NCBI GenBank assembly: GCA_965199495.1
Contig: CBDASK010000003.1
Location: forward strand, 3,360,001 to 3,424,000
Source of the DNA: Abditibacterium sp.
Lineage (GTDB): Bacteria; Armatimonadota; Abditibacteriia; Abditibacteriales; Abditibacteriaceae
Direction: 5' to 3'
DNA length: 64,000 nt
Part shown: piece by piece, positions 1-64,000 of the stretch
How positions within the stretch are numbered: the stretch's first letter is position 1
Layout of the letters: every line of letters begins with the position of its first letter
Position numbers and translations under genes: made by a program
The notes under the pieces: generated by a model
Database searches by the model: none
What the model was told of the DNA's origin: nothing
The model's input: the letters and a program-made list of their open reading frames with translations, nothing else

Positions 1-382
1 CGGCGGCGAGGTTTCGATCTGTTGGCTGCAAATCCGCAACTGGTTTTCCCTCACCAAAAATATCTCCGACGCCGAAAAACGCACCGCCGCCGCCAGCGCG
101 GCGGTGTTGGTGCGGCGCCTGTGTCGCGGCATTGATAAAGTCTCGGCGTTGCAAAGCCACGATCCGCCCGGCCTGCATTTTCTGGTGATGATGCCCAGCA
201 CCGGCGTTGCGGGTAAAGCTCTGGAAAAACGTCTGGTCGCGGGCTTTTTGCGCCCCGATTTGCCGGGCATCACGGCGGCACTTCACGCCCGTAGCGCGTT
301 CGCGATTTGTCCCAAAGACGCCAAATCCAGCGAGGAAATATTCGAGTTTTTAGGCGCGCAATTGCGCTTGGAAGAAGACTGA
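1..382 (+). CDS. partial CDS, C-terminal part resembling a degenerate GGDEF-like domain
   Basis: Frame open from window start (GGEVSICWLQ...RGIDKV...FLVMMPST...AICPKDAKSSEEIF); spacing resembles the GGDEF fold but there is no GGDEF motif. Confidence 0.4.
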   Translation, partial: GGEVSICWLQIRNWFSLTKNISDAEKRTAAASAAVLVRRLCRGIDKVSALQSHDPPGLHFLVMMPSTGVAGKALEKRLVAGFLRPDLPGITAALHARSAFAICPKDAKSSEEIFEFLGAQLRLEED

Positions 383-469
383 ATCTGCTCGCCAGTGGCC
401 TAAATAGTTCAGGTCACTGACGCGCGCTATTTTCTGTTATAATTATCGGAGAAATTCCTCCTCCGATCA

Positions 470-2551
470 ATGAAAGCCACCGCGCCTACAGCCGCTCCCG
501 TTGTTCATTCTGCCAGAGAAGTTGACGAGCTTCCCGAACTCAGCGGGCGCGAAGGCGGCGTGACGTTGCGCGTTGTGGTTTTGTGTCTGACGTTAGCCGT
601 AGTTTTTGGCTACGCGTTGCCGGTCATTGATTACAAAATATACAACACGTTTTTGGGCGCCTCGCATCTGCCCGCCGGAGCCATCGGCGTTTTGCTGGCG
701 CTGCTTTTAGTCGTCAATCCGTTGTTAAAATTGTTGCGGCGCACATGGGCATTGTCGCGCAACGAGGCGCTGACGGTTTATATCTCGTGCTTGTTTTCCA
801 GCTTGGTGCCGGGACATGGCAGCGAGAACTTTATTATTCCCAACATCATCGCGCCGTTTTATTATGCGACGCGCGAAAACAAGTGGCTGGAATTTCTGAC
901 GCCCTACGTCAAGCCGTGGCTCACGCCGTCGGTGAACGCGGCGGGCGCGGTTAATAGCGATGTCGTGACCGGTTGGTATCAGGGCTTGCCCGCTGGCGCC
1001 GCAATTCCGTGGGCGGCGTGGCTGGTGCCGCTGGCCTTCTGGATCGGCTTCGTTTTAACGTCCTACGTGATGTTCGGTTGCCTGAGCGTGATACTGCGCG
1101 CGCAGTGGGCAGAGCGCGAGGCGCTGGCGTTTCCCCTGCTCAAATTACCGCTCGCCATGACCGAAGACATGGACGCGCCCGACCAAAACGGCGGCGTCAT
1201 CGGCGATTTTTTTCGCAATCCGATGATGTGGAGCGGTTTCGCCATCGCGGTTTTTATCCAGTTGATGAAGGGCTTGCATCTTTACTTTCCCGACTTTCCC
1301 GATTTCCCGACGGGCATTGATACCGGCCCGCTCTTTTCCGAGGCGCCGTGGAATCAGATGGGCGGTGTGTCCATTAATACTTTTCCGATGGTCGTCGGCA
1401 TCACTTATTTGCTGACATCGGAGATTTCGTTTTCGCTGTGGTTTTTCTTCTGGTTTATGAAATTCCAGAATATCGCCGCCTACGCCGCCGGTTATCCGCC
1501 GGGCACCATGCCGGGCGCCGATGGTTTCCCCGACAAACTTTTCGCGGGCAATCAAATCGGCGGCTGTTATCTGGCTTATGTCGCCTTAATTCTGTGGACG
1601 GGCCGCGAACATTTATGGCACGTCGCGCGGCGCGGGTTGGGCCGAGCCGCAGCCACGCCGGGCGAGTCCACCGAAATGATCTCATATCCTCTGGCGTTTT
1701 GGGGCTTCATGGTTTCGTTTGGCTTGATGATCGGCGCGACGATCGTTTCGGGCGTGCGCTGGGACATCGCCGTCGCGCTGTGGTTGTCTTATTTGGTGTT
1801 GGCGCTGGGCTTGGCGCGCGTGGCTGTCGAGGGCGGTATGCTGGCGTTGCAACATCACACCAACCCTTTGGGCGCCATCGCGCGCCTGCTCAATTCGGGG
1901 CCGAGTCATTGGCTCACGCTGGATAACGGCGTCACCAACGCCGCGTTTTTTCAGGCGGGCATGGTCAACCATATGCGCGGTTTTATCATGCCATCGTTTA
2001 TCCACGGTTTCAAATTGGCGCACGATCACAAGATTCCACGCCGCCCCTTGGGCGCGCTCATCGTGGCGACGGTGCTGATTGCGGTTATCGTCAGTTGGCT
2101 TACCACGGTCAATTTGGGCTACGAAGCGGACGGCGCGCTGAGTTTCGGCCACCATTGGTGGTCGCAGGACGGCCCGCAAATGCCCGCGCAATTCATCAAT
2201 TCGATGATAGGCGGCAATCAGGGTTCATCGTCCGCCGCGTGGTTCTGGCTGGTTTTTGGCGCACTTCTCACTTGGGGCATGATGCTGGCGCGCTCGCGCT
2301 TCATGTGGTTTCCGCTCCACCCCATCGGTTACATCATGTCGCTGAGCTACCCGACGGCAGTTTTCTGGTTCTCGATATTCCTCGGTTGGATGTTCAAAAC
2401 TCTCATCACGCGTTTCGGCGGCGGCGATGCCTATCGTAAAACCATTCCGCTCTTTCTTGGTCTTGCATTGGGCGATGTTTTCATGATTATTTTCTGGCTC
2501 TTCATTGACGGCTGGCAAGGCCGCGTCGGCCATTTGCTGCTGCCGGGATGA
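470..2551 (+). CDS. polytopic membrane protein, putative transporter (DUF6785/DUF6784-like)
   Basis: 693 aa, many hydrophobic helices, motifs QW..RE.L.FPL and WFPLHPIGY. Confidence 0.65.
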   Translation: MKATAPTAAPVVHSAREVDELPELSGREGGVTLRVVVLCLTLAVVFGYALPVIDYKIYNTFLGASHLPAGAIGVLLALLLVVNPLLKLLRRTWALSRNEALTVYISCLFSSLVPGHGSENFIIPNIIAPFYYATRENKWLEFLTPYVKPWLTPSVNAAGAVNSDVVTGWYQGLPAGAAIPWAAWLVPLAFWIGFVLTSYVMFGCLSVILRAQWAEREALAFPLLKLPLAMTEDMDAPDQNGGVIGDFFRNPMMWSGFAIAVFIQLMKGLHLYFPDFPDFPTGIDTGPLFSEAPWNQMGGVSINTFPMVVGITYLLTSEISFSLWFFFWFMKFQNIAAYAAGYPPGTMPGADGFPDKLFAGNQIGGCYLAYVALILWTGREHLWHVARRGLGRAAATPGESTEMISYPLAFWGFMVSFGLMIGATIVSGVRWDIAVALWLSYLVLALGLARVAVEGGMLALQHHTNPLGAIARLLNSGPSHWLTLDNGVTNAAFFQAGMVNHMRGFIMPSFIHGFKLAHDHKIPRRPLGALIVATVLIAVIVSWLTTVNLGYEADGALSFGHHWWSQDGPQMPAQFINSMIGGNQGSSSAAWFWLVFGALLTWGMMLARSRFMWFPLHPIGYIMSLSYPTAVFWFSIFLGWMFKTLITRFGGGDAYRKTIPLFLGLALGDVFMIIFWLFIDGWQGRVGHLLLPG

Positions 2552-2555
2552 TTTT

Positions 2556-2591
2556 CAGGAGACAGGAGACGAGGGAGACAGAAAACAGGAG
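2556..2591. repeat. purine-rich heptamer tandem tract (GGAGACA-like) downstream of the four-helix-bundle gene
   Basis: caggagacaggagacgagggagacagaaaacaggag. Confidence 0.85.
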
Positions 2592-2637
2592 TTTGGCAGT
2601 ATCGGCCTTTAGCGCAGTGGCGAGCGACCTTAGATAT

Positions 2638-3021
2638 TTATGCGGAGCGATTTTCCTGATTCGCCAGAACCGATTTGCGGTAGCCGTAAAGCAAGCGAGA
2701 CACTCCATCCAAATCTTCCGAGAGTTGGCGCGCAATTTCCATTGAAACATATCCAAGTTCGGGAGCTAATATCAAGTAATAGCGGCATTCTTCCAAAGAA
2801 CCTTGAGAGATATTAAGAAATCGCGCTTTATCGAGAGCACTTTCTTTTTTGTAGCCCTCAACGATATTCGCTGGAATTGATACCGCCGCTCGGCGCAACT
2901 GCGAAGTCAAGCCAAACATTTCGTGTTTGGGGAAGTCATTGCTACAACGGTAAATATCCAAGACAAATTGATGCGCCTTTTGCCAGACTAACAAATCTTG
3001 AAATTTTTGTGAAGGTCTCAT
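2638..3021 (-). CDS. four helix bundle protein (23S rRNA IVS-like family)
   Basis: FQDLLVWQKAH...FPKHEMFGLTSQLRRAAVSIPANIVEG...ARFLNISQGSLEE family signature. Confidence 0.92.
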   Translation of the reverse strand: MRPSQKFQDLLVWQKAHQFVLDIYRCSNDFPKHEMFGLTSQLRRAAVSIPANIVEGYKKESALDKARFLNISQGSLEECRYYLILAPELGYVSMEIARQLSEDLDGVSRLLYGYRKSVLANQENRSA

Positions 3022-3028
3022 TTGCAGG

Positions 3029-3213
3029 AAGTATCAGGGGACAGGAGACGGGAGACAAGGGAGACGGGAGACGGGTTGGGCAGGCGTGGCTCGACAGAGA
3101 AACTGTGACCTTGACATGGGCGTTATTTTCAATTTCGCAATTGATCAACCTGTCTCCCGTCTCCTGTAACCAACCCGTCTCCCTTGTCTCCCGTCTTCCG
3201 TCTCCTGATACTT
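3029..3213. repeat. inverted repeat built from GGAGAC(A/G) heptamer units, between the divergent four-helix and cysS genes
   Basis: aagtatcaggggacaggagacgggagacaagggagacgggagacgggttgg (3029-3079) vs ccaacccgtctcccttgtctcccgtcttccgtctcctgatactt (3170-3213); extra pyrimidine tract at 3149-3166. Confidence 0.9.
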
Positions 3214-3218
3214 TCCCC

Positions 3219-4613
3219 GTGCCAGAAATTCAGCTTTACAATACGCTTTCCCGTTCCAAAGAACCCTTGAAACCGCGCACGCCCGGCGAGATTTCGCTTT
3301 ACGTTTGCGGCGTCACGCCCTACGACAAACTTCACATCGGCCACGCGCGCGCGTTTTTGACTTACGACGTTTTGCGTCGCTTTCTCGAATCCAAAGGTTT
3401 GCACGTTCGCCATATCCAAAACGTCACCGATATTGACGATAAAATCATCAATCGCGCGCGCGAAGTCGGGCGCGATCCGCTCGAATTGGCCTCGCAGTTT
3501 CACGAAGATTCTCTGGTCGAACTCGCGCAATTGAACATTTTGCCCGCCAACGAATATCCGCGTGTCACCACGCATATCGCGCCAATTTTGGCGATGGTCG
3601 AAACTTTGGAACAAAAAGGCTATGCCTACGCCGCCGAAGGCGACGTTTATTTCGACGTGAGCAAAGACGACGATTACGGCAAACTCAGTGGCCAGCGCGT
3701 CGAAGAATTGAACGCGGGCGCGCGCATCGAGCCGGGCGACAAGAAAACCGATGCCGCCGATTTCGCCTTGTGGAAAGCCGCCAAACCCGATGAACCGTCG
3801 TGGCCCTCGGCTTATGGCGATGGGCGTCCGGGCTGGCACATCGAATGTTCGGCGATGGCTTTGGAACTGCTCGGCCCCGGCTTCGATATTCATGGCGGCG
3901 CGCGCGAATTAGTTTTTCCGCATCACGAAAACGAAATCGCGCAATCGGAAAGTTTTCTGCCGCACGGCGAAAACTTCGCCAACGTCTGGTGGCACTGCGG
4001 CGAACTGCGCGTCGGCGGCCAGAAAATGAGCAAGTCGCTGCACAACTTCGTCTCGCTCGACAACGCTTTGAACATGGCGCCCAAAAACGTCTGGCGCCTG
4101 TTATTCCTGCAAACGCACCCGCGTTCGCCACTCGATTATTCGCCGTCGGACAAAGAAATTTCGCTAACGGAGCCATCGAAAATTTTGGAACAAGCCAAAA
4201 GTTCGTGGAATCGAATCAACAACGCATTGGGCGAATTGCCGCCCGATGATGCAGCCACGTCTGACGTGGCTGCTGCGTTCGAGGCGCAATTCGATGCTGC
4301 ATTGTGCGACGATTTGAACACGCCCGAAGCTCTGGCGGCGGCGTTCGATGCAGTTTCCGAATACAATCGCGGCGGCGATTTGAGTCTGGCATGGGCGGCG
4401 CGCGGCGCTCTGGAAATGCTCGGCTTTAGCTTTGAAGTCGAAACCATCGGCGACGAATTGACGCCGCAATTGTTGGAATTGTTAATTCAGGTGCGCAACA
4501 GCGCGCGCGAACGGCGCGATTTCAAAGAATCGGATCGGATTCGCGACGGGTTGAAAAATTTGGGCATCGCTCTCGAAGATGGCGCGGATGGGACGAAATG
4601 GAAGCGCGAGTAG
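3219..4613 (+). CDS. cysS: cysteine--tRNA ligase
   Basis: GTG start; YVCGVTPY, HIGH, GRPGWHIECSAM, KMSKS motifs. Confidence 0.97.
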   Translation: MPEIQLYNTLSRSKEPLKPRTPGEISLYVCGVTPYDKLHIGHARAFLTYDVLRRFLESKGLHVRHIQNVTDIDDKIINRAREVGRDPLELASQFHEDSLVELAQLNILPANEYPRVTTHIAPILAMVETLEQKGYAYAAEGDVYFDVSKDDDYGKLSGQRVEELNAGARIEPGDKKTDAADFALWKAAKPDEPSWPSAYGDGRPGWHIECSAMALELLGPGFDIHGGARELVFPHHENEIAQSESFLPHGENFANVWWHCGELRVGGQKMSKSLHNFVSLDNALNMAPKNVWRLLFLQTHPRSPLDYSPSDKEISLTEPSKILEQAKSSWNRINNALGELPPDDAATSDVAAAFEAQFDAALCDDLNTPEALAAAFDAVSEYNRGGDLSLAWAARGALEMLGFSFEVETIGDELTPQLLELLIQVRNSARERRDFKESDRIRDGLKNLGIALEDGADGTKWKRE

Positions 4614-4640
4614 GGGAAATTGGGCGAGGTGGCCTTTTCT

Positions 4641-4710
4641 CCGTGAATTTTGAATTTGCCGTGTCCGCGAAGGCGGATAGTCGCGGACACGGCAAATTCA
4701 AGGTTCACGG
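4641..4710. repeat. 30-bp-arm palindrome between convergent genes (REP-like or bidirectional terminator)
   Basis: ccgtgaattttgaatttgccgtgtccgcga / tcgcggacacggcaaattcaaggttcacgg, 28/30 match, 10-nt loop; right arm contains the SMI1 stop codon. Confidence 0.85.
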
Positions 4711-5459
4711 CTATGGCACAGCCAATTTGCGTAATGCTCTTCGACCAAACCGCACGCGCGGCCCCAGGGCTTGGGCGCAAAAATTTTGGGTCGGCCACTG
4801 GGGTTCACGTTCATAATGCTCAACATTGTCTCGTCAATTGTCAATTGAAGCACGCCCGGTTCGAGCCGCTGATGAATCGTTTCGTGTTCTACGCCCGCTT
4901 TCATCATCGCGTTAATTCGCTCGAAGAGTTCGAGATGGCAGCGCATTGTTCCCAACCACCATTCGTCGAAAGTCGTGGCATAATTTACATCGCCCGCATA
5001 CGGACTAATGCCAGTTTCCCAGCGCGCGTCCCACCAAACTTCGCCCGCGTTCGGCCCCTTAAGCACCAACAGAAAATAGGTCGCGCAACCGTATTCGCCG
5101 ACTTCAATGACGCCGGGAATGGCGCTGTCCCACAATTCGTCGGGCGTCTCGCCGTTGAATGCCGTCGTCTCGGCATAGGGAAAATTTTGGTCGAGTTGCG
5201 GCGCGTCCAAACTCAACGGCGTCACGCCGTAATATGGGCCGGGGCCACCGTTGCCAAGTTCGGTGAGAAAGCGGCGATAAGCTAACGGTAGCACGACTGC
5301 GTAACGGCGCTCGAACGCTTCGACTTGCGCAATTGAAAGCGGCGCCGGGAAGCGGTAATTGTAACGCCCGGCGCCAAAGGCGACGCGGCGGCAGTCCAAC
5401 TTTGTTAATTTGGCGATTAACGTTTTGACCTCAGCGATGAAATCGGCGGAATCGTCCAT
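4698..5459 (-). CDS. SMI1/KNR4 (SUKH) family protein
   Basis: QVEAFERRYAVVLPLAYRRFLTELGNGG.GP.YG and GCA...L...G...GEVW motifs. Confidence 0.85.
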   Translation of the reverse strand: MDDSADFIAEVKTLIAKLTKLDCRRVAFGAGRYNYRFPAPLSIAQVEAFERRYAVVLPLAYRRFLTELGNGGPGPYYGVTPLSLDAPQLDQNFPYAETTAFNGETPDELWDSAIPGVIEVGEYGCATYFLLVLKGPNAGEVWWDARWETGISPYAGDVNYATTFDEWWLGTMRCHLELFERINAMMKAGVEHETIHQRLEPGVLQLTIDETMLSIMNVNPSGRPKIFAPKPWGRACGLVEEHYANWLCHSREP

Positions 5460-5594
5460 GATTTTATTTTAACGCGCGGCGAGACAAGCCGCGAAAGTTC
5501 TAAAATAGGTGCGCGTGGCTGTTTGGTTGGATAATGCGGAATTTCAATTTTTCTATTGGTTGTTTTTGTTGGTTGAGCGCACTAAATTTGTATT

Positions 5595-6623
5595 ATGAAT
5601 TATCATATTTTTCTCCTGTCGCTCGCCTTTGCTGTGCCCGTAGCGGCCTCTGTTCCGGAAAAAACGACGGAGAGCTGGCGACTGGTCGAACTGGTGCACT
5701 TGCGAGACTCCTTGACGAGCATGGGCCAGGTTCCTTACGGCATTACCGCGTCCGATGATTTGGTTGATGTTAACAGCGACAGATACAGCTTGAAAACTGG
5801 CGGTTTAGTCGAACAAATTGGTTTCCCCGCAGGGTTGGGTTCTTGGAATTACGGAATCGACTCCGACTCGGATCCCAATCGCAATCTGTTGGCTTTGTCT
5901 TTACAGGATAACCCGAACCAAACGTGGGCTTACCCGTTTCCGCCGACCGATAACTTCCTCAATTATGGCGATATGACCGTGCGTTTCGCGCCCGCAATAG
6001 ATCGCCTCGTGGTCACGCTCAATGGCACTTACACTCTTTGGAGCGTGCGTTCTCGTCGTTTGGAGCGCCGCGTTCGATTCGTGGATGCAGAAGCGCAACC
6101 CCACGCTTTCGGCCAGACGACGGCGCTTTCGCGCGACGGAAGCACCGTTGTTTATGCGGGTGTGAAGATGATTTTGACGGCCTCGACGCTCACCGGTCAG
6201 GTTTTAAACCGTGTTGCGATGCGGCCTTTAAGCACGAAGTATCTCGATCAGATCATTTTTGTCTCGCCTTTCGGTCGCTACGCGCTCTACGAAGCGCCCG
6301 TTGGGGCGGCTGTTTCGTCTAAAGCGCGCAAACTGACCGTGAGGGACACGCGCACAGGGCGCGCGAAGTGGGGTTTCACTTTGCCGCCCAATACTTCCAA
6401 TTCCTCTCTGGGAGATTGGCAAACCGCTTTCTCGTCCGACGAAACTCAAATCGCGGTGCCCGTGTCCGCACGAAACCTGTGGCGAATCCGCAGTTTACAA
6501 ACCGGCAAAACCATCCGCACCTTGCCACGACTGCGCGGCGCCCAAATCGCCGCCTTTTCGCCCGATAATGGCACGCTTTACTCCGTCGCCAACGGCGTTT
6601 TGTATCGCCAACGCGCGCGCTAA
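5595..6623 (+). CDS. exported WD40/beta-propeller-like protein, paralog 1
   Basis: Signal-peptide-like N-terminus; SRDG/FSSDE/FSPD blades; ends TLYSVANGVLYRQRAR. Confidence 0.75.
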   Translation: MNYHIFLLSLAFAVPVAASVPEKTTESWRLVELVHLRDSLTSMGQVPYGITASDDLVDVNSDRYSLKTGGLVEQIGFPAGLGSWNYGIDSDSDPNRNLLALSLQDNPNQTWAYPFPPTDNFLNYGDMTVRFAPAIDRLVVTLNGTYTLWSVRSRRLERRVRFVDAEAQPHAFGQTTALSRDGSTVVYAGVKMILTASTLTGQVLNRVAMRPLSTKYLDQIIFVSPFGRYALYEAPVGAAVSSKARKLTVRDTRTGRAKWGFTLPPNTSNSSLGDWQTAFSSDETQIAVPVSARNLWRIRSLQTGKTIRTLPRLRGAQIAAFSPDNGTLYSVANGVLYRQRAR

Positions 6624-6645
6624 AATTAAACTTTTGCTACAAATC

Positions 6646-9243
6646 ATGTCCCAAACTAATTCCGACGACGCCAAACCCAAACTCTCGCGCCGCGAATTTG
6701 TGGCCGCGAGCGCGATTTTAGGCGCCGTGGCTGCGACCGATAAATCGTTGCGCGCCGCCCCGCAGCCACGCGCAACGAATGCCGACCTTATGAACGTCAA
6801 AACGCCCGTCGCCAACCGCGCGCCGTTGCTGCCCACGCCGTTTGTCGCGTTGCCGTTGGGTTCGATTCGGGCGCGTGGCTGGTTGCTTACGCAGTTGCAA
6901 TTGCAACGCGACGGTTTGACTGGCCATGCCGACGAACTATTGCCCGCCGTCAAACAATCGGCGTGGCGCGACGGGCAGGGCGAAGATTGGGAAAAAGGGC
7001 CGTATTATCTCAAGGGTTTGGTGCCGCTCGCATATACGCTCGATGATGCCGAGTTGAAAGCGAAAGTTACGAGTTGGATCGAGCCAATTTTGGCATCGCA
7101 GCGCGCGGACGGGTTCTTCGGGCCGACGCAAAACGACGATTGGTGGCCGCGCATGGTGGCGACTTATCTGTTGCGCGACTATGCCGAAGCCACCGGCGAT
7201 GCGCGCATCGAACCGTTTTTGACGCGCTATTATCGGCACATGAGCGAACATTTGCCCGCGCGACCATTGCAACTGTGGGCGACAGCGCGCGCGGGCGACG
7301 AAATTGATACGATTTTCTGGCTCTACAATCGCACCGGCGACGAATTTTTATTGGGTTTGGCCGATTTGCTCCACGATCAAGCAATCGCGTGGACGGATAT
7401 TTTTACCGATAATACATTCGGCGAAAAAGGTTGGATGGAGCAGCACAACGTCAACGTGCCCCAAGCGCTGAAAATGCCGCCGGTTTATTATCAGAAATCG
7501 CACAGCGCACGCGACCGCGCGGCGTTTACCGTTGGATTGGCCAACTTAGATCGCGATCACGGCAGCAGTTTTGGCATCAATAACGGCGCCGAAAAGCTAT
7601 CGGGCCGTTCGCCGGGCGCGGGCGTTGAGACGTGTTCGATTGTCGAAAAATTATTATCTTCCCACACCGCACTACGCATTTTGGGCGACGCGACTATCGG
7701 CGATAACATCGAAATGTTGGCCTTCAATGCTTTGCCCGCCGCGCTTTCGTCCGATATTCACCAGCACGTCTATTACACCATTGCCAATCACGTCAAAGCG
7801 CCGCTGGGCAAGCTGGGTTTCGACGACGATCACGGCGACGACGTGACGCCCGCGCCGCGCGCGGGTTATCCGTGTTGCTGCTACAACTTGCACATGGGCT
7901 GGCCCAAAATCGTCCAGCACAGTTGGGCAGCCACGGCGGACGGCGGTCTGGCTTTGATGATTAATGTGCCCTCGCAAGTGACGGCACGCGTGGCCGATGG
8001 GCGCGTGGCGAACATCGAATGTCAGACCAATTATCCGTTTGAAGAGACGATTAATCTCACCGTGGGCGTAACGGCGATTTTCCCGCTCAAATTGCGCATA
8101 CCGCTTTGGTGCAAAAACGCCCAGATTAGAATTAATGGCAAAGCGCAGGCGCAGCCCCGCGCGGGCGCGTTCGCGACGATTAACCGGCAATGGCGCGATG
8201 GCGACCGTGTTGAATTGACCTTGCCTATGCCGGTTAAAGTTTCGCGCGGCGCGGGTAATTCGGCGTCGGTGACGCGTGGCCCGTTGTTATTTGCGCTGGG
8301 TTTGAACGAAAATTGGCGGGCTTTTGGCGCGGGCGAGCGCGAAGGCGCGCCGGGCTTTGAATCGTATCAGATCGACACCGATTCGTCGTGGAACTGGGCG
8401 CTCGAATTGAACCCAAAAGATGCGGCGCGTTCGTTTGCCATGACCAAAAATGCGATGCCCGAAAATCCGTTTGCGACGGGCCGCGCGCCGATTTCGCTGC
8501 AAGTCAACGCGCGCCGCGTGCCCGATTGGACGATGCGCCCGTCCGACGTGGCTGCCTTCGACCCGCCGCAAAGTCCGGTGGCGACAACAGCCAACACGCA
8601 ACCAATCACGCTCGTGCCATTCGGCTCGCAAATGCTGCGCGTGACCGATTTTCCCGTCGTCGGCACGCCCGCGCAAGCCGCGATTATGCCGCGCGTTTTC
8701 GCGGATAATTTCGACGACGGCCACATTGATGATTGGATTATTTACGGCGGCAACTGGTATGACCGCGATGGCGCTTTGCGTTTGCCAACTCAGCGCGGCG
8801 CCGGAATGATCGTCGCGCCCGCCGCGCGCTTCCGCGATTTCGTGATGGACGCGCAAATTATGCCGACCATTAACGGCGATTTGGGTTTGACATTTCGCAC
8901 CGATAATCCCGGAATGCTTTTGGACGAATATCAGGGTTATTACGTCGGGCTGCGCGCCTTCGATAATCAAGTCGTCATCGGGCGCAGCGATTTCGCTTGG
9001 CAACCGCTGCAATACGCGCCGCTCGAAATGAAGCCGGGCGAACCCTATCAAATGCGCATCGAAGCGCGCGGGCCACAAATTCGTGTTTGGGTTGGCAAAG
9101 AGGCGCCCGCCGATGGAGCCACGCCGACGATTGAGGTGCGCGACGACCGTTATTCCAGCGGCGCGATTGGCATTCGTTGTTACGGCGCCGACGACGGCAA
9201 AGATAAAGCGGGCTTCGCCCGGTTGCGCGTGCGGGCGATTTAA
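6646..9243 (+). CDS. Tat-exported glycoside hydrolase family 127-like protein with C-terminal DUF1080-like domain
   Basis: SRREFV twin-arginine motif; WEKGPY, HNVN, VETC, YPCCCYN, TNYPF, RIPLW, RGPLLF. Confidence 0.85.
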   Translation: MSQTNSDDAKPKLSRREFVAASAILGAVAATDKSLRAAPQPRATNADLMNVKTPVANRAPLLPTPFVALPLGSIRARGWLLTQLQLQRDGLTGHADELLPAVKQSAWRDGQGEDWEKGPYYLKGLVPLAYTLDDAELKAKVTSWIEPILASQRADGFFGPTQNDDWWPRMVATYLLRDYAEATGDARIEPFLTRYYRHMSEHLPARPLQLWATARAGDEIDTIFWLYNRTGDEFLLGLADLLHDQAIAWTDIFTDNTFGEKGWMEQHNVNVPQALKMPPVYYQKSHSARDRAAFTVGLANLDRDHGSSFGINNGAEKLSGRSPGAGVETCSIVEKLLSSHTALRILGDATIGDNIEMLAFNALPAALSSDIHQHVYYTIANHVKAPLGKLGFDDDHGDDVTPAPRAGYPCCCYNLHMGWPKIVQHSWAATADGGLALMINVPSQVTARVADGRVANIECQTNYPFEETINLTVGVTAIFPLKLRIPLWCKNAQIRINGKAQAQPRAGAFATINRQWRDGDRVELTLPMPVKVSRGAGNSASVTRGPLLFALGLNENWRAFGAGEREGAPGFESYQIDTDSSWNWALELNPKDAARSFAMTKNAMPENPFATGRAPISLQVNARRVPDWTMRPSDVAAFDPPQSPVATTANTQPITLVPFGSQMLRVTDFPVVGTPAQAAIMPRVFADNFDDGHIDDWIIYGGNWYDRDGALRLPTQRGAGMIVAPAARFRDFVMDAQIMPTINGDLGLTFRTDNPGMLLDEYQGYYVGLRAFDNQVVIGRSDFAWQPLQYAPLEMKPGEPYQMRIEARGPQIRVWVGKEAPADGATPTIEVRDDRYSSGAIGIRCYGADDGKDKAGFARLRVRAI

Positions 9244-9305
9244 GGTTTGAATTGTGGAAAAGGCGGGGCTACACGGTCTCGTCTTTTCTGTTTATAATTA
9301 GAGCA

Positions 9306-10322
9306 ATGAATCGCCGTTTTCTCATTGCGCTCGCCGCTATTGTTGTTCCCATTCCGCTTCGCTTGGCCCATGCCGCGCCGGACGAGCAGCCCGTTAAAGT
9401 CGCGTTAATTGCTCCGCCCAATGCGAATGGCCATCATCTGGCTGGGCCGGCGATTTCGTTTGGTATACGCGCTTCGGAACACGAAATTATTTTTCCGACA
9501 ATAAATAAGGCCGACGATTTAGAAAGTAAGCTCTTCAACTTCAAAACAAAAACGGTGCGCCCTTTGGAAGCGGAAGGCATCGTCGCTGGCGGTAATGGCG
9601 AGTGGCATTTTGTGGGCGGCGCGGCGCCTTATCTTGCGGTGCGTCAGGGCGCGTCGGCTGAGCGGCCCTACGCATTTCCCGTCGAAGACTTTGAGGAATT
9701 GAACGCGATGCCCACCGATTTATATCAAGATTCGGCGACCGTCGCGGCCAACGATGAGCGTGTCGAAATGGTGGTCGGCGCACACTATTATCGTTGGAAC
9801 GTCAAAACGCGCGCGTTGGAGATGAACGTCAATTGCGATATGGAAAGCGGTTTAGAAAATAAGTCGATTGCGCGCGATGGCGAAAGCATCATCAACGCGG
9901 ATTTAAGTGAAATTAGCGTGCTTTCGACGGAAACTGGCCAATTCACGCGCCACGACAAAGTGCCGCACGCGGGCGCCGATGGCGCTCATATTTCCGCGTT
10001 CGGCGCTTATTGCGTTTACGAACCGGTAACGAACTCGCAAGAGCAAATTTGGTCTGTCCTCGATACAGCCACGGCGGGCGAGCTGTGGAAATTTACGCTC
10101 GATAATTGGCAAAAAGATGTCGTTCTGTTTTCGCCCGACGAAAAATACCTCATCATCGGGCGCGGCGACCGCCAAATCTGGGAATTTCACGATGTCAAAA
10201 CCGGCGAAATCCTGAAGACATTGCCGATGGTTGCAGGCGCCAATTACGCCGCCTTTGCGCCCGATGGCGAAATGCTTTACAGCGTCGCCAATGGCGTGTT
10301 GTATCAACAGAGCGCGCGCTAA
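9306..10322 (+). CDS. exported WD40/beta-propeller-like protein, paralog 2
   Basis: MNRRFLIALAA signal peptide; ends FAPDGEMLYSVANGVLYQQSAR. Confidence 0.75.
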   Translation: MNRRFLIALAAIVVPIPLRLAHAAPDEQPVKVALIAPPNANGHHLAGPAISFGIRASEHEIIFPTINKADDLESKLFNFKTKTVRPLEAEGIVAGGNGEWHFVGGAAPYLAVRQGASAERPYAFPVEDFEELNAMPTDLYQDSATVAANDERVEMVVGAHYYRWNVKTRALEMNVNCDMESGLENKSIARDGESIINADLSEISVLSTETGQFTRHDKVPHAGADGAHISAFGAYCVYEPVTNSQEQIWSVLDTATAGELWKFTLDNWQKDVVLFSPDEKYLIIGRGDRQIWEFHDVKTGEILKTLPMVAGANYAAFAPDGEMLYSVANGVLYQQSAR

Positions 10323-10332
10323 ACTTACGGGC

Positions 10333-11346
10333 ATGAAACCTCTTGGCGTTTGCGGCGGCTTAGCCGCGTTTTTAACAGCGGCCTTGTTTATCGAGGCACC
10401 CTCGTTGGCACAGCCCACAACCGGGCCGCAACCGGTGAAAGTTATAAGGCCGCTCGACGCGAGCGTTCGGGATTATGCCGAACTCGATTTGCGGGTTTCG
10501 CCGCGCTACGCTGTGGCAGGCGCGGACTCGGCTTACACGCGCTTCGACTTACAAACCGGCGCGACATTGCCGCTGAAAAATGCCACCTTTATGTCGGACG
10601 ACGGATCGCTGGGCTTTCTCGAAATCAGCGACCTTTTGGCGTTGCAACTGCGCAAAGCTGGCAATCCCACCGCGATTTATCAGGCTCCGCCTTCCAAGCC
10701 GGGAAAGGCCACTCTGATTTCCGTGGGGCAACGCCCCGATTTTGTTCGAGTGACTCCGCAAACCAATCGCGTGGAGATGATTCAGGGCGGCTTTTATTGT
10801 CGCTGGAATCAGACCTCGCGCGCGCTGCAACGCCGCGTTGCCATTGGCAATATCGGTTCGGCTCAGACGGTTTCGCGCGATGGAGAAACCGTCATTTGCG
10901 CGGCTAAAAGCGCCATTTATCGCAACTCGACGCGCGCCGGACAAAAGCCCGTCAAGGTTTCGTTTCAGGGTTTTAATGTTTCCAAGGCCCGGCAAATTTT
11001 GCCCGATGGCAGCACCGCGATTTACGAAGCTGTCGCAGCGGCGGGCGGCAAAAGCGCGCCGTTATTGCGCATTGTCAATACCAAAAACGGGCGCGAACTG
11101 TGGAACGTAAAATGGAAAGCCGATGCGTCCGGTTATCACGATGCCGCCGTTTTCTCATCGGATGAAACGCTGCTGGCGATTCCGTTTACCGTGCGGAATC
11201 TATGGGAAATCCGCGCGACGAAAACTGGCGCATTGTTGCGCACTCTGCCGTTATTATCCAACGTGCAAGCCGCCGCGTTTTCGCCTGATAACGCCACGCT
11301 TTACAGCGCCGCCGATGGCGTATTGTATCGCCAAAGCGCGCGCTAA
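10333..11346 (+). CDS. exported WD40/beta-propeller-like protein, paralog 3
   Basis: Signal peptide; ends FSPDNATLYSAADGVLYRQSAR. Confidence 0.75.
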   Translation: MKPLGVCGGLAAFLTAALFIEAPSLAQPTTGPQPVKVIRPLDASVRDYAELDLRVSPRYAVAGADSAYTRFDLQTGATLPLKNATFMSDDGSLGFLEISDLLALQLRKAGNPTAIYQAPPSKPGKATLISVGQRPDFVRVTPQTNRVEMIQGGFYCRWNQTSRALQRRVAIGNIGSAQTVSRDGETVICAAKSAIYRNSTRAGQKPVKVSFQGFNVSKARQILPDGSTAIYEAVAAAGGKSAPLLRIVNTKNGRELWNVKWKADASGYHDAAVFSSDETLLAIPFTVRNLWEIRATKTGALLRTLPLLSNVQAAAFSPDNATLYSAADGVLYRQSAR

Positions 11347-11404
11347 AAACGTGCGCCACAGTCGAGGCCAAACGGTTTCGGCCTTTTGGGTTTATGCTTG
11401 AGTT

Positions 11405-12412
11405 ATGAAACCACAACAACGCGGCTGGATTTTTTTGTGCGCACTTTTGCCGTTACTTTTTGGCGGTTGGGCGTTGTTTTTGTCGCGACGGGCGCCGCGT
11501 TTTGGGCAGGAATGGCAACCGCAACGCTTGGGCAGTTTCTATGTTGAGACCCAAGCGGCTAATCCCGAATTGACGATATACGCGACCAAAGATGTCGTGC
11601 GCAGCAGTCACTATATTTTCGACTTGAAAACCAATAAAGGGCGCTATTCGGTTTATGGAAATGTGACGGGCGATGGTGCTGAAATGTGGGATTTGGTCGA
11701 GGACGCGCAAAAAACCTTGCATCTGCGCGTGGCGGGCGGCAAAAATCCGTTTCGTTATGAGGTGCCCGCCGCTTTGCAAAAGACGATTCGCAAAGACATC
11801 GGAGAGCAGACCGGCGCCGATTTCTTTCAGTGGGACGATAAAGTCGGTTTGTTGGCCAACACGCGTTTGTATCGGTGGCAGCAACGCGTCGCCAAGCCGC
11901 TCAGCCCGCTCAAAATTTCGGCGTCGGGCGATGGCATTGGCACCATTAACCAAGCTCGCAACGAGATAATTTATGCAGATGTCGCGGCGATTACGCGGTT
12001 TTCTCTGCGCGATGGCAAAATCATCAAACGTCTGCGCCCGCAGACCAGCGAGGATGTCGAATGGGTCTCACTTTCGGGCGCCGGGCGCTATGTGGGTTAT
12101 GGCGCGCCATTGAACTCTCATGGCACGAGTCGTCGCTTAAAATGGCAAATCTATCGGGTCGCCACCGAAAAATTCGTGTGGAGTTTCGAGACGCAAGACG
12201 AAGCCACGTCGGCTTTCTTCGCACGGGACGGGACGCGTCATGTGCTGGCGGTGCCTGCGCGCCAACTCTGGGAAATTCGCGATGGCGCAACCGGCAAAAT
12301 TCTGCGCGTCTTGCCGATGCTGCCGGGCACACGCGCGGGCGACCTTTCGCCCGATGGTGCCACGCTTTACTCGGTCGCAAACGGCGTTCTGTATCGCCAA
12401 CGCGCGCGCTAA
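11405..12412 (+). CDS. membrane-anchored WD40/beta-propeller-like protein, paralog 4
   Basis: N-terminal TM helix; ends LSPDGATLYSVANGVLYRQRAR. Confidence 0.75.
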   Translation: MKPQQRGWIFLCALLPLLFGGWALFLSRRAPRFGQEWQPQRLGSFYVETQAANPELTIYATKDVVRSSHYIFDLKTNKGRYSVYGNVTGDGAEMWDLVEDAQKTLHLRVAGGKNPFRYEVPAALQKTIRKDIGEQTGADFFQWDDKVGLLANTRLYRWQQRVAKPLSPLKISASGDGIGTINQARNEIIYADVAAITRFSLRDGKIIKRLRPQTSEDVEWVSLSGAGRYVGYGAPLNSHGTSRRLKWQIYRVATEKFVWSFETQDEATSAFFARDGTRHVLAVPARQLWEIRDGATGKILRVLPMLPGTRAGDLSPDGATLYSVANGVLYRQRAR

Positions 12413-12504
12413 ACTTTAGGATATGAATCGTCGCCCCACCGCGCGTCATCGCGGTTTCGGGACTCATCAAACCGGCGCTAAACTTTAGGATATGAATCGT
12501 CGCC
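12406..12504 (+). repeat. exact 30-bp direct repeat (12406-12435, 12475-12504) with a 39-bp spacer
   Basis: gcgctaaactttaggatatgaatcgtcgcc occurs twice. Confidence 0.95.
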
Positions 12505-13472
12505 TCCTTCTCATTGCGCTTGCTGTCGCGTTGCCGGTTGTCAGTTTTGCCGCGCCGAAAAAGGCGCCCATATTTTCCGCGAAATTCCGTCCGATTGTGG
12601 TGGGCAAAGTCGCGGGCGCCGACTCCGCTTTTGACGCCACTACGCGCTATCTGTTGGTTTACGGAAATAAAACTGGCGAGACTTTGTTCGATCTGAAAAC
12701 CGGCGCGCGACGGCCTTTGCAGGAAAGCGAGGGCATCGCTTCCAACGGCGCTTGGAAGTGGAAGTTACGCTTTGGTCGCACCGTCCAATTGGAGTTGCGT
12801 CACGCCAACGGCCCCAGCTCGCGTTACGATTGCCCAAAGTTCGAGGGCGACGGAATGAAGCCGCTATCGCCCGATTGGATTCGCATCGCGCCCGAACGCA
12901 ATCGGCTCGAAGCGTTGTTGATGAACCGTTGCTATCGCTGGGAATTGCGGTCGGGGCGCCTGATTTCTAATGTTGCAATGCCGTGTTTTGACGGCTCCGT
13001 CGCCGCATCATCCACGTCGCCCGATGTTTTGGTCAAAGCGAGCGATAATGGCACTGGCATTAATTTCATGTCCATCGGTTCGGGACGGCGAGTTCGTCAC
13101 GTCACCCTGCGAGCGCCATCGAATTTTACCGATGACCAATTCGCGCCCGGTGGTTCTTACGCGATTTGCACTGATAATAATCGCATTGGGCCATCCGAGC
13201 GCAATTTGGTGGTAGACACCCGCACCGGGCGCGTGTTGTGGAAGTTTGCCCTGACCCATTGGCGTGATAGCTCTTGCTTCTCGCCCGATGGAAAGCGTTT
13301 GGCGGTGCCGCAGAGCAAACGCCAGCAATGGGAAATCCGTGACTCTAAAACTGGCGTAATTCTGCACATATTGCCGCTTGTGACCGACGTTCACTCCGCC
13401 CCGTTTTCGCCTGATGGGTTTACGCTTTATTCCGTCGCCAACGGTGTGTTGTATAAGCAACGCGCGCGCTAA
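12492..13472 (+). CDS. exported WD40/beta-propeller-like protein, paralog 5
   Basis: MNRRLLLIALAV signal peptide; ends FSPDGFTLYSVANGVLYKQRAR. Confidence 0.75.
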   Translation: MNRRLLLIALAVALPVVSFAAPKKAPIFSAKFRPIVVGKVAGADSAFDATTRYLLVYGNKTGETLFDLKTGARRPLQESEGIASNGAWKWKLRFGRTVQLELRHANGPSSRYDCPKFEGDGMKPLSPDWIRIAPERNRLEALLMNRCYRWELRSGRLISNVAMPCFDGSVAASSTSPDVLVKASDNGTGINFMSIGSGRRVRHVTLRAPSNFTDDQFAPGGSYAICTDNNRIGPSERNLVVDTRTGRVLWKFALTHWRDSSCFSPDGKRLAVPQSKRQQWEIRDSKTGVILHILPLVTDVHSAPFSPDGFTLYSVANGVLYKQRAR

Positions 13473-14605
13473 AATACCACGCCGACGTTGCCGTAAAGCC
13501 GAAATTTATCGCCGTTCAAACGGCGGCCATAACCCAAATCCACGTAACGGTTCACGGTCAATCCAACGCCCGCATACGGGCCGCGTCCGCTCAAACCGGC
13601 GTCGGCATGAACGAGCGATTGGTGATTCGATTTTTTGATAATCGGATATTGGAAAGTCACGGCGGGCGTGATGTTGGAATCCAAACCAAACAGCAAACCG
13701 GTTTTGACGGTTGGCGCGTAGACGCGGGGAATCGGCGCGTCGGTTTTGCCGTTCCAGTTGTTAGTCAAAAATTTATAGGTCGCATTTTCGGCAGAAGTGA
13801 CGCCCAAAAATAATCCATAGTGGCCGATGTCGAGCCATTGAATTGGCGGACGGCCCAACGCTTCCCACAGTTCGGTCGAGGCGCGGCGCGGGATGATTTG
13901 GTCACGCGCGGCTTGAATCATCAAAACGTGGCGTGGGCGGTTGCGGTCGGCGTAGTAAAGCGGGTCGGCCAGCGCCAAGTCGGCTTCGGTGATTTTAGCG
14001 GGGTCAATCGTTTTACGCACATTCAAGAACAGTTTGGCGAGCGTCGAGAGTTGCGCGATTTCTTTCAAGTCGCCACCGCCGACAAGTGCCACGCCGTTGT
14101 TGAGACGTTCGTCGCGGCCCATCGCCAGATGCGTGACAATCGCCCCCAGACTGACGCCCGCGATGCCCAATTTGTCGGGATTCACTTCGGGTTGGGTTTG
14201 CAACCAATTGGCGATAGTCGAACAATCGGACGCCGCCTGATTGAACGCGCTCGCCAAAATTTTGGGGTCGTCGGACACGTAAAATTTGACTGGCGCGCGG
14301 CCAACGGCGCGGTCGTAATGATAGGGCAACTGCATCACGACGGCGTTGACGCCGCGCGCGCTGAGATATTTGGCGAAACGCTGCGAAACTTCGATGCCGC
14401 CGCCCAACAAATGCAACAGAATCGCGGCGGGCGCTTTTTGGCTGTTCACGTTCTGCGCGGGATAAAACGTCAGGTGAATCACGTCGTTGCGTGGGTAGCC
14501 GGAGTTGATGGCCGAGGGCAAAGTGACATCGCGCGTTTGTGCACCCGCTAAAGTCGGGAATAACGCAACGAGGAAAACGAGTAGAACGCGCGGGAAAAAT
14601 TTCAT
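13469..14605 (-). CDS. exported alpha/beta hydrolase
   Basis: Signal peptide; GVSLG nucleophile elbow, D..IP, GH catalytic triad pattern. Confidence 0.8.
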   Translation of the reverse strand: MKFFPRVLLVFLVALFPTLAGAQTRDVTLPSAINSGYPRNDVIHLTFYPAQNVNSQKAPAAILLHLLGGGIEVSQRFAKYLSARGVNAVVMQLPYHYDRAVGRAPVKFYVSDDPKILASAFNQAASDCSTIANWLQTQPEVNPDKLGIAGVSLGAIVTHLAMGRDERLNNGVALVGGGDLKEIAQLSTLAKLFLNVRKTIDPAKITEADLALADPLYYADRNRPRHVLMIQAARDQIIPRRASTELWEALGRPPIQWLDIGHYGLFLGVTSAENATYKFLTNNWNGKTDAPIPRVYAPTVKTGLLFGLDSNITPAVTFQYPIIKKSNHQSLVHADAGLSGRGPYAGVGLTVNRYVDLGYGRRLNGDKFRLYGNVGVVF

Positions 14606-14686
14606 CGGAAAACTTGGGTTTGACCCCTGATATTGTGGCATAGTTTGGCTGATAATTAAAAGAGTGCGTTTGCACAAACCGTTATA

Positions 14687-15373
14687 ATGGCCACATCTCG
14701 TCCCACTCCCCAACAAGTTTTGACCGATTTGCCGCTCGATGCGGCGCGCGAAGCCACTTGGCAGGGCTTCAAAGATGCGGGCGTGAAATCGCCGGTGATT
14801 GACGGCGAGCAAAGCGTCGTCGTCGGCACCACGGGCGACGGCGTTTTGCAGGCGGCGCGCGGCGTGCGCGCGACTTTCAGCGCCGAAATGGGCGGCACTT
14901 TAATTTCGCTCGAATCCAAACCGATCATGGGCGGCGTCATCGAAGCGCGCCGCGTCAAGCTCAAGCAAGCCGCCAAAGTCGCCGACGCGGTCGAAAAAGT
15001 CATCGAGCGCGGTTGGGAACGGCGCCCGACTTCGCACGAAATGGGCGCTCCCATGCCCGCAATGCCCGCGCCCATCGCAGCGCCCGGCGCGCCCGTGGCT
15101 GCTATGACCGGCGACCCATTTTATGGTCAGGTTTTACCGCACAAACAGGGCACGACTCTCATCATTTACGGCGTGCTGGGCCTGTTTTGCTGTCAAATTC
15201 TGGCGCCCTTTACATGGTATTATTGCAATGTCGCGCTCAGAAGTTACGGTGACATCGATCCAGGCGACAAAAGTTTGGTGAAAGTCGCGCGTATTTTGGG
15301 AATTATCGGTTGCCTGTTTTTGATAGGACGTATCGCGCTATTGGTCATCGGTAATAATCAACAAATTCGCTGA
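14687..15373 (+). CDS. hypothetical membrane protein (DUF4190-like C-terminus)
   Basis: Two C-terminal TM helices, GVLGLFCC...ILGIIG. Confidence 0.6.
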   Translation: MATSRPTPQQVLTDLPLDAAREATWQGFKDAGVKSPVIDGEQSVVVGTTGDGVLQAARGVRATFSAEMGGTLISLESKPIMGGVIEARRVKLKQAAKVADAVEKVIERGWERRPTSHEMGAPMPAMPAPIAAPGAPVAAMTGDPFYGQVLPHKQGTTLIIYGVLGLFCCQILAPFTWYYCNVALRSYGDIDPGDKSLVKVARILGIIGCLFLIGRIALLVIGNNQQIR

Positions 15374-16732
<1,359 letters not shown>

Positions 16733-16733
16733 G

Positions 16734-16877
16734 TTTTTAGCCCCAGAGTTCACAGAAAACGCGCAGAGGGACGCAGAGAAGCACGAAGCCATTGAAAATT
16801 ACCGGAAAGAGATTTTCTATTGTTTTTAATTGCTTCATGTTTCTCTGTGCGCTTTCTGTGAACTCTGGGGCCAAAAA
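16734..16877. repeat. CACAGAG-unit palindromic element, copy 1
   Basis: gccccagagttcacagaaaacgcgcagag ... ctctgtgcgctttctgtgaactctggggc. Confidence 0.85.
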
Positions 16878-16981
16878 AATTGCAAACTATTTGGAGCGAT
16901 AAAGTTTAAATTTCGTTAGTTACGCGTTAAAATGCGTGCAGAGTTTTCGCCGCGTTTGCTTCGGAACTTCATCACACTCTC

Positions 16982-17410
16982 ATGCCATCGCCCCGTTCCA
17001 CCAGTTCTGCTCCCCCAAAAAGTTCCGCGCCTCGCTCCAAGCCGAGTGGGAAAAACGCGGCGCCGCGCCTCAATCCCAACGATGCGGGCGTGAAACGGCG
17101 CGCGCTGCAACGCACTCGGCGGCGGCGCAATAATACGTTGGCGTGGGTATTTTTTATCGGTGCGACGGTGATTGTTAGCGGCGCGGCGACTGGCATCTGG
17201 GGCGAATACGAACGTGTCCGCGAAAAAATTGACGTGAAAGAAGCCACGCTGTCGGATTTGCACGCCCAACTCGACCGCAAACAACGCCGCGTTTCGGCGC
17301 TCGATAAACCCGAAGGCAAAGAACGCGCCCTCGTTGAAGGCGGCTATCTGGGCAAAGACGAGCGGTTTTTGCTGTTTCCCAAAGATAAATCGAAAGCGGG
17401 CAAAGAATAG
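16982..17410 (+). CDS. septum formation initiator (FtsB/DivIC-like)
   Basis: Basic N-terminus, single TM, coiled coil, E..A...GY...ER tail; lies directly after eno, as ftsB often does. Confidence 0.65.
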   Translation: MPSPRSTSSAPPKSSAPRSKPSGKNAAPRLNPNDAGVKRRALQRTRRRRNNTLAWVFFIGATVIVSGAATGIWGEYERVREKIDVKEATLSDLHAQLDRKQRRVSALDKPEGKERALVEGGYLGKDERFLLFPKDKSKAGKE

Positions 17411-17437
17411 ATTTGGGCGAAATGCAGTCGTTTTGCT

Positions 17438-17513
17438 AAAACAGAACCCGGAGCGGGAGCGACGCGGCTTTAAACGTTTAAAGCCGCGTCGCTCCCGCTC
17501 CGGGTTCTGTTTT
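17438..17513. repeat. perfect loop-less 76-bp palindrome between convergent genes
   Basis: aaaacagaacccggagcgggagcgacgcggctttaaac|gtttaaagccgcgtcgctcccgctccgggttctgtttt. Confidence 0.95.
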
Positions 17514-17523
17514 TATTTGGTTC

Positions 17524-18192
17524 TCATGGCGCCCGTCGCATCGCATAAGGCGCCATCACTGGCGAAACCACGCGTTCCCAGCCGCCACGCATCACGTTAT
17601 CGTAAGCCACGCGCATCTGCTCGGCGCACTCGTTCGCGTTCAGGCCGCCAACGCCCGTTCCCAAACCAGAAACCGTGACGCCATAAATCGGTTGCTCGTT
17701 GGCTTGGTTGTGCTTTAAAATCGCCACCAAAACCGCGCGCATTGCCAGATAAGCGTTGATTGTGCCTTCGATGCCACCGGGAATTCTCATCGTGGGCGCC
17801 GCGATTAAAAACGGAAAGCGCCGGTGTTCCATCGGGATAACAACAGCCACGCCGACGGGCCGTTCGCCCCAAAATTGTTCGCGAATCGTCGCCATCAACG
17901 CGCTTTGCGCGGCGCCGCCGAAATAATCGTCCACGATTTTATCCAATCCGCCGCCCATATCGCCGTAACTGTTGGCGGGACAAACCAGCGCCGGGCCATC
18001 GGTTTCGAGCAAGCTGCCCTCGATAATTTCGACCGCGCCATAACCTGCAAATTCGCGCGCCCATGCTTTTACGATGTCGGCGTTGATGTCGCACAGCGCG
18101 ATTTTAAGCGCGTCGTCGGGCAAATCTGCGGCGAATTCTTGGGCGATATGAAGGCGTCGCCGCCGCAAATGGCTGGCAATGGTTCGTCGCAT
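17524..18192 (-). CDS. macro domain protein
   Basis: PANSYGDMGGGLD, APTMR, GLGTGVGG motifs. Confidence 0.9.
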   Translation of the reverse strand: MRRTIASHLRRRRLHIAQEFAADLPDDALKIALCDINADIVKAWAREFAGYGAVEIIEGSLLETDGPALVCPANSYGDMGGGLDKIVDDYFGGAAQSALMATIREQFWGERPVGVAVVIPMEHRRFPFLIAAPTMRIPGGIEGTINAYLAMRAVLVAILKHNQANEQPIYGVTVSGLGTGVGGLNANECAEQMRVAYDNVMRGGWERVVSPVMAPYAMRRAP

Positions 18193-18244
18193 AAAGCAAA
18201 TTTAAACTGTGGCTTTGCTTTCGATTGTTGGGAATTGATTTGTT

Positions 18245-18844
18245 ATGCCGCATCGCGTTATTTTTGCCAACCGCTTGGGATGTTTGTCTTATCTTCTGGT
18301 TTTTGCCGCGCTAACAATTTTATTTATCGTGCTCTGCCTGAGCGATTATCTGTCGTGGCCAGAAAATATTCTCCACGCGATTTTCGGTGCGATTCCTTTT
18401 GTTTTTCTCTGGTGGTATGGAATTGATGGTCTGCAATCTTTATGGGCGAAACGCTTGGAGTTGAGCGAAGAACAAATCATTTATTGCGATGGAGAAACGC
18501 ACTCAACCGTTGCGATTGCGGATTTGTTGAAGGTGTCTGTTACTCGCGGCGCTGGTTTTGACAGCGGCCCTTGGACGACATTAAATTTAGAATCGCGCGA
18601 TGATAAAACTACGCCGCACTGGAACATGACCCCATTCACCTTGTGCGTCACTCTGCAAATCGCCGGACAATTGGCGAGATTAGCCGATTTGCAAGGTGTC
18701 ATTGTAGAGCAAGACAAGAGCGATGAAAAAAGTTTGCGCCGCGCCGCGCGTGGGATGGGCACTCTCACGCTTTTAACGCTCGAAGAAGAAAAAACGGTTT
18801 GGGAAAATAGGCCGCAAACCTTTCTTTTTAAGCCGCGACGCTGA
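18245..18844 (+). CDS. hypothetical membrane protein
   Basis: Two N-terminal TM helices; locally lower GC. Confidence 0.6.
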   Translation: MPHRVIFANRLGCLSYLLVFAALTILFIVLCLSDYLSWPENILHAIFGAIPFVFLWWYGIDGLQSLWAKRLELSEEQIIYCDGETHSTVAIADLLKVSVTRGAGFDSGPWTTLNLESRDDKTTPHWNMTPFTLCVTLQIAGQLARLADLQGVIVEQDKSDEKSLRRAARGMGTLTLLTLEEEKTVWENRPQTFLFKPRR

Positions 18845-18868
18845 CGCGTTTTCCTAAACTCTCCCGCG

Positions 18869-20308
18869 TTGAATTCTTCTCTTTCGCCCGCGCCGCAAAA
18901 GCGCATTGGGCCGCTTATTCTCGCTCTGGCTTTCGGTTGGTGGCTGGCGGGCGCGTTTCAAATTTTTCTCTTGGGTTGGGTTGCGACGGCGCCCTTATGG
19001 CTTTTGGTCACCGATTTACCAACGCGACAGCGCGCGCGGTTGGGTTATGTCGCGGGCTTTGTTTCGTTCTGGCTCATCAATTGGTGGCTGGTGCCGACAA
19101 TAACCAATGGCGCCGCCGCTATCGGCGCTTCGCCATTGCTGGGCTTTGTTTTGTCCCTCGTCGCCGTCACTTTTATCGCGGCGGTTCACGGACTGCAACC
19201 GATGATTTGCGCGATTTTGGCGCGCGGCAAAAGTTGGTGGACGCCGTGGCTGTTAGCGGCGGCGTGGACATTTTTGGACTACTTGCGCGATCAAGGGCCG
19301 CTCCGCCATTCGTGGGGCGCGCTGGGTTTCACGCAGACGACCGACGCATTATTGCTACGCGGTTCGCCGGTTATCGGCCAGCATGGATTAACGTTTTTAT
19401 GCGCCTTCATCGGCGCGTGTGCGGCGTTGTGGTGGATGTCGCGCCAACGGATTTTCGCGGCGATGCCGGTTGGCGTTTTGGTTTTGTGGCACGCGGTTGG
19501 TTTGTTACCGCGCCCCATTTTATTCCCAGCGCTTGGGCCGACGCAAAATGTGCGCGTTTTGATCGTGCAAACCTACGTTTCGAGTCTGGGCAAAAACGGT
19601 GGCAACGGGCCGTTTCCGCAAGCGCTGAAGTTGACACGGGACGCGACGCGCAATCAGAAATACGATTTGATTTTGTGGCCGGAAACCACGATTGAACTGC
19701 GCAAAGCGGGCGACGGGTTTTATAGTGGTTCCGACTTGGCGCAGTGGCAATTGTTTGGGCCGAAAATTCCGCTCCTGACGGGCGCGCGCGCGACTTCGAC
19801 CGATGGCACCGAACGCAACGAAGCCGTTTTACTGATGCCTGACGGCAGCGCGCAGGGTTACGCAAAAACGCGATTGGTGCCGTTTGGCGAGCGCCCGCCG
19901 TTTGTGGAATGGTTGCCGTTTTTGGCTAATTTTGCGCCTCATCCGCTTATCGAACGCGGCGATGGGCCGAAAACTTTGTCGTTGCCGCTCGACGGCGAGC
20001 GCGATAGCAGCCACGCCGTTGGGATCAATCCGGCGATCTGTTTCGAGAGTTGTTTTCCGCTCTGGCTCGATGGCAAAAGCGCCGGTTTCAACGCGATTTT
20101 AACGAACGATGAATGGTTCGGTTGGACGGAAGCGCCGCGCCAACACCGGGCGATGGCGCAACTGCGCGCGGTCGAAACGGGTAGGCCCGTGATTCAAAGT
20201 TGCAACGGGCGCTACTCGTTTTATATCGGCGCAGACGGTAAGATATTAGCGACGACTCAAGGCAATGCCGCTCAAACGCTCGATGTGACGATTCCAGTTG
20301 CGCGATAG
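18869..20308 (+). CDS. lnt: apolipoprotein N-acyltransferase
   Basis: TM domain plus WPET, K.RLVPFGE, ICFES, TNDEWF, RAVE motifs. Confidence 0.92.
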   Translation: MNSSLSPAPQKRIGPLILALAFGWWLAGAFQIFLLGWVATAPLWLLVTDLPTRQRARLGYVAGFVSFWLINWWLVPTITNGAAAIGASPLLGFVLSLVAVTFIAAVHGLQPMICAILARGKSWWTPWLLAAAWTFLDYLRDQGPLRHSWGALGFTQTTDALLLRGSPVIGQHGLTFLCAFIGACAALWWMSRQRIFAAMPVGVLVLWHAVGLLPRPILFPALGPTQNVRVLIVQTYVSSLGKNGGNGPFPQALKLTRDATRNQKYDLILWPETTIELRKAGDGFYSGSDLAQWQLFGPKIPLLTGARATSTDGTERNEAVLLMPDGSAQGYAKTRLVPFGERPPFVEWLPFLANFAPHPLIERGDGPKTLSLPLDGERDSSHAVGINPAICFESCFPLWLDGKSAGFNAILTNDEWFGWTEAPRQHRAMAQLRAVETGRPVIQSCNGRYSFYIGADGKILATTQGNAAQTLDVTIPVAR

Positions 20309-20421
20309 GCGGATGTTTATGTCTGTCATTCAGCAACCGAGGGCTGGCAGAATCGTCTAAACTAATGTTCTCTTATTCGTCTGTGAAAACGGACGATTTG
20401 GTTTCAGAACTTCCAAATTCT

Positions 20422-22152
20422 ATGCGATATTTCAAATCTCTGGCGGCGCCGCTTTTCGCGACGGCGCTCATTTGCGCGGCCAACGGCGCGGTGTGGGCGC
20501 AACAGGTGCGCATTATCTACCCGCAGGAAGGGCAGGATGTGCGCGGCGAAGTCACGGTGCGCTACGAAGGTTTGCCGCCCGGCGGCTATGCCATCGTCAA
20601 AATTGACGGCCAGTTCAAAGATGCTTCGGCGCAGGATTTCGTGACTTTCGACACCATCTCGGATCGCAGCACCTTCGCCAAAGGCGATGGCAGCTACAAA
20701 GTGGACATCACCGTTTTGCGGCCCGGCGGCGCGCAGGTCGGCACCGCTTCGGCGAATTTTAATGTCGCCAACAACAAAGTGGATGTCGCGGGCGAAGCGG
20801 TCAAACTCACGCATTGGAAGCCCACCGATATTTTGCGCGATTCGGTCGAGCGTTATCGCGTTTTTGCCGAAAGCGATGCCGTCATTGACGATGGCACGGC
20901 GGGCGGTGGGGCGTCCGGCGGCGGTGGTGGGGGCGGCGTTGAAGGCGGCGGCGGGGGCGCGGCAGACAATTCGATTCCCGCGCCGCTCGATTGGCAGGTC
21001 GCGGCTTTGATGCGTCGTCAGGTGCGTAATATCGGTATGTATAACGGCTCGGCCAACATCGCCACGGCGGTGCAGGAATCGTTTGATCGCCAGCGTAAGG
21101 GCGAAGGCGGCGGGGGCGCTGGCGCCGAGGGCGGGCTGGGGAGCAGTTCTTCGTCGGGCCGCTCTAAAGCTCCGACTTCGGCGGCGCCCGCCAAGGCTCC
21201 GTGGAATGTGGACGATCATGGGGTACCTCTGTGGAACCGGGCGCCCGAAACCGGCAAATATTTCGTCAAAATGATCGAGCCAAACGGCACCGAAATCAAC
21301 GCGACGCGCAAAGCTCCGACGATTGCTATCGCCGATTTGCTGCCGACGTTTCCCGATGCCGAGGTGCGCCCCGGTTCGACATGGGAAACCAATATGACGA
21401 TTCTGGGCGATTTGTCCACGCGCAAAGGCATCAACGTCACGGCGCCCATCACTTTCACGGCTTACGATACGATTCTCACGCCCGGCGGCGAAAGCCGCCG
21501 TTGCGCCAAATTGGAATCGCGTTTCCGTTTGCCAGAAAATCTGTCCAAACAGATTGCCGCCGGTTTGGGCAGCAAAATTGGTTCGGCGGGCGGCGCGGGT
21601 GGCGGTGCGGAAAGCGGCCCTCCGGGAGGCGCGCCAAGTGGCGGCAGTGCTTCGGGCGCCGCCGCCGAACCGACGCTTACGCCCGAAGATATCGAAGTCG
21701 CGCGCACTGATGTGGCGCGCGTGATGTGGTTCGACATGGATCGCCGTCAGGTGCTACGCTCGGAAGATACCATCAAATCTTACTTCGAGATTCCGCCCAC
21801 TGCGATGGATGCGGCTGGCGGCGGTGGCCCTTCTTCTGTTCCCAGCGGCGGTCGCGGCGGTTTTCCGGGCGGCGGTGGCTTTCCGGGTGGCGGTGGCTTT
21901 CCGGGTGGCGGCGGTTTTCCGGGCGGCGGCTTCCCGGGCGGCGGCTTTCCCGGTGGTGAAGCTGGCGCTGACGCCGCGCCTGCCCAGCCAACCAAAGTCG
22001 ATTACAACCTGAATGTTACCACTTGGTTCGACGACCGTATTCCTTCGCCCAACTTCAGTTATACCGGTGGTCTGGGAACGGCCCATTCCAGAGATAGCGT
22101 CAACGAAGTCGGCATCTCGCGCGTTACGAAAAACGCCAGTGCCAACGGTTAA
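20422..22152 (+). CDS. exported glycine-rich hypothetical protein
   Basis: Signal peptide (..AVWA/QQ), Ig-like N-domain, Gly-rich linkers, GG(G)FPG repeats. Confidence 0.7.
   Translation: MRYFKSLAAPLFATALICAANGAVWAQQVRIIYPQEGQDVRGEVTVRYEGLPPGGYAIVKIDGQFKDASAQDFVTFDTISDRSTFAKGDGSYKVDITVLRPGGAQVGTASANFNVANNKVDVAGEAVKLTHWKPTDILRDSVERYRVFAESDAVIDDGTAGGGASGGGGGGGVEGGGGGAADNSIPAPLDWQVAALMRRQVRNIGMYNGSANIATAVQESFDRQRKGEGGGGAGAEGGLGSSSSSGRSKAPTSAAPAKAPWNVDDHGVPLWNRAPETGKYFVKMIEPNGTEINATRKAPTIAIADLLPTFPDAEVRPGSTWETNMTILGDLSTRKGINVTAPITFTAYDTILTPGGESRRCAKLESRFRLPENLSKQIAAGLGSKIGSAGGAGGGAESGPPGGAPSGGSASGAAAEPTLTPEDIEVARTDVARVMWFDMDRRQVLRSEDTIKSYFEIPPTAMDAAGGGGPSSVPSGGRGGFPGGGGFPGGGGFPGGGGFPGGGFPGGGFPGGEAGADAAPAQPTKVDYNLNVTTWFDDRIPSPNFSYTGGLGTAHSRDSVNEVGISRVTKNASANG
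21856..21957 (+). repeat. coding tandem repeat of 15-18 bp units encoding GG(G)FPG
   Basis: Repeated ggcgg(t)ggctttccgg. Confidence 0.85.
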
Positions 22153-22166
22153 TTGAAGGTCAACTC

Positions 22167-22202
22167 AAAAACCCGCGCCTCTCGTTCGAGGCGCGGGTTT
22201 TT
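22167..22202 (+). terminator. intrinsic terminator
   Basis: aaaacccgcgcctc-tcgttc-gaggcgcgggttttt. Confidence 0.85.
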
Positions 22203-22293
22203 GGGTTACAGAGTTCTGTAACTTTAGCTTTTCCTCTATCGAAAGTAATTTCGCAGGCTATGGCGTTTCCTCATGTAGATACGACAACTCTCT

Positions 22294-22368
22294 GCGGGGC
22301 TGACGCTCTCTTCCAATCGGCGTAATTGCGAAAAATTATTGCCGATTGGAAGAGAGCGTCAGCCCCGC
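22294..22368. repeat. GCGGGGCT..CTCTTCCAA palindromic element, copy 1
   Basis: gcggggctgacgctctcttccaatcggc / gccgattggaagagagcgtcagccccgc. Confidence 0.9.
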
Positions 22369-22827
22369 TGGTGTAGCCGACCGATGAGGAAGCTATCGTT
22401 TCGCTCGAAAAGTCTGCCGATTGGGATTAGGCAACTAAAGCGTCAAAATTTCGGCTTTGGAGGCGCGGGTGCGCGGTTATACTGAAATGGTCTGTTGCTT
22501 CGCATGAACCGAAATCTTAGCTCGGTGGCCCTGCGACTCTTTCTCTAAATTTTCGTTTTTGGCGGATCGAACTTTCGCCAGAAGTTCTCTTTTCGATGGA
22601 AATTCCTTTGATTTGGTGGTGGCTGTGCGCCGTTTCGTTGAATATCTCTCTATTCGACCTGCGCGCGCGCAATTGCCGACAATGGAGAGCGATGCCCGCG
22701 CCAATTTTGGTGACGGCACCGCGCGAAGGCGCGTGGATGGTCGCGCGCGCGCAAGAGTTGGGAGCAACGGCATTCCGCGAAAACCCGCGACGCTCGAACG
22801 CGCGCGCGGGCCGCGAAAGGGGCATCC

Positions 22828-24411
22828 GTGAATCCAAACTTCCTCGTTGGGGTTGTTGTTATATTGTTGGTCGGAATAGGGGCGGGCGCGATTTTCTTCG
22901 CCAATTTGCTGCGCGGTGCGAACCAGCGCGCCAGCGCTTTAGTCGAAGAAAATCATCGGGAATCTGAGCGTGAAAACGAACGCAAAAGCGCCGAACTGCA
23001 AAGCGAACTGGCGCGCCGTCAGGCCGAACTCAAACTCGAAGCGCGCGAAGAAATTCAACGCGAAGTCGCTCGTCTGCGCGACGCGATGGAAACCGAAACC
23101 GCCGAGCGTCGCGCGGAGATTAAAGAATCCGAAACGCGTCTGCGCGAGCGCGAAACGCGTTTAGACCGGCGCATCAAAGAAATTGAAGGCCGCGACAAAA
23201 AATTGGGCGAGCGCGCCGTGCAACTCGAAAGCAAAATCAGCGAGGCCGACGAACTTATCGCGCAGCGCCACGGCGAGTTGGAGCGCGTGGCTCGTCTTTC
23301 CGAGGGCGAGGCCAAAGAATTGTTGCTGCAACGCGTCGAGGATGAAACGCGCGAGGCGATGTCGAGCGTTGTGCTGCGCATCGAAGAAGAGATGCGCGAC
23401 CGCGCCGAAGAGCGCGCCCGCAAACTTCTGGTGATGGCGATGCACCGTTGCGCCGTTGACCAGACCAGCGAAAGCGCGGTTTCGGTCGTGCCTCTCCCGA
23501 CCGAAGACCTCAAAGGTCGCATCATCGGGCGCGAGGGCCGCAACATTCGCACGTTCGAGCAATTGTCGGGCACCGATTTGATCATTGACGATACGCCCGA
23601 AGCGGTCATGGTTTCGTGCTTTGATCCGGTGCGCCGCGAAATCGCGCGCACGGCGCTGGCCGATTTGGTCTCCGATGGGCGCATTCATCCGGCGCGCATC
23701 GAAGAAGTTCTGGCGCGCGCCAAAGGCGAAATCGCCGTCAAAATGCGCGAGGCCGCCGAGCGCGCCTGCAACGATGCCAACGTGCGTTTGCCCAAGCCGA
23801 TCATGGAGGTCGTCGGGCGTTTGCTGTATCGCACTTCGTATGGTCAGAATATTTTGTGGCACTCGGTCGAGATGGCGAAAATCGCCGCGACCATCGCCGT
23901 CGAAGTCGGCGCCGACGTGAACGTCGCCAAGCGCGGCGCGTTTTTGCACGACATCGGCAAAGCTCTGGATCACGACCACGAAGGCAGCCACGTCGCGCTG
24001 GGCGTGGAACTGATGAAGCGCCATCGCGAGAGCGACGCGGTCATTCGCGCGGCGGGCGAGCATCATCACGATGTCGCCGAAATGTCAAGTCTGGAAGCGG
24101 TCATCGTGCAAATCGCCGATATGATGTCGGGGTCGCGTCCCGGCGCGCGCCGCGAAAACGTCGAAATTTACGTCAAGCGTCTGGCCGAACTGGAAAAAAT
24201 CGCCGATAGTTTTGAGGGCGTCGAGAAATCCTACGCGATTCAGGCGGGCCGCGAGGTGCGCATCGTCGTCAAGCCCGAACGCGTGGATGATTTGGCCGCG
24301 CTCCGTCTGGCCCGCGACGTGGCTCGTCGCGTGCAGGACGAAATGACCTATCCCGGCGAGATTAAAATCACCGTCATCCGCGAAACGCGCGCCTCGGAAA
24401 TCGCGCATTAG
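22828..24411 (+). CDS. rny: ribonuclease Y
   Basis: N-terminal TM, coiled coil, KH domain (KGRIIGREGRNIR), HD domain (LHDIGKA), RPGARRE. Confidence 0.97.
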   Translation: MNPNFLVGVVVILLVGIGAGAIFFANLLRGANQRASALVEENHRESERENERKSAELQSELARRQAELKLEAREEIQREVARLRDAMETETAERRAEIKESETRLRERETRLDRRIKEIEGRDKKLGERAVQLESKISEADELIAQRHGELERVARLSEGEAKELLLQRVEDETREAMSSVVLRIEEEMRDRAEERARKLLVMAMHRCAVDQTSESAVSVVPLPTEDLKGRIIGREGRNIRTFEQLSGTDLIIDDTPEAVMVSCFDPVRREIARTALADLVSDGRIHPARIEEVLARAKGEIAVKMREAAERACNDANVRLPKPIMEVVGRLLYRTSYGQNILWHSVEMAKIAATIAVEVGADVNVAKRGAFLHDIGKALDHDHEGSHVALGVELMKRHRESDAVIRAAGEHHHDVAEMSSLEAVIVQIADMMSGSRPGARRENVEIYVKRLAELEKIADSFEGVEKSYAIQAGREVRIVVKPERVDDLAALRLARDVARRVQDEMTYPGEIKITVIRETRASEIAH

Positions 24412-24413
24412 TC

Positions 24414-24670
24414 TCGGATGTCGGATGTCAGATTTCGGATGTCAGATTTCGGAGAGGGCGCGCGTTGTCATTTCGAGTGAGGCACGAACCGAGAAATCTT
24501 TCGCCCGCGTGGCAACGCAGAGTAAAATCCGCCTCAAAGTGCAAGAGAATGCCTGACTTCCGCTGGCGCGGGGCCGCAAGATTTCTCGGTTCGTGCCTCA
24601 CTTGAAATGACACCGCGCGCCCTCTCCGAAATCTGACGTCCGAAATCTGACATCTGAAATCCGACATCTG
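24414..24670. repeat. composite palindromic element, copy 1 (outer heptamer arms, inner TGTCA..TGACA palindrome)
   Basis: tcggatg/tcagatt units, then tgtcatttcgagtgaggcacgaaccgagaaatct ... agatttctcggttcgtgcctcacttgaaatgaca, then the complementary heptamers. Confidence 0.9.
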
Positions 24671-24715
24671 GTAACCTAAATGCGAGGAGTCAGCGCTCAT
24701 CATCACACTCTAATT

Positions 24716-24979
24716 ATGCAGACCTTGCGCGTATCGGCCAAAAGCAAACCCAACACCGTCGCCGGAGCTATCGCGGGCATTATGCGCGAAGAAGGCGAAG
24801 TCGAAGTTCAAACCGTCGGTGCGGCGGCGCTTAATCAAGCGGTCAAAGCCATCGCGATCGCGCGCGGTTTCGTCATCGCATCGGGCATCGATCTGGTGTG
24901 CGTGCCGTCGTTTTCCGAAATCGAAATAGATGGCAACGAACGCACCGCGATTAAATTATTGGTTTTGAAACGTAAATAA
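24716..24979 (+). CDS. spoVS: stage V sporulation protein S family
   Basis: LRVSAKSKPNTVAGAIAG...GAAALNQAVKAIAIARGF; typical position downstream of rny. Confidence 0.93.
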   Translation: MQTLRVSAKSKPNTVAGAIAGIMREEGEVEVQTVGAAALNQAVKAIAIARGFVIASGIDLVCVPSFSEIEIDGNERTAIKLLVLKRK

Positions 24980-25046
24980 CATTTCTTTATCAATTGACAG
25001 GTTCGGTTGAAACGTGGCACCGCGATTGTTCGTAATTCGCCATTCC

Positions 25047-25673
25047 ATGAATCTCAACTTAAAAAATTCTCTCGTTATTTTCTGCGGCTTCTCGCTGGCG
25101 ACGGCAGCAGCCACGGCGGCTTATGGTCAAGGCCCGGTGCTGCCCATCGAGCCGATGCCAGCCGCCGCAACCGCCAAGAACACCGTATCGGCCATTGACT
25201 TGACAACGCAGGCCGAAATCAATGAACGTGAGTATTTGCGCCGCGCCGCCGGATTGACGGCGCTGCATGGCCCCGGCATTGTCGTGACTTTGCGCGACCG
25301 CAAAGGCATCAAAAGCAAGGACGCGTCCCAGTCCATTCCCGGCTTGGTTCACGATTACGATTTATCTGCCGTCGTCAATCAATTGCGCGCCGCCGATGCC
25401 GAAGCTATCGCGATTAACGGCATACGCGTGGGCAGCCAGACCGCTATCACCGTGTCCGGCTCTTCGATTTATATCGGCGGACAAAGAATTGGCAACCCAT
25501 TTGAAATCGAGGCCATCGGCGATGCGGGCCAGATGAAAAACAGGCTGGAGGCGTCGGGAATCGCAAGCGAACTCAAAAATGTTGGCCCCTACATCAGCGT
25601 GGCGACTTCCAAAAACCTGCGCGTGCCTGCGCTCAAAGAAGCGCCCCAGTTTCGCTTTGGCAAGCCGGAATAA
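25047..25673 (+). CDS. DUF881 domain protein
   Basis: AGLT...GPGI.VTL.D, VHD.DL..VVN.L.AA.AEAIAING.R, PF.I.AIGD. Confidence 0.85.
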   Translation: MNLNLKNSLVIFCGFSLATAAATAAYGQGPVLPIEPMPAAATAKNTVSAIDLTTQAEINEREYLRRAAGLTALHGPGIVVTLRDRKGIKSKDASQSIPGLVHDYDLSAVVNQLRAADAEAIAINGIRVGSQTAITVSGSSIYIGGQRIGNPFEIEAIGDAGQMKNRLEASGIASELKNVGPYISVATSKNLRVPALKEAPQFRFGKPE

Positions 25674-25689
25674 TGGAGGCGCGCCACAC

Positions 25690-25724
25690 AAAAAACGCCC
25701 GCAACGAAAGTTGCGGGCGTTTTT
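25690..25724. terminator. bidirectional intrinsic terminator
   Basis: aaaaaacgcccgcaac-gaaa-gttgcgggcgttttt between convergent genes. Confidence 0.9.
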
Positions 25725-25742
25725 GTTTTCGCGGCCAAAACT

Positions 25743-27629
25743 TTAGTTCAAGCGCAGATAATTATCGCGATAAGCGTAGTATTGGTCGTCGTTGTAGGCG
25801 ACGCGCTGATCTAAACGCACGCCGATGCGCGCGCCTTGTGCGACCTTTGCTTCGGCGGCTTTATCGCCTTTGTTGGCGCCATAAAGGTAGCCGCCCAACG
25901 CGCCTAACAGCGAAGGCAAAACGCCATCTTTCTTCAAAACGCGACCAATCACGAAACCGGCGGCGGTGCCGATGCCGATGACTTTGAGCTTGTCGCCACT
26001 ATTGCTGCCCGCTTTGGCCATAATGCGACCGCCCGTTGTTTGCACGCTCTTGTCATCAAGCGTTGTCAAATTTCCAGTCAACGGCACGCGCTCGCCGCCC
26101 GGCAGAATCGCGGTGTTGAAGTCGAAGTCCAAAACGCCCGGATCATTGCCCTGCATCTGGCGCGCTTCGGTCACGCGGCCAACCAGAGTTGTGCCCGCAG
26201 GAAACTCGCTGTCGCCCAACTTTTGCGAGTCAACCGTCGCGGTAATCTCTTCTCCAACGCGCGCCGTGGCTGATGAAAGCGTGGTGTTGAGCGTTACCGG
26301 CACAACGGCTCCGGCGGGAATCGAAATCTGGCGCGCTCCGGCGACGATTTGGTTGTCGCCATTCACGGTGTTGGTCGGAATCGGCGGATAAACCGTCTGG
26401 CCGTTGGCGTCGTAGACCGGATTTGGCATCGTGTTCGTCACCTGATAACCGTCGTAATTGTCGCTGGGACGCACGCTGGTCGTCTGGTCGTAACCGTAAT
26501 CGTTGGGATTGAATCGCGTGTTGACATCGCGCAAATACGGATCGCGGAAGCGGCCATAATCGGTGGTGTCGGTGTAACGCGCCGCGTTGGTCAGCTCGAC
26601 GCCCAATGTCGTGTTTTGCGCCAGACGAGCCTCTTCGGCTTTCTTATCGCGACTGCGCGAGAACAGGTAGCCACCGGCAGCGCCCAGAATCGTGGAGACG
26701 GTCGAGTTGCTCTTCAAAACGCGGCCCAACACGTAGCCCGCGCCCGCGCCGATGCCGATAACTTTGAGGCGATCATCTTTTTTGGCACCGTTTGCAATTA
26801 AACGTCCGCCCTGATTGGAAACGTTGTCGGTATCAAGCGAAGCCAATTGACCTTGCAGAGGAATGCGCGTACCGTCGGGCAAAATTGCGGCTGTCCAATT
26901 GAAATCCAACACGCCCGGTTGGTTATTGGCGCTCGGTTGCGCTTCGGTCACTAAACCTTGAATTTTGGTGCCCGCCGGAAATTCGCTGTCGCCCAAACGC
27001 ACCGTTTTAATCGTGGCGGTAAAAGTATCGCCCACGCGCGTCGTCGCTGAATCCAACGCTTTGTCAAGCGTGACAGGAATGACGACGCCCGAAGGAATCG
27101 AAATTTGGCGATAGTTGGCGACCTGTGAACCAGTCGTGCCATTGTTATTGCCATAGTTGGGCAACGTGTTGGAATTGGTGCCGACGGGAATCGCTGGAGT
27201 TGTGGTTTGCGGCGTACGAATCGAAACGGTCTGTAGTGCGCCGTTCCAGTCCACTTGGGCGCCGGTCGCTTCGGCGACGAAACGCAGCGGCACAAAAGTG
27301 CGCCCATTGACCAAAGTCGCGGCTTGATCTAAAGTGACCGGCGCGCCGTTGACCGACGCGGTGCGATTGTTGATGGCGAGACCAATTTGCGTGGTGCCGC
27401 GCGTAGCTAAAATCGTTTGCGCGGCGGCGTTCCAGTTGACGGTGGCGCCCAGCGCCTCGAAAATATCGCGCAGAGGAACCAGCGTGCGTCCGTTCATCTG
27501 GACGGGCGCCGTCGAAGTCGCGAGCGGCTGACCATCGAGATTGACCGCGATGTCGGCGCTGGCAAAATTCGCGGCGCTCAGCGTTGTCAGCAGGGCGCCC
27601 GCAATTAAAATGGGTTTGGTTGTTTTCAT
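25743..27629 (-). CDS. copper amine oxidase N-terminal (stalk) domain protein with a duplicated beta-rich plus glycine-zipper module
   Basis: NGRTLVPLR/GRTFVPLRF; QISIP.G.V.PVTL...SEFPAGT...LKVIGIG occurs twice. Confidence 0.8.
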   Translation of the reverse strand: MKTTKPILIAGALLTTLSAANFASADIAVNLDGQPLATSTAPVQMNGRTLVPLRDIFEALGATVNWNAAAQTILATRGTTQIGLAINNRTASVNGAPVTLDQAATLVNGRTFVPLRFVAEATGAQVDWNGALQTVSIRTPQTTTPAIPVGTNSNTLPNYGNNNGTTGSQVANYRQISIPSGVVIPVTLDKALDSATTRVGDTFTATIKTVRLGDSEFPAGTKIQGLVTEAQPSANNQPGVLDFNWTAAILPDGTRIPLQGQLASLDTDNVSNQGGRLIANGAKKDDRLKVIGIGAGAGYVLGRVLKSNSTVSTILGAAGGYLFSRSRDKKAEEARLAQNTTLGVELTNAARYTDTTDYGRFRDPYLRDVNTRFNPNDYGYDQTTSVRPSDNYDGYQVTNTMPNPVYDANGQTVYPPIPTNTVNGDNQIVAGARQISIPAGAVVPVTLNTTLSSATARVGEEITATVDSQKLGDSEFPAGTTLVGRVTEARQMQGNDPGVLDFDFNTAILPGGERVPLTGNLTTLDDKSVQTTGGRIMAKAGSNSGDKLKVIGIGTAAGFVIGRVLKKDGVLPSLLGALGGYLYGANKGDKAAEAKVAQGARIGVRLDQRVAYNDDQYYAYRDNYLRLN

Positions 27630-27782
27630 GATTGGTTTTCCTTTTTATGTTGTCGGAATAACGAACAAGCGGGCAGACGCCGTGCCGAGTGCATTGTTCG
27701 ATAATTGAATAGCAGTAAATCACCGTCCTCGGTCAAGTTCTGTAAAAGTGAGCGTGCGAAGATTCGAGTTAAAATTAAGAGC

Positions 27783-28682
27783 ATGAATCAACTCATCATC
27801 GCGATTATCGGCCCGACGGCGAGCGGCAAAACCGCGCTCGCCATCGAAGTCGCGCGCCGCCTAAACGGCGAAATCGTCAACTGCGACGCGATGCAAATCT
27901 ATCGCGAATGCGACATCGTCACCGCCAAACCAACGCCGCTCGAACGCGAAAGCGCGCCGCATCATCTGTTGGACATTTGCGCGCCCGACGAACAATTTTC
28001 GGCGGCGCAATGGGCGCAGTTGGCGACCGATAAAATCGCCGAAATTCGCGGGCGCGGCAAAGCGCCGATTGTTTGCGGCGGCACCGGCTTCTATTTGCGC
28101 GCCTTGTTAGAACCGCAACGATTGAGCGCGCCCGCGCCCGACGAAGCATTGCGCGCGCAATTGGAAACGCGTTTGGAACGCGAGGGCATCGCGGTTTTGC
28201 TGAAAGAACTGGGGCAAATGGCGCCCGACATCGCGGCGAAGTTGGAGCCAAACGATCATTATCGTGTGATTCGCGCGCTGCAAATCGCGCATCAAACCGC
28301 GCGCGGCGATGCGGCCACGGCGACTGACTCACCAGTTGAAGCGCAGGTTTTCGCGTTGAATTGGCCGCGCGAAACGCTTTACCGCCGCATCAATATGCGC
28401 GTTGACGCGATGTTGCAAGCGGGGGCGCTGGACGAAACGCGCGCTTTGTTGGACAAGTGGGGCCGCTACGCGCCGTGGGCGAGCGGTGTCGGTTACAAGC
28501 AATTGCTCGACGTTTTGGAAGATCAGGTGCCACTCGAAGACGCGATGCGCGATTGGAAACAGGCGTCGCGCCGTTACGCGAAGCGGCAGGAAACGTGGTT
28601 TCGCCATCAAACCAACGCGACGTGGCTGGATGCGACGCGCGATATTTCGGAGCTTGGAGACCAGATAGCGGATTTCGGATAG
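27783..28682 (+). CDS. miaA: tRNA dimethylallyltransferase
   Basis: GPTASGKT, DAMQIY, GGTGFY, YAKRQ.TWF. Confidence 0.96.
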   Translation: MNQLIIAIIGPTASGKTALAIEVARRLNGEIVNCDAMQIYRECDIVTAKPTPLERESAPHHLLDICAPDEQFSAAQWAQLATDKIAEIRGRGKAPIVCGGTGFYLRALLEPQRLSAPAPDEALRAQLETRLEREGIAVLLKELGQMAPDIAAKLEPNDHYRVIRALQIAHQTARGDAATATDSPVEAQVFALNWPRETLYRRINMRVDAMLQAGALDETRALLDKWGRYAPWASGVGYKQLLDVLEDQVPLEDAMRDWKQASRRYAKRQETWFRHQTNATWLDATRDISELGDQIADFG

Positions 28683-28900
28683 CGGATTTCGGATAGGGGC
28701 GCGTGGTGTCATTTCGAGTGAGGCACGAGCCGAGAAATCTTGCGCCCGCGCGGCAGCGCAGTTCGAGCGGTTTTCACTTTTAGATTTACGCCTCATCGCC
28801 GCTGGCGCGGGGCCGCAAGATTTCTCGGTTCGTGCCTCGCTCGAAATGACACCGCGCGCCTTATCCGAAATCTGCTATCCGACATCCGAAATTTGCTATT
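28662..28900. repeat. composite palindromic element, copy 2; overlaps the miaA stop codon
   Basis: gcggatt/tcggata heptamers plus tgtcatttcgagtgaggcacgagccgagaaatct ... agatttctcggttcgtgcctcgctcgaaatgaca. Confidence 0.9.
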
Positions 28901-28938
28901 CTTAAAAACGCGTTCCCGCGCGGGGCGTTTGAATTCTC

Positions 28939-29850
28939 ATGTCTCTTGAAATTTCTTTCACGAAAATGCACGGCTCCGGCAACGATCACATCATGATTGA
29001 TTGCATCAATAACCCGATGCCGCCCGAAAACATTATGCCCGAACTGGCCAAGCGCTCCTGCGCTCGCAATTTTGGCGTGGGCGCCGACGGCCTGATTCTG
29101 ATTATGGAAGACGAAGAGGGCGACGCTGATTATCGCATGAGAATGTGGAATCCCGACGGTTCCGAAGCCGAAATGTGCGGCAACGGCATTCGTTGTTTCG
29201 CCAAATATCTCTTCGACCAAGGCATAATCGAGGCGCGCCCAATTTCGGTCGCGACAGAACAGGGTTTGCAGAGCATCGAAATCGTCGGCGGTCAGAATCG
29301 CAATGCGTCCTCGACGCAGGTGCGCGTGGATATGGGCGCGCCGCGTTTGTTGCGCTCGCAGATTCCGATGGCTTTGCACGAGGGAAATGGCGGCGACGGG
29401 CGCATCGTGGATTATCCGCTCGATGTCAATGGCGAGACTTTTCGCATCACGGCGGTTTCGATGGGCAACCCGCACGTCGTGATTTTCGTGGACGATGTCG
29501 AAACCGTGCCGCTCAAAGAAATCGGTTTGGAAATCGAGCATCACCATGATTTTCCCCAGCGCACCAACGTCCATTTCGTGCAAATGATGGGGCCACGCAA
29601 ACTGTGGGTGCGCCACTGGGAACGCGGCGCGGGCGATACTCTGGCGTGCGGAACCGGCGCCTGCGCGTGCGTCGTGGCTGCTGCGCTGAACAGCAAACTG
29701 CCCGAAGGCGACCGCAGCGCGATGACGCATCTGCCCGGCGGCGACCTCAACATCGAATGGGCGGGCAACGACCACGTTTATATGACCGGCCCCGCCAAAA
29801 CCGTGTTTTCCGGCACGTTGAGCCGCGAGTTCCTCAAAGGTTTGATTTAA
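28939..29850 (+). CDS. dapF: diaminopimelate epimerase
   Basis: KMHG.GND, EMCGNG.RC, SMGNPH, ERGAG.TLACGTGACA. Confidence 0.97.
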   Translation: MSLEISFTKMHGSGNDHIMIDCINNPMPPENIMPELAKRSCARNFGVGADGLILIMEDEEGDADYRMRMWNPDGSEAEMCGNGIRCFAKYLFDQGIIEARPISVATEQGLQSIEIVGGQNRNASSTQVRVDMGAPRLLRSQIPMALHEGNGGDGRIVDYPLDVNGETFRITAVSMGNPHVVIFVDDVETVPLKEIGLEIEHHHDFPQRTNVHFVQMMGPRKLWVRHWERGAGDTLACGTGACACVVAAALNSKLPEGDRSAMTHLPGGDLNIEWAGNDHVYMTGPAKTVFSGTLSREFLKGLI

Positions 29851-29861
29851 CTGGGAGCATC

Positions 29862-30218
29862 ATGCCAATTTTAGCCACCGAAGTTGCTGAACCCGCCATC
29901 CAGACGGGCACCCAATTTTCGCCCGAAATTTTCTCTGACGAGGACGTGAATTTGGATAAGCCGTGGAATGTCGTTTTGCTCGACGACGACAATCATTCTT
30001 ACGAATATGTCATCGAAATGCTGGGCGTTTTATTTGGTTACGCGATTGACAAAGCCTATCTCATGGCGTGCGAAGTGGACGAAGAAAAACGCGTCATCGT
30101 GTGGACGGGCCATCGTGAAATCGCCGAACTCAAGCAGGAACAAATTCACGAATATGGCCCCGATTGGCGTATGGTCAGCGAGGGTTCGATGAGCGCCGTT
30201 TTGCAACAAGCGCGCTAA
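29862..30218 (+). CDS. clpS: ATP-dependent Clp protease adaptor
   Basis: WNVVLLDDDNHSYEYVIEML...A..LM..V. Confidence 0.85.
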   Translation: MPILATEVAEPAIQTGTQFSPEIFSDEDVNLDKPWNVVLLDDDNHSYEYVIEMLGVLFGYAIDKAYLMACEVDEEKRVIVWTGHREIAELKQEQIHEYGPDWRMVSEGSMSAVLQQAR

Positions 30219-30286
30219 TTTCGGTTGAGAACCTTCAAAGTTAAGGCGCGCAATCGGCGAAAATTTCGCGTGGGCTTGGCGATTGC

Positions 30287-31351
30287 GTGAAATTCATAAG
30301 CATGTCATCGCTGCCTTTAATTTTACTGATTCTCATTTTTGTCGGCGCGGCGGTCGGCGTCTGGTTCGCGGGCATTCGTTTGTCGCAGGCGACCGACGTG
30401 TTGAGCAAAAAATATGGCTTGGGCCAAGCATTAGGCGGCCTGATTTTGCTGGCGTTCGCCACCAACTTGCCCGAAATCGCCATCACCGCGAGCGGCGCGC
30501 TTAAAGGCGATGTCGGCATTGCCGTCGGCAATATTCTGGGCGGCATTGCGCTGCAAACCGTGGTTTTAGTGGCGCTCGATGTTTTCGGAATGGGCAAAAA
30601 AATCGGCCTGACTTATAGCGCGTCATCGCTCGAACTGGTTATCGAAGGCGTCGCCGTCATCGCGATTTTGACGGCGACGGTGATGTCCACGCAATTGCCG
30701 TCGTCATTGATTTTCGCGCGCGTCACGCCGGGCGGATTGTCAATTGTCGCGTTGTGGATCGCCGGTTTGTGGCTGGTCAATCACGCTCGCACCGGTTTGC
30801 CCTGGCAAGACAAAGGCGACGCGCCCGGTGGACAGGACACTCCGGGCGGTGGCGAGAAAGCTAAACACAAGCCCAAACTCAAGCCCGACAAAGCGTTGTG
30901 GGTTTTTGGCCTCGGCGCCGTTGTGACTTTGATTTGTGGCGTCTTGCTCGAAACTTCGGGCGACGCCATCGCCAAACATTGGGGCATGAGCGGCGTATTG
31001 TTTGGCGCGACAGTGCTGGCCGCAGCCACGTCGCTGCCCGAACTCTCGACAGGGCTGGCTTCGATGAAATTGGGCGACCATAAATTAGCGATCAGCGATA
31101 TTTTCGGCGGCAACGCGTTTTTGCCCACGCTCTTTTTGCTGGCAACGCTATTATCGGGCAAAGCCGTTTTGCCACACGCCCATAAAACCGATATTTATCT
31201 GACTGGTTTGGGAATGCTCTTAACGTCGATTTACATCGTCGGCTTAATTTTTCGGCCCAAAAAACAGATCGCGCGCATGGGCATAGATTCGCTCGCGGTT
31301 TTGATTGTTTACGCCATCGGCATCGTCGGGTTATTCGCGATTGGAAATTAA
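30287..31351 (+). CDS. sodium:calcium (CaCA) antiporter
   Basis: Two alpha repeats, ATNLPE...GNILGG and ATSLPE...SDIFGGN. Confidence 0.9.
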   Translation: MKFISMSSLPLILLILIFVGAAVGVWFAGIRLSQATDVLSKKYGLGQALGGLILLAFATNLPEIAITASGALKGDVGIAVGNILGGIALQTVVLVALDVFGMGKKIGLTYSASSLELVIEGVAVIAILTATVMSTQLPSSLIFARVTPGGLSIVALWIAGLWLVNHARTGLPWQDKGDAPGGQDTPGGGEKAKHKPKLKPDKALWVFGLGAVVTLICGVLLETSGDAIAKHWGMSGVLFGATVLAAATSLPELSTGLASMKLGDHKLAISDIFGGNAFLPTLFLLATLLSGKAVLPHAHKTDIYLTGLGMLLTSIYIVGLIFRPKKQIARMGIDSLAVLIVYAIGIVGLFAIGN

Positions 31352-31716
31352 TCGTCGCCGAGCGCGCTTTCCAAATGCGTTTGAATATCGCGCGCGCCAT
31401 GCAGAACGCGTAACATTTCGAGGCCGTTGGCTGAGGCAAACGGGCGATAGAGAATGACGTAAGTTTTAAAGTTCTGAACTGGCCATTGCCGAATGCCGTG
31501 CAGTTGTGGATTGGAGAAAAATTGCGGCGAACCGAGATGGGGAAATTCGGCCAAGTCTTTCAACGTTTGGGCGAGAGACTCGTAAAAACGCGGGATAACT
31601 TCGCGGTTACTGCGCCCCAGATAAGCCGCGATGTCCATGACATCGGTTTGCGAGGCTGGCGTGCCCAACACGCCCGGCACCAAAAATATCAAATCTTCTT
31701 GATTTTCGGCGCTCAT
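31348..31716 (-). CDS. ParE/RelE family toxin
   Basis: A..D...I..Y, L..FP..G, Y.ILYR, RVLHGARD. Confidence 0.85.
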   Translation of the reverse strand: MSAENQEDLIFLVPGVLGTPASQTDVMDIAAYLGRSNREVIPRFYESLAQTLKDLAEFPHLGSPQFFSNPQLHGIRQWPVQNFKTYVILYRPFASANGLEMLRVLHGARDIQTHLESALGDD

Positions 31717-32000
31717 TTTTGCGCCCCATTTTTGGCGCTTTGTTGCTGCAAACGCGCCTCGACCCCAGCGTGAACGGTCTTCCACCAATTCTCATCCAGC
31801 GGCTCGCCGGGGCCGGAATTGATGCCTTCGAGCAACAACCGTTCTAATTCGGTATCGTCATCGGCGCCCGCACTTTGCGCGCGCTCGCGCGCCTCGCGCG
31901 CCAATTCGCTCACGAATTCATCGGCGCTGATTTGGCGCGAAGTCGCTTGCTGCTCGATCCACTGGCTCACGTCTTCGGATAGCGTAATTGTTCTGCTCAT
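31713..32000 (-). CDS. ParD-like antitoxin
   Basis: TITLSE...WIEQQ...EFV, LLLEGINSG; overlaps the toxin start. Confidence 0.8.
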   Translation of the reverse strand: MSRTITLSEDVSQWIEQQATSRQISADEFVSELAREARERAQSAGADDDTELERLLLEGINSGPGEPLDENWWKTVHAGVEARLQQQSAKNGAQK

Positions 32001-32072
32001 GATTTGAACTCTGATTCCAGTTTAAAACTTTCCTACATCCGATGTTCTTATTGCTAAAATATATCAACTGTT

Positions 32073-32519
32073 ATGAAGATCAAACTTTCGCCTGTTCTTG
32101 CACTGGCGGCTTTTTCCGCGTTACTTACGCCGCGCGCCGCGCACGCCGATTTGGGATATTGGAGCGCTGCTCTGGTCGGGAACTGGAAAAATCCGCAAAC
32201 CGGCGCGACTTACCGGTTCAACTCGAATGCGACTTATACGTTGATTTATGCCAAGGCGACCCACGAAAATGTCGTCGCGGCTTCGGGTTGGTGGAAAATC
32301 GTGCAGCCGACCGAAAAAGAGAGCGGCGGCAGCCAAGAAGGGCCAGTGGCGCTATTACTTAAAACGCGCAAAATTACGTTGCTTGGACAAAATGGGAAGC
32401 GATATACAAGTGGTATCAAGGTAGATAGCCGTTTGGTCGCGAACACAGTTATCGTGGACGGCGCAGAAAACCGAAATCTCTATCGCATTGGCGGCGTGAA
32501 TTGGAAGCGCGTAAAATAG
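32073..32519 (+). CDS. exported hypothetical protein
   Basis: Signal peptide ending AHA; LVGNW lipocalin-like motif. Confidence 0.6.
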   Translation: MKIKLSPVLALAAFSALLTPRAAHADLGYWSAALVGNWKNPQTGATYRFNSNATYTLIYAKATHENVVAASGWWKIVQPTEKESGGSQEGPVALLLKTRKITLLGQNGKRYTSGIKVDSRLVANTVIVDGAENRNLYRIGGVNWKRVK

Positions 32520-32590
32520 CGCCAATTTAGTGATATGCCTTTTGCAGTGGCGCGCGCGGCGCTCACTTTCTAAGCTGTATTAGCGAAAAT

Positions 32591-33829
32591 ATGGCACACA
32601 TCAACGACAATTACCTCAAGCTCAAAGCGGGCTATCTGTTTCCCGAAATTTCGCGGCGCGTCAAAGCGTTCACCGATTCCAACCGCGAAGGCGCCGCGCG
32701 CCTGATTCGCTGCGGCATCGGCGACGTGACCGAACCGCTCCCACAAGCCGCCATTGACGCGTTAAAAAGTGCGACCGATGAACTGGGCAATCGCGCGAGC
32801 TTTCGTGGTTACGGCCCTGAACAAGGCTACGACTTTTTGCGCGAAGCCATCGCCAAAAATGAATATCAAGAGCGCGGCATCAACATTTCTGCCGATGAAA
32901 TCTTCGTAAGCGATGGCTCGAAATGCGACACCGCCAACATCCTCGATATTTTCGGCGACGACAATATCATCGCCGTCACCGATCCGGTTTACCCAGTTTA
33001 CGTGGACACCAACGTGATGGCCGGACATACCGGCGAGGCCGACGAAAACGGTCAATATGCCGGGTTGGTTTATCTCAAATGCACGCGCGAAAACGGCTTC
33101 GTCGCGCCGCCGCCAACTCAAAAAGTGGACATCGCGTATTTGTGTTTTCCCAACAACCCGACGGGCGCCGTGGCTACTCGCGAGCAACTGCAAGAATGGG
33201 TGGATTACGCCCTCAAAAACGACACGATTTTGCTGTTCGACGCCGCTTATTCCGATTATATTTCGCGTCCAGATGTTCCGCGTTCGATCTACGAAATCGA
33301 AGGCGCGCGCAATTGCGCCATCGAATTTCGCTCGTTTTCCAAAAGTGGCGGCTTTACCGGCGTGCGTTGCGCTCTCACGGTTGTTCCCGAAACTTTGACG
33401 GCGAAATCGGGCACAGGCGAAGAGGTGCCGTTGCATAAATTGTGGTTGCGCCGCTCGACGACGAAGTTCAACGGCGTTTCCTATCCGATTCAGCGCGCGG
33501 CGGAGGCTTTGTATAAATTCGACGGGCGCCAGCAGGTGCGCGAATTGGTTGAGCATTACATGGGCAACGCGCACATTTTGCGCGAAGCGGCGCGCGAGGC
33601 TGGTTTGGAAGTTTACGGCGGCGAAAACGCGCCCTATATTTGGATCGCGACGCCGTCGGGCCTGACGAGTTGGGACGTTTTCGACAAAATGCTGAGTGAA
33701 GCCAACGTCGTCGTCACGCCCGGTTCGGGCTTTGGCGCGCAGGGCGAAGGCTTCTTCCGCGTCTCGGCGTTCAACTCGCGCGAAAACGCGGAAGAGGTGG
33801 CGACGCGGATTAAAAACGTGAATTGGTAG
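32591..33829 (+). CDS. dapL: LL-diaminopimelate aminotransferase
   Basis: [38 protein letters not shown]. Confidence 0.96.
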
Positions 33830-33839
33830 AAAGCCAATT

Positions 33840-33904
33840 GTAGAGACGCCGATTTATCGCGTCTAAAACATGAAATTTTAGACGCGATAAATCGCTGTCT
33901 CTAC
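33840..33904. repeat. GTAG-type REP doublet (REPIN-like)
   Basis: gtagagacgccgatttatcgcgtctaaaa ... ttttagacgcgataaatcgctgtctctac. Confidence 0.85.
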
Positions 33905-33913
33905 GAAATCCAA

Positions 33914-34864
33914 ATGAAAATTATCGTATTAGATGGCACGCCGCTCGACATTGGCGATATGAATTGGGATGCGCTGCGTGAGCTGGGCGAAGTCACGATT
34001 TACGACCGCACCGCACCCGACGAAGTCGCCGCGCGCATCGCGGGCGCTGACGCCGTTTTTAACAATAGCGTGGCACTCACCGCGCAGCATTTCGCGGGCG
34101 CGCCGACAGTGAAATACGTCGGCAAAATGTCCACGGGTTTCGATAATGTGGATGTGCAAGCCGCGCGCGCAAACGGCATCACGGTTTGCAACGTGCCGTC
34201 GTATTCCGCGCATTTCACCGCGCAAACCGCCATCGCTTTGCTGTTGGAGTTGTGCCATCGCGTTGGCAGCCACGCCGACGCCGTGGCTGCTGGTGCGTGG
34301 AGCAAATCGTATTATTATTCGTTTTGGAACGGCCCGCTCATCGAACTCGAAAACAAAACTTTGGTGATCCTCGGAATGGGCGCGATTGGCCGTCGCGTCG
34401 CGGCCATCGGCGAGGCATTGGGAATGCGCGTTGTCGCCGCGCAGTCGCCGGGCCGCGATTACGATGCGGATTCGCTGCACATTCCTTTAACCGAAGCGTT
34501 GCCCCTCGCCGATGTCGTTTCACTGCATTGCCCGCTCCGACCCGAAACGCGCGCCCTCGTCAACGCCGAGTTTCTGGCGCAAATGAAGCCGTCTGCGTTT
34601 TTGATTAACACCGCGCGCGGCGGCTTAATTGACGAAGCGGCGTTAGCGAGGGCGTTGCAAAACGGCACAATCGCCGGGTTCGGCGCCGACGTGTTGAGCG
34701 CCGAGCCGCCGCCCGACGATAACCCGTTGATTGGCGCGCCCAACGCGATTATCACGCCTCACATGGGCTGGGCTTCGGTTGAAGCGCGCGCACGGTGTTT
34801 GCAAACGTGCGTTGAAAATTTGCGCGCGTATTTGGATGGAAGTCCGCGCAATGTCGTCTCGTAA
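33914..34864 (+). CDS. D-2-hydroxyacid dehydrogenase (glycerate dehydrogenase-like)
   Basis: GMGAIG, LHCPL, INTARG, DV...EP, TPH.GW. Confidence 0.92.
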   Translation: MKIIVLDGTPLDIGDMNWDALRELGEVTIYDRTAPDEVAARIAGADAVFNNSVALTAQHFAGAPTVKYVGKMSTGFDNVDVQAARANGITVCNVPSYSAHFTAQTAIALLLELCHRVGSHADAVAAGAWSKSYYYSFWNGPLIELENKTLVILGMGAIGRRVAAIGEALGMRVVAAQSPGRDYDADSLHIPLTEALPLADVVSLHCPLRPETRALVNAEFLAQMKPSAFLINTARGGLIDEAALARALQNGTIAGFGADVLSAEPPPDDNPLIGAPNAIITPHMGWASVEARARCLQTCVENLRAYLDGSPRNVVS

Positions 34865-34866
34865 AA

Positions 34867-34997
34867 AGCCACAAAGGGCACAAAGAAGCCCAAAGAAGTT
34901 AATTTGTAAAAGCAAAAATTTAAAATTTAATTCTTTACGTTTTAACTTCTTCGGGCTTCTTTGTGCCCTTTGTGTGTTCTCTGTGAACTTTGTGGGT
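34867..34997. repeat. CACAGAG-unit palindromic element, copy 2 (degenerate)
   Basis: agccacaaagggcacaaagaagccc ... gggcttctttgtgccctttgtgtgttctctgtgaactttgtgg. Confidence 0.8.
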
Positions 34998-35005
34998 AAA
35001 AACGA

Positions 35006-35034
35006 AAACCGCGCACCAATCGGCGCGCGGTTTT
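35006..35034. terminator. probable terminator of the tRNA transcript
   Basis: aaaaccgcgc-accaatcg-gcgcgcggtttt. Confidence 0.6.
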
Positions 35035-35044
35035 GATTTCTAAA

Positions 35045-35131
35045 AGGAGAGAGCGGGATTTGAACCCGCGATAGTTTTTACGCTATAACTTCTTAGCAGG
35101 AAGTCGCCTTAAACCACTCAGCCATCTCTCC
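35045..35131 (-). tRNA. tRNA-Ser(GCT), atypical (U discriminator, short variable stem)
   Basis: GGAGAGA acceptor, ACTTC-CT GCT AA-GAAGT anticodon arm, GCGGG-TTCAAAT-CCCGC T arm. Confidence 0.85.
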
Positions 35132-35200
35132 AGATGGGTGAATTGAAAAGCGACTATAACTTCGATTTTTCATGGTTTAAGGCGACCTCCGTTAGAGATT

Positions 35201-35283
35201 TGCACGAGAGAGGACTTGAACCTCCACGCCCTTGCGGGCACTAGATTCTGAGTCTAGCGCGTCTGCCATTCCGCCACTCGTGC
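35201..35283 (-). tRNA. tRNA-Leu(CAG)
   Basis: GCACGAG acceptor, CTAGA-CT CAG AA-TCTAG anticodon arm, variable arm, GGTTCAAGTCC. Confidence 0.95.
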
Positions 35284-35334
35284 GAGTGCTTTTAGCGAAG
35301 TCGGGTTGGGAAACAACGCCAAAGGCAAAGAGAA

Positions 35335-35363
35335 ATTATAACGTTTGGCGCCCGATGCGTCAA
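35335..35363 (-). promoter_or_regulatory. sigma70-type promoter for the Leu-Ser tRNA pair
   Basis: TTGACG-17 bp-TATAAT on the minus strand. Confidence 0.8.
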
Positions 35364-35389
35364 GCCAATTCGCGATAAAATTTAACGCG

Positions 35390-36292
35390 ATGATTTTAGC
35401 TCTGGAACTCCAGCCCGACAGCGCACGCGGCCACGCGCTCGACGAGATGGGAACCATTCAATATGCGCGCGTCCACTCTTTGGCTTCGGCTTTGACGCCC
35501 GCGCAAAGATGGCTCGAACTCATCGAATTGGCGCGCGACGTGGGCGCAGGCGTCGCGCTCGAACCCGCGCAAATGGCGCGCATTGTTCTGGTTTTTCCGG
35601 GCGAACTTGACGCCGCCGGGCGCGTGAAGGCGGGCGCCGATGGTTTCGGCGGCTACGACTTAAAACGCGGATTGCGCGAACATTTGCACACGGGCGAGGC
35701 CGAAATCGTCGTCGCCTCGGACGGCGTGGCTGATGCGTGGGCGCAGACGCAAGCGGGCGTGTTGCGCGAATGGGACGATTGGATTTATCTCGGCATCGGC
35801 GAGCAATTGGAAAGCGTGGCGTGCGTGCGCGGCGTTTGGCTGCAACCGAATTTGGGCGGCTTGGTTTTGCAGCGCGACGGCGCGATGGACAGCGCCGGGC
35901 GACAAGGCACGTTCAGCGCCTATTGCGCGGGATTGTCGTTTGCCGAGCGCACGCGCAGTTACAGTTTGAACGTGGCGCCGCGCGAGATTTGGGCGTTAGC
36001 CGATACGAATTTCGCCGCGCAATCGTTGGCACGCGATTACGTTTCGCGCTTGGCGCAGGGACTGGCGAGTTCGGTTGCGGCACTTTCTCCGCGTCGCATT
36101 TGCATCGGCGGCGATTTGGGGCGCGAGATATTTTCGCAAATTCACGCTGAGTTAGCGTCGGAGTTGCGAGATTATGGGCACGCTGCTGCGTGGCATGGGG
36201 CTATCGTTTTAAGCGCGTCTGGCGCGGCGCATCCCGAAAGTATCGCGCCGGGCGCGTTGGCCTTAGCCACGTTGGGCGAGCCGCCACTGTAA
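35390..36292 (+). CDS. divergent ROK family protein
   Basis: FPGELD..G, YLGIG, ICIGG pattern; canonical ROK motifs eroded. Confidence 0.55.
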   Translation: MILALELQPDSARGHALDEMGTIQYARVHSLASALTPAQRWLELIELARDVGAGVALEPAQMARIVLVFPGELDAAGRVKAGADGFGGYDLKRGLREHLHTGEAEIVVASDGVADAWAQTQAGVLREWDDWIYLGIGEQLESVACVRGVWLQPNLGGLVLQRDGAMDSAGRQGTFSAYCAGLSFAERTRSYSLNVAPREIWALADTNFAAQSLARDYVSRLAQGLASSVAALSPRRICIGGDLGREIFSQIHAELASELRDYGHAAAWHGAIVLSASGAAHPESIAPGALALATLGEPPL

Positions 36293-36297
36293 ATGGC

Positions 36298-36368
36298 GGA
36301 AGTTGGAAGCTAAAATGCACGTAAATCGCTTGCTGTTGGCATCCTTCTCACTTCCGACTTCCAACTTC
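36298..36368. repeat. short heptamer (GGAAGTT) inverted repeat
   Basis: ggaagttggaag ... cttccgacttccaacttc. Confidence 0.55.
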
Positions 36369-36378
36369 TTAAAATATC

Positions 36379-37947
36379 ATGGATTCTCTTCAACTCTGGA
36401 ACCGTTTCAAGCACTACTACTTTAGCGATGACGCTTTAGGTTTTGCCCTCGACATTTCGCGCATGAATTTTGGCGATAACTTCTTCGCCGATTTCGAGCC
36501 GAAATTGCAAAAAGCCTACGCGCAGATGGACGAACTGGAGCGTGGCGCCATCGCCAATCCCGATGAGAAACGTCGAGTCGGCCATTACTGGTTGCGCAAT
36601 CCGCAACTGGCGCCCGACGATTTGGGCGCACAAATCACGGCAGTGCTGGACAAGATTAAAACATTTGCATCGCAAGTTCACGACGGCGAAATTATGCCGC
36701 CAAGCGGCGGCAAATTCGAGCATCTGCTCATCATCGGCATCGGCGGTTCGGCATTGGGGCCGCAGTTCGTCACCAACGCTTTGTCGTGGCCGGGCCGCGA
36801 CCAAATGAACGCGCACTTTTTCGACAACACCGATCCCGACGGCATCGAGCGCACGCTCGCCGAAATCGGTGACAATCTGAAGAACACTTTGACAATCGTG
36901 ATTTCTAAGTCGGGCGGCACCAAAGAAACGCGCAACGGAATGTTGGAAGCGCAGGCCGCCTATCACGAAGCCGGTTTGGACTTCGGGCAACACGCCGTGG
37001 CTATTACCGGCGAAGGTTCGCAACTCGATAAAGTCGCGCAGCACGAACGCTGGCTCGAACGCTTCGCCATGTTCGATTGGATCGGCGGGCGCACCTCGGA
37101 ACTCAGCGCCGTTGGCTTGTTGCCCGCCGCGTTGCAGGGCTTCGATATTGACGCGATGTTGAGTGGCGCCGCTCAAATGGATGCGCTGACGCGGCGTCAC
37201 GAAACCCTGAAAAACCCCGCCGCGTTAATGGCGGCGATGTGGCATTTCGCGACGAACGGCAAGGGCGAGAAAGATATGGTGATTTTGCCGTATAAAGATC
37301 GTTTGGCGTTGTTTTCGCGTTATTTGCAGCAGTTAGTGATGGAAAGTTTGGGTAAAGAAAAAGATTTGCAGGGCAACGTCGTGCATCAGGGCATCGCGGT
37401 TTACGGCAACAAAGGTTCGACCGACCAACACGCTTACGTGCAACAGTTGCGCGACGGCGTCCCTAATTTCTTCGCGATTTTCGTCGAAGTTTTGCACACG
37501 CGCGACGCTGCCAAACTCGAAGTCGAGCCGGGCGTGACTTCGGGCGATTTCCTGAGCGGCTTTTTGTATGGCACGCGCAAAGCGTTATATGAAAACGACC
37601 GTGGCTCGCTGACAATTACGGTTGACCGCGCCGACGCGCAAACCGTCGGCGCTTTAATCGCGTTGTTCGAGCGCACGGTTGGCTTTTACGCGAGCTTTGT
37701 GAACATTAACGCCTACGACCAACCGGGCGTTGAAGCGGGCAAAAAAGCGGCGCAAAGCATCATCGAAATGCAAAGTCATCTGATGACCGTATTGCAGGAC
37801 GGCGGCGGCACTTCCGACGATTTGGCGATGCGCATCGGCGCGCAGGACAAGGCCGAAGACGTGTTTCACATCCTCAACCACTTGGCCGCCAACAAGCGCG
37901 TCAAAGCCAGCGAAGCCGGGCCAAACGCAACGTTTGAGTTGAATTAA
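36379..37947 (+). CDS. pgi: glucose-6-phosphate isomerase
   Basis: [39 protein letters not shown]. Confidence 0.97.
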
Positions 37948-37960
37948 TTTTTGGCGAAAT

Positions 37961-38003
37961 AAAAAAGCACCGATCGCATCCCAGATGCAATCGGTGCTTT
38001 TTT
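37961..38003. terminator. bidirectional intrinsic terminator
   Basis: aaaaaagcaccgatcgcatc-cca-gatgcaatcggtgctttttt. Confidence 0.9.
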
Positions 38004-38008
38004 GTTAA

Positions 38009-38476
38009 TTAAATATCGCGCCATAGACGAGCGTCGCAAAAGTAATTGAGATGTTTGGGATTGGTCGTCGCCAAAGTCGTGTGACCGCCCGCCGCTTCAT
38101 CGGCCCAGAAGCGCGTTGCGGCGCGCACTTGCGCCACCAAAACCATGTCGCCATCGAGCGATAAATTGTTGGTCGCGGGTTTGCCAATGTTGCGCGCTTC
38201 CACCCAAATTTGCGCGGCTTCGAGCATCGTCTGCGTATCAATCGGCAGGTATTCTAAGGTTGATTTCAATAGATTCAGGCTGGCGAGGCCCGCTGCTTTG
38301 TTGGCGCGAATCAGTTCCCGCCGAACTTCATAGTCGGCGATTTCGGGAATGACAACGATGTCGCCGTTTGCAATCAAAGCGAACATCCATTCTTTCGCTT
38401 CGTCGTTTTCCGGCGAGGCTTTGGGATTGGAAATCTTGCCCAACGGCCCGCTATCAAGCACGGTGATTCGTCTCAT
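38009..38476 (-). CDS. PIN domain (VapC-like) toxin
   Basis: VLDSGPLG, PEIADYEVRREL, D.D..L.AQ, ATTN.KHL. Confidence 0.85.
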   Translation of the reverse strand: MRRITVLDSGPLGKISNPKASPENDEAKEWMFALIANGDIVVIPEIADYEVRRELIRANKAAGLASLNLLKSTLEYLPIDTQTMLEAAQIWVEARNIGKPATNNLSLDGDMVLVAQVRAATRFWADEAAGGHTTLATTNPKHLNYFCDARLWRDI

Positions 38477-38754
38477 GAAGAATCATCGCCGTCGTCGGGA
38501 AAATATGGACGATTGGGCGAAAGCCGATCTTCGTCCAAGGCTTTTTTCAAGAACGCCCACGTCTCTTTTTGTTCCTCGATTTCTTCGGGCGTAAAATTAT
38601 CCCATGCGCGCAAAACTCGGAGAGCTTCGATATTGCGCGGACGATTGGCTTGTTTACGCGAAGGTAATCGCGCCAACGCACGATCTCTTCTCATGCTCAC
38701 CGGCGGAAATTCATTCTCTTTAACTTTGTTTTTCGGTTTGGTTTGCGTTGCCAT
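38473..38754 (-). CDS. putative antitoxin of the PIN protein
   Basis: Small ORF overlapping the PIN start; EQKETW.FLKKALDEDRLS; GAGGTG RBS before ATG 38754. Confidence 0.7.
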   Translation of the reverse strand: MATQTKPKNKVKENEFPPVSMRRDRALARLPSRKQANRPRNIEALRVLRAWDNFTPEEIEEQKETWAFLKKALDEDRLSPNRPYFPDDGDDSS

Positions 38755-38813
38755 TGCGACATCACCTCTTTTCTCCATCACAGTTTAGAAGAAACTGCCA
38801 CTTTGCCCCGAAA

Positions 38814-39830
38814 TCAAGCCGCCGTTCCGTTGAGGTGCGGCAAGAATTCTTTGACTTCGCCCGCCAACTTCGCCGGGTCTTCCAAATCGCCCAACTTGCG
38901 GAAACGTTGATAGCGCGCTTCCAATAATTCGTCGGGCGAGTATTGTTCGACTTCGGCCAAATGGCGCCCGATGGCTTCTTCCAAATTGCGGCCCATTTGC
39001 GGCAAATCGCGGTGTGCGCCGCCCAACGGTTCGGGCACGATTTCTTCGATGACGCCCAAACGCAACGCGTCTTCGGCGGTGATGCGCAATTGTTCGCTGG
39101 CGAGCGGCGCTTTGGCGGCGTCGCGGAATAGAATCGCGGCGCAACCTTCGGGCGAAATCACCGAATAATAGGCGTGTTCGAGCATCAAAACGCGGTCGCC
39201 CAGCGCCGTGGCTATGGCGCCGCCCGAACAACCTTCGCCGATAATCACCACGATAATCGGCACGCGCAAACGGCTCATTAGTAACTGCGAATGGGCGATG
39301 GCTTCCGAGATGCCGCGCTCTTCGGCGGCGGGTGAACAGGCGGCGCCCGGCGTATCCACGAGGGAAATAATCGGGCGATTAAATCTTGCGGCCAGTTCCA
39401 TGACGCGGCCCGCTTTGCGCAATCCTTCGGGCGAGGGTTGGCCGAAATTGCGCAACTGTCGTTCTTTGGTGTCGCGGCCTTTCTGATTGCCAATCACAGC
39501 CACGGGGCGCCCATTGAAGCGCGCGAAGCCAGCGACGACGGCGCCATCGTCGCCATAAGCGCGGTCGCCGTGAATTTCCGTCCATTCGGTGCAAAGCGCG
39601 CCGATGTAATCGAGCGAGTAGGGACGTTTAGGATGACGCGCCATTTGAACTTTATCCCACGACGACAGACCGCCAAAAATCTGGCGCATCATCGCGGTTT
39701 TCTGGGTTTCGATGCGCTCAATTTTCGAGTCGAGATTGAGGTTTTCAGTTGCGGCCAGACGTTTCAACTCGTCAATTTGTTCTTCGAGTTCAACAAGCGG
39801 TTTTTCAAAGGGAAGCCAACGGGAAAGCAT
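38814..39830 (-). CDS. accA: acetyl-CoA carboxylase carboxyltransferase alpha subunit
   Basis: FEKPL.ELE, ARHP.RP, HGDR...DD, YSVISPEGCA. Confidence 0.97.
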   Translation of the reverse strand: MLSRWLPFEKPLVELEEQIDELKRLAATENLNLDSKIERIETQKTAMMRQIFGGLSSWDKVQMARHPKRPYSLDYIGALCTEWTEIHGDRAYGDDGAVVAGFARFNGRPVAVIGNQKGRDTKERQLRNFGQPSPEGLRKAGRVMELAARFNRPIISLVDTPGAACSPAAEERGISEAIAHSQLLMSRLRVPIIVVIIGEGCSGGAIATALGDRVLMLEHAYYSVISPEGCAAILFRDAAKAPLASEQLRITAEDALRLGVIEEIVPEPLGGAHRDLPQMGRNLEEAIGRHLAEVEQYSPDELLEARYQRFRKLGDLEDPAKLAGEVKEFLPHLNGTAA

Positions 39831-39879
39831 GAGTAAATTCAATTGGGCGCGCAATTGCGGCGTTTCAGTTTAAGGCGAA

Positions 39880-40164
39880 ATGTCATTCTGAGCGGCGATT
39901 TTCGCTCCCTTCGTTGTCATACTGAGGACTGAACACGCTTTTAGCGTGAAAAGGGCGGCAAAGAACGTCTGTTTGGTTTCGGCACATTCACGTTCGGCGG
40001 GGCTTGCGCCCTCTTCCAATCGGGTGCGAAGGAGAAATCCAAGATTGGAAGGAGGCGCAAGCCCCGCCAAATATAACGCTCGCCGAAACAGCACAATGAG
40101 GCCGATTTGAGCGTGAAAAGCCGAGAGTTCATTAGCAGGAACTGAACACGCTTTTAGCGTGAAA
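39880..40164. repeat. composite repeat region: 24-bp direct repeats (39928-39951, 40141-40164) around palindromic element copy 2 (39996-40068)
   Basis: actgaacacgcttttagcgtgaaa twice; ggcggggcttgcgccctcttccaatc / gattggaaggaggcgcaagccccgcc. Confidence 0.85.
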
Positions 40165-40287
40165 TGGGTGGCAATCAACTGGCGTTCCAGAGGCTTCATC
40201 TGCCCTGACTACATCGGGCGCCCAGGCATCCGGCTACGCCAAGCGTCCTCACGGACGCGAATTGAGCTGTTTTCCTATTCGCATTGT

Positions 40288-41103
40288 TCAATCCAGCAAC
40301 AGCGCCAACAAACTCGACAACTGGCTTTTGAGTTTAGCGCGCGGCACAATCATATCAATTTGACCGTGATTCATCTGAAATTCGGCGGATTGAAAATCGC
40401 GCGGCAATTTAATCCGCAAATTCTGTTCGATAACGCGCGCGCCAGTAAAGCCGATTAATGCGCCCGGTTCGGCGACGATGAGATCGCCCAACGACGAAAA
40501 GCTCGCTTGCACGCCCGCCATCGAAGGATCGGTCAAAATCGAAATGAACGGCAAGTTCGCCTCGCGCAGACGAGCCACGGCGGCACTGGTCTTGGCCATC
40601 TGCATCAGGCTCATCAAGCCTTCCTGCATGCGCGCGCCGCCGGTTGATGTCGCCGTCACGACGGGAATTTTTTCTTCCAAAGCGCGCTCGAACGTGCGCG
40701 TGACTTTCTCGCCGAAAACGCTGCCCATCGAGCCGCCCATGAAACCGAAATCCGAAGCGGCGATGGCAATCGGGCGATTATCCAAAATCGCGCGCCCGTT
40801 GATCATTGAATCGCGTAGGCCGGTTTTGCCCTGCGCGCCGTCGCGCTTGGGCGCGTAATCGGGGAATTGCAGCGGGTCGCGCGGACTTAAATCGGCGTCC
40901 CATTCTTCAAATTCGTCGGACAACAACGCGATGCGTTCGCGCGCGCCCAAGCGGGCGTGATAACCGCAACGCGAGCAAACTTTGAGATCGCGCAACCAAT
41001 CTTTGGTGACGAGCATCGCCCCACATTTGGGACACTTAACCATTAAGTTGGCGGGCACGTCTTCCATGCGGGCCGAAACCGGATCGTGAGGATAGCTGAT
41101 CAT
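40288..41103 (-). CDS. accD: acetyl-CoA carboxylase carboxyltransferase beta subunit
   Basis: KCPKC..C..C zinc finger, FMGGSMG, GGARMQEG, AEPGALIGF.G.RVIEQ. Confidence 0.97.
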   Translation of the reverse strand: MISYPHDPVSARMEDVPANLMVKCPKCGAMLVTKDWLRDLKVCSRCGYHARLGARERIALLSDEFEEWDADLSPRDPLQFPDYAPKRDGAQGKTGLRDSMINGRAILDNRPIAIAASDFGFMGGSMGSVFGEKVTRTFERALEEKIPVVTATSTGGARMQEGLMSLMQMAKTSAAVARLREANLPFISILTDPSMAGVQASFSSLGDLIVAEPGALIGFTGARVIEQNLRIKLPRDFQSAEFQMNHGQIDMIVPRAKLKSQLSSLLALLLD

Positions 41104-41105
41104 GG

Positions 41106-41220
41106 GAAAGGATGAAGGCTGAAGGATAAAGGATGAAAAGGGGGCAAATAGCAGCCGAGCAACGAAGAATAAAATAGCAAAAACCCTTTTTATCCTTTAT
41201 CCTTCAGCCTTCATCCTTTC
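41106..41220. repeat. heptamer (AAGGAT[G/A]) inverted repeat between divergent accD and pheA
   Basis: gaaaggatgaaggctgaaggataaaggatgaaaaggg / ccctttttatcctttatccttcagccttcatcctttc. Confidence 0.9.
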
Positions 41221-41272
41221 TTAGCTTGCCTGATTTAGAGCGTTTTAGCCAACTTTTGTTCACTTAACTTCG

Positions 41273-42379
41273 ATGAATTCGCAAACTCCGTCCGCCCCAA
41301 ACTCCGACGAATTGGCGCCGTGGCGCGTCAAAATTGACGCCATTGACCAGGAACTATTGCAGCTTTTGCAAAAGCGTGTCGAGTGCGCGCTCGCCGTCGG
41401 CGAAATCAAAAAGCGCAATGGTTGGCCTTTGCACGATCCCGCGCGCGAAAAATTGATCTACGAAAAGCTGCGCGCCCAACAAACCGAAATCGGCGGCGAC
41501 TTGCCCGCTTCGGCCATCACCGCAATTTATCGCGAAATAATTTCGGCCTGCCGCGCCGCCGAACATCCGGTTTCCCTCGCGTTTCTCGGCCCCGCCGGCA
41601 CCAACACGCAAGAAGCCGCCGCGCAGTTTTTCGGCGCCACCGTCGAAGGCTTGCCGTGCGCCAATCCCGACGAAGTCTGCCGCGCCGTGGCTGCGGGTCA
41701 GGTGCAATACGGCGTGCTGGCGATTGAAAACTCGATTCACGGCATGGTTTCGCCCACGCTCGATTTATTGGCCGACGCGCCGCTCGCCATCGTCGCCGAA
41801 GTCGAATTGCTGATTCATCATTGTTTGCTCGCCAACTGCGATTTGGAGCGCATCACGCGCGTCTATTCGCACGAACAGGCGTTGGCGCAGTGCCGTGGCT
41901 GGTTGCAGGCGCACTTGCCCGACGCGACATTAATTCCGGTTCCGTCAACCGCGCGCGGCGCCGAAATCGCCGCGACCGAAAAAGGCGCCGCTTCGATTAG
42001 CGCCGCGATTGCCGCCAACATTTACGGATTGCAAATCGCGGCACGCAACATCGAAGATATGGCGGGCAACAAAACGCGGTTTTGGGTCGTCGGTTCGCCC
42101 GACAAAGCCGCGCCGCCTTCGGGCCACGACAAAACTTCGCTGACTTTTCTCACGCCGCACAAACCGGGCGCTTTGGTCGAAGTTCTGGGCGTTTTCTCGC
42201 GCTACGATGTCAACGTCGCAATGATTCAAAGCCGCCCGTCGCGCCAGGCCGCGTGGGAATATCGCTTTTTCGCCGATTTGGCCGGGCACCGCGACGACGA
42301 TAATCTTAAAAGCGCGTTAGAAGAATTGCGCAATCACACGGTGAGTTACAAAATCATCGGTTCGTATCCCGAAGCGTAA
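41273..42379 (+). CDS. pheA: chorismate mutase/prephenate dehydratase
   Basis: R..ID.ID CM domain, FLGP.GT, ENS..G, N.TRF, ACT domain with SRP. Confidence 0.96.
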   Translation: MNSQTPSAPNSDELAPWRVKIDAIDQELLQLLQKRVECALAVGEIKKRNGWPLHDPAREKLIYEKLRAQQTEIGGDLPASAITAIYREIISACRAAEHPVSLAFLGPAGTNTQEAAAQFFGATVEGLPCANPDEVCRAVAAGQVQYGVLAIENSIHGMVSPTLDLLADAPLAIVAEVELLIHHCLLANCDLERITRVYSHEQALAQCRGWLQAHLPDATLIPVPSTARGAEIAATEKGAASISAAIAANIYGLQIAARNIEDMAGNKTRFWVVGSPDKAAPPSGHDKTSLTFLTPHKPGALVEVLGVFSRYDVNVAMIQSRPSRQAAWEYRFFADLAGHRDDDNLKSALEELRNHTVSYKIIGSYPEA

Positions 42380-42541
42380 ATACCTTAGCCACAGAGGGCA
42401 CAGAGAACACACAGAGGGACACAGAAAGAACGAAGAATTTAAAATTTGATCGCTCGGATTGTTCTTCGTAATTTTAATCTCTTCGTTCTTTCTGTGTCCC
42501 TCTGTGTGTTCTCTGTGCCCTCTGTGGCTAAGGTATTTACG
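42375..42541. repeat. CACAGAG-unit palindromic element, copy 3; includes both flanking stop codons
   Basis: cgtaaataccttagccacagagggcacagag ... ctctgtgccctctgtggctaaggtatttacg. Confidence 0.92.
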
Positions 42542-43292
42542 ATTTACGAGCGCACCACATCACGCCGTTTTTCAACACTTTCTGCACGTTTTCGTTGTGA
42601 AACGTGCCGACGGTTTCGTGGCCGGGCCGAAAGTAAAAGACGCGGCCCGCGCCTTCGCCCTGATTGGCGCCTTTGCCGCCGCCCGATGTAAATTCCGGAT
42701 CAATGCCTTTGCCGACGCTGAGCGTGAAGCCGGACGGGAAATATTCGCCGCCGTGCGGGAAATATGACTGAAAAACCAACGTTTGAAACTCCGGCGCGCC
42801 AAACGGGGCGCCATACATTTCTTCGTTTTCGATGACGAAATCTTCGATGCCTTGAGCAATCGGATGTTTGGGCGCGCAAACGGTGATTTCCTCGCGCTCG
42901 AAACCTTCGATTTCGCGCCAGCCGCCTTTCAAATGGCCGGTCGCGCCGGTCACGGCTTTGTAAGTTTTCGAGTAATGCCCCGAATGCAGCGGCATAAATC
43001 CCAGACCATCTTCGTGAACCGCACGCTTGACGATTTGCGCGGTTTCGTCGCTCACTTCGCCGTGACGCGCGTGGCCCCACCAGATGAGAACATCGTAATT
43101 TTTCAGCTTTTCGGCGGTGATGCCTTGATTTTCGTCGTCCAAATTGGCGACATCGGCCTGGATTTCTCCAGCGCCGAGTTTGTTTAAGGCGTCGGCGATG
43201 GCGCCGTTGAGCGAGGTCGGGTAGGTGGTTTTGTCGGCGTGGCTGGGAGCTTCGTCCCACACCAGAACTTTGACGGGAGTATTTTGTGCCAT
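42537..43292 (-). CDS. ThuA (trehalose utilization) domain protein
   Basis: DVLIWWGH..H, LHSGH.SK, EEMY, GRVFYFRPGHET. Confidence 0.9.
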   Translation of the reverse strand: MAQNTPVKVLVWDEAPSHADKTTYPTSLNGAIADALNKLGAGEIQADVANLDDENQGITAEKLKNYDVLIWWGHARHGEVSDETAQIVKRAVHEDGLGFMPLHSGHYSKTYKAVTGATGHLKGGWREIEGFEREEITVCAPKHPIAQGIEDFVIENEEMYGAPFGAPEFQTLVFQSYFPHGGEYFPSGFTLSVGKGIDPEFTSGGGKGANQGEGAGRVFYFRPGHETVGTFHNENVQKVLKNGVMWCARKS

Positions 43293-43351
43293 AGGAAATT
43301 GTTCGTTTGCGAACAGGCGCAAGTATGCCAAAACTTCTAAGCTATTTCCCT

Positions 43352-44017
43352 GTGAACAATTCTTCCAATGCTTTGCGCGCCGTCATTTTCGATTTCGACG
43401 GCACGTTGCTCGATACTTTTCCCGCGATTTCCGTCGCTTTCAACGCGGCGTTGTCGCCGATATTTAATCGCACTTATTCCGACGCCGAAGTGATTTCGCA
43501 TTTCGGCCCGCCCGACGAAGGCATGATCGCCAACGTGCTGAAAAATCATTCGCGCGCGGAATATGACGCCGCCATCGAACGTTATTTCGCGGCATTTGAA
43601 ATCGCCGACCAACCGATTCAACCGTTCGACGGCATCGTTGATTTGCTCGATGGATTGGCCGCGCGCCAAATTCCGATGGGCATAATGACGGGCAAAGGTC
43701 GCCGCGCCGCCGAACTTACGATTCAGCGTTTGAATTGGCATCCGCGTTTCGGCACCATCGTTACCGGCGATGACGCCGACGCCAAACCGGCGCCCGACGG
43801 GCCGTTGTTGGCGGCGTTCGAGCTAAATATCGCGCCCGAAAATTGCGTTTATGTCGGTGATTCGCCCGCCGACGTGAGTGCAGCCACGGCGGCGGGCATG
43901 AAGTCAGTTGTGGCCGGTTGGCACGGCTTTTTTCACGAAAAACTCAAGCCGATGAATTATGATTTCTGGGCCAATTCGCCCGCCGAGTTGGCGGCGTGGC
44001 TACGCGAGCAATTGTAA
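43352..44017 (+). CDS. HAD family hydrolase
   Basis: FDFDGTLLDT, KP.PD, YVGDS..D. Confidence 0.9.
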   Translation: MNNSSNALRAVIFDFDGTLLDTFPAISVAFNAALSPIFNRTYSDAEVISHFGPPDEGMIANVLKNHSRAEYDAAIERYFAAFEIADQPIQPFDGIVDLLDGLAARQIPMGIMTGKGRRAAELTIQRLNWHPRFGTIVTGDDADAKPAPDGPLLAAFELNIAPENCVYVGDSPADVSAATAAGMKSVVAGWHGFFHEKLKPMNYDFWANSPAELAAWLREQL

Positions 44018-45477
44018 TGTCTCAACCGCTCATCACCTTGAAAAACGCGCGCGTTGAACTCGATAATCGCGTCATTTTACAAAATCTGAATTGGAGATTA
44101 AACGCGGGCGCGCACGCCGCCGTTATCGGCGCCAATGGGAGCGGGAAGTCCACTTTTTTGCGAATGATCGCCGGGCAAATTTGGCCGCGCCCAACCAAAT
44201 CACGCACTTACGCGTTTGGCGCCGCGCCGACGCATACGCCGCTTTTGGCGCGCGAACGCATCGCGCATCTGTCGCCCGAAATTCAGGAAAAATACGTGCG
44301 CCAAGGTTTAATCGGCGCCGAGGGCGCGCGCGGCTGGGAGTTGACGGCGCGCGAAGTGATTCTCAGCGGTTGGTTCGATTCGGCATTATTGCATCAAACG
44401 CCCGACGAAGCGCAGCAAGCGCGCGCCGACGAGTTATTGGCGCAATTCGATTTGGGCGCGTTGGCCCATCGTTCGTATTCGACTTTGTCGCAGGGACAAC
44501 TGAGACGCGTGTTGCTGGCGCGTGCCCTCGTCAAATCGCCCCAGGTTTTGCTGTTGGACGAAGCGTGTAGCGGCTTAGATTTTCGCGCGCGCGGCGCCTT
44601 GTTGGAACACATCGAAACGTTGGCGCGAAGCGAACAAACCACGTTAGTGATGACGACGCATCGCGCCGACGAATTGGTGCCTTCGATTGGCGCGATTTGG
44701 GAAATGCGTGCTGCGACAATTGGGCGCGTTGTGGCGGCGGGACTTGCGCCCTCTTCCAAACGGCTTGCGAAGCGAAAACCGCGTTTGGAAGAGGGCGCAA
44801 GCCCCGCTCCTTCGTCTGACGCAAAGCCGCTCCTCCAACTGCGCAATGCCGCCGTCACCATCGAAGGCAACGCGATTATCCCGCCGCTCGATTGGGCGTG
44901 GCTGCCCGGCCAGCATTGGGTTTTTAGCGGCGATAACGGCAGCGGCAAATCCACGTTTATGCGCTTATTGCGCGGCCAAATCGCGCCCGCGTGGGGCGGA
45001 ACTGTCGAACGATTCGGCTCCGACAAACGTCGCTCGCTCGAAGCAATCGGGCGCGACATCGCGTTATTGTCACCCCAGATTCAGGCGCGTTTCGGCGACG
45101 AAATGCCTGTCGAAGACGCCATCGGCAGCGGCTTTCTCGATGCTTTTGAACTGTGGCGCGCCTTGACCGACGAAGAAAAATCGCGCGTTGACAAAATCAT
45201 AATCGCTCTCGAATTGGGCGATTTGCGCGGGCGCACTTTCGGCAAGCTCAGTTACGGCCAAACGCGCCGCGTGTTGCTGGCGTGCGCGCTCGTTGTGTCG
45301 CCGAAAATCGTTTTGCTCGACGAAGCTCTCGACGGCCTCGATGCAGCCACGCGGGCGCGCATGAGCGAATTGTTGGGCGCAATGGCGCAGAGCGGAACGC
45401 ATTTCGCGTTCGCCTCGCATCACGCGGCGGATTTTCCCGATTGGGTCACGAATGAGTTAAAGTTTCCGATTGCGTAA
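44017..45477 (+). CDS. double-domain ABC ATP-binding protein (ModF-like)
   Basis: GANGSGKST/LSQGQ/LLLDE and GDNGSGKST/LSYGQ/VLLDE. Confidence 0.9.
   Translation: MSQPLITLKNARVELDNRVILQNLNWRLNAGAHAAVIGANGSGKSTFLRMIAGQIWPRPTKSRTYAFGAAPTHTPLLARERIAHLSPEIQEKYVRQGLIGAEGARGWELTAREVILSGWFDSALLHQTPDEAQQARADELLAQFDLGALAHRSYSTLSQGQLRRVLLARALVKSPQVLLLDEACSGLDFRARGALLEHIETLARSEQTTLVMTTHRADELVPSIGAIWEMRAATIGRVVAAGLAPSSKRLAKRKPRLEEGASPAPSSDAKPLLQLRNAAVTIEGNAIIPPLDWAWLPGQHWVFSGDNGSGKSTFMRLLRGQIAPAWGGTVERFGSDKRRSLEAIGRDIALLSPQIQARFGDEMPVEDAIGSGFLDAFELWRALTDEEKSRVDKIIIALELGDLRGRTFGKLSYGQTRRVLLACALVVSPKIVLLDEALDGLDAATRARMSELLGAMAQSGTHFAFASHHAADFPDWVTNELKFPIA
44737..44807. repeat. palindromic element copy 3, in frame inside the ABC gene linker
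   Basis: gcgggacttgcgccctcttccaaacg / cgtttggaagagggcgcaagccccgc. Confidence 0.9.
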
Positions 45478-45491
45478 GAATTAAACTTGCA

Positions 45492-45611
45492 CCCGTAGGG
45501 TCAAAACATGTTTTGACCGCGCCGAAACCTTCGCAATTCCGGCTTTCGCAATTCCGGCTTTCGCGACGCGGAATTTTGCGACGCGGTCAAAACATGTTTT
45601 GACCCTACGGG
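45492..45611. repeat. GTAG-type REP doublet with an internal 15-bp tandem duplication
   Basis: cccgtagggtcaaaacatgttttgaccgcg / cgcggtcaaaacatgttttgaccctacggg; ttcgcaattccggct x2. Confidence 0.9.
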
Positions 45612-45679
45612 CGCGCGGCTTAGCTGACGTTCGTCTCTGGAATTTGGCAACTGGCCAAAATCGCGAAACAGAACTTTCG

Positions 45680-47299
45680 ATGACCGCTTTTGCCGATGCC
45701 GAATATCTGCGCGAACAACGTCGTTTTCGCCGCCTCGAAGTTTCGTTGCCGGTTTGGATTTCGACGGCGCAGGCGTTGGCCGAGGGCCACGAAATTTGGG
45801 AGCTGGGCTACACGCGCGATATTTCGTTGGGCGGTGCCAAAATTGTGGTGCCGCCGGGCGAAGAAACGCAGTGGCGCGCCGCCGCCCGCACGGGCACGCC
45901 GATTGTGGTACGTTTTGCCGACGATAATGCCGCCGATTCGATGATTTCGGCGTGGGCGCGCCATGTCGAAATCGGCAAAAACGATTTGTTGCTCGGCGTG
46001 CAGTTCGATGCAGCCACAGCGCGTGCGGCGCGCGAAAACGCGCTCAAACGCGGGTTCGCCACGCTGAAAAATCGGCGCAAATGGCAGGGCGCCTTCGCCG
46101 TGGCTGCTGCGCTGGCGCTGGCGGCGATTTTCGCCGTTCAGGGTTTGCGCGCCGATTTGCTCAAGCGCGACGCCAAAATCAAAACGTTGATTGCGCAGCA
46201 AAATCAGGCGCGCGCCCAACTCGCGGTTTTGTCGAAGCCAATGCTGGCCGTCACCAAATCGCAGGGCATTGACCGCGAATTCGCGCGCCAACAAGTGCAA
46301 ACTCGGCTCGAAGATTTGAAGGCGAACATGGCGCGACTGAATGATCCGACGAATATGAAAGTCGCTATCGCGGAGCGCCAAAAGGGCGCGCAAAAATTGG
46401 GTTTGAGTTTGCAGCCATCCTCGAATAAGGCGCGCGTGCAACTGGCGGTCGCGTTTCCCTACGGCTACAATTGGCCGCTCGTCGTCGGCGATTTGGAAGC
46501 CGCTTTAAATCGCAAAATTCCGCAAGTCGTGACGTTTCAGGATTGGAGCGCGCCGTTTCCCGATTTGGATGCGCGCGAGGCGCGGGCGCGCGGCAAAACG
46601 CTGCAAATTACGTGGGAGCCGTGGCATTTCGCCGACCCGAACGCGGTGAAATTGAACGATATTATCGCGGGAAAATATGACAAATACATTGATAGTTGGG
46701 CGAACGGCGCGCGCAGTTTCGGCGGCGAAATCTGGATTCGCTGGGGCCACGAAATGAACGGTAACTGGTATCCGTGGAGTTTGGGCCAAAACGGCGGCGA
46801 CGCGCAAACTTACGTTCGTGCTTATCGCCATATTCACGACCGTTTTCGCCGCGCGGGCGCTTCCAACGTGCGCTGGGTCTGGTGTTTCAACGCCGAAAGC
46901 GTGCCCGACGTGAGCTGGAACGACCCGGCCAAGGCTTATCCCGGCGACGCTTACGTGGACGCCGTGGCTGTTGATGGCTATAACTTCGGGACGACGACGG
47001 CGCATTCGCGCTGGCAAAGTTTTGAAGAGATTTTCGCGCGTCCGGTTGCCCTCGCAACCAAAAATTGGCCGACCAAACCACTGTGGATCGGCGAAACCGG
47101 TTGCGCCACAACCGGCGGCGACAAAGTGAAATGGTTGGGCGCGATGGATGCCGCGTTGCGCGGGCCGTTCAATCGCGTCGAAAGCGTGACGTGGTTCGAG
47201 GCCGCCAAAGAGGCCGATTGGCGTGTGATGTCGTCGGTGCAAAGCGCCAAAACCGCGCGCCAAATTTGGAACGAGGATTATTATCGGCGCGGCGAGTAG
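45680..47299 (+). CDS. PilZ - TM - coiled coil - glycoside hydrolase family 26 fusion
   Basis: RRFRR and DISLGG (PilZ); TWEPW, HEMNGNWYPW, YPGD.YVD, DGYN, IGETG (GH26). Confidence 0.85.
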   Translation: MTAFADAEYLREQRRFRRLEVSLPVWISTAQALAEGHEIWELGYTRDISLGGAKIVVPPGEETQWRAAARTGTPIVVRFADDNAADSMISAWARHVEIGKNDLLLGVQFDAATARAARENALKRGFATLKNRRKWQGAFAVAAALALAAIFAVQGLRADLLKRDAKIKTLIAQQNQARAQLAVLSKPMLAVTKSQGIDREFARQQVQTRLEDLKANMARLNDPTNMKVAIAERQKGAQKLGLSLQPSSNKARVQLAVAFPYGYNWPLVVGDLEAALNRKIPQVVTFQDWSAPFPDLDAREARARGKTLQITWEPWHFADPNAVKLNDIIAGKYDKYIDSWANGARSFGGEIWIRWGHEMNGNWYPWSLGQNGGDAQTYVRAYRHIHDRFRRAGASNVRWVWCFNAESVPDVSWNDPAKAYPGDAYVDAVAVDGYNFGTTTAHSRWQSFEEIFARPVALATKNWPTKPLWIGETGCATTGGDKVKWLGAMDAALRGPFNRVESVTWFEAAKEADWRVMSSVQSAKTARQIWNEDYYRRGE

Positions 47300-47305
47300 G
47301 GATTC

Positions 47306-49522
47306 TCAACGCGAATTCATGCGTTTAATCAATTTGTCGCGCGTTTGCCGCGCCCACTCGATGTCGAGTAGATTGCCTTCGACTTCCAATATTTCGAGGG
47401 CGCTTTCGATGCACGCGAGCGCCGCTGGATAATCGCCAGATTCACGCAGTGCCAACGCTTTTTGGTGCAAGGTATGGGCGCGCTCGTGGGCGTCGTCGTC
47501 GCGCGAGAAGACGGAAAGCGCGTTATCGTAACACGCGATTTCTTCGCGCAACCGAGCAGCCACGTCGAAGTCGTCGGCTTCCGACAACGCGTAAGCGATG
47601 CTGTTTTGCGTCCGCGCCCAATCGTAAGGATAAGCGGCCAGCGTCAGAACTTCGAGCGCGTCGTCGTAACATTGCAGCGCCGCGCGCGCGTTGGCCGCGT
47701 GGTCGCCCGTCTCCAAATCCATCAGTGCATCGCCTTTATTACGCCGTGTGAATGCCCAGTAAATCGGATGTGATTGGCGCGTGAAAACCGTCAGCGCCGC
47801 GTCGTAAGACGCGATGGCTTCGTCTAAATCGCCCGTGCCCTCTTCTTCATAGAGATCGTTGATGGCGCGCGCCCGATTTTTGTGCGCTTTGGCCCATTCA
47901 TCCGGGGCAGAATCGCGCGAGTAAACGCTCAACGAGTCATCGTAACAGGCGATGGCCGCGCGCAGATTGGCGGCGCGCGTGCCGTCGAACAGTTCGCGCA
48001 AAGCGTCGCCCGTTGAGGCGCGCGAACTCGCCCAATTACTGGGGTCGGAATCGCGCGTATAAATCTGTTGAGCCAACTCGAAACACTTGATGGCCGCGCG
48101 CAAATTGGCGGTATGATCGCCGTCGGTGGACATTTTCAAAACCAGACCTTTCAAGTTCTGGTTGAAAGCCCAATCTTGTGGATGTAGAGCGCGGGTGCAA
48201 ACCGAAAGCGCCGCGTCGTGACAGGCGAGCGATTGGCGGAAAAACTCGTCTTTCTCGGCTTTATCGTCGTCGCGAAATCGCGTCAGTTGGACCAACGCGT
48301 AAGCCTTTTCGTTCTGACACTGCGCCCACAGAATCGCCCAACTTTGTTTGCTCCAAATACCAATCGCCGCATCGAAACAAATCAGCGCGGCCCGAATGTT
48401 GGCTTCGCGCGCGCCGTCGTCCAATCTACACAGAGCGCACGCTTTGTTGTATTGGATCTTGCCCCACTGCTCCGCGTTGGCGGGCGCCAGAAATTCCAAA
48501 ACTTCGTCGCAACGCGCGATGGCGGCGCGCAAATGAACGGCGCGATTGCCGTCACCATCGTCCAAATTGAGCAGCGCGGTCGAGAGATTAACGTGCGTGC
48601 CCGCCCAATCGTCGAGGTGACTTTCGCGCGTGCGGACTTGCAGTGCCAACTCGTAACATTCTATGGCTCGCCGAATATTGGCGGCATCGTTCCCGCCGAG
48701 ATGGCGCCATGCGGTGCCATTGTTATTGTGCGTCAGCGCCCAATCTATCGGGTTGGCTTCGCGCGTCCAAATCGTCAAGGCCACCTCGAAACATGCGATG
48801 GCAAGGCGCAAATTGGCGTCGTTATCTTCCCAACTCGCCAGAGTTTTCCACGCGATGCCTTTGTCGTTATGCAACCCGGCCCAAGAGTCCGGATAATCCT
48901 CGCGCGTGAAAAACAACAACGCGGCATCGTAAGCGTCGTGGGCCGCGCGTATATTTTCGGGTTGCTTGCCGTCTTGCATTTCATCGAGAATGCTGGCGAG
49001 ATGCCATTGGTTGAGCGCCCAATCATAGGGAAATGCGTCGGGCGTGTGAACCGTCAGCGCCGCATTGATACATTCCAGCGCCAATTGATATTGCGCTAAC
49101 CCCGCTTCTTCGCCCAAATCGCGATGGGCCAGACATTTCAAAGACTGCGTTTCGGCCCACTCACGCGGATGTTTCTCGCGCGTCAAAATCGTCAACGCCG
49201 TTTGATGGCATTCGATAACTTCGTTTAAATCGCCCACGCGTTGCTTGAACCAGAGCGCGTGCAAAGCGGCGCCTTTGGCTTTGTGCAAACGCGCCCATCT
49301 CAGCGGCGCCGTTTCCAACGTAAAAACTGCCAACGCCGCATCGAAACACGCAATGGCCGCGTTCAAGTTGGCAGCGTTGTCGCCATCGGCGTCGCGCAAG
49401 AGAAAGAGCGCATCGCCCTTTTTCCATTGCAACGTCGCCCGCCTTTGCGGCGACGTGGCTGCTATCAGCGCGTCGTCGTAGTTCGCGATGTCGGCGCGCA
49501 AATTTTCGTCGTCTTGAATCAT
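47306..49522 (-). CDS. tetratricopeptide repeat protein
   Basis: Repeats of about 45 aa, AI.CYD.AL.VFTRE..P..WA....NKG.A, across the whole length. Confidence 0.88.
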   Translation of the reverse strand: MIQDDENLRADIANYDDALIAATSPQRRATLQWKKGDALFLLRDADGDNAANLNAAIACFDAALAVFTLETAPLRWARLHKAKGAALHALWFKQRVGDLNEVIECHQTALTILTREKHPREWAETQSLKCLAHRDLGEEAGLAQYQLALECINAALTVHTPDAFPYDWALNQWHLASILDEMQDGKQPENIRAAHDAYDAALLFFTREDYPDSWAGLHNDKGIAWKTLASWEDNDANLRLAIACFEVALTIWTREANPIDWALTHNNNGTAWRHLGGNDAANIRRAIECYELALQVRTRESHLDDWAGTHVNLSTALLNLDDGDGNRAVHLRAAIARCDEVLEFLAPANAEQWGKIQYNKACALCRLDDGAREANIRAALICFDAAIGIWSKQSWAILWAQCQNEKAYALVQLTRFRDDDKAEKDEFFRQSLACHDAALSVCTRALHPQDWAFNQNLKGLVLKMSTDGDHTANLRAAIKCFELAQQIYTRDSDPSNWASSRASTGDALRELFDGTRAANLRAAIACYDDSLSVYSRDSAPDEWAKAHKNRARAINDLYEEEGTGDLDEAIASYDAALTVFTRQSHPIYWAFTRRNKGDALMDLETGDHAANARAALQCYDDALEVLTLAAYPYDWARTQNSIAYALSEADDFDVAARLREEIACYDNALSVFSRDDDAHERAHTLHQKALALRESGDYPAALACIESALEILEVEGNLLDIEWARQTRDKLIKRMNSR

Positions 49523-49553
49523 AATTGCAGCATCCCCGAAACGCGCGCGTGTT

Positions 49554-49778
49554 TCATTTTTTCAAAATTTCTCTGAGGCGCGCCGCATCGCCGGTTAATT
49601 GGATATTGCCGCAATCGAGACAAATCGCGGCTTCGACATTGATAGTGACATTGCCAAAAAATAAAGGCGCGGGAGACGGGGCACTGAAAGGCCGAAAAGT
49701 AACTTTTCTTTGTCCGATGAGGTCGCCCGCTTCCAGATGGGAGCCACCGCAACGCGCGCAGGTTGAATTGAGTTCCAT
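49554..49778 (-). CDS. small zinc-ribbon protein
   Basis: CARCG ... CLDCG. Confidence 0.6.
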   Translation of the reverse strand: MELNSTCARCGGSHLEAGDLIGQRKVTFRPFSAPSPAPLFFGNVTINVEAAICLDCGNIQLTGDAARLREILKK

Positions 49779-49870
49779 TGCGCGTCAAAGTTTACGGTTT
49801 CACTGCACCAAACGCGAAAGTTCGCTAATCTTTAATGCGCTCCGACGCGTTCGCGTTTGTTCTCTTTTCG

Positions 49871-50785
49871 ATGAAGATTATTTCGCCGTATTCGTTCTAT
49901 TCCTGCGCCGCACACGACGAAGTTTTGGCCCAGTGGAACAAACGATCGGGCGAAAATTCGCCTTTGACGCTCGATTTGTCGAGCGCCGTGCAGATTGACC
50001 CTTATGGCATCGTCGCGTTGACGCTGTTTCTCAATCATCTGCCCGCTTCGGCGTTGCCGGTTAAATTGGTGCTCGACGGTTTTCCGCCGCCGGGCAAGCG
50101 CGATGCGCCGTCGGATAATCCGGTCGTCGAATATATGACGCGCATCGGGTTTTGGGAGGAAGTCGGCGCGCGTCTGGATATTCCCGAAAAGCGTCTGCCT
50201 GTCCGTCCGCACTGGACGGAAGACAACGGCGTTTTGATCGACATCACGGTTTTGCATGGCCGCGATGCCATCAACGTGATGTTGCGCAAAACCGGCGAAA
50301 TTTTGCGCAATCTGCATTTTACGCCGATTGGGCGCGGCCACGTCATGGAAGTTTTGTCCGAGCTTTCGTCCAACGTTTTAGATCACGCCCAATCGGATTA
50401 TGGCGGCGTCGTCGTCACGCAAACCTATCGTTCTGCGCGCAGTGGCACGCGCTACTTGGTGATGTCCATCGGCGATATGGGCATCGGCGTGCGCGCCTCG
50501 ATTGCGGGCAACGAAAAGTTGCAGGGCCGCTTGGACAGCGACGGTCAGGCGTTGGGCATCGCGATTCAATCGGGCAATTCGCGCTTCGAGACCGGCGGGC
50601 GCGGCGGCGGATTGCCGCGCGTGATGGAAATCGCGCGGCGCTACGGCGGCAGCGTGGCTCTGCGCAGTGGAACCGGCGGTCTGTCGTTTCGCGGCGAAGA
50701 CGAAGCGCGCCGCGTCTTCGATACCGCGCCGCAAGTCGGCACGCAGTTAAGGATTATGTTGCCGGAGAATAAGTTGGTGGAGTAG
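49871..50785 (+). CDS. STAS-like plus GHKL (HATPase) ATP-binding protein
   Basis: EL.SNV.DHA N-box, DMGIG, GRGGGL, GT.L.I. Confidence 0.8.
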   Translation: MKIISPYSFYSCAAHDEVLAQWNKRSGENSPLTLDLSSAVQIDPYGIVALTLFLNHLPASALPVKLVLDGFPPPGKRDAPSDNPVVEYMTRIGFWEEVGARLDIPEKRLPVRPHWTEDNGVLIDITVLHGRDAINVMLRKTGEILRNLHFTPIGRGHVMEVLSELSSNVLDHAQSDYGGVVVTQTYRSARSGTRYLVMSIGDMGIGVRASIAGNEKLQGRLDSDGQALGIAIQSGNSRFETGGRGGGLPRVMEIARRYGGSVALRSGTGGLSFRGEDEARRVFDTAPQVGTQLRIMLPENKLVE

Positions 50786-50818
50786 AAAAGCCTGCTCGAT
50801 TGTCAATTTCGCCCTCAT

Positions 50819-50947
50819 TGTCATTCTGAGCGGAGTGAGGGACGAACGAAGTCGAAGAATCCACAAGTTGCGCGTTGACTTGGCTTGTGTCTCGTCCAGA
50901 GTTGTGGATTCTTCGACTTCGTTCGTGCCTCTCCGCTCAGAATGACA
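50819..50947. repeat. TGTCATTCTGAGCG..GAATC palindromic element, copy 1
   Basis: tgtcattctgagcggag...gaagtcgaagaatccac / gtggattcttcgacttcg...ctccgctcagaatgaca. Confidence 0.9.
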
Positions 50948-50979
50948 GTAAAGGAAGGCGGAATTCCGCGCTTTCAAAC

Positions 50980-51960
50980 TCAATCGCCTTCCCACGTCGG
51001 TTTATCGCGCAAAACGTCCCAATAAACCCGGCGCGGCAGAATCGGCCAGACTTTCGCTTTCAACTCCAACTGCGCGGCGATTTCGCGCACGGCGTCGCGA
51101 ATTTCGCTGTCCATGTAGCGCGTCGAAATGTGATACAAAATCACGTTCGGCACGTTCGCTGCTTTGGCCAACTTCAGCGCGTCGGTAATCGTCGAATGGA
51201 CGTGGCCGACATCTTCGCCCGCTTCTTCGGAATCGTAATCGTCGGCGCGCAGAAACGTCGCTTCGTGAACCAATAGTTGTGTGCCCGCGACTTCTTCGAC
51301 CGAAAGCGGCTGACCATCGCCCGAAACCGTCACGATTTTTTCGTCAACCGGCGCGGTAATGCCCAGTGCGCCCAAACGCATTTTGGTCGAGTTGCGCTCT
51401 TTCTCGCTCAAATTGTTGTATTGCGCGTCGGCAATGGCGCGTTCGCCGATTTCCAAGCGAATCGCGTCCAACTCTTTTTGCGGCAAGTTCTGATATTCCG
51501 GCTTGACTTTGTTTTTGCGCCAGATCAGATGAAAACCCAGCGAGCGCGGCGCATTACTCAAGTCGTCGTTGCTGAAATGTTTGGTGCGAAAGCATTGAAT
51601 CAAACGGCCTTCGACGCCGGTTTCGAGCCAGTCGCCTTCTTCCAACGGGCGCCAAATCGCGTTGTGCGAGCTGCCGGGATTGAAACTCAAACTGAACCGC
51701 TCGATTTGATTCCACGATTTGCCCGCCGCCGGATGCGCGATGGCGAACGGCCCGGCTTCGCCGCGCTGGTTGATGACCTGAAACACGCCGCCGATATGAT
51801 CGCGGTGCGCGTGCGTCAGCAAAACCGTGTCGATTTTGCGCAGTTTATAACCTAAATGTTGGCTGACGCCATCGCCCGCATCAATGAGAACTTTCCAATC
51901 GTTAAACCACAGCCACGTCGAGAACCGTGGCGACGAGTGCATCGCCAGTGAGAGTTGCAT
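50980..51960 (-). CDS. MBL-fold hydrolase, RNase Z-like
   Basis: LIDAGDG, THAHRDH, SGD, HEATF, HST, HISTRY. Confidence 0.85.
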   Translation of the reverse strand: MQLSLAMHSSPRFSTWLWFNDWKVLIDAGDGVSQHLGYKLRKIDTVLLTHAHRDHIGGVFQVINQRGEAGPFAIAHPAAGKSWNQIERFSLSFNPGSSHNAIWRPLEEGDWLETGVEGRLIQCFRTKHFSNDDLSNAPRSLGFHLIWRKNKVKPEYQNLPQKELDAIRLEIGERAIADAQYNNLSEKERNSTKMRLGALGITAPVDEKIVTVSGDGQPLSVEEVAGTQLLVHEATFLRADDYDSEEAGEDVGHVHSTITDALKLAKAANVPNVILYHISTRYMDSEIRDAVREIAAQLELKAKVWPILPRRVYWDVLRDKPTWEGD

Positions 51961-51965
51961 ATTAC

Positions 51966-52058
51966 GGAAAAGGATACAAAGATGAGGGCCGCGCTCGGAA
52001 TATTTTGCGAACGCATTTCTCTTGAGATGCTTTATCCTTTATCGTTCAGCCTTTTTTC
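51966..52058. repeat. degenerate AAGGAT-heptamer inverted repeat
   Basis: ggaaaaggatacaaagatgag ... ctttatcctttatcgttcagcctttt, similar to 41106-41220. Confidence 0.55.
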
Positions 52059-53582
52059 ATGTCTCGCGCTTTTCGTGTTGTCGCCCCATTTTTATTATTG
52101 TTGATGTGCTTTGTCTACGCCGTGCGAACCATCGGCGGCGGCGAAGATTTTTGGGCGCACGCGGCGCTGGGCCGCTGGACTTTGGCGCATCATCAGGTGC
52201 CGATGCGCACGCAATTTCTGTGGAGCGCCGATATTCCGTGGATTTTTCATTCGTGGCTGAGCGGCGTTATTTTCGCCGCAATTCTCGGTAGCGTCGGCAT
52301 CTGGGGCGCCGTGGCTCTTAATGTCGCGATGTCGGCGGCGCCGTTTATTGTGCTTTATAATTGGTGGCGCAATCACAAAACCGTGTCGAGTTTGGGCGTA
52401 ATTTTATTTTCGGTCGCGATATTTTTGGCGGCGGCACGGTTTCGCTTGCGGACGGAAATGTTCACCATGTTCTTCCTGAGCATCGTGGCGACGTTCATTC
52501 TCACGGACAACAAAAAACGCTGGCATTACATCGGAATCGCCGCGATATTCGCGCTGTGGCCCAATTTGCACGGCGCGGTTTTGATGGGTTTGGTAATTTT
52601 ATGGAGCGGAACTCTGGCCGAACTCGCGCAGTTTCGGCGCGCGGCGTTGCCGTTGTTATATTTAGCGCTGGTTTGCACGTTGTGCGTTTTCGCGTTCAAT
52701 CCGTGGCATTTCGGCTACATCAAAGCGTGGGGCGGCCTGGACACGCCTTTGTTTCACGCGGTCAACGAATGGAAACCGTTCTGGGAAAAGCCTTATTTAC
52801 CGGAAATTTTGTGGATCGGCCATATCGCGCTGTGGTGCGTGGCGCTGCTTTTGTGGATCGCCAATCCCAAACGGCGCTGGGCGTGTTTGATCTGGCTGCT
52901 CATCGTGGGCGCGGCGTTTTTGCAGGCGCGCCGCCAGATGTGGCTGGCGGCGATTTTCGATTTGTTGGTGATTTTAGCCAACTCCGATTTGTTGACCGGC
53001 CCGGTTTTGTGGCGCGGTTGGCGCGCGTGGACGACCGGCGAACGCGATGCCGATCCGGCGCCGATGCTGCGCGCCATCGGCAAAAGCGGCGCGGTGGTTT
53101 TGGTTGGCTGTTTTATCGCGCAGGGATTTGTTCAATATTGGCCGCCGCACGTCATTGACAAAACCTATCCGACGAAAATGAGCCAGTATCTGCTAACACC
53201 CGCGATGGCTCAGGGCCGCATCTTCAACGATTACGAGTACTCCGCCGCGCTCGAATGGCTTTTGCATGACAAACGCAAACTCTACGTGGATTTAATCAAC
53301 GCCTATCCGCCGCAATTGTTGTTTGAATATCTCCAAATCGCCGGAGGCACGCCCGATGGTTTAAAGTTGCTCGACCGCCGCAAATTCGACATCGTGGCGT
53401 TGCGCCCGCGCACGCCCAAAGAAGGCATGGCCAACCTCGCCAAATATCTGAATAACAGCGTAGATTGGGCGCAGGTCTACGATGGCGACGATGGCACGGT
53501 GTGGATTCGCGTCAAACGTTTCAACGCGCCTTTGACGCCAATTCCGGTCGGCGATATTGCGCCGATTCCGAAAGATAAATAA
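52059..53582 (+). CDS. polytopic membrane protein (GT-C-like glycosyltransferase candidate)
   Basis: D.W.H...G.W, HSWL, R.EMF, WPNLHG, NPW, EW.P motifs. Confidence 0.65.
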   Translation: MSRAFRVVAPFLLLLMCFVYAVRTIGGGEDFWAHAALGRWTLAHHQVPMRTQFLWSADIPWIFHSWLSGVIFAAILGSVGIWGAVALNVAMSAAPFIVLYNWWRNHKTVSSLGVILFSVAIFLAAARFRLRTEMFTMFFLSIVATFILTDNKKRWHYIGIAAIFALWPNLHGAVLMGLVILWSGTLAELAQFRRAALPLLYLALVCTLCVFAFNPWHFGYIKAWGGLDTPLFHAVNEWKPFWEKPYLPEILWIGHIALWCVALLLWIANPKRRWACLIWLLIVGAAFLQARRQMWLAAIFDLLVILANSDLLTGPVLWRGWRAWTTGERDADPAPMLRAIGKSGAVVLVGCFIAQGFVQYWPPHVIDKTYPTKMSQYLLTPAMAQGRIFNDYEYSAALEWLLHDKRKLYVDLINAYPPQLLFEYLQIAGGTPDGLKLLDRRKFDIVALRPRTPKEGMANLAKYLNNSVDWAQVYDGDDGTVWIRVKRFNAPLTPIPVGDIAPIPKDK

Positions 53583-53734
53583 GCCACAGAGGACGCAGAG
53601 AACGCACGGATGACACAAAGAAGAACAAAGAAATTAAAATGGAAAAGAACTCATTTTTATAGTTTTGCTTTCACGAATCAATCGGTTCGTTCTTCATTTG
53701 TGCCCTTTGTGTGTTCTCCGTGGCTTTATTTGTC
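53574..53734. repeat. CACAGAG-unit palindromic element, copy 4; overlaps both flanking stop codons
   Basis: gataaataagccacagaggacgcagagaacgcac ... gtgttctccgtggctttatttgtc. Confidence 0.8.
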
Positions 53735-54952
53735 GGCTCCAGCGAGCGGCTCGATTGGAATGTCGCGATAACGGCCCCAATCGGCAATATGCGGCAACAA
53801 CTGAAATTTCGTGATGCCAGTGATTTGTGGCAAAATCGCCGTCGCCTGAGTGCCATCGGCATTAGCGCACCAAATGCGATTGGCGCGCGCTTTGGCTGGA
53901 TCAACGCTGCCGCGAATCCAGTAAATTTGCTTACCTTCGAGCGACCATTGAGGCGAAAAATCGCTTTGTGGGCCGTTGGTTAATCGCGTGATTTTGCGCG
54001 TGGTTAAATCGAAGCCAAACAAATTAACGGCGGGATTTGTCGGCGAAGCCGGGCCAACGAAAAGGAATTTGCGTTGCGTGGGATGCCACGCGAAGTCTCC
54101 GGCCAGAAGGAACTTCTTGTTAGAGTCAACCAAAAGTTCTGCTTTTTTACGGCGTAAATCAAAATGAACAACTCTCGTTATTTCTCTCGAATTCTCATCT
54201 TCATAATCGCCTTTTCGGTAAGTTCCCAAACACACGATGCCTTTGCCATCCGGCGAAAGAGCGGGCGCGCTGAACTGATACATTTGGCGCAAAACGTTAT
54301 CAGCCTTTAGCTTCAATTTGTCTATAAATTGTCGTCCGTCGAAAATACGTTTACGCGTTGCAACGTCCCAAACCGCGACCCAAGAACCGCAAGGATCATA
54401 CATCAATTGCGGAACTTGGCCTTCGATTACAACCAGTTTGCGCCCGCTCGCATCGAAACTCGCTTCGGAAAAATCAGGTCGGTCGTGTGGAGCAACTTTT
54501 TGTGCTCCGTAAGCTGCCAACAGAACTTTCTGTTTCTGCTTGTAACTGGCCGTGAATATATAACTCCGAATCGCGCCCGCGTCGAAGAAATCAACATCGC
54601 TGGGCTTTGCGGCAAAAACTAAGCTTTTCCCATCTGACGAAAAATTCCAATTTTGTTGATTATCCAAACCGTAATCGGATGTAACGCATTTTTGACGCAA
54701 AATCGCCGAGGCATCGCCACGAAGGGAAACTGCCTCCAAACGTTGACCGCGTTGAAAAACCATCGTCGCACCCACAATCGGTTTTGTCGAGTAAATCGGA
54801 GGCGGAGTATCCGCCACTTTTTCAACTAAAGTTGCCTGATTTGATGCGGTCACTTCTGCAATTGTTGGCAGATTTATGTTTCTTCTGGGTGACCTACAAC
54901 CGCTGAGAAGAACGCTGCAAACGAATATTAAATTGGTAATATGAAATTTCAT
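53726..54952 (-). CDS. lipoprotein with TolB/PD40-like beta-propeller
   Basis: LLSGC lipobox; FSSDGKSLVF, LSPDGK, TRLTNGPQSDFSPQWS. Confidence 0.75.
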   Translation of the reverse strand: MKFHITNLIFVCSVLLSGCRSPRRNINLPTIAEVTASNQATLVEKVADTPPPIYSTKPIVGATMVFQRGQRLEAVSLRGDASAILRQKCVTSDYGLDNQQNWNFSSDGKSLVFAAKPSDVDFFDAGAIRSYIFTASYKQKQKVLLAAYGAQKVAPHDRPDFSEASFDASGRKLVVIEGQVPQLMYDPCGSWVAVWDVATRKRIFDGRQFIDKLKLKADNVLRQMYQFSAPALSPDGKGIVCLGTYRKGDYEDENSREITRVVHFDLRRKKAELLVDSNKKFLLAGDFAWHPTQRKFLFVGPASPTNPAVNLFGFDLTTRKITRLTNGPQSDFSPQWSLEGKQIYWIRGSVDPAKARANRIWCANADGTQATAILPQITGITKFQLLPHIADWGRYRDIPIEPLAGADK

Positions 54953-55064
54953 ATTCAGAAGAATAGCACGCCCGACAAAACGACGCAAGCGATATTGTTT
55001 TTAATTTTGCAGCAGTTCCGATTTTCTCGGCTTGCTTTTGGTCAAATCATGCAAACTTAGCTGT

Positions 55065-57143
55065 ATGTCTCGAACAGGAAAATTCAATATGAAAGCGCCG
55101 TTTGCGCCCAAGGGCGATCAGCCGGACGCCATTAAACAATTGGTCGCGGGCGCGCGCGACGGTCTGGCTCATCAGGTTTTGCTGGGAGCCACGGGCACCG
55201 GCAAGACCTTTACTGCCGCGAAAGTAATTCAAGAATTGCAACGTCCGGCGTTATTGATCGCGCATAACAAAACGCTGGCGGCGCAGTTGTGCCAGGAGTT
55301 GCGCGAGTTTTTCCCCGATAACGCCGTCGAATACTTCGTCTCGTATTACGATTATTATCAGCCCGAAGCGTATGTGCCACATTCGGATACTTTTATCGAA
55401 AAGGAAAGCTCGCGCAACGACGAAATTGATCGGTTGCGCCACTCGTCTACGCAATCTTTAACTTCGCGGCGCGATGTCATTGTCGTTTCCTCGGTCAGTT
55501 GCATTTACGGTTTGGGCACTCCCGAATTGTATAAAAATGCCTCGCTCGATTTGCGCGTCGGCGATACGGTTGACCGGCGTGGCGTTTTGGAACGCTTGAT
55601 TTCGATGCAGTTCGCGCGCAACGACATCAACCTCGTGCGCGGCACTTTTCGCGTGCGCGGCGACGTTTTGGAAATTCACCCGCGCGATAGCGATAACGTG
55701 GTGCGCGTGGATACTTTTGGCGACGAAATCGAGAGCATTCAACTGGTCAATGCGCTGACGCAAAACGTGGTCGAGAACCGCAAATTCACCACGATTTTCC
55801 CCGCCACTCACTTTATCGCCGACGAGAATCGCATGGAAGGCGCTTTAATCCAAATCGAACACGATTTGGATGTGCAGAGCGCGCACTTAGAGAGTCAGGG
55901 CAAAATGCTCGAAGCGCAGCGATTGCGCCAGCGCGTGCGTTACGACATGGAAATGATGCGCGAAGTCGGTTATTGCAACGGCATCGAAAACTATTCGCGC
56001 TATCTCGACGGACGCGTGCCGGGCGACCCGCCTTATACGTTGATTGACTATTTCGCCGACGATTTTCTGTTGATGATTGATGAAAGTCACCAGACGATTC
56101 CGCAAATTCGCGCGATGTATAACGGCGACCGCGCGCGCAAAGAGACTTTGGTGGATTACGGGTTTCGTTTGCCTTCGGCGTTCGATAATCGCCCGCTCAA
56201 GTTCGAGGAGTTTGAAGAACGGATGCCGCAGACGACCTACATCACAGCCACGCCGGGGCCGTATGAGTTGGAGCATATCGGTTTGGAGCGCATCAAAGAC
56301 GAAAGCGGCAACGCCGTCACCAACAAAGGCTCGGCACTGGGCAGTTTCGTGATGCCGCCCGAAGGTTTCATGGGTTTGGCGCAACAGATCATTCGCCCAA
56401 CCGGACTTTTAGATCCCGAAATTTTCGTGCGCCCGTCGCGCGGCCAAATTGACGATTTGCTGGGCGAAATTCGCGCGCGCACCGCCAAAGGCCAACGCGT
56501 TTTGGCGACGACGCTCACAAAACGAATGGCTGAAGATTTGACCGATTTTTTGAAAGAAATTGATGTCAAAGTCAATTATCTGCACTCGGACGTTTCGACG
56601 ATGGAGCGCAGCCAGATTTTGCGCGAACTGCGGCAGGGCAAATACGATGTCGTCGTCGGCATCAACTTGCTCCGCGAAGGTTTGGATTTGCCCGAAGTTT
56701 CTTTAGTCGCGATTTTGGACGCCGATAAAGAAGGCTTTTTGCGCAGCGAAACTTCGTTAATTCAGACGATTGGCCGCGCGGCGCGCCACGTCAACGGCCA
56801 GGTGATTATGTATGCCGACCGCGTCACCGGCTCGATGGAGCGCGCGATGGCCGAAACCACGAGACGCCGCAAGTTGCAAATGGCTTATAACGAGGCCAAC
56901 GGCATCACGCCCCAAGGCATTCAAAAAGCGATTCGCGAGGATTTGATCACCGAATTGTTGGCCGATGTTCAGGCCGAAATGCAACCGGGCAAATTGACGA
57001 AAAAGCCGAAAATGGAAGATTTGCCCAAAATGCTGGAAGATTTGGAAGCCGAAATGAAATCAGCGGCGGGCGCCCTCGATTTCGAGCGCGCCGCGCAATT
57101 GCGGGACGAACTGTTGACGCTGCGCGAATTGGCGAAAGGATAG
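55065..57143 (+). CDS. uvrB: excinuclease ABC subunit B
   Basis: [28 protein letters not shown]-terminal UVR domain. Confidence 0.98.
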
Positions 57144-57265
57144 TTTTGGTGGCGAAGATTCGCTGTATAACGCCCACAGAAGATGAACCCAACGCCGAAT
57201 TGGTTATAATTTCTGGGGCGCCGGGGCAAATTTCGCGCGCGAAATTTGGCCACGCTCCTTTTGTT

Positions 57266-58036
57266 ATGCCTCTTGCAATTCTCGTTTTAGCCGCCGGAAA
57301 AGGCACTCGCATGGAAAGCGATCTGCCCAAGGTTCTGCACCCATTGTGCGGAAAACCTCTGCTCGCTCACGTTCTTGATGCCGCCAACCAACTGGCGCCT
57401 GACCGATTAATTTGTATCGTCGGCCATCGCGCCGATCTGGTTGAAGCGCAAATTCAACCCGATTATCCCAACGTCGAATTCGTCAATCAAGGCGAGATGC
57501 TCGGCACCGGCCACGCCGTCTTGCAAGCGCAGGACGCGCTCAAAGATTTTAGCGGCGACATCATCGTGACCTGTGGCGACGCGCCGCTTTTGACCGCCGC
57601 CACGCTCGACGATTTGCGCAAAAAACGCGCGCAACATCAAGCCGCCGCCGCGATGCTGGTCGGGCGCGTGGACGAGCCAGGTTCCTATGGCCGCGTCGTG
57701 ATGAACGAGCAAGGTTTGGTCTCCGAAATCGTCGAGGCCAAAGACGCGTCGTCCGAAGTTCTGGCGCTTCCAACTGTGAACGCGGGCACCTATTGTTTTG
57801 CGTCGAACGATTTGTGGAATACGCTTGCGCGCGTCGGCAACGACAATAAATCGGGCGAATATTATTTGACCGATGTTGTCGGATTGTTGCGCGAGGCTGG
57901 CAAAGATGTCGTCGGCGAACTGATTTCAGAGCGCGAAATGACCGGCGTCAACACCAAAGCGCAACTCGCCGAACTCGAAGCGCAACTCAACAACGAGGCG
58001 CGTTTAATGGCGCAGAGCGAAGCTCAACCTTCGTAG
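57266..58036 (+). CDS. glmU: GlmU-like uridyltransferase, N-terminal domain only
   Basis: LAAGKGTRM.S..PKVLH, LGTGHA, EYYLTD, GVN; stops before the hexapeptide domain; directly upstream of prs. Confidence 0.8.
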   Translation: MPLAILVLAAGKGTRMESDLPKVLHPLCGKPLLAHVLDAANQLAPDRLICIVGHRADLVEAQIQPDYPNVEFVNQGEMLGTGHAVLQAQDALKDFSGDIIVTCGDAPLLTAATLDDLRKKRAQHQAAAAMLVGRVDEPGSYGRVVMNEQGLVSEIVEAKDASSEVLALPTVNAGTYCFASNDLWNTLARVGNDNKSGEYYLTDVVGLLREAGKDVVGELISEREMTGVNTKAQLAELEAQLNNEARLMAQSEAQPS

Positions 58037-58045
58037 GGGATTTTT

Positions 58046-59068
58046 ATGAGCGATAAAAAAGAAACCGCCGCCGATTTGAAGGTCAATCAGATTCAGGAGC
58101 ACATCTTGGATCTCGACCCCAACAACATCAAGATATTTTCGGGCAACGCCAATCCCAAGCTCGCGCGCGACGTGGCTGCATTGCTGGGCCAACCGCTGGG
58201 CGAAATGATTATTACGCGCTTTTCCGATGGCGAGTTGCGCTGCGCCATCAACGAAAGCATTCGGGGCGCCGACGTTTTCATCATTCAGCCGACGTGCGCG
58301 CCGGTCAACGAAACCGTGATGGAACTGCTGATTTTGTGCGACGCCTTCAAGCGCGCGTCCGCCGCGCGCATCGTGCCGATTATTCCTTATTTCGGTTATG
58401 CGCGTCAGGACAAAAAGGTGCGCCCGCGCGAGCCGATTACCGCCAAACTCGTCGCCGACATGATTCAGCACGCCGGGGCCGACCGCATTTTCGCGATTGA
58501 CCTGCACGCCGGACAGATTCAGGGTTTCTTCGATATTCCCGTTGACCATTTGTATGGCCAGCCCTTGTTGGCCGAATATTTCAAGAGCAAAGGCATTTAC
58601 GGCAAAAACGTGACAGTCGTTTCGCCCGACGTTGGCGGCGTCGAGCGCGCCACGATTTTGGCCGAACGTCTGGGCGCTGAACTCGCCATTGTCGCCAAAC
58701 GCCGCCCCGAACCGGGCAAAGTCAAAGTCATCGAAGTCATCGGCGAAATTGAAGGCCGCGTCTGCGTTTTGATTGACGACATGATCGATTCGGGCGGCAC
58801 TTTCGTGGCGGCGGCGCACGAACTTTCGCTGCGCGGCGCCAAAGAAATTTACGGCGCCGCCACGCACGCGGTTTTGAGCGGCGAAGCGATTCACCGCATC
58901 CAAAATTCCGAAATTCAGGAATTAGTTGTCACCGACACGATTCCGATTGCGCCCGAACGCATGATCCGCAAAATCACGCAACTGTCGGTCGCCAAAGTCT
59001 GCGCCGAAGCGATTGTCCGCATTCATCAGAACGATTCGGTTTCGGGCATGTTCAGCGCGATGTGGTAA
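58046..59068 (+). CDS. prs: ribose-phosphate pyrophosphokinase
   Basis: FSDGE, YARQD, DLHAGQIQGFFD, DDMIDSGGT. Confidence 0.98.
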   Translation: MSDKKETAADLKVNQIQEHILDLDPNNIKIFSGNANPKLARDVAALLGQPLGEMIITRFSDGELRCAINESIRGADVFIIQPTCAPVNETVMELLILCDAFKRASAARIVPIIPYFGYARQDKKVRPREPITAKLVADMIQHAGADRIFAIDLHAGQIQGFFDIPVDHLYGQPLLAEYFKSKGIYGKNVTVVSPDVGGVERATILAERLGAELAIVAKRRPEPGKVKVIEVIGEIEGRVCVLIDDMIDSGGTFVAAAHELSLRGAKEIYGAATHAVLSGEAIHRIQNSEIQELVVTDTIPIAPERMIRKITQLSVAKVCAEAIVRIHQNDSVSGMFSAMW

Positions 59069-59078
59069 GGCTTGAAAG

Positions 59079-59226
59079 TTAGCCACAGAGTTCACAGAGA
59101 ACGCACAGAGAGACACAGAAAAGAACAAAGAAAACAAAAATCATCAGAGAATGCTATCTTCAAAAATTTAATTTCTTTGTTCTTTTCTGTGTCTCTCTGT
59201 GCGTTCTCTGTGAACTCTGTGGCTAA
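59079..59226. repeat. CACAGAG-unit palindromic element, copy 5
   Basis: ttagccacagagttcacagagaacgcacagagagacacag ... ctgtgtctctctgtgcgttctctgtgaactctgtggctaa. Confidence 0.92.
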
Positions 59227-59315
59227 AAATGAAACCGAGGGCGCGGCGATTATGATAAAATATTCCGTTTGGAAGTCCGCAGACCTTTTGAAGTGTGTGA
59301 CCTCTCAGTAATATC

Positions 59316-60020
59316 ATGGCACAATACGAATTGAACGTGCAGAGCCGCACGGAAACTGGCAAGGGCGCCGCGCGCCAATTGCGAATGAAGAATCAACTGC
59401 CCGCCGTCCTTTACGGGCATCACCAAGACCCGATCAAATTTTCGGTTGACCGCAAAGAAATCACCGACCTGGTGCATCATCATGGCACCAACTCGCTTTT
59501 GGTTTTGACGGGCGCTGGCAACGGCGAAACCGCGTTCATCAAAATGCTGCAAAAGCACTGGGTGCGCAACGAAATTCAGACCGTGGATTTCATTCGCGTT
59601 TCGCGCAACGAGCAAATCACTGTCAAAGTCCCCGTCGTTTTGACGGGCGAAACCGTCGAAATGGCGAGCGGCGAAGGCGTTTTGATGCAGGCGATTCACG
59701 AACTCGAACTGACCACGACTCCGGCCAACGTGCCCGATTCGATTGAAGTGGACATTTCGCACCTCGAACTGGGCGGCGCCGCGATGAACGTCGGCGACAT
59801 CACCACGATTCCCGAAGGCGTCACGCTCGTCACCGACCCAGAAGAGACTTTGGCGGCGGTCAACTTGCCCGCGATGGAAGTCGAGGAAGATGAAGTCGAA
59901 GAGGGCGAAGGCGAGGAACTCGAAACCGGCGATGTCAACGCGACCGAAGAACAGTCCGGTCAGGGCGGCGCCAGCGACGATAACAGCAGCGACAATAGTG
60001 GCAGCACCAATCCCGAATAA
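59316..60020 (+). CDS. rplY: 50S ribosomal protein L25/Ctc
   Basis: GKGAARQLR...PAVLYG, VDF, acidic tail; follows prs. Confidence 0.95.
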   Translation: MAQYELNVQSRTETGKGAARQLRMKNQLPAVLYGHHQDPIKFSVDRKEITDLVHHHGTNSLLVLTGAGNGETAFIKMLQKHWVRNEIQTVDFIRVSRNEQITVKVPVVLTGETVEMASGEGVLMQAIHELELTTTPANVPDSIEVDISHLELGGAAMNVGDITTIPEGVTLVTDPEETLAAVNLPAMEVEEDEVEEGEGEELETGDVNATEEQSGQGGASDDNSSDNSGSTNPE

Positions 60021-60036
60021 TTGCATTCGACCCAAC

Positions 60037-60070
60037 AAAAATCCCCCGCGAATTTCGCGGGGGATTTTTT
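60037..60070 (+). terminator. intrinsic terminator
   Basis: aaaaatcccccgcgaa-t-ttcgcgggggatttttt. Confidence 0.9.
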
Positions 60071-60102
60071 GTGTTTTTGATTGCGCGTTTGTTCCGCTTT
60101 TC

Positions 60103-60232
60103 TGTCATTCTGAGCGCAGAGAGGCACGAACGGAGTCGAAGAATCCACAAATGGCGTTTACAATTCGCTTTAACTTCGTCCAGAGTTATGGATTCTTCGA
60201 TTCCGTTCGTGCCTCTCTGCGCACCCATGACA
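60103..60232. repeat. TGTCATTCTGAGCG..GAATC palindromic element, copy 2
   Basis: tgtcattctgagcgcagagaggcacgaacggagtcgaagaatcca / tggattcttcgattccgttcgtgcctctctgcgc...atgaca. Confidence 0.9.
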
Positions 60233-60330
60233 ATTGAGCGGCATTGGTCAATATCGCGTTTCATCATCGCACACTCCATTGCGCAAATCGGGGCCGCTCG
60301 CAAGCAGCCACGGGCATAGACTGCGACGCC

Positions 60331-61338
60331 GTGACTCTTACTCCCGAAACCGGCGCGGCGTTTGTGGCGGCGCTGACCGCGACGCTCAAAATTTTCCTGA
60401 TGGGCGCGGCGGGATTTTTGTTGGTCTGGCGCGGTCTGCTTTCGCCCAAAGGCGTGGGCGGCGTGGCTGCTCTGACCGCCAACCTCGCTTTGCCATGTTT
60501 GATAATCCAACAATTCGCCGCGCAATTCGATCCGGTGAAATTTTCCAATTGGTGGGTCTGGGCGCTGGCGGGCAGCGCGATGCAATCCGTGCAACTCGGA
60601 TTGAGCTGGTTGCTTTCGCGCCGAGTAAAACCCGAACAGGGCCGCGACGAAATGACGATGCTGCTGGGGTTTCAAAACGCCGGGTTTTTCGTGTTGCCGA
60701 TGCTGCAAAGTCTGCTGCTGACTGCCGAGTTCAATCGCGCGGCGATTTTATTGTTCGTTTACATCATCTTTTTCAACGCGACTTTGTGGCCCGCAGGTAA
60801 CCGAGTTCTGCTCAAAACCAACGCTTTCGATTGGAAAAGCGTTGTGCTGGCGCCGCCGACGTTTTGGACGATTATCGCGCTCGTGCTTTTCGGCTTGTTG
60901 CACAATCAAACGCTGGCTCTACGCGAAACGCTGATTTGGCATTCGCTACTCGGCGATGGAGCCACGCCGGGCGCGGTCACGCTGATTGGCAACGCGACGA
61001 TTCCGCTCGCGACGATTGTTTTGGGCGCGACGGTCGCGCAAACCGTGCGCGCGGGCGACTTCAATAATCCGCGAAAAGCCATCGAAATCTCGTTTTGGAA
61101 GTTGGCCATTTGGCCTCTTCTCGGATTGGCGATCATCAAATTTTGGCCCGGCCCTTTGTTCGATGACCGCGTGTATCGGTTGCTGATTATGCTGGAATTT
61201 AGCGCGCCGACTTCGACGACCGTGGCCGTGTTTTGCCAACAACACAATTATCCAATGAAGCTCACGCCCGCCGTGTCTCTGGCGTGCTACGCGCTCTGCG
61301 TCATCACGATTCCTTTCTGGATCGCGTTGGTTTTGTAA
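60331..61338 (+). CDS. AEC (auxin efflux carrier) family transporter
   Basis: LALPCLI, F.NAGF..LP, IG.ATIPLA..VLG, KL.IWPL; start codon uncertain. Confidence 0.85.
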   Translation: MTLTPETGAAFVAALTATLKIFLMGAAGFLLVWRGLLSPKGVGGVAALTANLALPCLIIQQFAAQFDPVKFSNWWVWALAGSAMQSVQLGLSWLLSRRVKPEQGRDEMTMLLGFQNAGFFVLPMLQSLLLTAEFNRAAILLFVYIIFFNATLWPAGNRVLLKTNAFDWKSVVLAPPTFWTIIALVLFGLLHNQTLALRETLIWHSLLGDGATPGAVTLIGNATIPLATIVLGATVAQTVRAGDFNNPRKAIEISFWKLAIWPLLGLAIIKFWPGPLFDDRVYRLLIMLEFSAPTSTTVAVFCQQHNYPMKLTPAVSLACYALCVITIPFWIALVL

Positions 61339-61339
61339 C

Positions 61340-62137
61340 ATGAATTTTTATCGAAATAAAACGGCTCTGGTCACGGGCGCATCGAGCGGCATCGGCGCCG
61401 AGTTCGCGCGCGTTTTGGCGCGCAAAGGTTGCGACCTGATTTTGGTCGCGCGCCGCGAAGACCGTTTGCGCGAATTGGCCGACGAATTGGCGAGCCAATA
61501 CAAAATTAAAGCCCACGTCATCGCCCACGATTTGAGCGACGAATGGGCGGTGCGCACGATTTACGACGAAATCAACCAGCGCGAATTGCGTGTGGAAATT
61601 TTGATTAATAACGCCGGATTCGCCACGCAGGGCGATTTCGAGACGACCGACGCCGATTTGCTGCACCGCGAAGTGATGCTCAACGTGACGGCAGTCGTGG
61701 ATTTGACGCGTTTATTTCTGCCCGCGATGATCGAGCGCAAAAGTGGCGTTATCGTCAACGTCGCTTCGACGGCGAGCTTTTTCCCGTTGCAAACGCAGGC
61801 GGTTTACGGCGCGACCAAAGCGTTCGTTTTGAGCTGGAGCGAGGCGTTGTGGGCCGAAAATCGCGCGCGCGGCATCAAAGTTCTGGCGCTCTGTCCCGGC
61901 GCGACGCAAACCGAATTTTTCGAGCGCGTCGGCAAAACCGTGAAAGCCCCCAAAGATACGCCCGAATTTGTCGTGCAAACCGCGTTCAAAGCCTTGAGTC
62001 GCGGCGATTCGACCGTTATTGTCGGACGCACCAATGCTTTAGCCGCCACGCTTTTGCCGCGCCTATTACCGCGCGAAACTTTGATTTTAGCGGCGGGCCG
62101 CGTGATTCAAAAGTTCTGGGCGAGCGGCGGCAATTGA
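61340..62137 (+). CDS. SDR family oxidoreductase
   Basis: TGASSGIG, NNAG, YGATK. Confidence 0.93.
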   Translation: MNFYRNKTALVTGASSGIGAEFARVLARKGCDLILVARREDRLRELADELASQYKIKAHVIAHDLSDEWAVRTIYDEINQRELRVEILINNAGFATQGDFETTDADLLHREVMLNVTAVVDLTRLFLPAMIERKSGVIVNVASTASFFPLQTQAVYGATKAFVLSWSEALWAENRARGIKVLALCPGATQTEFFERVGKTVKAPKDTPEFVVQTAFKALSRGDSTVIVGRTNALAATLLPRLLPRETLILAAGRVIQKFWASGGN

Positions 62138-62189
62138 TTCAAGTCATCAGCGCATAGCGTTTATTCCCGGAAAATTTTGCTCTGACATC

Positions 62190-62218
62190 TTGCGAAACGC
62201 GGGCAAATTTGGGATAAT
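62190..62218 (+). promoter_or_regulatory. sigma70-type promoter for tRNA-Ser
   Basis: TTGCGA-17 bp-GATAAT. Confidence 0.65.
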
Positions 62219-62241
62219 TGTCTGTGCCCCGCGCAACAGAT

Positions 62242-62331
62242 GGAGAGATACCCAAGCGGCTCAAGGGGCGGGTTTGCTAAACCTGTAGTCTGGCGTAAGC
62301 TGGAGCGAGGGTTCGAATCCCTCTCTCTCCG
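62242..62331 (+). tRNA. tRNA-Ser(GCT), canonical
   Basis: GGAGAGA acceptor, TT GCT AA loop, long variable arm, GGTTCGAATCC, G discriminator. Confidence 0.93.
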
Positions 62332-62340
62332 TTCAAAATT

Positions 62341-62376
62341 AAGCCGCTCGAATCATTTTGATTCGAGCGGCTTTTT
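62341..62376. terminator. intrinsic terminator
   Basis: aagccgctcgaatca-ttt-tgattcgagcggcttttt. Confidence 0.85.
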
Positions 62377-62782
62377 ATTTGGCTTCCAGCTTTTTGAACT
62401 TCTCGATTTGCGGCGCGAGGTCTTCGATGGCTTTTTTCAAAGATTCGACTTCGATCACAGCGTCGTGGACTTGCCACCACAAATCTTGCTCTTTTATCCA
62501 AAAATCGCTGGGCAGGCTTAGAATGTTTTGCAGTAGAGCGCCTGGATAAAAGTCACCGCTTTCCATCGGATTCCCAACGAGAAATTCGAGCGCAATTGGA
62601 ATGAGATAGCGCGGGCTGAATTTTTGGCCCAACATTAACCGGCAATCTTCGGCGTTCCACTGTTCAAGCGGCGTCCGATGTAAAATCAGACAACGCCGAA
62701 TCATATCTGTCGGTGCGCTTTCGGGTTCGCCCATGTCAAAGTTTTCGAGTTCTTGCAACGATTTGGATGTGTCCATCAGCAT
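62375..62782 (-). CDS. contact-dependent inhibition immunity protein (CdiI-like)
   Basis: SLQELE...RC..L.R.PL......D.RL.LGQ....YLIP.ALE.L..NP...GDFYPG.LL pattern. Confidence 0.75.
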   Translation of the reverse strand: MLMDTSKSLQELENFDMGEPESAPTDMIRRCLILHRTPLEQWNAEDCRLMLGQKFSPRYLIPIALEFLVGNPMESGDFYPGALLQNILSLPSDFWIKEQDLWWQVHDAVIEVESLKKAIEDLAPQIEKFKKLEAK

Positions 62783-62801
62783 TTATTTTACACTCATTCG
62801 T

Positions 62802-62993
62802 ATGACGCCCGAAATCCGCGAGCAACTGCGCGCGCTCATCGAAGCCAACCGCGCGCGCGCGTTGTGGAACTTTCCCGCCGATTATTTTCCCGATGATGCC
62901 GCCGCCGCGCGCGCGGTTTTAGGGCGCATCGCGGCGCGCGGCGACCGCGCGACATTTGTTGCGGCGCGGCAGTTGTTGGCGAAAATTTCCTAA
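62802..62993 (+). CDS. small protein, putative antitoxin or partner of the downstream NTase
   Basis: 63 aa, ALW...DY.P; stop overlaps the next ATG (TAATG). Confidence 0.6.
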   Translation: MTPEIREQLRALIEANRARALWNFPADYFPDDAAAARAVLGRIAARGDRATFVAARQLLAKIS

Positions 62994-63814
62994 TGGCGCT
63001 TTCTCCGTTTCAACTCGAAATATGCCGATTATTGGCCAGTCGGCGCGCACCCGAACGTGTGCCACAAAGTTATCTGGCGGGCGGTGCGACGCTGGGCGCC
63101 TTGCTCGATACGCCGAGATTATCGCGCGATTTGGACTTGTTTCACGATACGCTCGAAGCATTAGACGCGACATGGAAAGCTGACCAAATTTTGCTTATGG
63201 GCGCGGGTTATGGCGTCGAAATTTTGCGCGAGCGCCCCGGTTTTGTTGAAGTTACGGTTGCGCGCGGAGAGCAAAGCGTGTTGCTGCAATGGGTGCGCGA
63301 CAGCGCTTTTCGGTTTTTCCCGCTTTTGCCGCACGCCGATTTGGGTTTGACGCTGCATCCATTCGATTTGGCGACCAACAAAATTTTGGCTCTGGTTGGC
63401 CGCATTGAAGCGCGCGATTGGGTGGATGCGCTGGAATGCCATCGCCACGTTTCGCCGTTGGGACTTTTGGCGTGGGCCGCGTGCGGCAAAGACGAGGGCT
63501 GGAATCCGCAATTGATATTGGAAGAAGCCGCGCGCAACGGGCGCGCCTCGCCGCTCGAATGGGCACAACTCGAATGGCAGGGCGCGGCGCCCAATCCGAT
63601 TGAATTCAAAACGCAGTGGCGCGAATCTCTGGCGGCGGCTTCCCAAATCATCGAGATTTTGCCCTTGGAATCATTGGGAATGGCCGTTTTAAATGCGACG
63701 GGCGCGCCCTTTCAGGGCGACGTGGCTGCATTGCAGGGCGCGCTCGAACGCGACGAATTGCGCTTTCACGCGGGTTATATCGGCGGCGCGTGGCCAACGC
63801 TGAAAGAAAACTAA
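62993..63814 (+). CDS. AbiEii/AbiGii-like nucleotidyltransferase
   Basis: YLAGG..L, R.SRDLDLF, NK.LAL.GR...RDWVD. Confidence 0.75.
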   Translation: MALSPFQLEICRLLASRRAPERVPQSYLAGGATLGALLDTPRLSRDLDLFHDTLEALDATWKADQILLMGAGYGVEILRERPGFVEVTVARGEQSVLLQWVRDSAFRFFPLLPHADLGLTLHPFDLATNKILALVGRIEARDWVDALECHRHVSPLGLLAWAACGKDEGWNPQLILEEAARNGRASPLEWAQLEWQGAAPNPIEFKTQWRESLAAASQIIEILPLESLGMAVLNATGAPFQGDVAALQGALERDELRFHAGYIGGAWPTLKEN

Positions 63815-64000
63815 AACTCCCCCAGACTTTCGCGTTTCTCGCGCCATTCGCGCGGAATTCCGTCAATGCCAACGCGCGCGCCGACGATGCCACCAACAAT
63901 CGCGCAGGTCGTGTCGCGGTCGCCCAAACCGGCGACGGTGTGCCATAACGCTTCCTCAAAATACGCGCCTTCGTGATGCGCGCACCAGATACAAAAGGGC
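63811..64000 (-). CDS. partial ADP-ribosylglycohydrolase (C-terminus)
   Basis: My translation of the minus strand: PFCIWCA...FEEALWHTVAGLGDRDTTCAIVGGIVGA...IPREW...F*. Confidence 0.85.
   Translation of the reverse strand, partial: PFCIWCAHHEGAYFEEALWHTVAGLGDRDTTCAIVGGIVGARVGIDGIPREWREKRESLGEF

Follow-up and report, generated by a model that had tools for sequence, protein, structure and literature searches.

Integron cassette arrays, shufflons and diversity-generating retroelements all hold variable cargo between constant ends. Tandem strings of paralogs that differ from one another but share blocks of homology at gene ends and in intergenic regions are described for the esaG/tipC immunity arrays of type VII secretion systems and for the lpl cluster of S. 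aureus, and their copy number is altered by homologous recombination without a dedicated recombinase (excerpts of PMC9484751). In the PeSL promoter/stem-loop cassettes of T4-type phages, a repeated expression module before each gene is the crossover zone for modular shuffling (excerpts of PMC2839356). WD40 proteins of prokaryotes, among them 2YMU of Nostoc and PkwA of Thermomonospora, are seven-bladed propellers with velcro closure (excerpts of PMC5587647).

Here we analyse a stretch of 64,000 nucleotides from Abditibacterium sp. (the window), which contains an array of five propeller genes. On balance we favour a reading in which these are exchangeable genes for predicted seven-bladed WD40 propellers, likely exported, and in which ordinary homologous recombination between conserved ends likely exchanges gene bodies, brings new ones in and removes others; the types likely bind outside molecules that differ from type to type and are most likely proteins of rivals.

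The array and its chromosomal slot

A sequence-only reading of the window had described five genes of 326-342 aa in the same orientation, and their coordinates, strand and lengths were all as claimed. On the + strand, gene 1 (5595..6623, 342 aa) occupies the first slot and begins with a signal-peptide-like N-terminus without twin arginine, gene 2 (9306..10322, 338 aa) has a twin-arginine-like start, gene 3 (10333..11346) encodes 337 aa, gene 4 (11405..12412, 335 aa) has a membrane-anchor-like N-terminus, and gene 5 (12492..13472, 326 aa) fills the last slot. The proteins are divergent, with pairwise identities of 24-32%, although calling their middles barely alignable was slightly overstated because they align over their whole length. 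Genes 2 and 5 do share MNRR 5' ends, but they are not specially related, since MNRR is a family-wide start (43 of 84 members).

Full-length members were found only in one genus, likely Abditibacterium, and, counted as types under 50% identity, the pool numbers at least some 80. Neither Pfam nor NCBIfam has a name for the family, and our literature searches found no paper describing it. A lichen metagenome is among its holders; no RNA dataset is listed as holding it, and none of 22 pattern matches in viral contigs was a relative. The ESM Atlas gave generic propeller clusters only (0.87-0.94).

The left border of the slot is a fixed + strand gene (3216..4613, start approximate), which we take from its motifs to be cysteinyl-tRNA synthetase (cysS), and the fixed right border is a convergent alpha/beta-hydrolase gene (13469..14605, - strand) whose stop overlaps that of gene 5. 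The earlier assignments of a GH127 and an SMI1/KNR4 gene held up. The former, of the beta-L-arabinofuranosidase family (6646..9243, + strand; Pfam E 7e-18), lies inside the array and has a paralog elsewhere in the genome; the latter (SUKH; 4698..5459, - strand; E 9e-8) is divergent from gene 1 and occurs at two of five loci of the slot.

The same slot holds five propellers in this genome (G000), four in G004, one in G011, four in three genes in L045 and at least one in L044, and relatives carry other types in the position of gene 1. Propeller number and type differ while the slot neighbours are 73-96% identical; in blastn comparisons the neighbours align at 77-89%, and the propeller bodies drop out except for the last 70-200 nt. 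Array content therefore varies between relatives, mostly between species, strain-level data being thin. The GH127 gene has an intact start in L044 and an internal deletion in G004, and is absent from G011 and L045. Expansion of the array in place is contradicted by a tree of the middles, in which the five genes do not group and four have a closer relative from another source. The type of gene 2 recurs as gene b of G004 (59%) and as P0017 (83% in the middle).

The conserved tail, predicted fold and export

All five genes end in the terminal motif that had been pointed out, with 13 of 32 invariant columns within the last 20 residues. The tail comprises the last 26 codons and the stop (13392..13472 in gene 5; 6543-6623, 10242-10322, 11266-11346 and 12332-12412 in genes 1-4; all + strand). 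When the 41,754 six-frame ORFs of the genome were searched with a profile of the last 25 aa, the five array ORFs and no others matched at domain E <= 1.4e-15 (0.8 for the next best domain), and the DNA pattern gtat..gcgcgcgctaaa has five genome occurrences, every one inside the array. Ungapped DNA identity among the genes, in 30-nt bins back from the stop, is 0.86, 0.73, 0.61, 0.62, 0.61, 0.45, 0.49 and 0.28, and pS runs from 0.71 to 0.36. The claimed 3' DNA conservation is thus real, but much of it is due to protein identity plus strong codon-context bias: the genome-wide favoured coding of FSPD, TLY, GVL and RAR is the coding seen in the tails. We accordingly do not take DNA conservation to prove a recombination site, as codon-context correction removes most of it and leaves a residual excess only. 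Synonymous sites have reached saturation in the middles (observed/expected 0.98) and not in the tails (0.69-0.72 vs 0.50 after this correction), with partial or frameshifted genes (G3_b, G12_c, M48_a) and an internal fusion half left out of the codon statistics. The last six codons, which show excess identity (0.83-0.91 vs 0.48), do so because they overlap the predicted -10 box described below. A sister propeller family ends in a similar aromatic-R-x-R-x-R, which indicates that protein-level constraint also acts on the tail.

AF2 modelled the protein of gene 5 as a seven-bladed WD40 propeller with an N-terminal helix at residues 3-20 (pLDDT 91.8, pTM 0.85). The best Foldseek matches of this model were the WD40 domains of G-beta and PkwA (E about 1e-12), and the family profile matched bacterial WD40 2ymu (E 1e-42) as well as WDR5, Apaf-1 and RACK1; single proteins gave only sub-threshold Pfam propeller matches, and those of genes 1 and 4 none. 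Blades were assigned from the model's strand list. Velcro closure in the model involves strand 35-39 together with strands 305, 311-316 and 319-324, such that the N-terminal strand would close blade 7 with the three inner strands of the tail, and both conserved ends would thereby share one blade beside the signal or anchor helix. Blade 7 is 76% identical vs 21-45% in the other blades. Loops of the top face, predicted to lie opposite that helix, are 15-18% identical and variable in length; bottom loops are 36-45% identical and fixed in length. WD40 folds commonly have a conserved bottom and variable top loops. Of the roles earlier proposed for the tail, that of a propeller-closing strand fits the gene 5 model, and we predict that the near-invariant tail is the closing blade without an appended sorting signal. 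That it is mainly structural rather than a sorting signal seems to us highly probable. The earlier reading was to fall if the tail proved to be just the common final WD40 blade of unrelated proteins and if array content were fixed; in structure the tail does match such a common final blade, yet its sequence is family-specific and array content varies.

Tat substrates carry a Z-R-R-x-hydrophobic-hydrophobic motif before the h-region (excerpts of PMC13673990). An RRx-hydrophobic motif is present in 57 of 82 family starts (22 strict) vs 14 of 476 signal-like proteins of the genome. Within the window, twin arginines occur in genes 2 and 5, in loose form, and not in genes 1, 3 and 4; TIGR01409 matches 2 of 84 family members, and TatC was found in all 13 genus genomes. 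We consider export of the propellers likely, putatively by Tat for most of the family and probably by Sec for genes 1, 3 and 4.

Junctions and recombination at gene ends

The junctions hold two features that the sequence-only reading had not remarked on, a promoter-like box and a direct repeat. A TANNNT box lies 6-7 nt before the start in all five window genes, and twice the upstream stop codon forms it. The predicted leaderless -10 box of gene 1 (5583..5588) lies 6 nt before its start; gene 2 is preceded by a terminator-like hairpin (9254-9291) and TATAAT (9293-9298) 7 nt before the start; the box of gene 3 is TAAACT (10320..10325), whose first half is the gene 2 stop codon, 7 nt before the start; and gene 4 follows a second terminator-like hairpin (11361-11382) and TATGCT (11393-11398), 6 nt before the start. 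All are on the + strand, and the elements before genes 2 and 4 are consensus matches only. A TANNNT box 6-8 nt before the start was found in 17 of 24 family genes vs about 9% of 2,879 first-ATG genes, and TAAACT peaks genome-wide 6-9 nt before starts. Leaderless genes have TANNNT about 12 nt upstream of the start (excerpts of PMC3160421), and we predict that the window genes carry leaderless -10 boxes. Canonical sigma-70 promoters were rejected, as a scan gave five sites where 5.5 were expected and placed none of them at a junction. Because the terminator scan counted 23 vs 19.5 expected, we report no hairpins beyond the two longest; an Rfam identity for a hairpin at 4647-4704 was discarded, its matches being chance miRNA-like ones.

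The junction of genes 4 and 5 contains an exact 30-nt direct repeat (12406-12435 and 12475-12504, + strand) surrounding a 39-nt insert, and a 3,287-nt contig of run X1 spans repeat, insert and repeat without difference. This structure may be a scar left by recombination at the junction or, alternatively, an off-target CRISPR spacer integration, of the non-canonical type reported by Nivala 2018 (via excerpts of PMC7054753). The insert was rejected as a sixth-paralog remnant (best score 33 vs 33 for shuffles).

Evidence for recombination came from comparing tails with middles, after three duplicates and the fusion half had been dropped. Eight independent pairs with middles 62-89% identical show 52 differences in their last 26 residues, against 20.4 expected on shared history and 61.6 if shuffled; seven control windows gave ratios of 0.84-1.28. 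Most of these pairs come from short metagenome contigs, in which assembly may join a shared tail to the wrong gene. Middle columns matched for conservation show differences at 17 of 206 positions and the tail at 52 of 208 (Fisher p 5e-6), and tail identity is flat at 0.65-0.82 across pairs while the matched middle columns climb from 0.67 to 0.96. Gene 2 and G004 b, the sole close pair for which both assemblies are contiguous, have 9 tail differences vs 4.2 expected; one close pair is opposite in direction, with one tail difference where 3.9 were expected.

Tails also appear to stay with the first slot. First-slot genes of four genomes encode proteins 32-41% alike, and over the last 120 nt none of the other four-sets among 13 genes, 715 sets in all, is as similar (78.5% vs 71.6%, a post hoc comparison from which G4_solo and the fusion were left out for indels). 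The same idea was rejected for last-slot tails, where no special similarity was seen. At the opposite, 5' end, a tract of 70 nt is identical between G004 b and c, which are 37% alike, with a pS of 0.12 vs 0.65 in the middle. In run X4, a contig of depth 2 joins a 98% identical allele of gene 3 (15 differences in 773) directly to a hydrolase differing at 27 of 201 sites, skipping genes 4-5. In run X2, SMI1 and gene 1 are present at 16 differences in 1,877, every contig shows differences at the cysS and hydrolase sites listed, and contigs end in the tail, short of linking the two; missing cover over genes 3-5 was not used as evidence. A joint from 6625 to 13470 in runs X1, X2 and X3 was not counted, as it probably reflects tails of other paralogs.

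Fast diversification by point mutation was not seen in the dN/dS check: two gene 1 alleles have six silent vs three replacement differences, and gene 2 and its ortholog have a pN of 0.25 and a pS of 0.54. From the earlier idea of a diversifying cassette family, varying content and reshuffling at conserved ends survive, whereas in-place expansion and fast point mutation do not. Homologous recombination at gene junctions is the best reading of the uncoupled tails, the slot-bound tails and the 70-nt 5' tract, and we regard recombination-driven exchange at gene ends as likely. The block running from last blade through stop codon/-10 box and start to signal peptide would be the shared crossover zone; a standard closing blade would let chimeras fold, each gene would arrive with its own leaderless promoter and export signal, and donors would extend to further species within the genus (which has ComEC in the present genome). 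Tails within the genome are 68-83% identical over 78 nt, which is low for efficient RecA recombination, so exchange would be rare or need closer donors.

Alternative explanations, function and known systems

A plain birth-and-death family, in which old tandem duplicates are lost randomly, the tail is kept only because selection at the protein level maintains the closing blade or a docking surface common to all, and recombination at the ends has no role, is rather unlikely. It would accommodate the tail as closing blade in the model, silent changes in the tail that include serine codon-family switches, the codon-context bias behind much of the DNA motif, the ends of the sister propellers and the frameshifted copies in G012 and L048. 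Under such a history, however, slow sites should nearly match in close pairs, which conflicts with flat tails beside climbing middle columns, and the 5' conversion tract, the first-slot tails that stay while bodies change and the near-identical alleles within otherwise diverged backgrounds also speak against it. A C-terminal sorting or secretion signal, or a tail that must stay free to dock on a conserved machine, is improbable: the tail is modelled as paired strands (pLDDT 95-98), an N-terminal export signal is already there, and 83 of 104 sequences end in RQRAR while 21 deviate, terminal residue included (RQRTH, RQRAN, QQRAQ, QQSAR). The high identity of blade 7 and the invariance of Q323 across 84 sequences would suit such a signal, as would the natural two-propeller fusion (P0018/L045), whose internal half lacks the consensus tail, but this loss is equally expected if homogenising acts at gene ends only. 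Very improbable is a dedicated site-specific system, integron- or shufflon-like or a diversity-generating retroelement, with its site in the tail and its enzyme encoded elsewhere. As stated before, the window lacks such enzymes: it contains no match to a tyrosine or serine recombinase or to a reverse transcriptase; of three PF00589 (tyrosine recombinase) matches in the genome the nearest is about 610 kb from the array, no serine recombinase lies within 800 kb, and both reverse transcriptase matches are over 1.7 Mb away. The excess identity of the last six codons, the self-contained promoter-gene units and the exact 30-nt repeat would fit such a system, yet overlap with the -10 box accounts for the first of these, all genes are co-oriented, similarity fades gradually over about 200 nt, a repeat scan found no attC-like hairpins, recurrent inverted repeat after genes or template-like repeat, and viral contigs held no family member.

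As to function, the hypervariable top-face loops of the model suggest binding proteins. Orphan immunity or decoy proteins are our tentative assignment, short of an even chance; by inspection no toxin-like neighbours were seen at 12 family loci, RHS and VipB have no match in the own genome (95% complete), and PADLOC anti-phage defence models matched none of seven proteins. Binding of glycans or other ligands is less probable, and we are equally doubtful of its specific form, a panel of glycan- or nutrient-binding proteins for lichen or plant surfaces that partners GH127 and serves no conflict. A GH127 gene within the array in G000, G004 and L044, the lichen metagenome and the variable top face fit that panel; GH127 is nonetheless deleted or absent at three of five slot loci and every aspartate-kinase-type locus, no transporter gene was seen beside the arrays, and the propellers have no lectin or solute-binding family match. 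Unlikely as a whole is the boldest version, a recombinase-free, genus-wide antibody-like repertoire with a constant frame (promoter, twin-arginine signal, closing blade) and a hypervariable face, dozens of types being traded between co-occurring Abditibacterium species via DNA uptake and closing-blade crossover, with no two types neutralising the same toxin, phage protein or host factor. A set of exchangeable, exported binding proteins is likely, possibly with a defensive role.

The locus would be a worked case of one short block serving at once as closing blade, stop codon, predicted promoter of the next gene and crossover zone, and such a block would explain how very divergent binding proteins can change places, ready to be expressed, with no recombinase involved. 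Should the outside proteins bound differ between types, the family forms a natural WD40 binder library in a little-studied phylum and a direct handle on what these bacteria defend against; if they do not, this is an ordinary paralog array with its ends in concerted evolution.

The array shares variable cargo and constant ends with integrons, shufflons and retroelements, but has no integrase, reverse transcriptase or invertase beside it and lacks attC-like sites and a template repeat, and, unlike in retroelements, the C-terminus is the conserved part. Set against the excerpted accounts cited at the outset, it agrees with 2YMU and PkwA in the modelled seven blades and velcro closure and in the profile and fold matches given above, and differs in strongly degenerate repeats without Pfam WD40 matches above cut-off, an N-terminal export signal or anchor, a family-specific last blade and tandem arrays. 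By analogy, the array appears to work like the esaG/tipC arrays and PeSL cassettes as described there. As in esaG/tipC, its tandem paralogs differ from one another and carry blocks of homology at their ends, copy number differs between relatives (mostly between species, strain-level data being thin) and the blocks bear recombination signatures; unlike them, it has a WD40 fold and bodies far less identical (24-32%), neither a cognate toxin nor a secretion locus was found for it, its pool runs to at least some 80 types under 50% identity, and it has a junction that doubles as a predicted leaderless promoter. As in PeSL cassettes, a terminator-like hairpin and a -10 box precede genes 2 and 4, whereas here the setting is a bacterial chromosome, the homology is mostly coding (last blade, signal peptide) and the -10 box has no -35 consensus.

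Conserved ends and divergent bodies of the propeller family

All five propeller genes of the sequence-only reading were recovered, on the forward strand at 5595-6623 (W1), 9306-10322 (W2), 10333-11346 (W3), 11405-12412 (W4) and 12492-13472 (W5), and the identities of the interrupting GH127 gene and the flanking SMI1/KNR4 gene were both confirmed. A contig assembled from sequencing run X1, possibly the source sample, covers 10260-13546 with zero differences, which rules out an assembly artefact for the right half of the array. The proteins, whose middles were previously called barely alignable, are indeed only 24-32% identical in pairwise comparison, yet they can be aligned end to end. The near-invariant C-terminus was borne out: the last 20 residues hold 13 of the 32 invariant columns of W1-W5, and when the 4.8-Mb genome was searched in six frames (41,754 ORFs), a profile built from the 25 C-terminal residues matched these proteins only (domain E ≤ 1.4e-15; next best in the genome, 0.8). 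The 3' DNA motif has five genomic occurrences, all inside the array.

Of 12 further genomes from the genus, five contain full-length matches and a sixth has a sister-family match only; no full-length match occurs in 14 genomes from other genera of the same taxonomic family. A one-genome-per-species scan gave 11 loci, five of them with long matches; every record concerned is titled Abditibacterium, Abditibacteriales or Abditibacteriota. A 50%-cluster library yielded 188 proteins at E ≤ 1e-30, a mixture of family members and long generic WD40 proteins, and no member was found in the viral contigs searched. The family has no name in Pfam or NCBIfam, and a search of openly accessible literature found no published account. 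Sister propellers have similar starts and end in aromatic-R-x-R-x-R (YRWRAR/WRWRLR); they are single copies in the window's own genome (C3:3085335, 4110172 and 641522) and a tandem pair in the relative G002 (L037:487-2496), with near-identical tails and divergent middles as in W1-W5.

The family profile matches WD40 structures (2ymu, E 1e-42). An AlphaFold model of W5, built from an 84-row alignment (five window and 79 hand-picked near-full-length database proteins), has a pLDDT of 91.8 and an N-terminal helix at 3-20; its strand list can be read as seven blades, and its Foldseek matches include G-beta and PkwA. The tail, earlier proposed as a propeller-closing strand, forms the three inner strands of blade 7 in this model, and strand 35-39 closes that blade, the same velcro arrangement that excerpts of PMC5587647 describe for WD40 propellers. 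Both conserved ends therefore make up one modelled blade, adjoining the signal/anchor helix. Across 104 sequences, identity is 76% in blade 7 and 21-45% in the other blades; it is 15-18% in the loops assigned to the top face, whose length varies, and 36-45% in the bottom loops, whose length is nearly fixed.

RRx plus two hydrophobic residues is present in 57 of 82 family starts, which as kin are not independent counts; among signal-like proteins of the genome, 14 of 476 have it. The motif is followed by a basic residue and often by AxA, fitting the Tat signals described in part of PMC13673990, and TatC is present in 13/13 genus genomes. In the window only W2 and W5 carry the motif, and loosely, and TIGR01409 matches 2/84 family proteins, so the export route is a prediction.

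Slot content and gene junctions

The array occupies a slot between what we take to be cysS and a convergent, exported alpha/beta hydrolase gene (13469-14605, reverse strand; in 10/13 genus genomes), whose product ends in alternating hydrophobic residues with a final Phe, presumably resembling outer-membrane barrel ends. Between cysS and the convergent SMI1 gene lies a long hairpin (4641-4710; 30-nt arms, 93% complementary), its core weakly matched at about eight other genome sites. Further left are a DUF6785/DUF6784 multi-pass membrane protein gene (470-2551, forward strand) and a short ORF (2638-3021), presumably four-helix-bundle-like.

Array content differs between relatives, as had been anticipated: the slot holds five propellers in this genome (G000), four in G004, one in G011, at least one at locus L044 and, at L045, three genes with four propellers, including a natural head-to-tail fusion (P0018, 5967-7982) whose internal unit lacks the consensus tail. 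Slot neighbours share 73-96% protein identity. A second subclade has one to three copies behind a presumed aspartate-kinase-like gene, two copies being frameshifted. In blastn comparisons with relatives' loci, neighbours and the W2 ortholog align, and the other bodies drop out save for their last 70-200 nt. The proposed expansion in place finds no support, as W1-W5 do not cluster in a tree of middles and are not recent local duplicates; W2, W3, W4 and W5 are each nearer a relative from another source. By sequence comparison, W1-W5 come from an old shared gene pool. In data from other studies, an X4 contig (depth 2) carries a W3 that differs at 15 of 773 nt and is joined directly to a hydrolase differing at 27/201 positions; in the lichen metagenome X2, SMI1 plus W1 differ at 16 of 1,877 nt, and 12/14 listed cysS sites and the 10 listed hydrolase sites that X2 covers differ in every contig compared. 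These low-depth, unlinked contigs point to gene loss or gain and transfer between lineages. The G004 array GH127 (L021:10637-11391) is broken by a ~1.9 kb internal deletion; the window GH127 has a close paralog at C3:4462641.

TANNNT stands 6-7 nt upstream of ATG in every window propeller gene, and 6-8 nt before the start in 17 of 24 family genes versus ~9% of first-ATG genes; TAAACT peaks genome-wide 6-9 nt before starts. Such boxes are taken as marks of leaderless genes in excerpts of PMC3160421. Where a close downstream paralog follows, the stop is TAA in 10/10 and TAAACT in 6/10 cases, against 9/15 and 1/15 elsewhere. Terminator-like hairpins precede W2 and W4, and these junctions of box or hairpin plus gene parallel the PeSL cassettes of PMC2839356. 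Shine-Dalgarno sites are few in this genome (277/2,879), TAAACT/CAAACT-type boxes lie 6-9 nt before starts, and codon-context bias is very strong (CTT encodes 45% of the Leu residues that precede Tyr versus 7% overall). Tyrosine and serine recombinases and reverse transcriptase are absent from the window, as first noted, and from its vicinity; ComEC is present in the genome. Elsewhere on the chromosome lie six large serine recombinases with open frames of 541-770 aa (C3:1122385, 1168896, 1211620, 417058, 439814 and 4291782), three of them within 90 kb.

The W4/W5 junction (12406-12504) contains an exact 30-nt duplication flanking 39 nt that do not resemble family genes and have a 22-nt match at another chromosomal site. 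Off-target CRISPR spacer integration, mentioned in part of PMC7054753, and a junction scar are about equally likely origins. The genome has cas1 (C3:2765135) adjoining a 131-repeat array (from C3:2766475; 29-nt repeat, periods 62-68), and periods of 65-69 are seen in five of the 13 isolated short direct repeats; against spacer integration, at 69 the junction's period exceeds the array's maximum by one, and its duplicated bases are unlike the CRISPR repeat. The isolated repeat-insert-repeat units with periods of 65-69, near those of the array (the junction and C3:165011, 1735082, 1874313 and 2663048), are candidate natural off-target Cas1-Cas2 integrations. Several inserts of isolated units match other chromosomal sites, one array spacer perfectly matches C3:593119-593155 (self-targeting), and C3:4231363 holds a second, minimal CRISPR-like pair of a different repeat type (31-nt repeat, period 61).

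Possible functions

With an export signal, fixed bottom, hypervariable top, many stable types and gain, loss and transfer, the family has the anatomy of a panel of putative binding proteins. Orphan immunity or decoy function is our tentative first choice, because SMI1/KNR4 accompanies W1 in X2 and the nearest known counterparts of the array are immunity-gene arrays. Against it, SMI1 occurs in only 2/5 loci of the slot and the genome holds six SMI1 matches, no toxin-like neighbour was seen by eye at 12 loci, RHS and VipB were not found in the window's own genome, and PADLOC models matched 0/7 proteins. Glycan or nutrient binding together with GH127 is our second choice and somewhat less likely; GH127 is deleted or absent in 3/5 loci. 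That the tail acts as a sorting signal is unlikely, although loss of the consensus in the internal half of the natural fusion would agree with it.

Separate histories of ends and bodies

Part of the tail's constancy is protein constraint plus codon-context bias, and tail DNA often uses the codons that the genome prefers for those residues in that context. After codon-context correction, the middles show saturation at synonymous sites (0.43 observed, 0.44 expected); the last 26 codons do not, giving 0.69 within genomes and 0.72 among W1-W5 against 0.50 expected, resembling orthologous neighbour genes between these species (0.64-0.75). A merely slow tail would be near-identical in close relatives. 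Eight independent pairs with middles 62-89% identical show 52 tail differences, where shared history expects 20.4 and random paralogs 61.6; seven control windows give ratios of 0.84-1.28. In conservation-matched middle columns identity climbs from 0.67 to 0.96 with pair closeness, whereas the tail stays at 0.65-0.82 (17/206 versus 52/208 differences, p 5e-6). One pair runs the opposite way, and most come from short contigs, possibly mis-joined at shared tails; a pair from two contiguous assemblies has 9 tail differences against 4.2 expected. In a post hoc comparison of 715 sets, the first-slot genes from four genomes, whose proteins are 32-41% alike, rank first for similarity over the last 120 nt; last-slot genes lack such special similarity. 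At the 5' end, G004 genes b and c, 37% alike, have 70 identical bases in common. Bodies and ends therefore differ in history. Over 78 nt, tail identity within the window's genome reaches only 68-83%, which counts against frequent exchange. Purifying selection is seen within a type (W1 alleles, six silent and three replacement changes; W2 versus its ortholog, pN 0.25 and pS 0.54).

Arrays of esaG and tipC, as presented in excerpts of PMC9484751, likewise have bodies and ends with different histories. The propeller array probably operates in the manner of other recombining paralog arrays, with immunity as a candidate role.

Follow-up and report, generated by a model that had tools for sequence, protein, structure and literature searches.

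A spare tRNA-Ser(GCU) gene of Abditibacterium behind a complementary leader with a short reading frame: a candidate leader-peptide switch on tRNA maturation

The Leu-spacer-Ser cassette and its distribution

Within the window (the whole stretch of 64,000 nucleotides that was analysed), a housekeeping tRNA-Leu(CAG) gene is followed on the minus strand by a 69-nt spacer and a second gene for tRNA-Ser(GCU), and the three lie between a promoter and an intrinsic terminator. The features are listed below in the order of transcription, under names that anticipate the reading we favour; "lock" stands for the predicted fold in which the spacer pairs with the tRNA.

35335 to 35363, minus strand: predicted sigma-70-type promoter (TTGACG, 17 nt, TATAAT) driving Leu-spacer-Ser; 11/12 matches, 0.6 expected in shuffles
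35284 to 35334, minus strand: tRNA-Leu 5' leader, predicted hairpin, near-invariant across three genomes (G000, G011, G004)
35201 to 35283, minus strand: housekeeping tRNA-Leu(CAG) (ARAGORN and Rfam)
35191 to 35200, minus strand: Leu trailer, 10 nt, variable; a weak 4-6 bp hairpin is possible over the Shine-Dalgarno sequence (cloverleaf-forced fold; variants by hand)
35173 to 35190, minus strand: lock arm a, complementary to tRNA-Ser nt 16-33, from the D-loop to the anticodon stem
35185 to 35190, minus strand: Shine-Dalgarno sequence GGAGGU, the first 6 nt of arm a
35093 to 35173, minus strand: mini-ORF of 26 aa (P0001, MKNRSYSRFSIHPSGEMAEWFKATSC), AUG at 35173, UAA in the tRNA-Ser anticodon loop
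35159 to 35161, minus strand: candidate sensor codon 5, AGU, unchanged in G011, X2, X5 and the X3 loose end
35153 to 35155, minus strand: candidate sensor codon 7, AGU, unchanged in the same four versions
35144 to 35172, minus strand: side hairpin of the lock; UG of the start codon is paired in its stem, and the two AGU codons lie in its loop or next to it
35132 to 35143, minus strand: lock arm b, pairing with tRNA-Ser nt 5-16 and thereby occupying the 5' acceptor strand
35045 to 35131, minus strand: extra tRNA-Ser(GCU), anticodon 35095-35097 (ARAGORN tRNA-Ser(GCT); Rfam, 57.4 bits); U73, CCA not encoded
35005 to 35034, minus strand: intrinsic terminator 3' of tRNA-Ser (terminator scan)
62241 to 62332, plus strand: canonical tRNA-Ser(GCU), housekeeping copy (tRNA call)

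The positions of promoter and terminator suggest that tRNA-Leu, spacer and tRNA-Ser are transcribed as one RNA. Both promoter hexamers of this genome (G000) are retained in G011 and G004. The promoter spacer varies among the three, unlike the near-invariant tRNA-Leu 5' leader, which includes seven nucleotides identical to tRNA-Ser nt 26-32, a stretch that could form weak pairs with arm a or around the AGU codons. In the other members of the genus that were fetched, a terminator stands directly 3' of tRNA-Leu(CAG). Beyond the terminator of the cassette, positions 34865-34998 of the window form a long imperfect palindrome (52-nt arms; 137 short blastn matches in the genome) that is missing from the same site in G011 and G004.

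The tRNA-Ser(GCU) at 35045-35131 has the features of a class II tRNA-Ser, namely a cloverleaf, a long variable arm and the pairs G1-C72, G2-C71 and A3-U70. We regard it as a spare because a canonical copy exists at 62241, matched in 25 of the 27 genomes of the family. U73 was considered as a defect of the spare and rejected, the genome's tRNA-Ser(UGA) also ending in U73. The 3' half of the spare recurs in 5/28 genomes of the order (G000, G011, G004, G012 and G010); it is accompanied by the lock in G000 and G011, and in G004 the 5' half is replaced. A related additional tRNA-Ser(GCT), lacking both the lock and the AGU frame, is found at a different site in G012, G010 and also G002 (L049 about 1437-1529, L034 and L035). 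This site lies between what we take to be a transaldolase-like gene and rplD of a ribosomal protein operon; in G000 it holds a palindromic repeat and no tRNA. Other unusual tRNA calls in G000 (contig C3, 1551844-1552003, 3473050-3473125, 4284143-4284216 and 4621966-4622040) comprise short-armed tRNA-Leu (TAA, CAA, TAG; 73-76 nt), a "Stop" tRNA with anticodon TTA, and tRNA-Ile(TAT).

The spacer was found in two of 401 genomes of the phylum, G000 and G011, besides two weak chance matches. Four further versions of the cassette come from four metagenomes of four studies (DNA contigs, depth 2-5), X2 and X5 being whole and X3 and X4 partial. A scan of 110 metagenome stretches gave unrelated tRNA-Ser genes among the matches listed; viral scans, likewise among the matches listed, returned unrelated tRNA-Ser genes only, and phage records four weak tRNA-Ser matches only. 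At least 170 viral tRNA-Ser(GCT) were sampled with no case of a Ser(GCU) lock containing its own codons, and few RNA runs matched, each with 0.10 or less of the query words.

Complementarity between the spacer and its own tRNA

An earlier note on this DNA had described inverted arms at 35099-35116/35173-35190 (18 nt, one G-U in the transcript) and at 35118-35127/35132-35141 (9/10 paired), nested into one hairpin incompatible with the cloverleaf. The coordinates are borne out, and folding of spacer plus tRNA confirms the nesting. The predicted lock is a three-way hairpin of -59.6 kcal/mol (z = -6.1; 0/200 shuffles equal it) in which all of tRNA-Ser nt 5-33 but one base is paired, and the computed probability of the acceptor stem is 0.00 with the spacer and >0.99 without it. 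When the precursor was folded in the two states, as that note had proposed, the lock beat the cloverleaf in the absence of a ribosome by 26.7 kcal/mol in G000 and 21.1 kcal/mol in G011. The leader:tRNA duplex (-42.8 kcal/mol) ranks first of the 66 tRNA calls in its own genome and first of the 580 distinct tRNA+leader pairs fetched, and we therefore do not ascribe the complementarity to chance; in G011 the duplex energy is about -37, and similar values arise by chance in the GC-rich leaders L226 and L393. The arms are a mirror image of tRNA-Ser nt 5-33, centred at the tRNA 5' end, and match the extra copy, not the canonical one. The 10-nt direct copy of the tRNA that had also been pointed out (35083-35092/35154-35163) is present and is not conserved as a copy, 2-4 of its 10 positions differing in G011, X2 and X5; we prefer to assign it to the mini-gene described below, since the first AGU and the greater part of the second lie within it. 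The inner pairs of the side hairpin are not retained in G011.

Absence of the complementarity in relatives had been named as telling against a switch; every relative with an intact tRNA at the cassette keeps the lock, G011, X2 and X5 as a whole and X3 and X4 in part. The comparison of X2 to X5 rests on the differences listed, a further 12 standing outside that list. Among those listed, none separates X2 from G000 in tRNA-Ser, against 11 substitutions and 2 gaps for the spacer. G011 and X4 share a compensatory change in the anticodon stem, from a U-A to a C-G pair, and changes in the variable arm are confined to its loop, the stem being intact. As this is an extra copy with a compensated anticodon stem, both folds therefore appear selected. 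As to covariation, these few, related sequences showed no paired changes in leader and tRNA that compensate each other.

The arms of G000 and G011 are identical at 25/28 positions, against 243/341 four-fold sites of the flanking genes (P = 0.02). Within the spacer, variable sites number 6/28 in the arms and 16/41 elsewhere, a difference that is not significant (p = 0.19) in a count that excludes G011 positions 35143-35150 (one-base shift). Two of the six arm changes produce G-U pairs in arm a, one an A.C mismatch, and three lie in arm b with pairing still possible; on manual reading, arm b of X2 and X5 pairs with tRNA nt 3-9 in a shifted register. The A.C mismatch, at 35183, occurs in 5/5 relatives covering the site, at which G000 pairs, so that a perfect arm a is peculiar to the G000 strain. 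The idea of an invertible segment was rejected by reasoning (56 bp between the arms, no joints in the metagenome contigs and a mid-arm mismatch in relatives).

The short frame and its AGU codons

The first bases of arm a, GGAGGU, can form six pairs with the 16S tail of the genome (SD:anti-SD duplex -10.7 kcal/mol), and an AUG starts eleven bases after them. This spacing is long: 13 nt counted from GGAG, a value seen in 9/190 cases in a genome whose peak is at 7-8. The frame has 26 codons, enters tRNA-Ser at codon 15 and meets UAA in the anticodon loop; G011 shares with G000 the Shine-Dalgarno sequence, the AUG, the open frame and the stop. The AUG is likewise unchanged in X2 and X5, the distance from AUG to tRNA is 42 nt in all four whole versions, and the three net indels among the metagenome versions all fall outside the frame (among the differences listed).

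Codons 5 and 7 are AGU, which is decoded by tRNA-Ser(GCU) through wobble, in 5/5 readable versions (G000, G011, X2, X5 and the X3 loose end). Seven of the nine sites in codons 3, 4 and 6 vary and none of the six in the AGU codons (Fisher p = 0.007, with classes picked after the pattern was seen and strains that are related). Codon 6 reads UAU, CGC, CAC, CGA or AGC among the versions on manual reading; it is AGC in X5, which therefore has three consecutive codons read by the GCU anticodon. As a control, a Shine-Dalgarno sequence with ATG occurs in 43 of the 580 tRNA leaders, and two or more cognate codons follow it only in G000, G011 and one tRNA-Met for which its own start codon is counted. 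Across the phylum the SD-ATG-tRNA-Ser pattern was found in 10/401 genomes, the eight others having no cognate codons, nor a lock where the tRNA was called.

These observations make the mini-gene inside the arms a likely sensor. The sensor codons are two only, and AGU is not very rare in this genome (5.8 per 1000, 10% of Ser codons). The Shine-Dalgarno sequence may have arisen simply because arm a is antisense to the anticodon stem, and codons 7-8 can pair with tRNA-Ser nt 26-30, so that both elements have an alternative, antisense explanation. Neither of the two mini-ORF peptides was found in the protein collection searched.

A candidate switch, its relatives and its rivals

The effect of a ribosome was computed under two assumptions. 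When only the RNA downstream of the ribosome folds, a ribosome parked on an AGU codon reduces the gap between lock and cloverleaf to 0.2-3.7 kcal/mol, and an initiating ribosome, which covers the whole of arm a, leaves a gap of 10-11 kcal/mol. In this downstream-only model the acceptor stem reaches a probability of 0.81-0.83 at codon 7 with an 18-nt 3' edge and 0.09-0.20 at the AGU codons with a 15-nt edge; the computed switch point lies at codons 7-8 and is not sharp at codon 5. Under a plain footprint mask, which allows pairing across the ribosome, the acceptor stem stays at 0.00 for codons 1-20 in G000 and G011. Tertiary tRNA folding, which is outside the model, would favour the cloverleaf. 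Bacterial RNase P requires the acceptor/T-arm stack. The eukaryotic enzyme needs paired first acceptor bases (PMC7954030). The genes for RNase P RNA and tmRNA are present in the genome, in which a search for RNase Z gave below-cut-off matches only.

We consider it reasonably probable that the cassette is a leader-peptide switch that acts on the folding and maturation of a tRNA, with feedback on the supply of tRNA-Ser(GCU); the spare would probably be set free only once a shortage of that tRNA makes ribosomes stall. By default, as computed, the 5' half of tRNA-Ser would be covered by the folded spacer, which would keep RNase P from the acceptor strand and bury the Shine-Dalgarno sequence of the mini-gene itself. 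With enough charged tRNA-Ser(GCU), a ribosome loaded during transcription would reach the stop codon in the anticodon loop and the lock would shut behind it. Were the housekeeping tRNA-Ser(GCU) (62241..62332) in short supply, the ribosome would pause at AGU codon 5 or 7 and keep the arms apart, whereupon the cloverleaf could form and RNase P could free tRNA-Ser; the cut would leave the leader without a stop codon, and rescue of the tmRNA type would be needed. The cis-antisense switch of the earlier note is supported as a switch on tRNA folding; the note named no trigger, and the mini-gene that it had missed adds a likely sensor.

Serine starvation of B. subtilis increases ribosome density at UCN but not at AGC/AGU codons (PMC3862929). 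If B. subtilis is a guide to Abditibacterium, AGU would report the supply of tRNA-Ser(GCU) rather than serine, and isoacceptor supply is the more likely signal. More tentatively, the locus might be a chromosomal stand-by tRNA that regulates its own maturation, its 5' half doubling as mRNA and a starved ribosome unlocking it, and that replaces the housekeeping isoacceptor when this is cut, blocked or over-drawn (toxin, phage, defence nuclease). Promoters, gene dosage and decay are generally credited with setting tRNA levels in bacteria; codon-sensed processing, if true, would be a level of tRNA control, and a tRNA maturing on demand would feed back directly on one tRNA species. It would also offer a reason why some genomes retain seemingly redundant tRNA genes and mean that tRNA gene counts can overstate the available tRNA, and the self-contained module of 160 nt would serve as a codon-specific sensor.

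In leader-peptide transcription attenuators (trpL, hisL, leuL, thrL, and pheM of pheST), the position of a ribosome on a translated short frame with codons for one tRNA selects the fold. The cassette shares with them the short frame with one-tRNA codons, the exclusive folds and, as proposed here, feedback on decoding capacity; it has an ORF with Shine-Dalgarno sequence and start codon (at long spacing), conserved related codons (two only) and folds that exclude each other (computed). The terminator scan found no terminator-like site in 35132-35200, the sole strong one being 3' of tRNA-Ser, and since no terminator stands between leader and tRNA the cassette is not a transcription attenuator by membership; its output would be tRNA folding instead, and its frame runs through the regulated gene to a stop in the anticodon loop. 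Translational attenuation of the ermC/cat type, where a ribosome stalled in the leader frame exposes a downstream element otherwise sequestered by a hairpin, is likewise post-transcriptional. In the cassette the masked element is the 5' half of a tRNA, followed by a terminator, and not the ribosome-binding site of a protein gene, and the trigger would be a hungry codon, not a drug-peptide stall. The 3'ETS-leuZ of E. coli is also a spacer 3' of tRNA-Leu in a tRNA operon, but it binds sRNAs in trans, whereas the spacer described here is complementary in cis to the next tRNA and contains a reading frame. For T-boxes, no Rfam match at E up to 10 was obtained in 34950-35400. The best reading is that of a variant of ribosome-mediated attenuation; such an output, or any account of leader-peptide control or codon-sensed maturation of a tRNA, was not found in the literature searched, which was available in part and had subscription journals mostly outside its scope.

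Among the rival explanations, it is unlikely that the switch is coupled to translation without sensing codons, so that any loading ribosome opens the lock, output tracks general translation or a ribosome-dependent nuclease that cuts the leader, and AGU is kept for another reason. The conserved Shine-Dalgarno sequence, AUG and frame, the coverage of arm a at initiation and a switch point at codons 7-8 would all agree with this, but the gap that persists with an initiating ribosome would not, and it leaves unexplained why the invariant codons are those read by tRNA-Ser(GCU) and why codon 6 is AGC in X5. We also think it rather unlikely that the arms are an old inverted-duplication scar from the arrival of the extra tRNA, the null explanation of the earlier note, with an accidental mini-ORF and a tRNA that matures constitutively or never. 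The mirror symmetry of the arms about the tRNA 5' end fits such an origin, and the mismatches of relatives that G000 has not, the non-significant variability of arms versus rest, and the narrow distribution with decay in G004 are in keeping with it. However, the codon-wise conservation of AUG and AGU does not fit a scar, five of the six arm changes keep, restore or leave unaffected a pair and the sixth accompanies a new pairing register, and a neutral lock of 21-27 kcal/mol would not be expected to last alongside a tRNA that is under purifying selection.

A cis switch independent of ribosomes, in which a trans RNA, a protein or a nuclease binds or cuts the side hairpin and so frees the tRNA, is quite unlikely: the conserved AGU-NNN-AGUCG motif is located in a hairpin loop and its AGUCG has a possible partner, CGACU, in the tRNA or the Leu leader, but the inner pairs of the hairpin are unconserved, no Rfam family fits the spacer, and conservation follows the triplet register together with the AUG. 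A ribozyme or known ncRNA was rejected on the same absence of an Rfam fit to the spacer.

Very unlikely, finally, is a released spacer acting in trans, whether as the tRNA sponge suggested by the earlier note, an idea for which we see no support, or as a CreT-like RNA sequestering tRNA-Ser(GCU); the arms match the spare and not the canonical copy. CreT of CreTA combines a Shine-Dalgarno sequence and an AUG with codons for a single tRNA and a stable fold; its codons are consecutive and rare, and it also has a stem-loop downstream and a repressor that is CRISPR-like, CreA (PMC8501985). The first four features are found in the cassette too, and its genome has a type I CRISPR-Cas locus. Against this, its Shine-Dalgarno sequence is hidden inside the lock and its cognate codons, AGU-X-AGU, are neither consecutive (save in X5) nor rare; CreT removes a tRNA, whereas the cassette has the cognate tRNA in the same RNA and would supply it. 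No CRISPR-like creA was found at the G000 or G011 cassette, and G000 has no repeat within 7 mismatches outside its array and none near the cassette at 9 mismatches. A CRISPR link in G000 was also rejected for spacers, the best of 130 matching the cassette over 10 nt only.

The decayed version in G004 has lost the AUG (ACG instead) and the 5' half of the tRNA, the Shine-Dalgarno sequence and AGU codon 5 remaining. At this locus (L003 1677-1807; G004:C8:601336-601466), a degenerate copy of the genome's own CRISPR repeat (23/29) and a second repeat end stand directly before the anticodon, and the intact tRNA-Ser 3' half is able to pair with the upstream SD purines. It is, in this one genome, either a wrecked cassette or a Cas6-cleavable tRNA-like RNA; each of the two 12-mers that follow the pseudo-repeats is unique within G004. 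Elsewhere, between cas6 and a putative cas8 of the type I CRISPR locus (L214 about 5797-6100, i.e., G000:C3 about 2757800-2758100; L212 about 4770-5050 in G004), a hydrophobic ORF of ~60 aa precedes a degenerate repeat and a spacer-like stretch similar to the beginning of that ORF, and the interval has the appearance of a module of the CreTA/CrePA type. In G011, a solitary CRISPR repeat lies apart from the array (L216 502-530, G011:C219).
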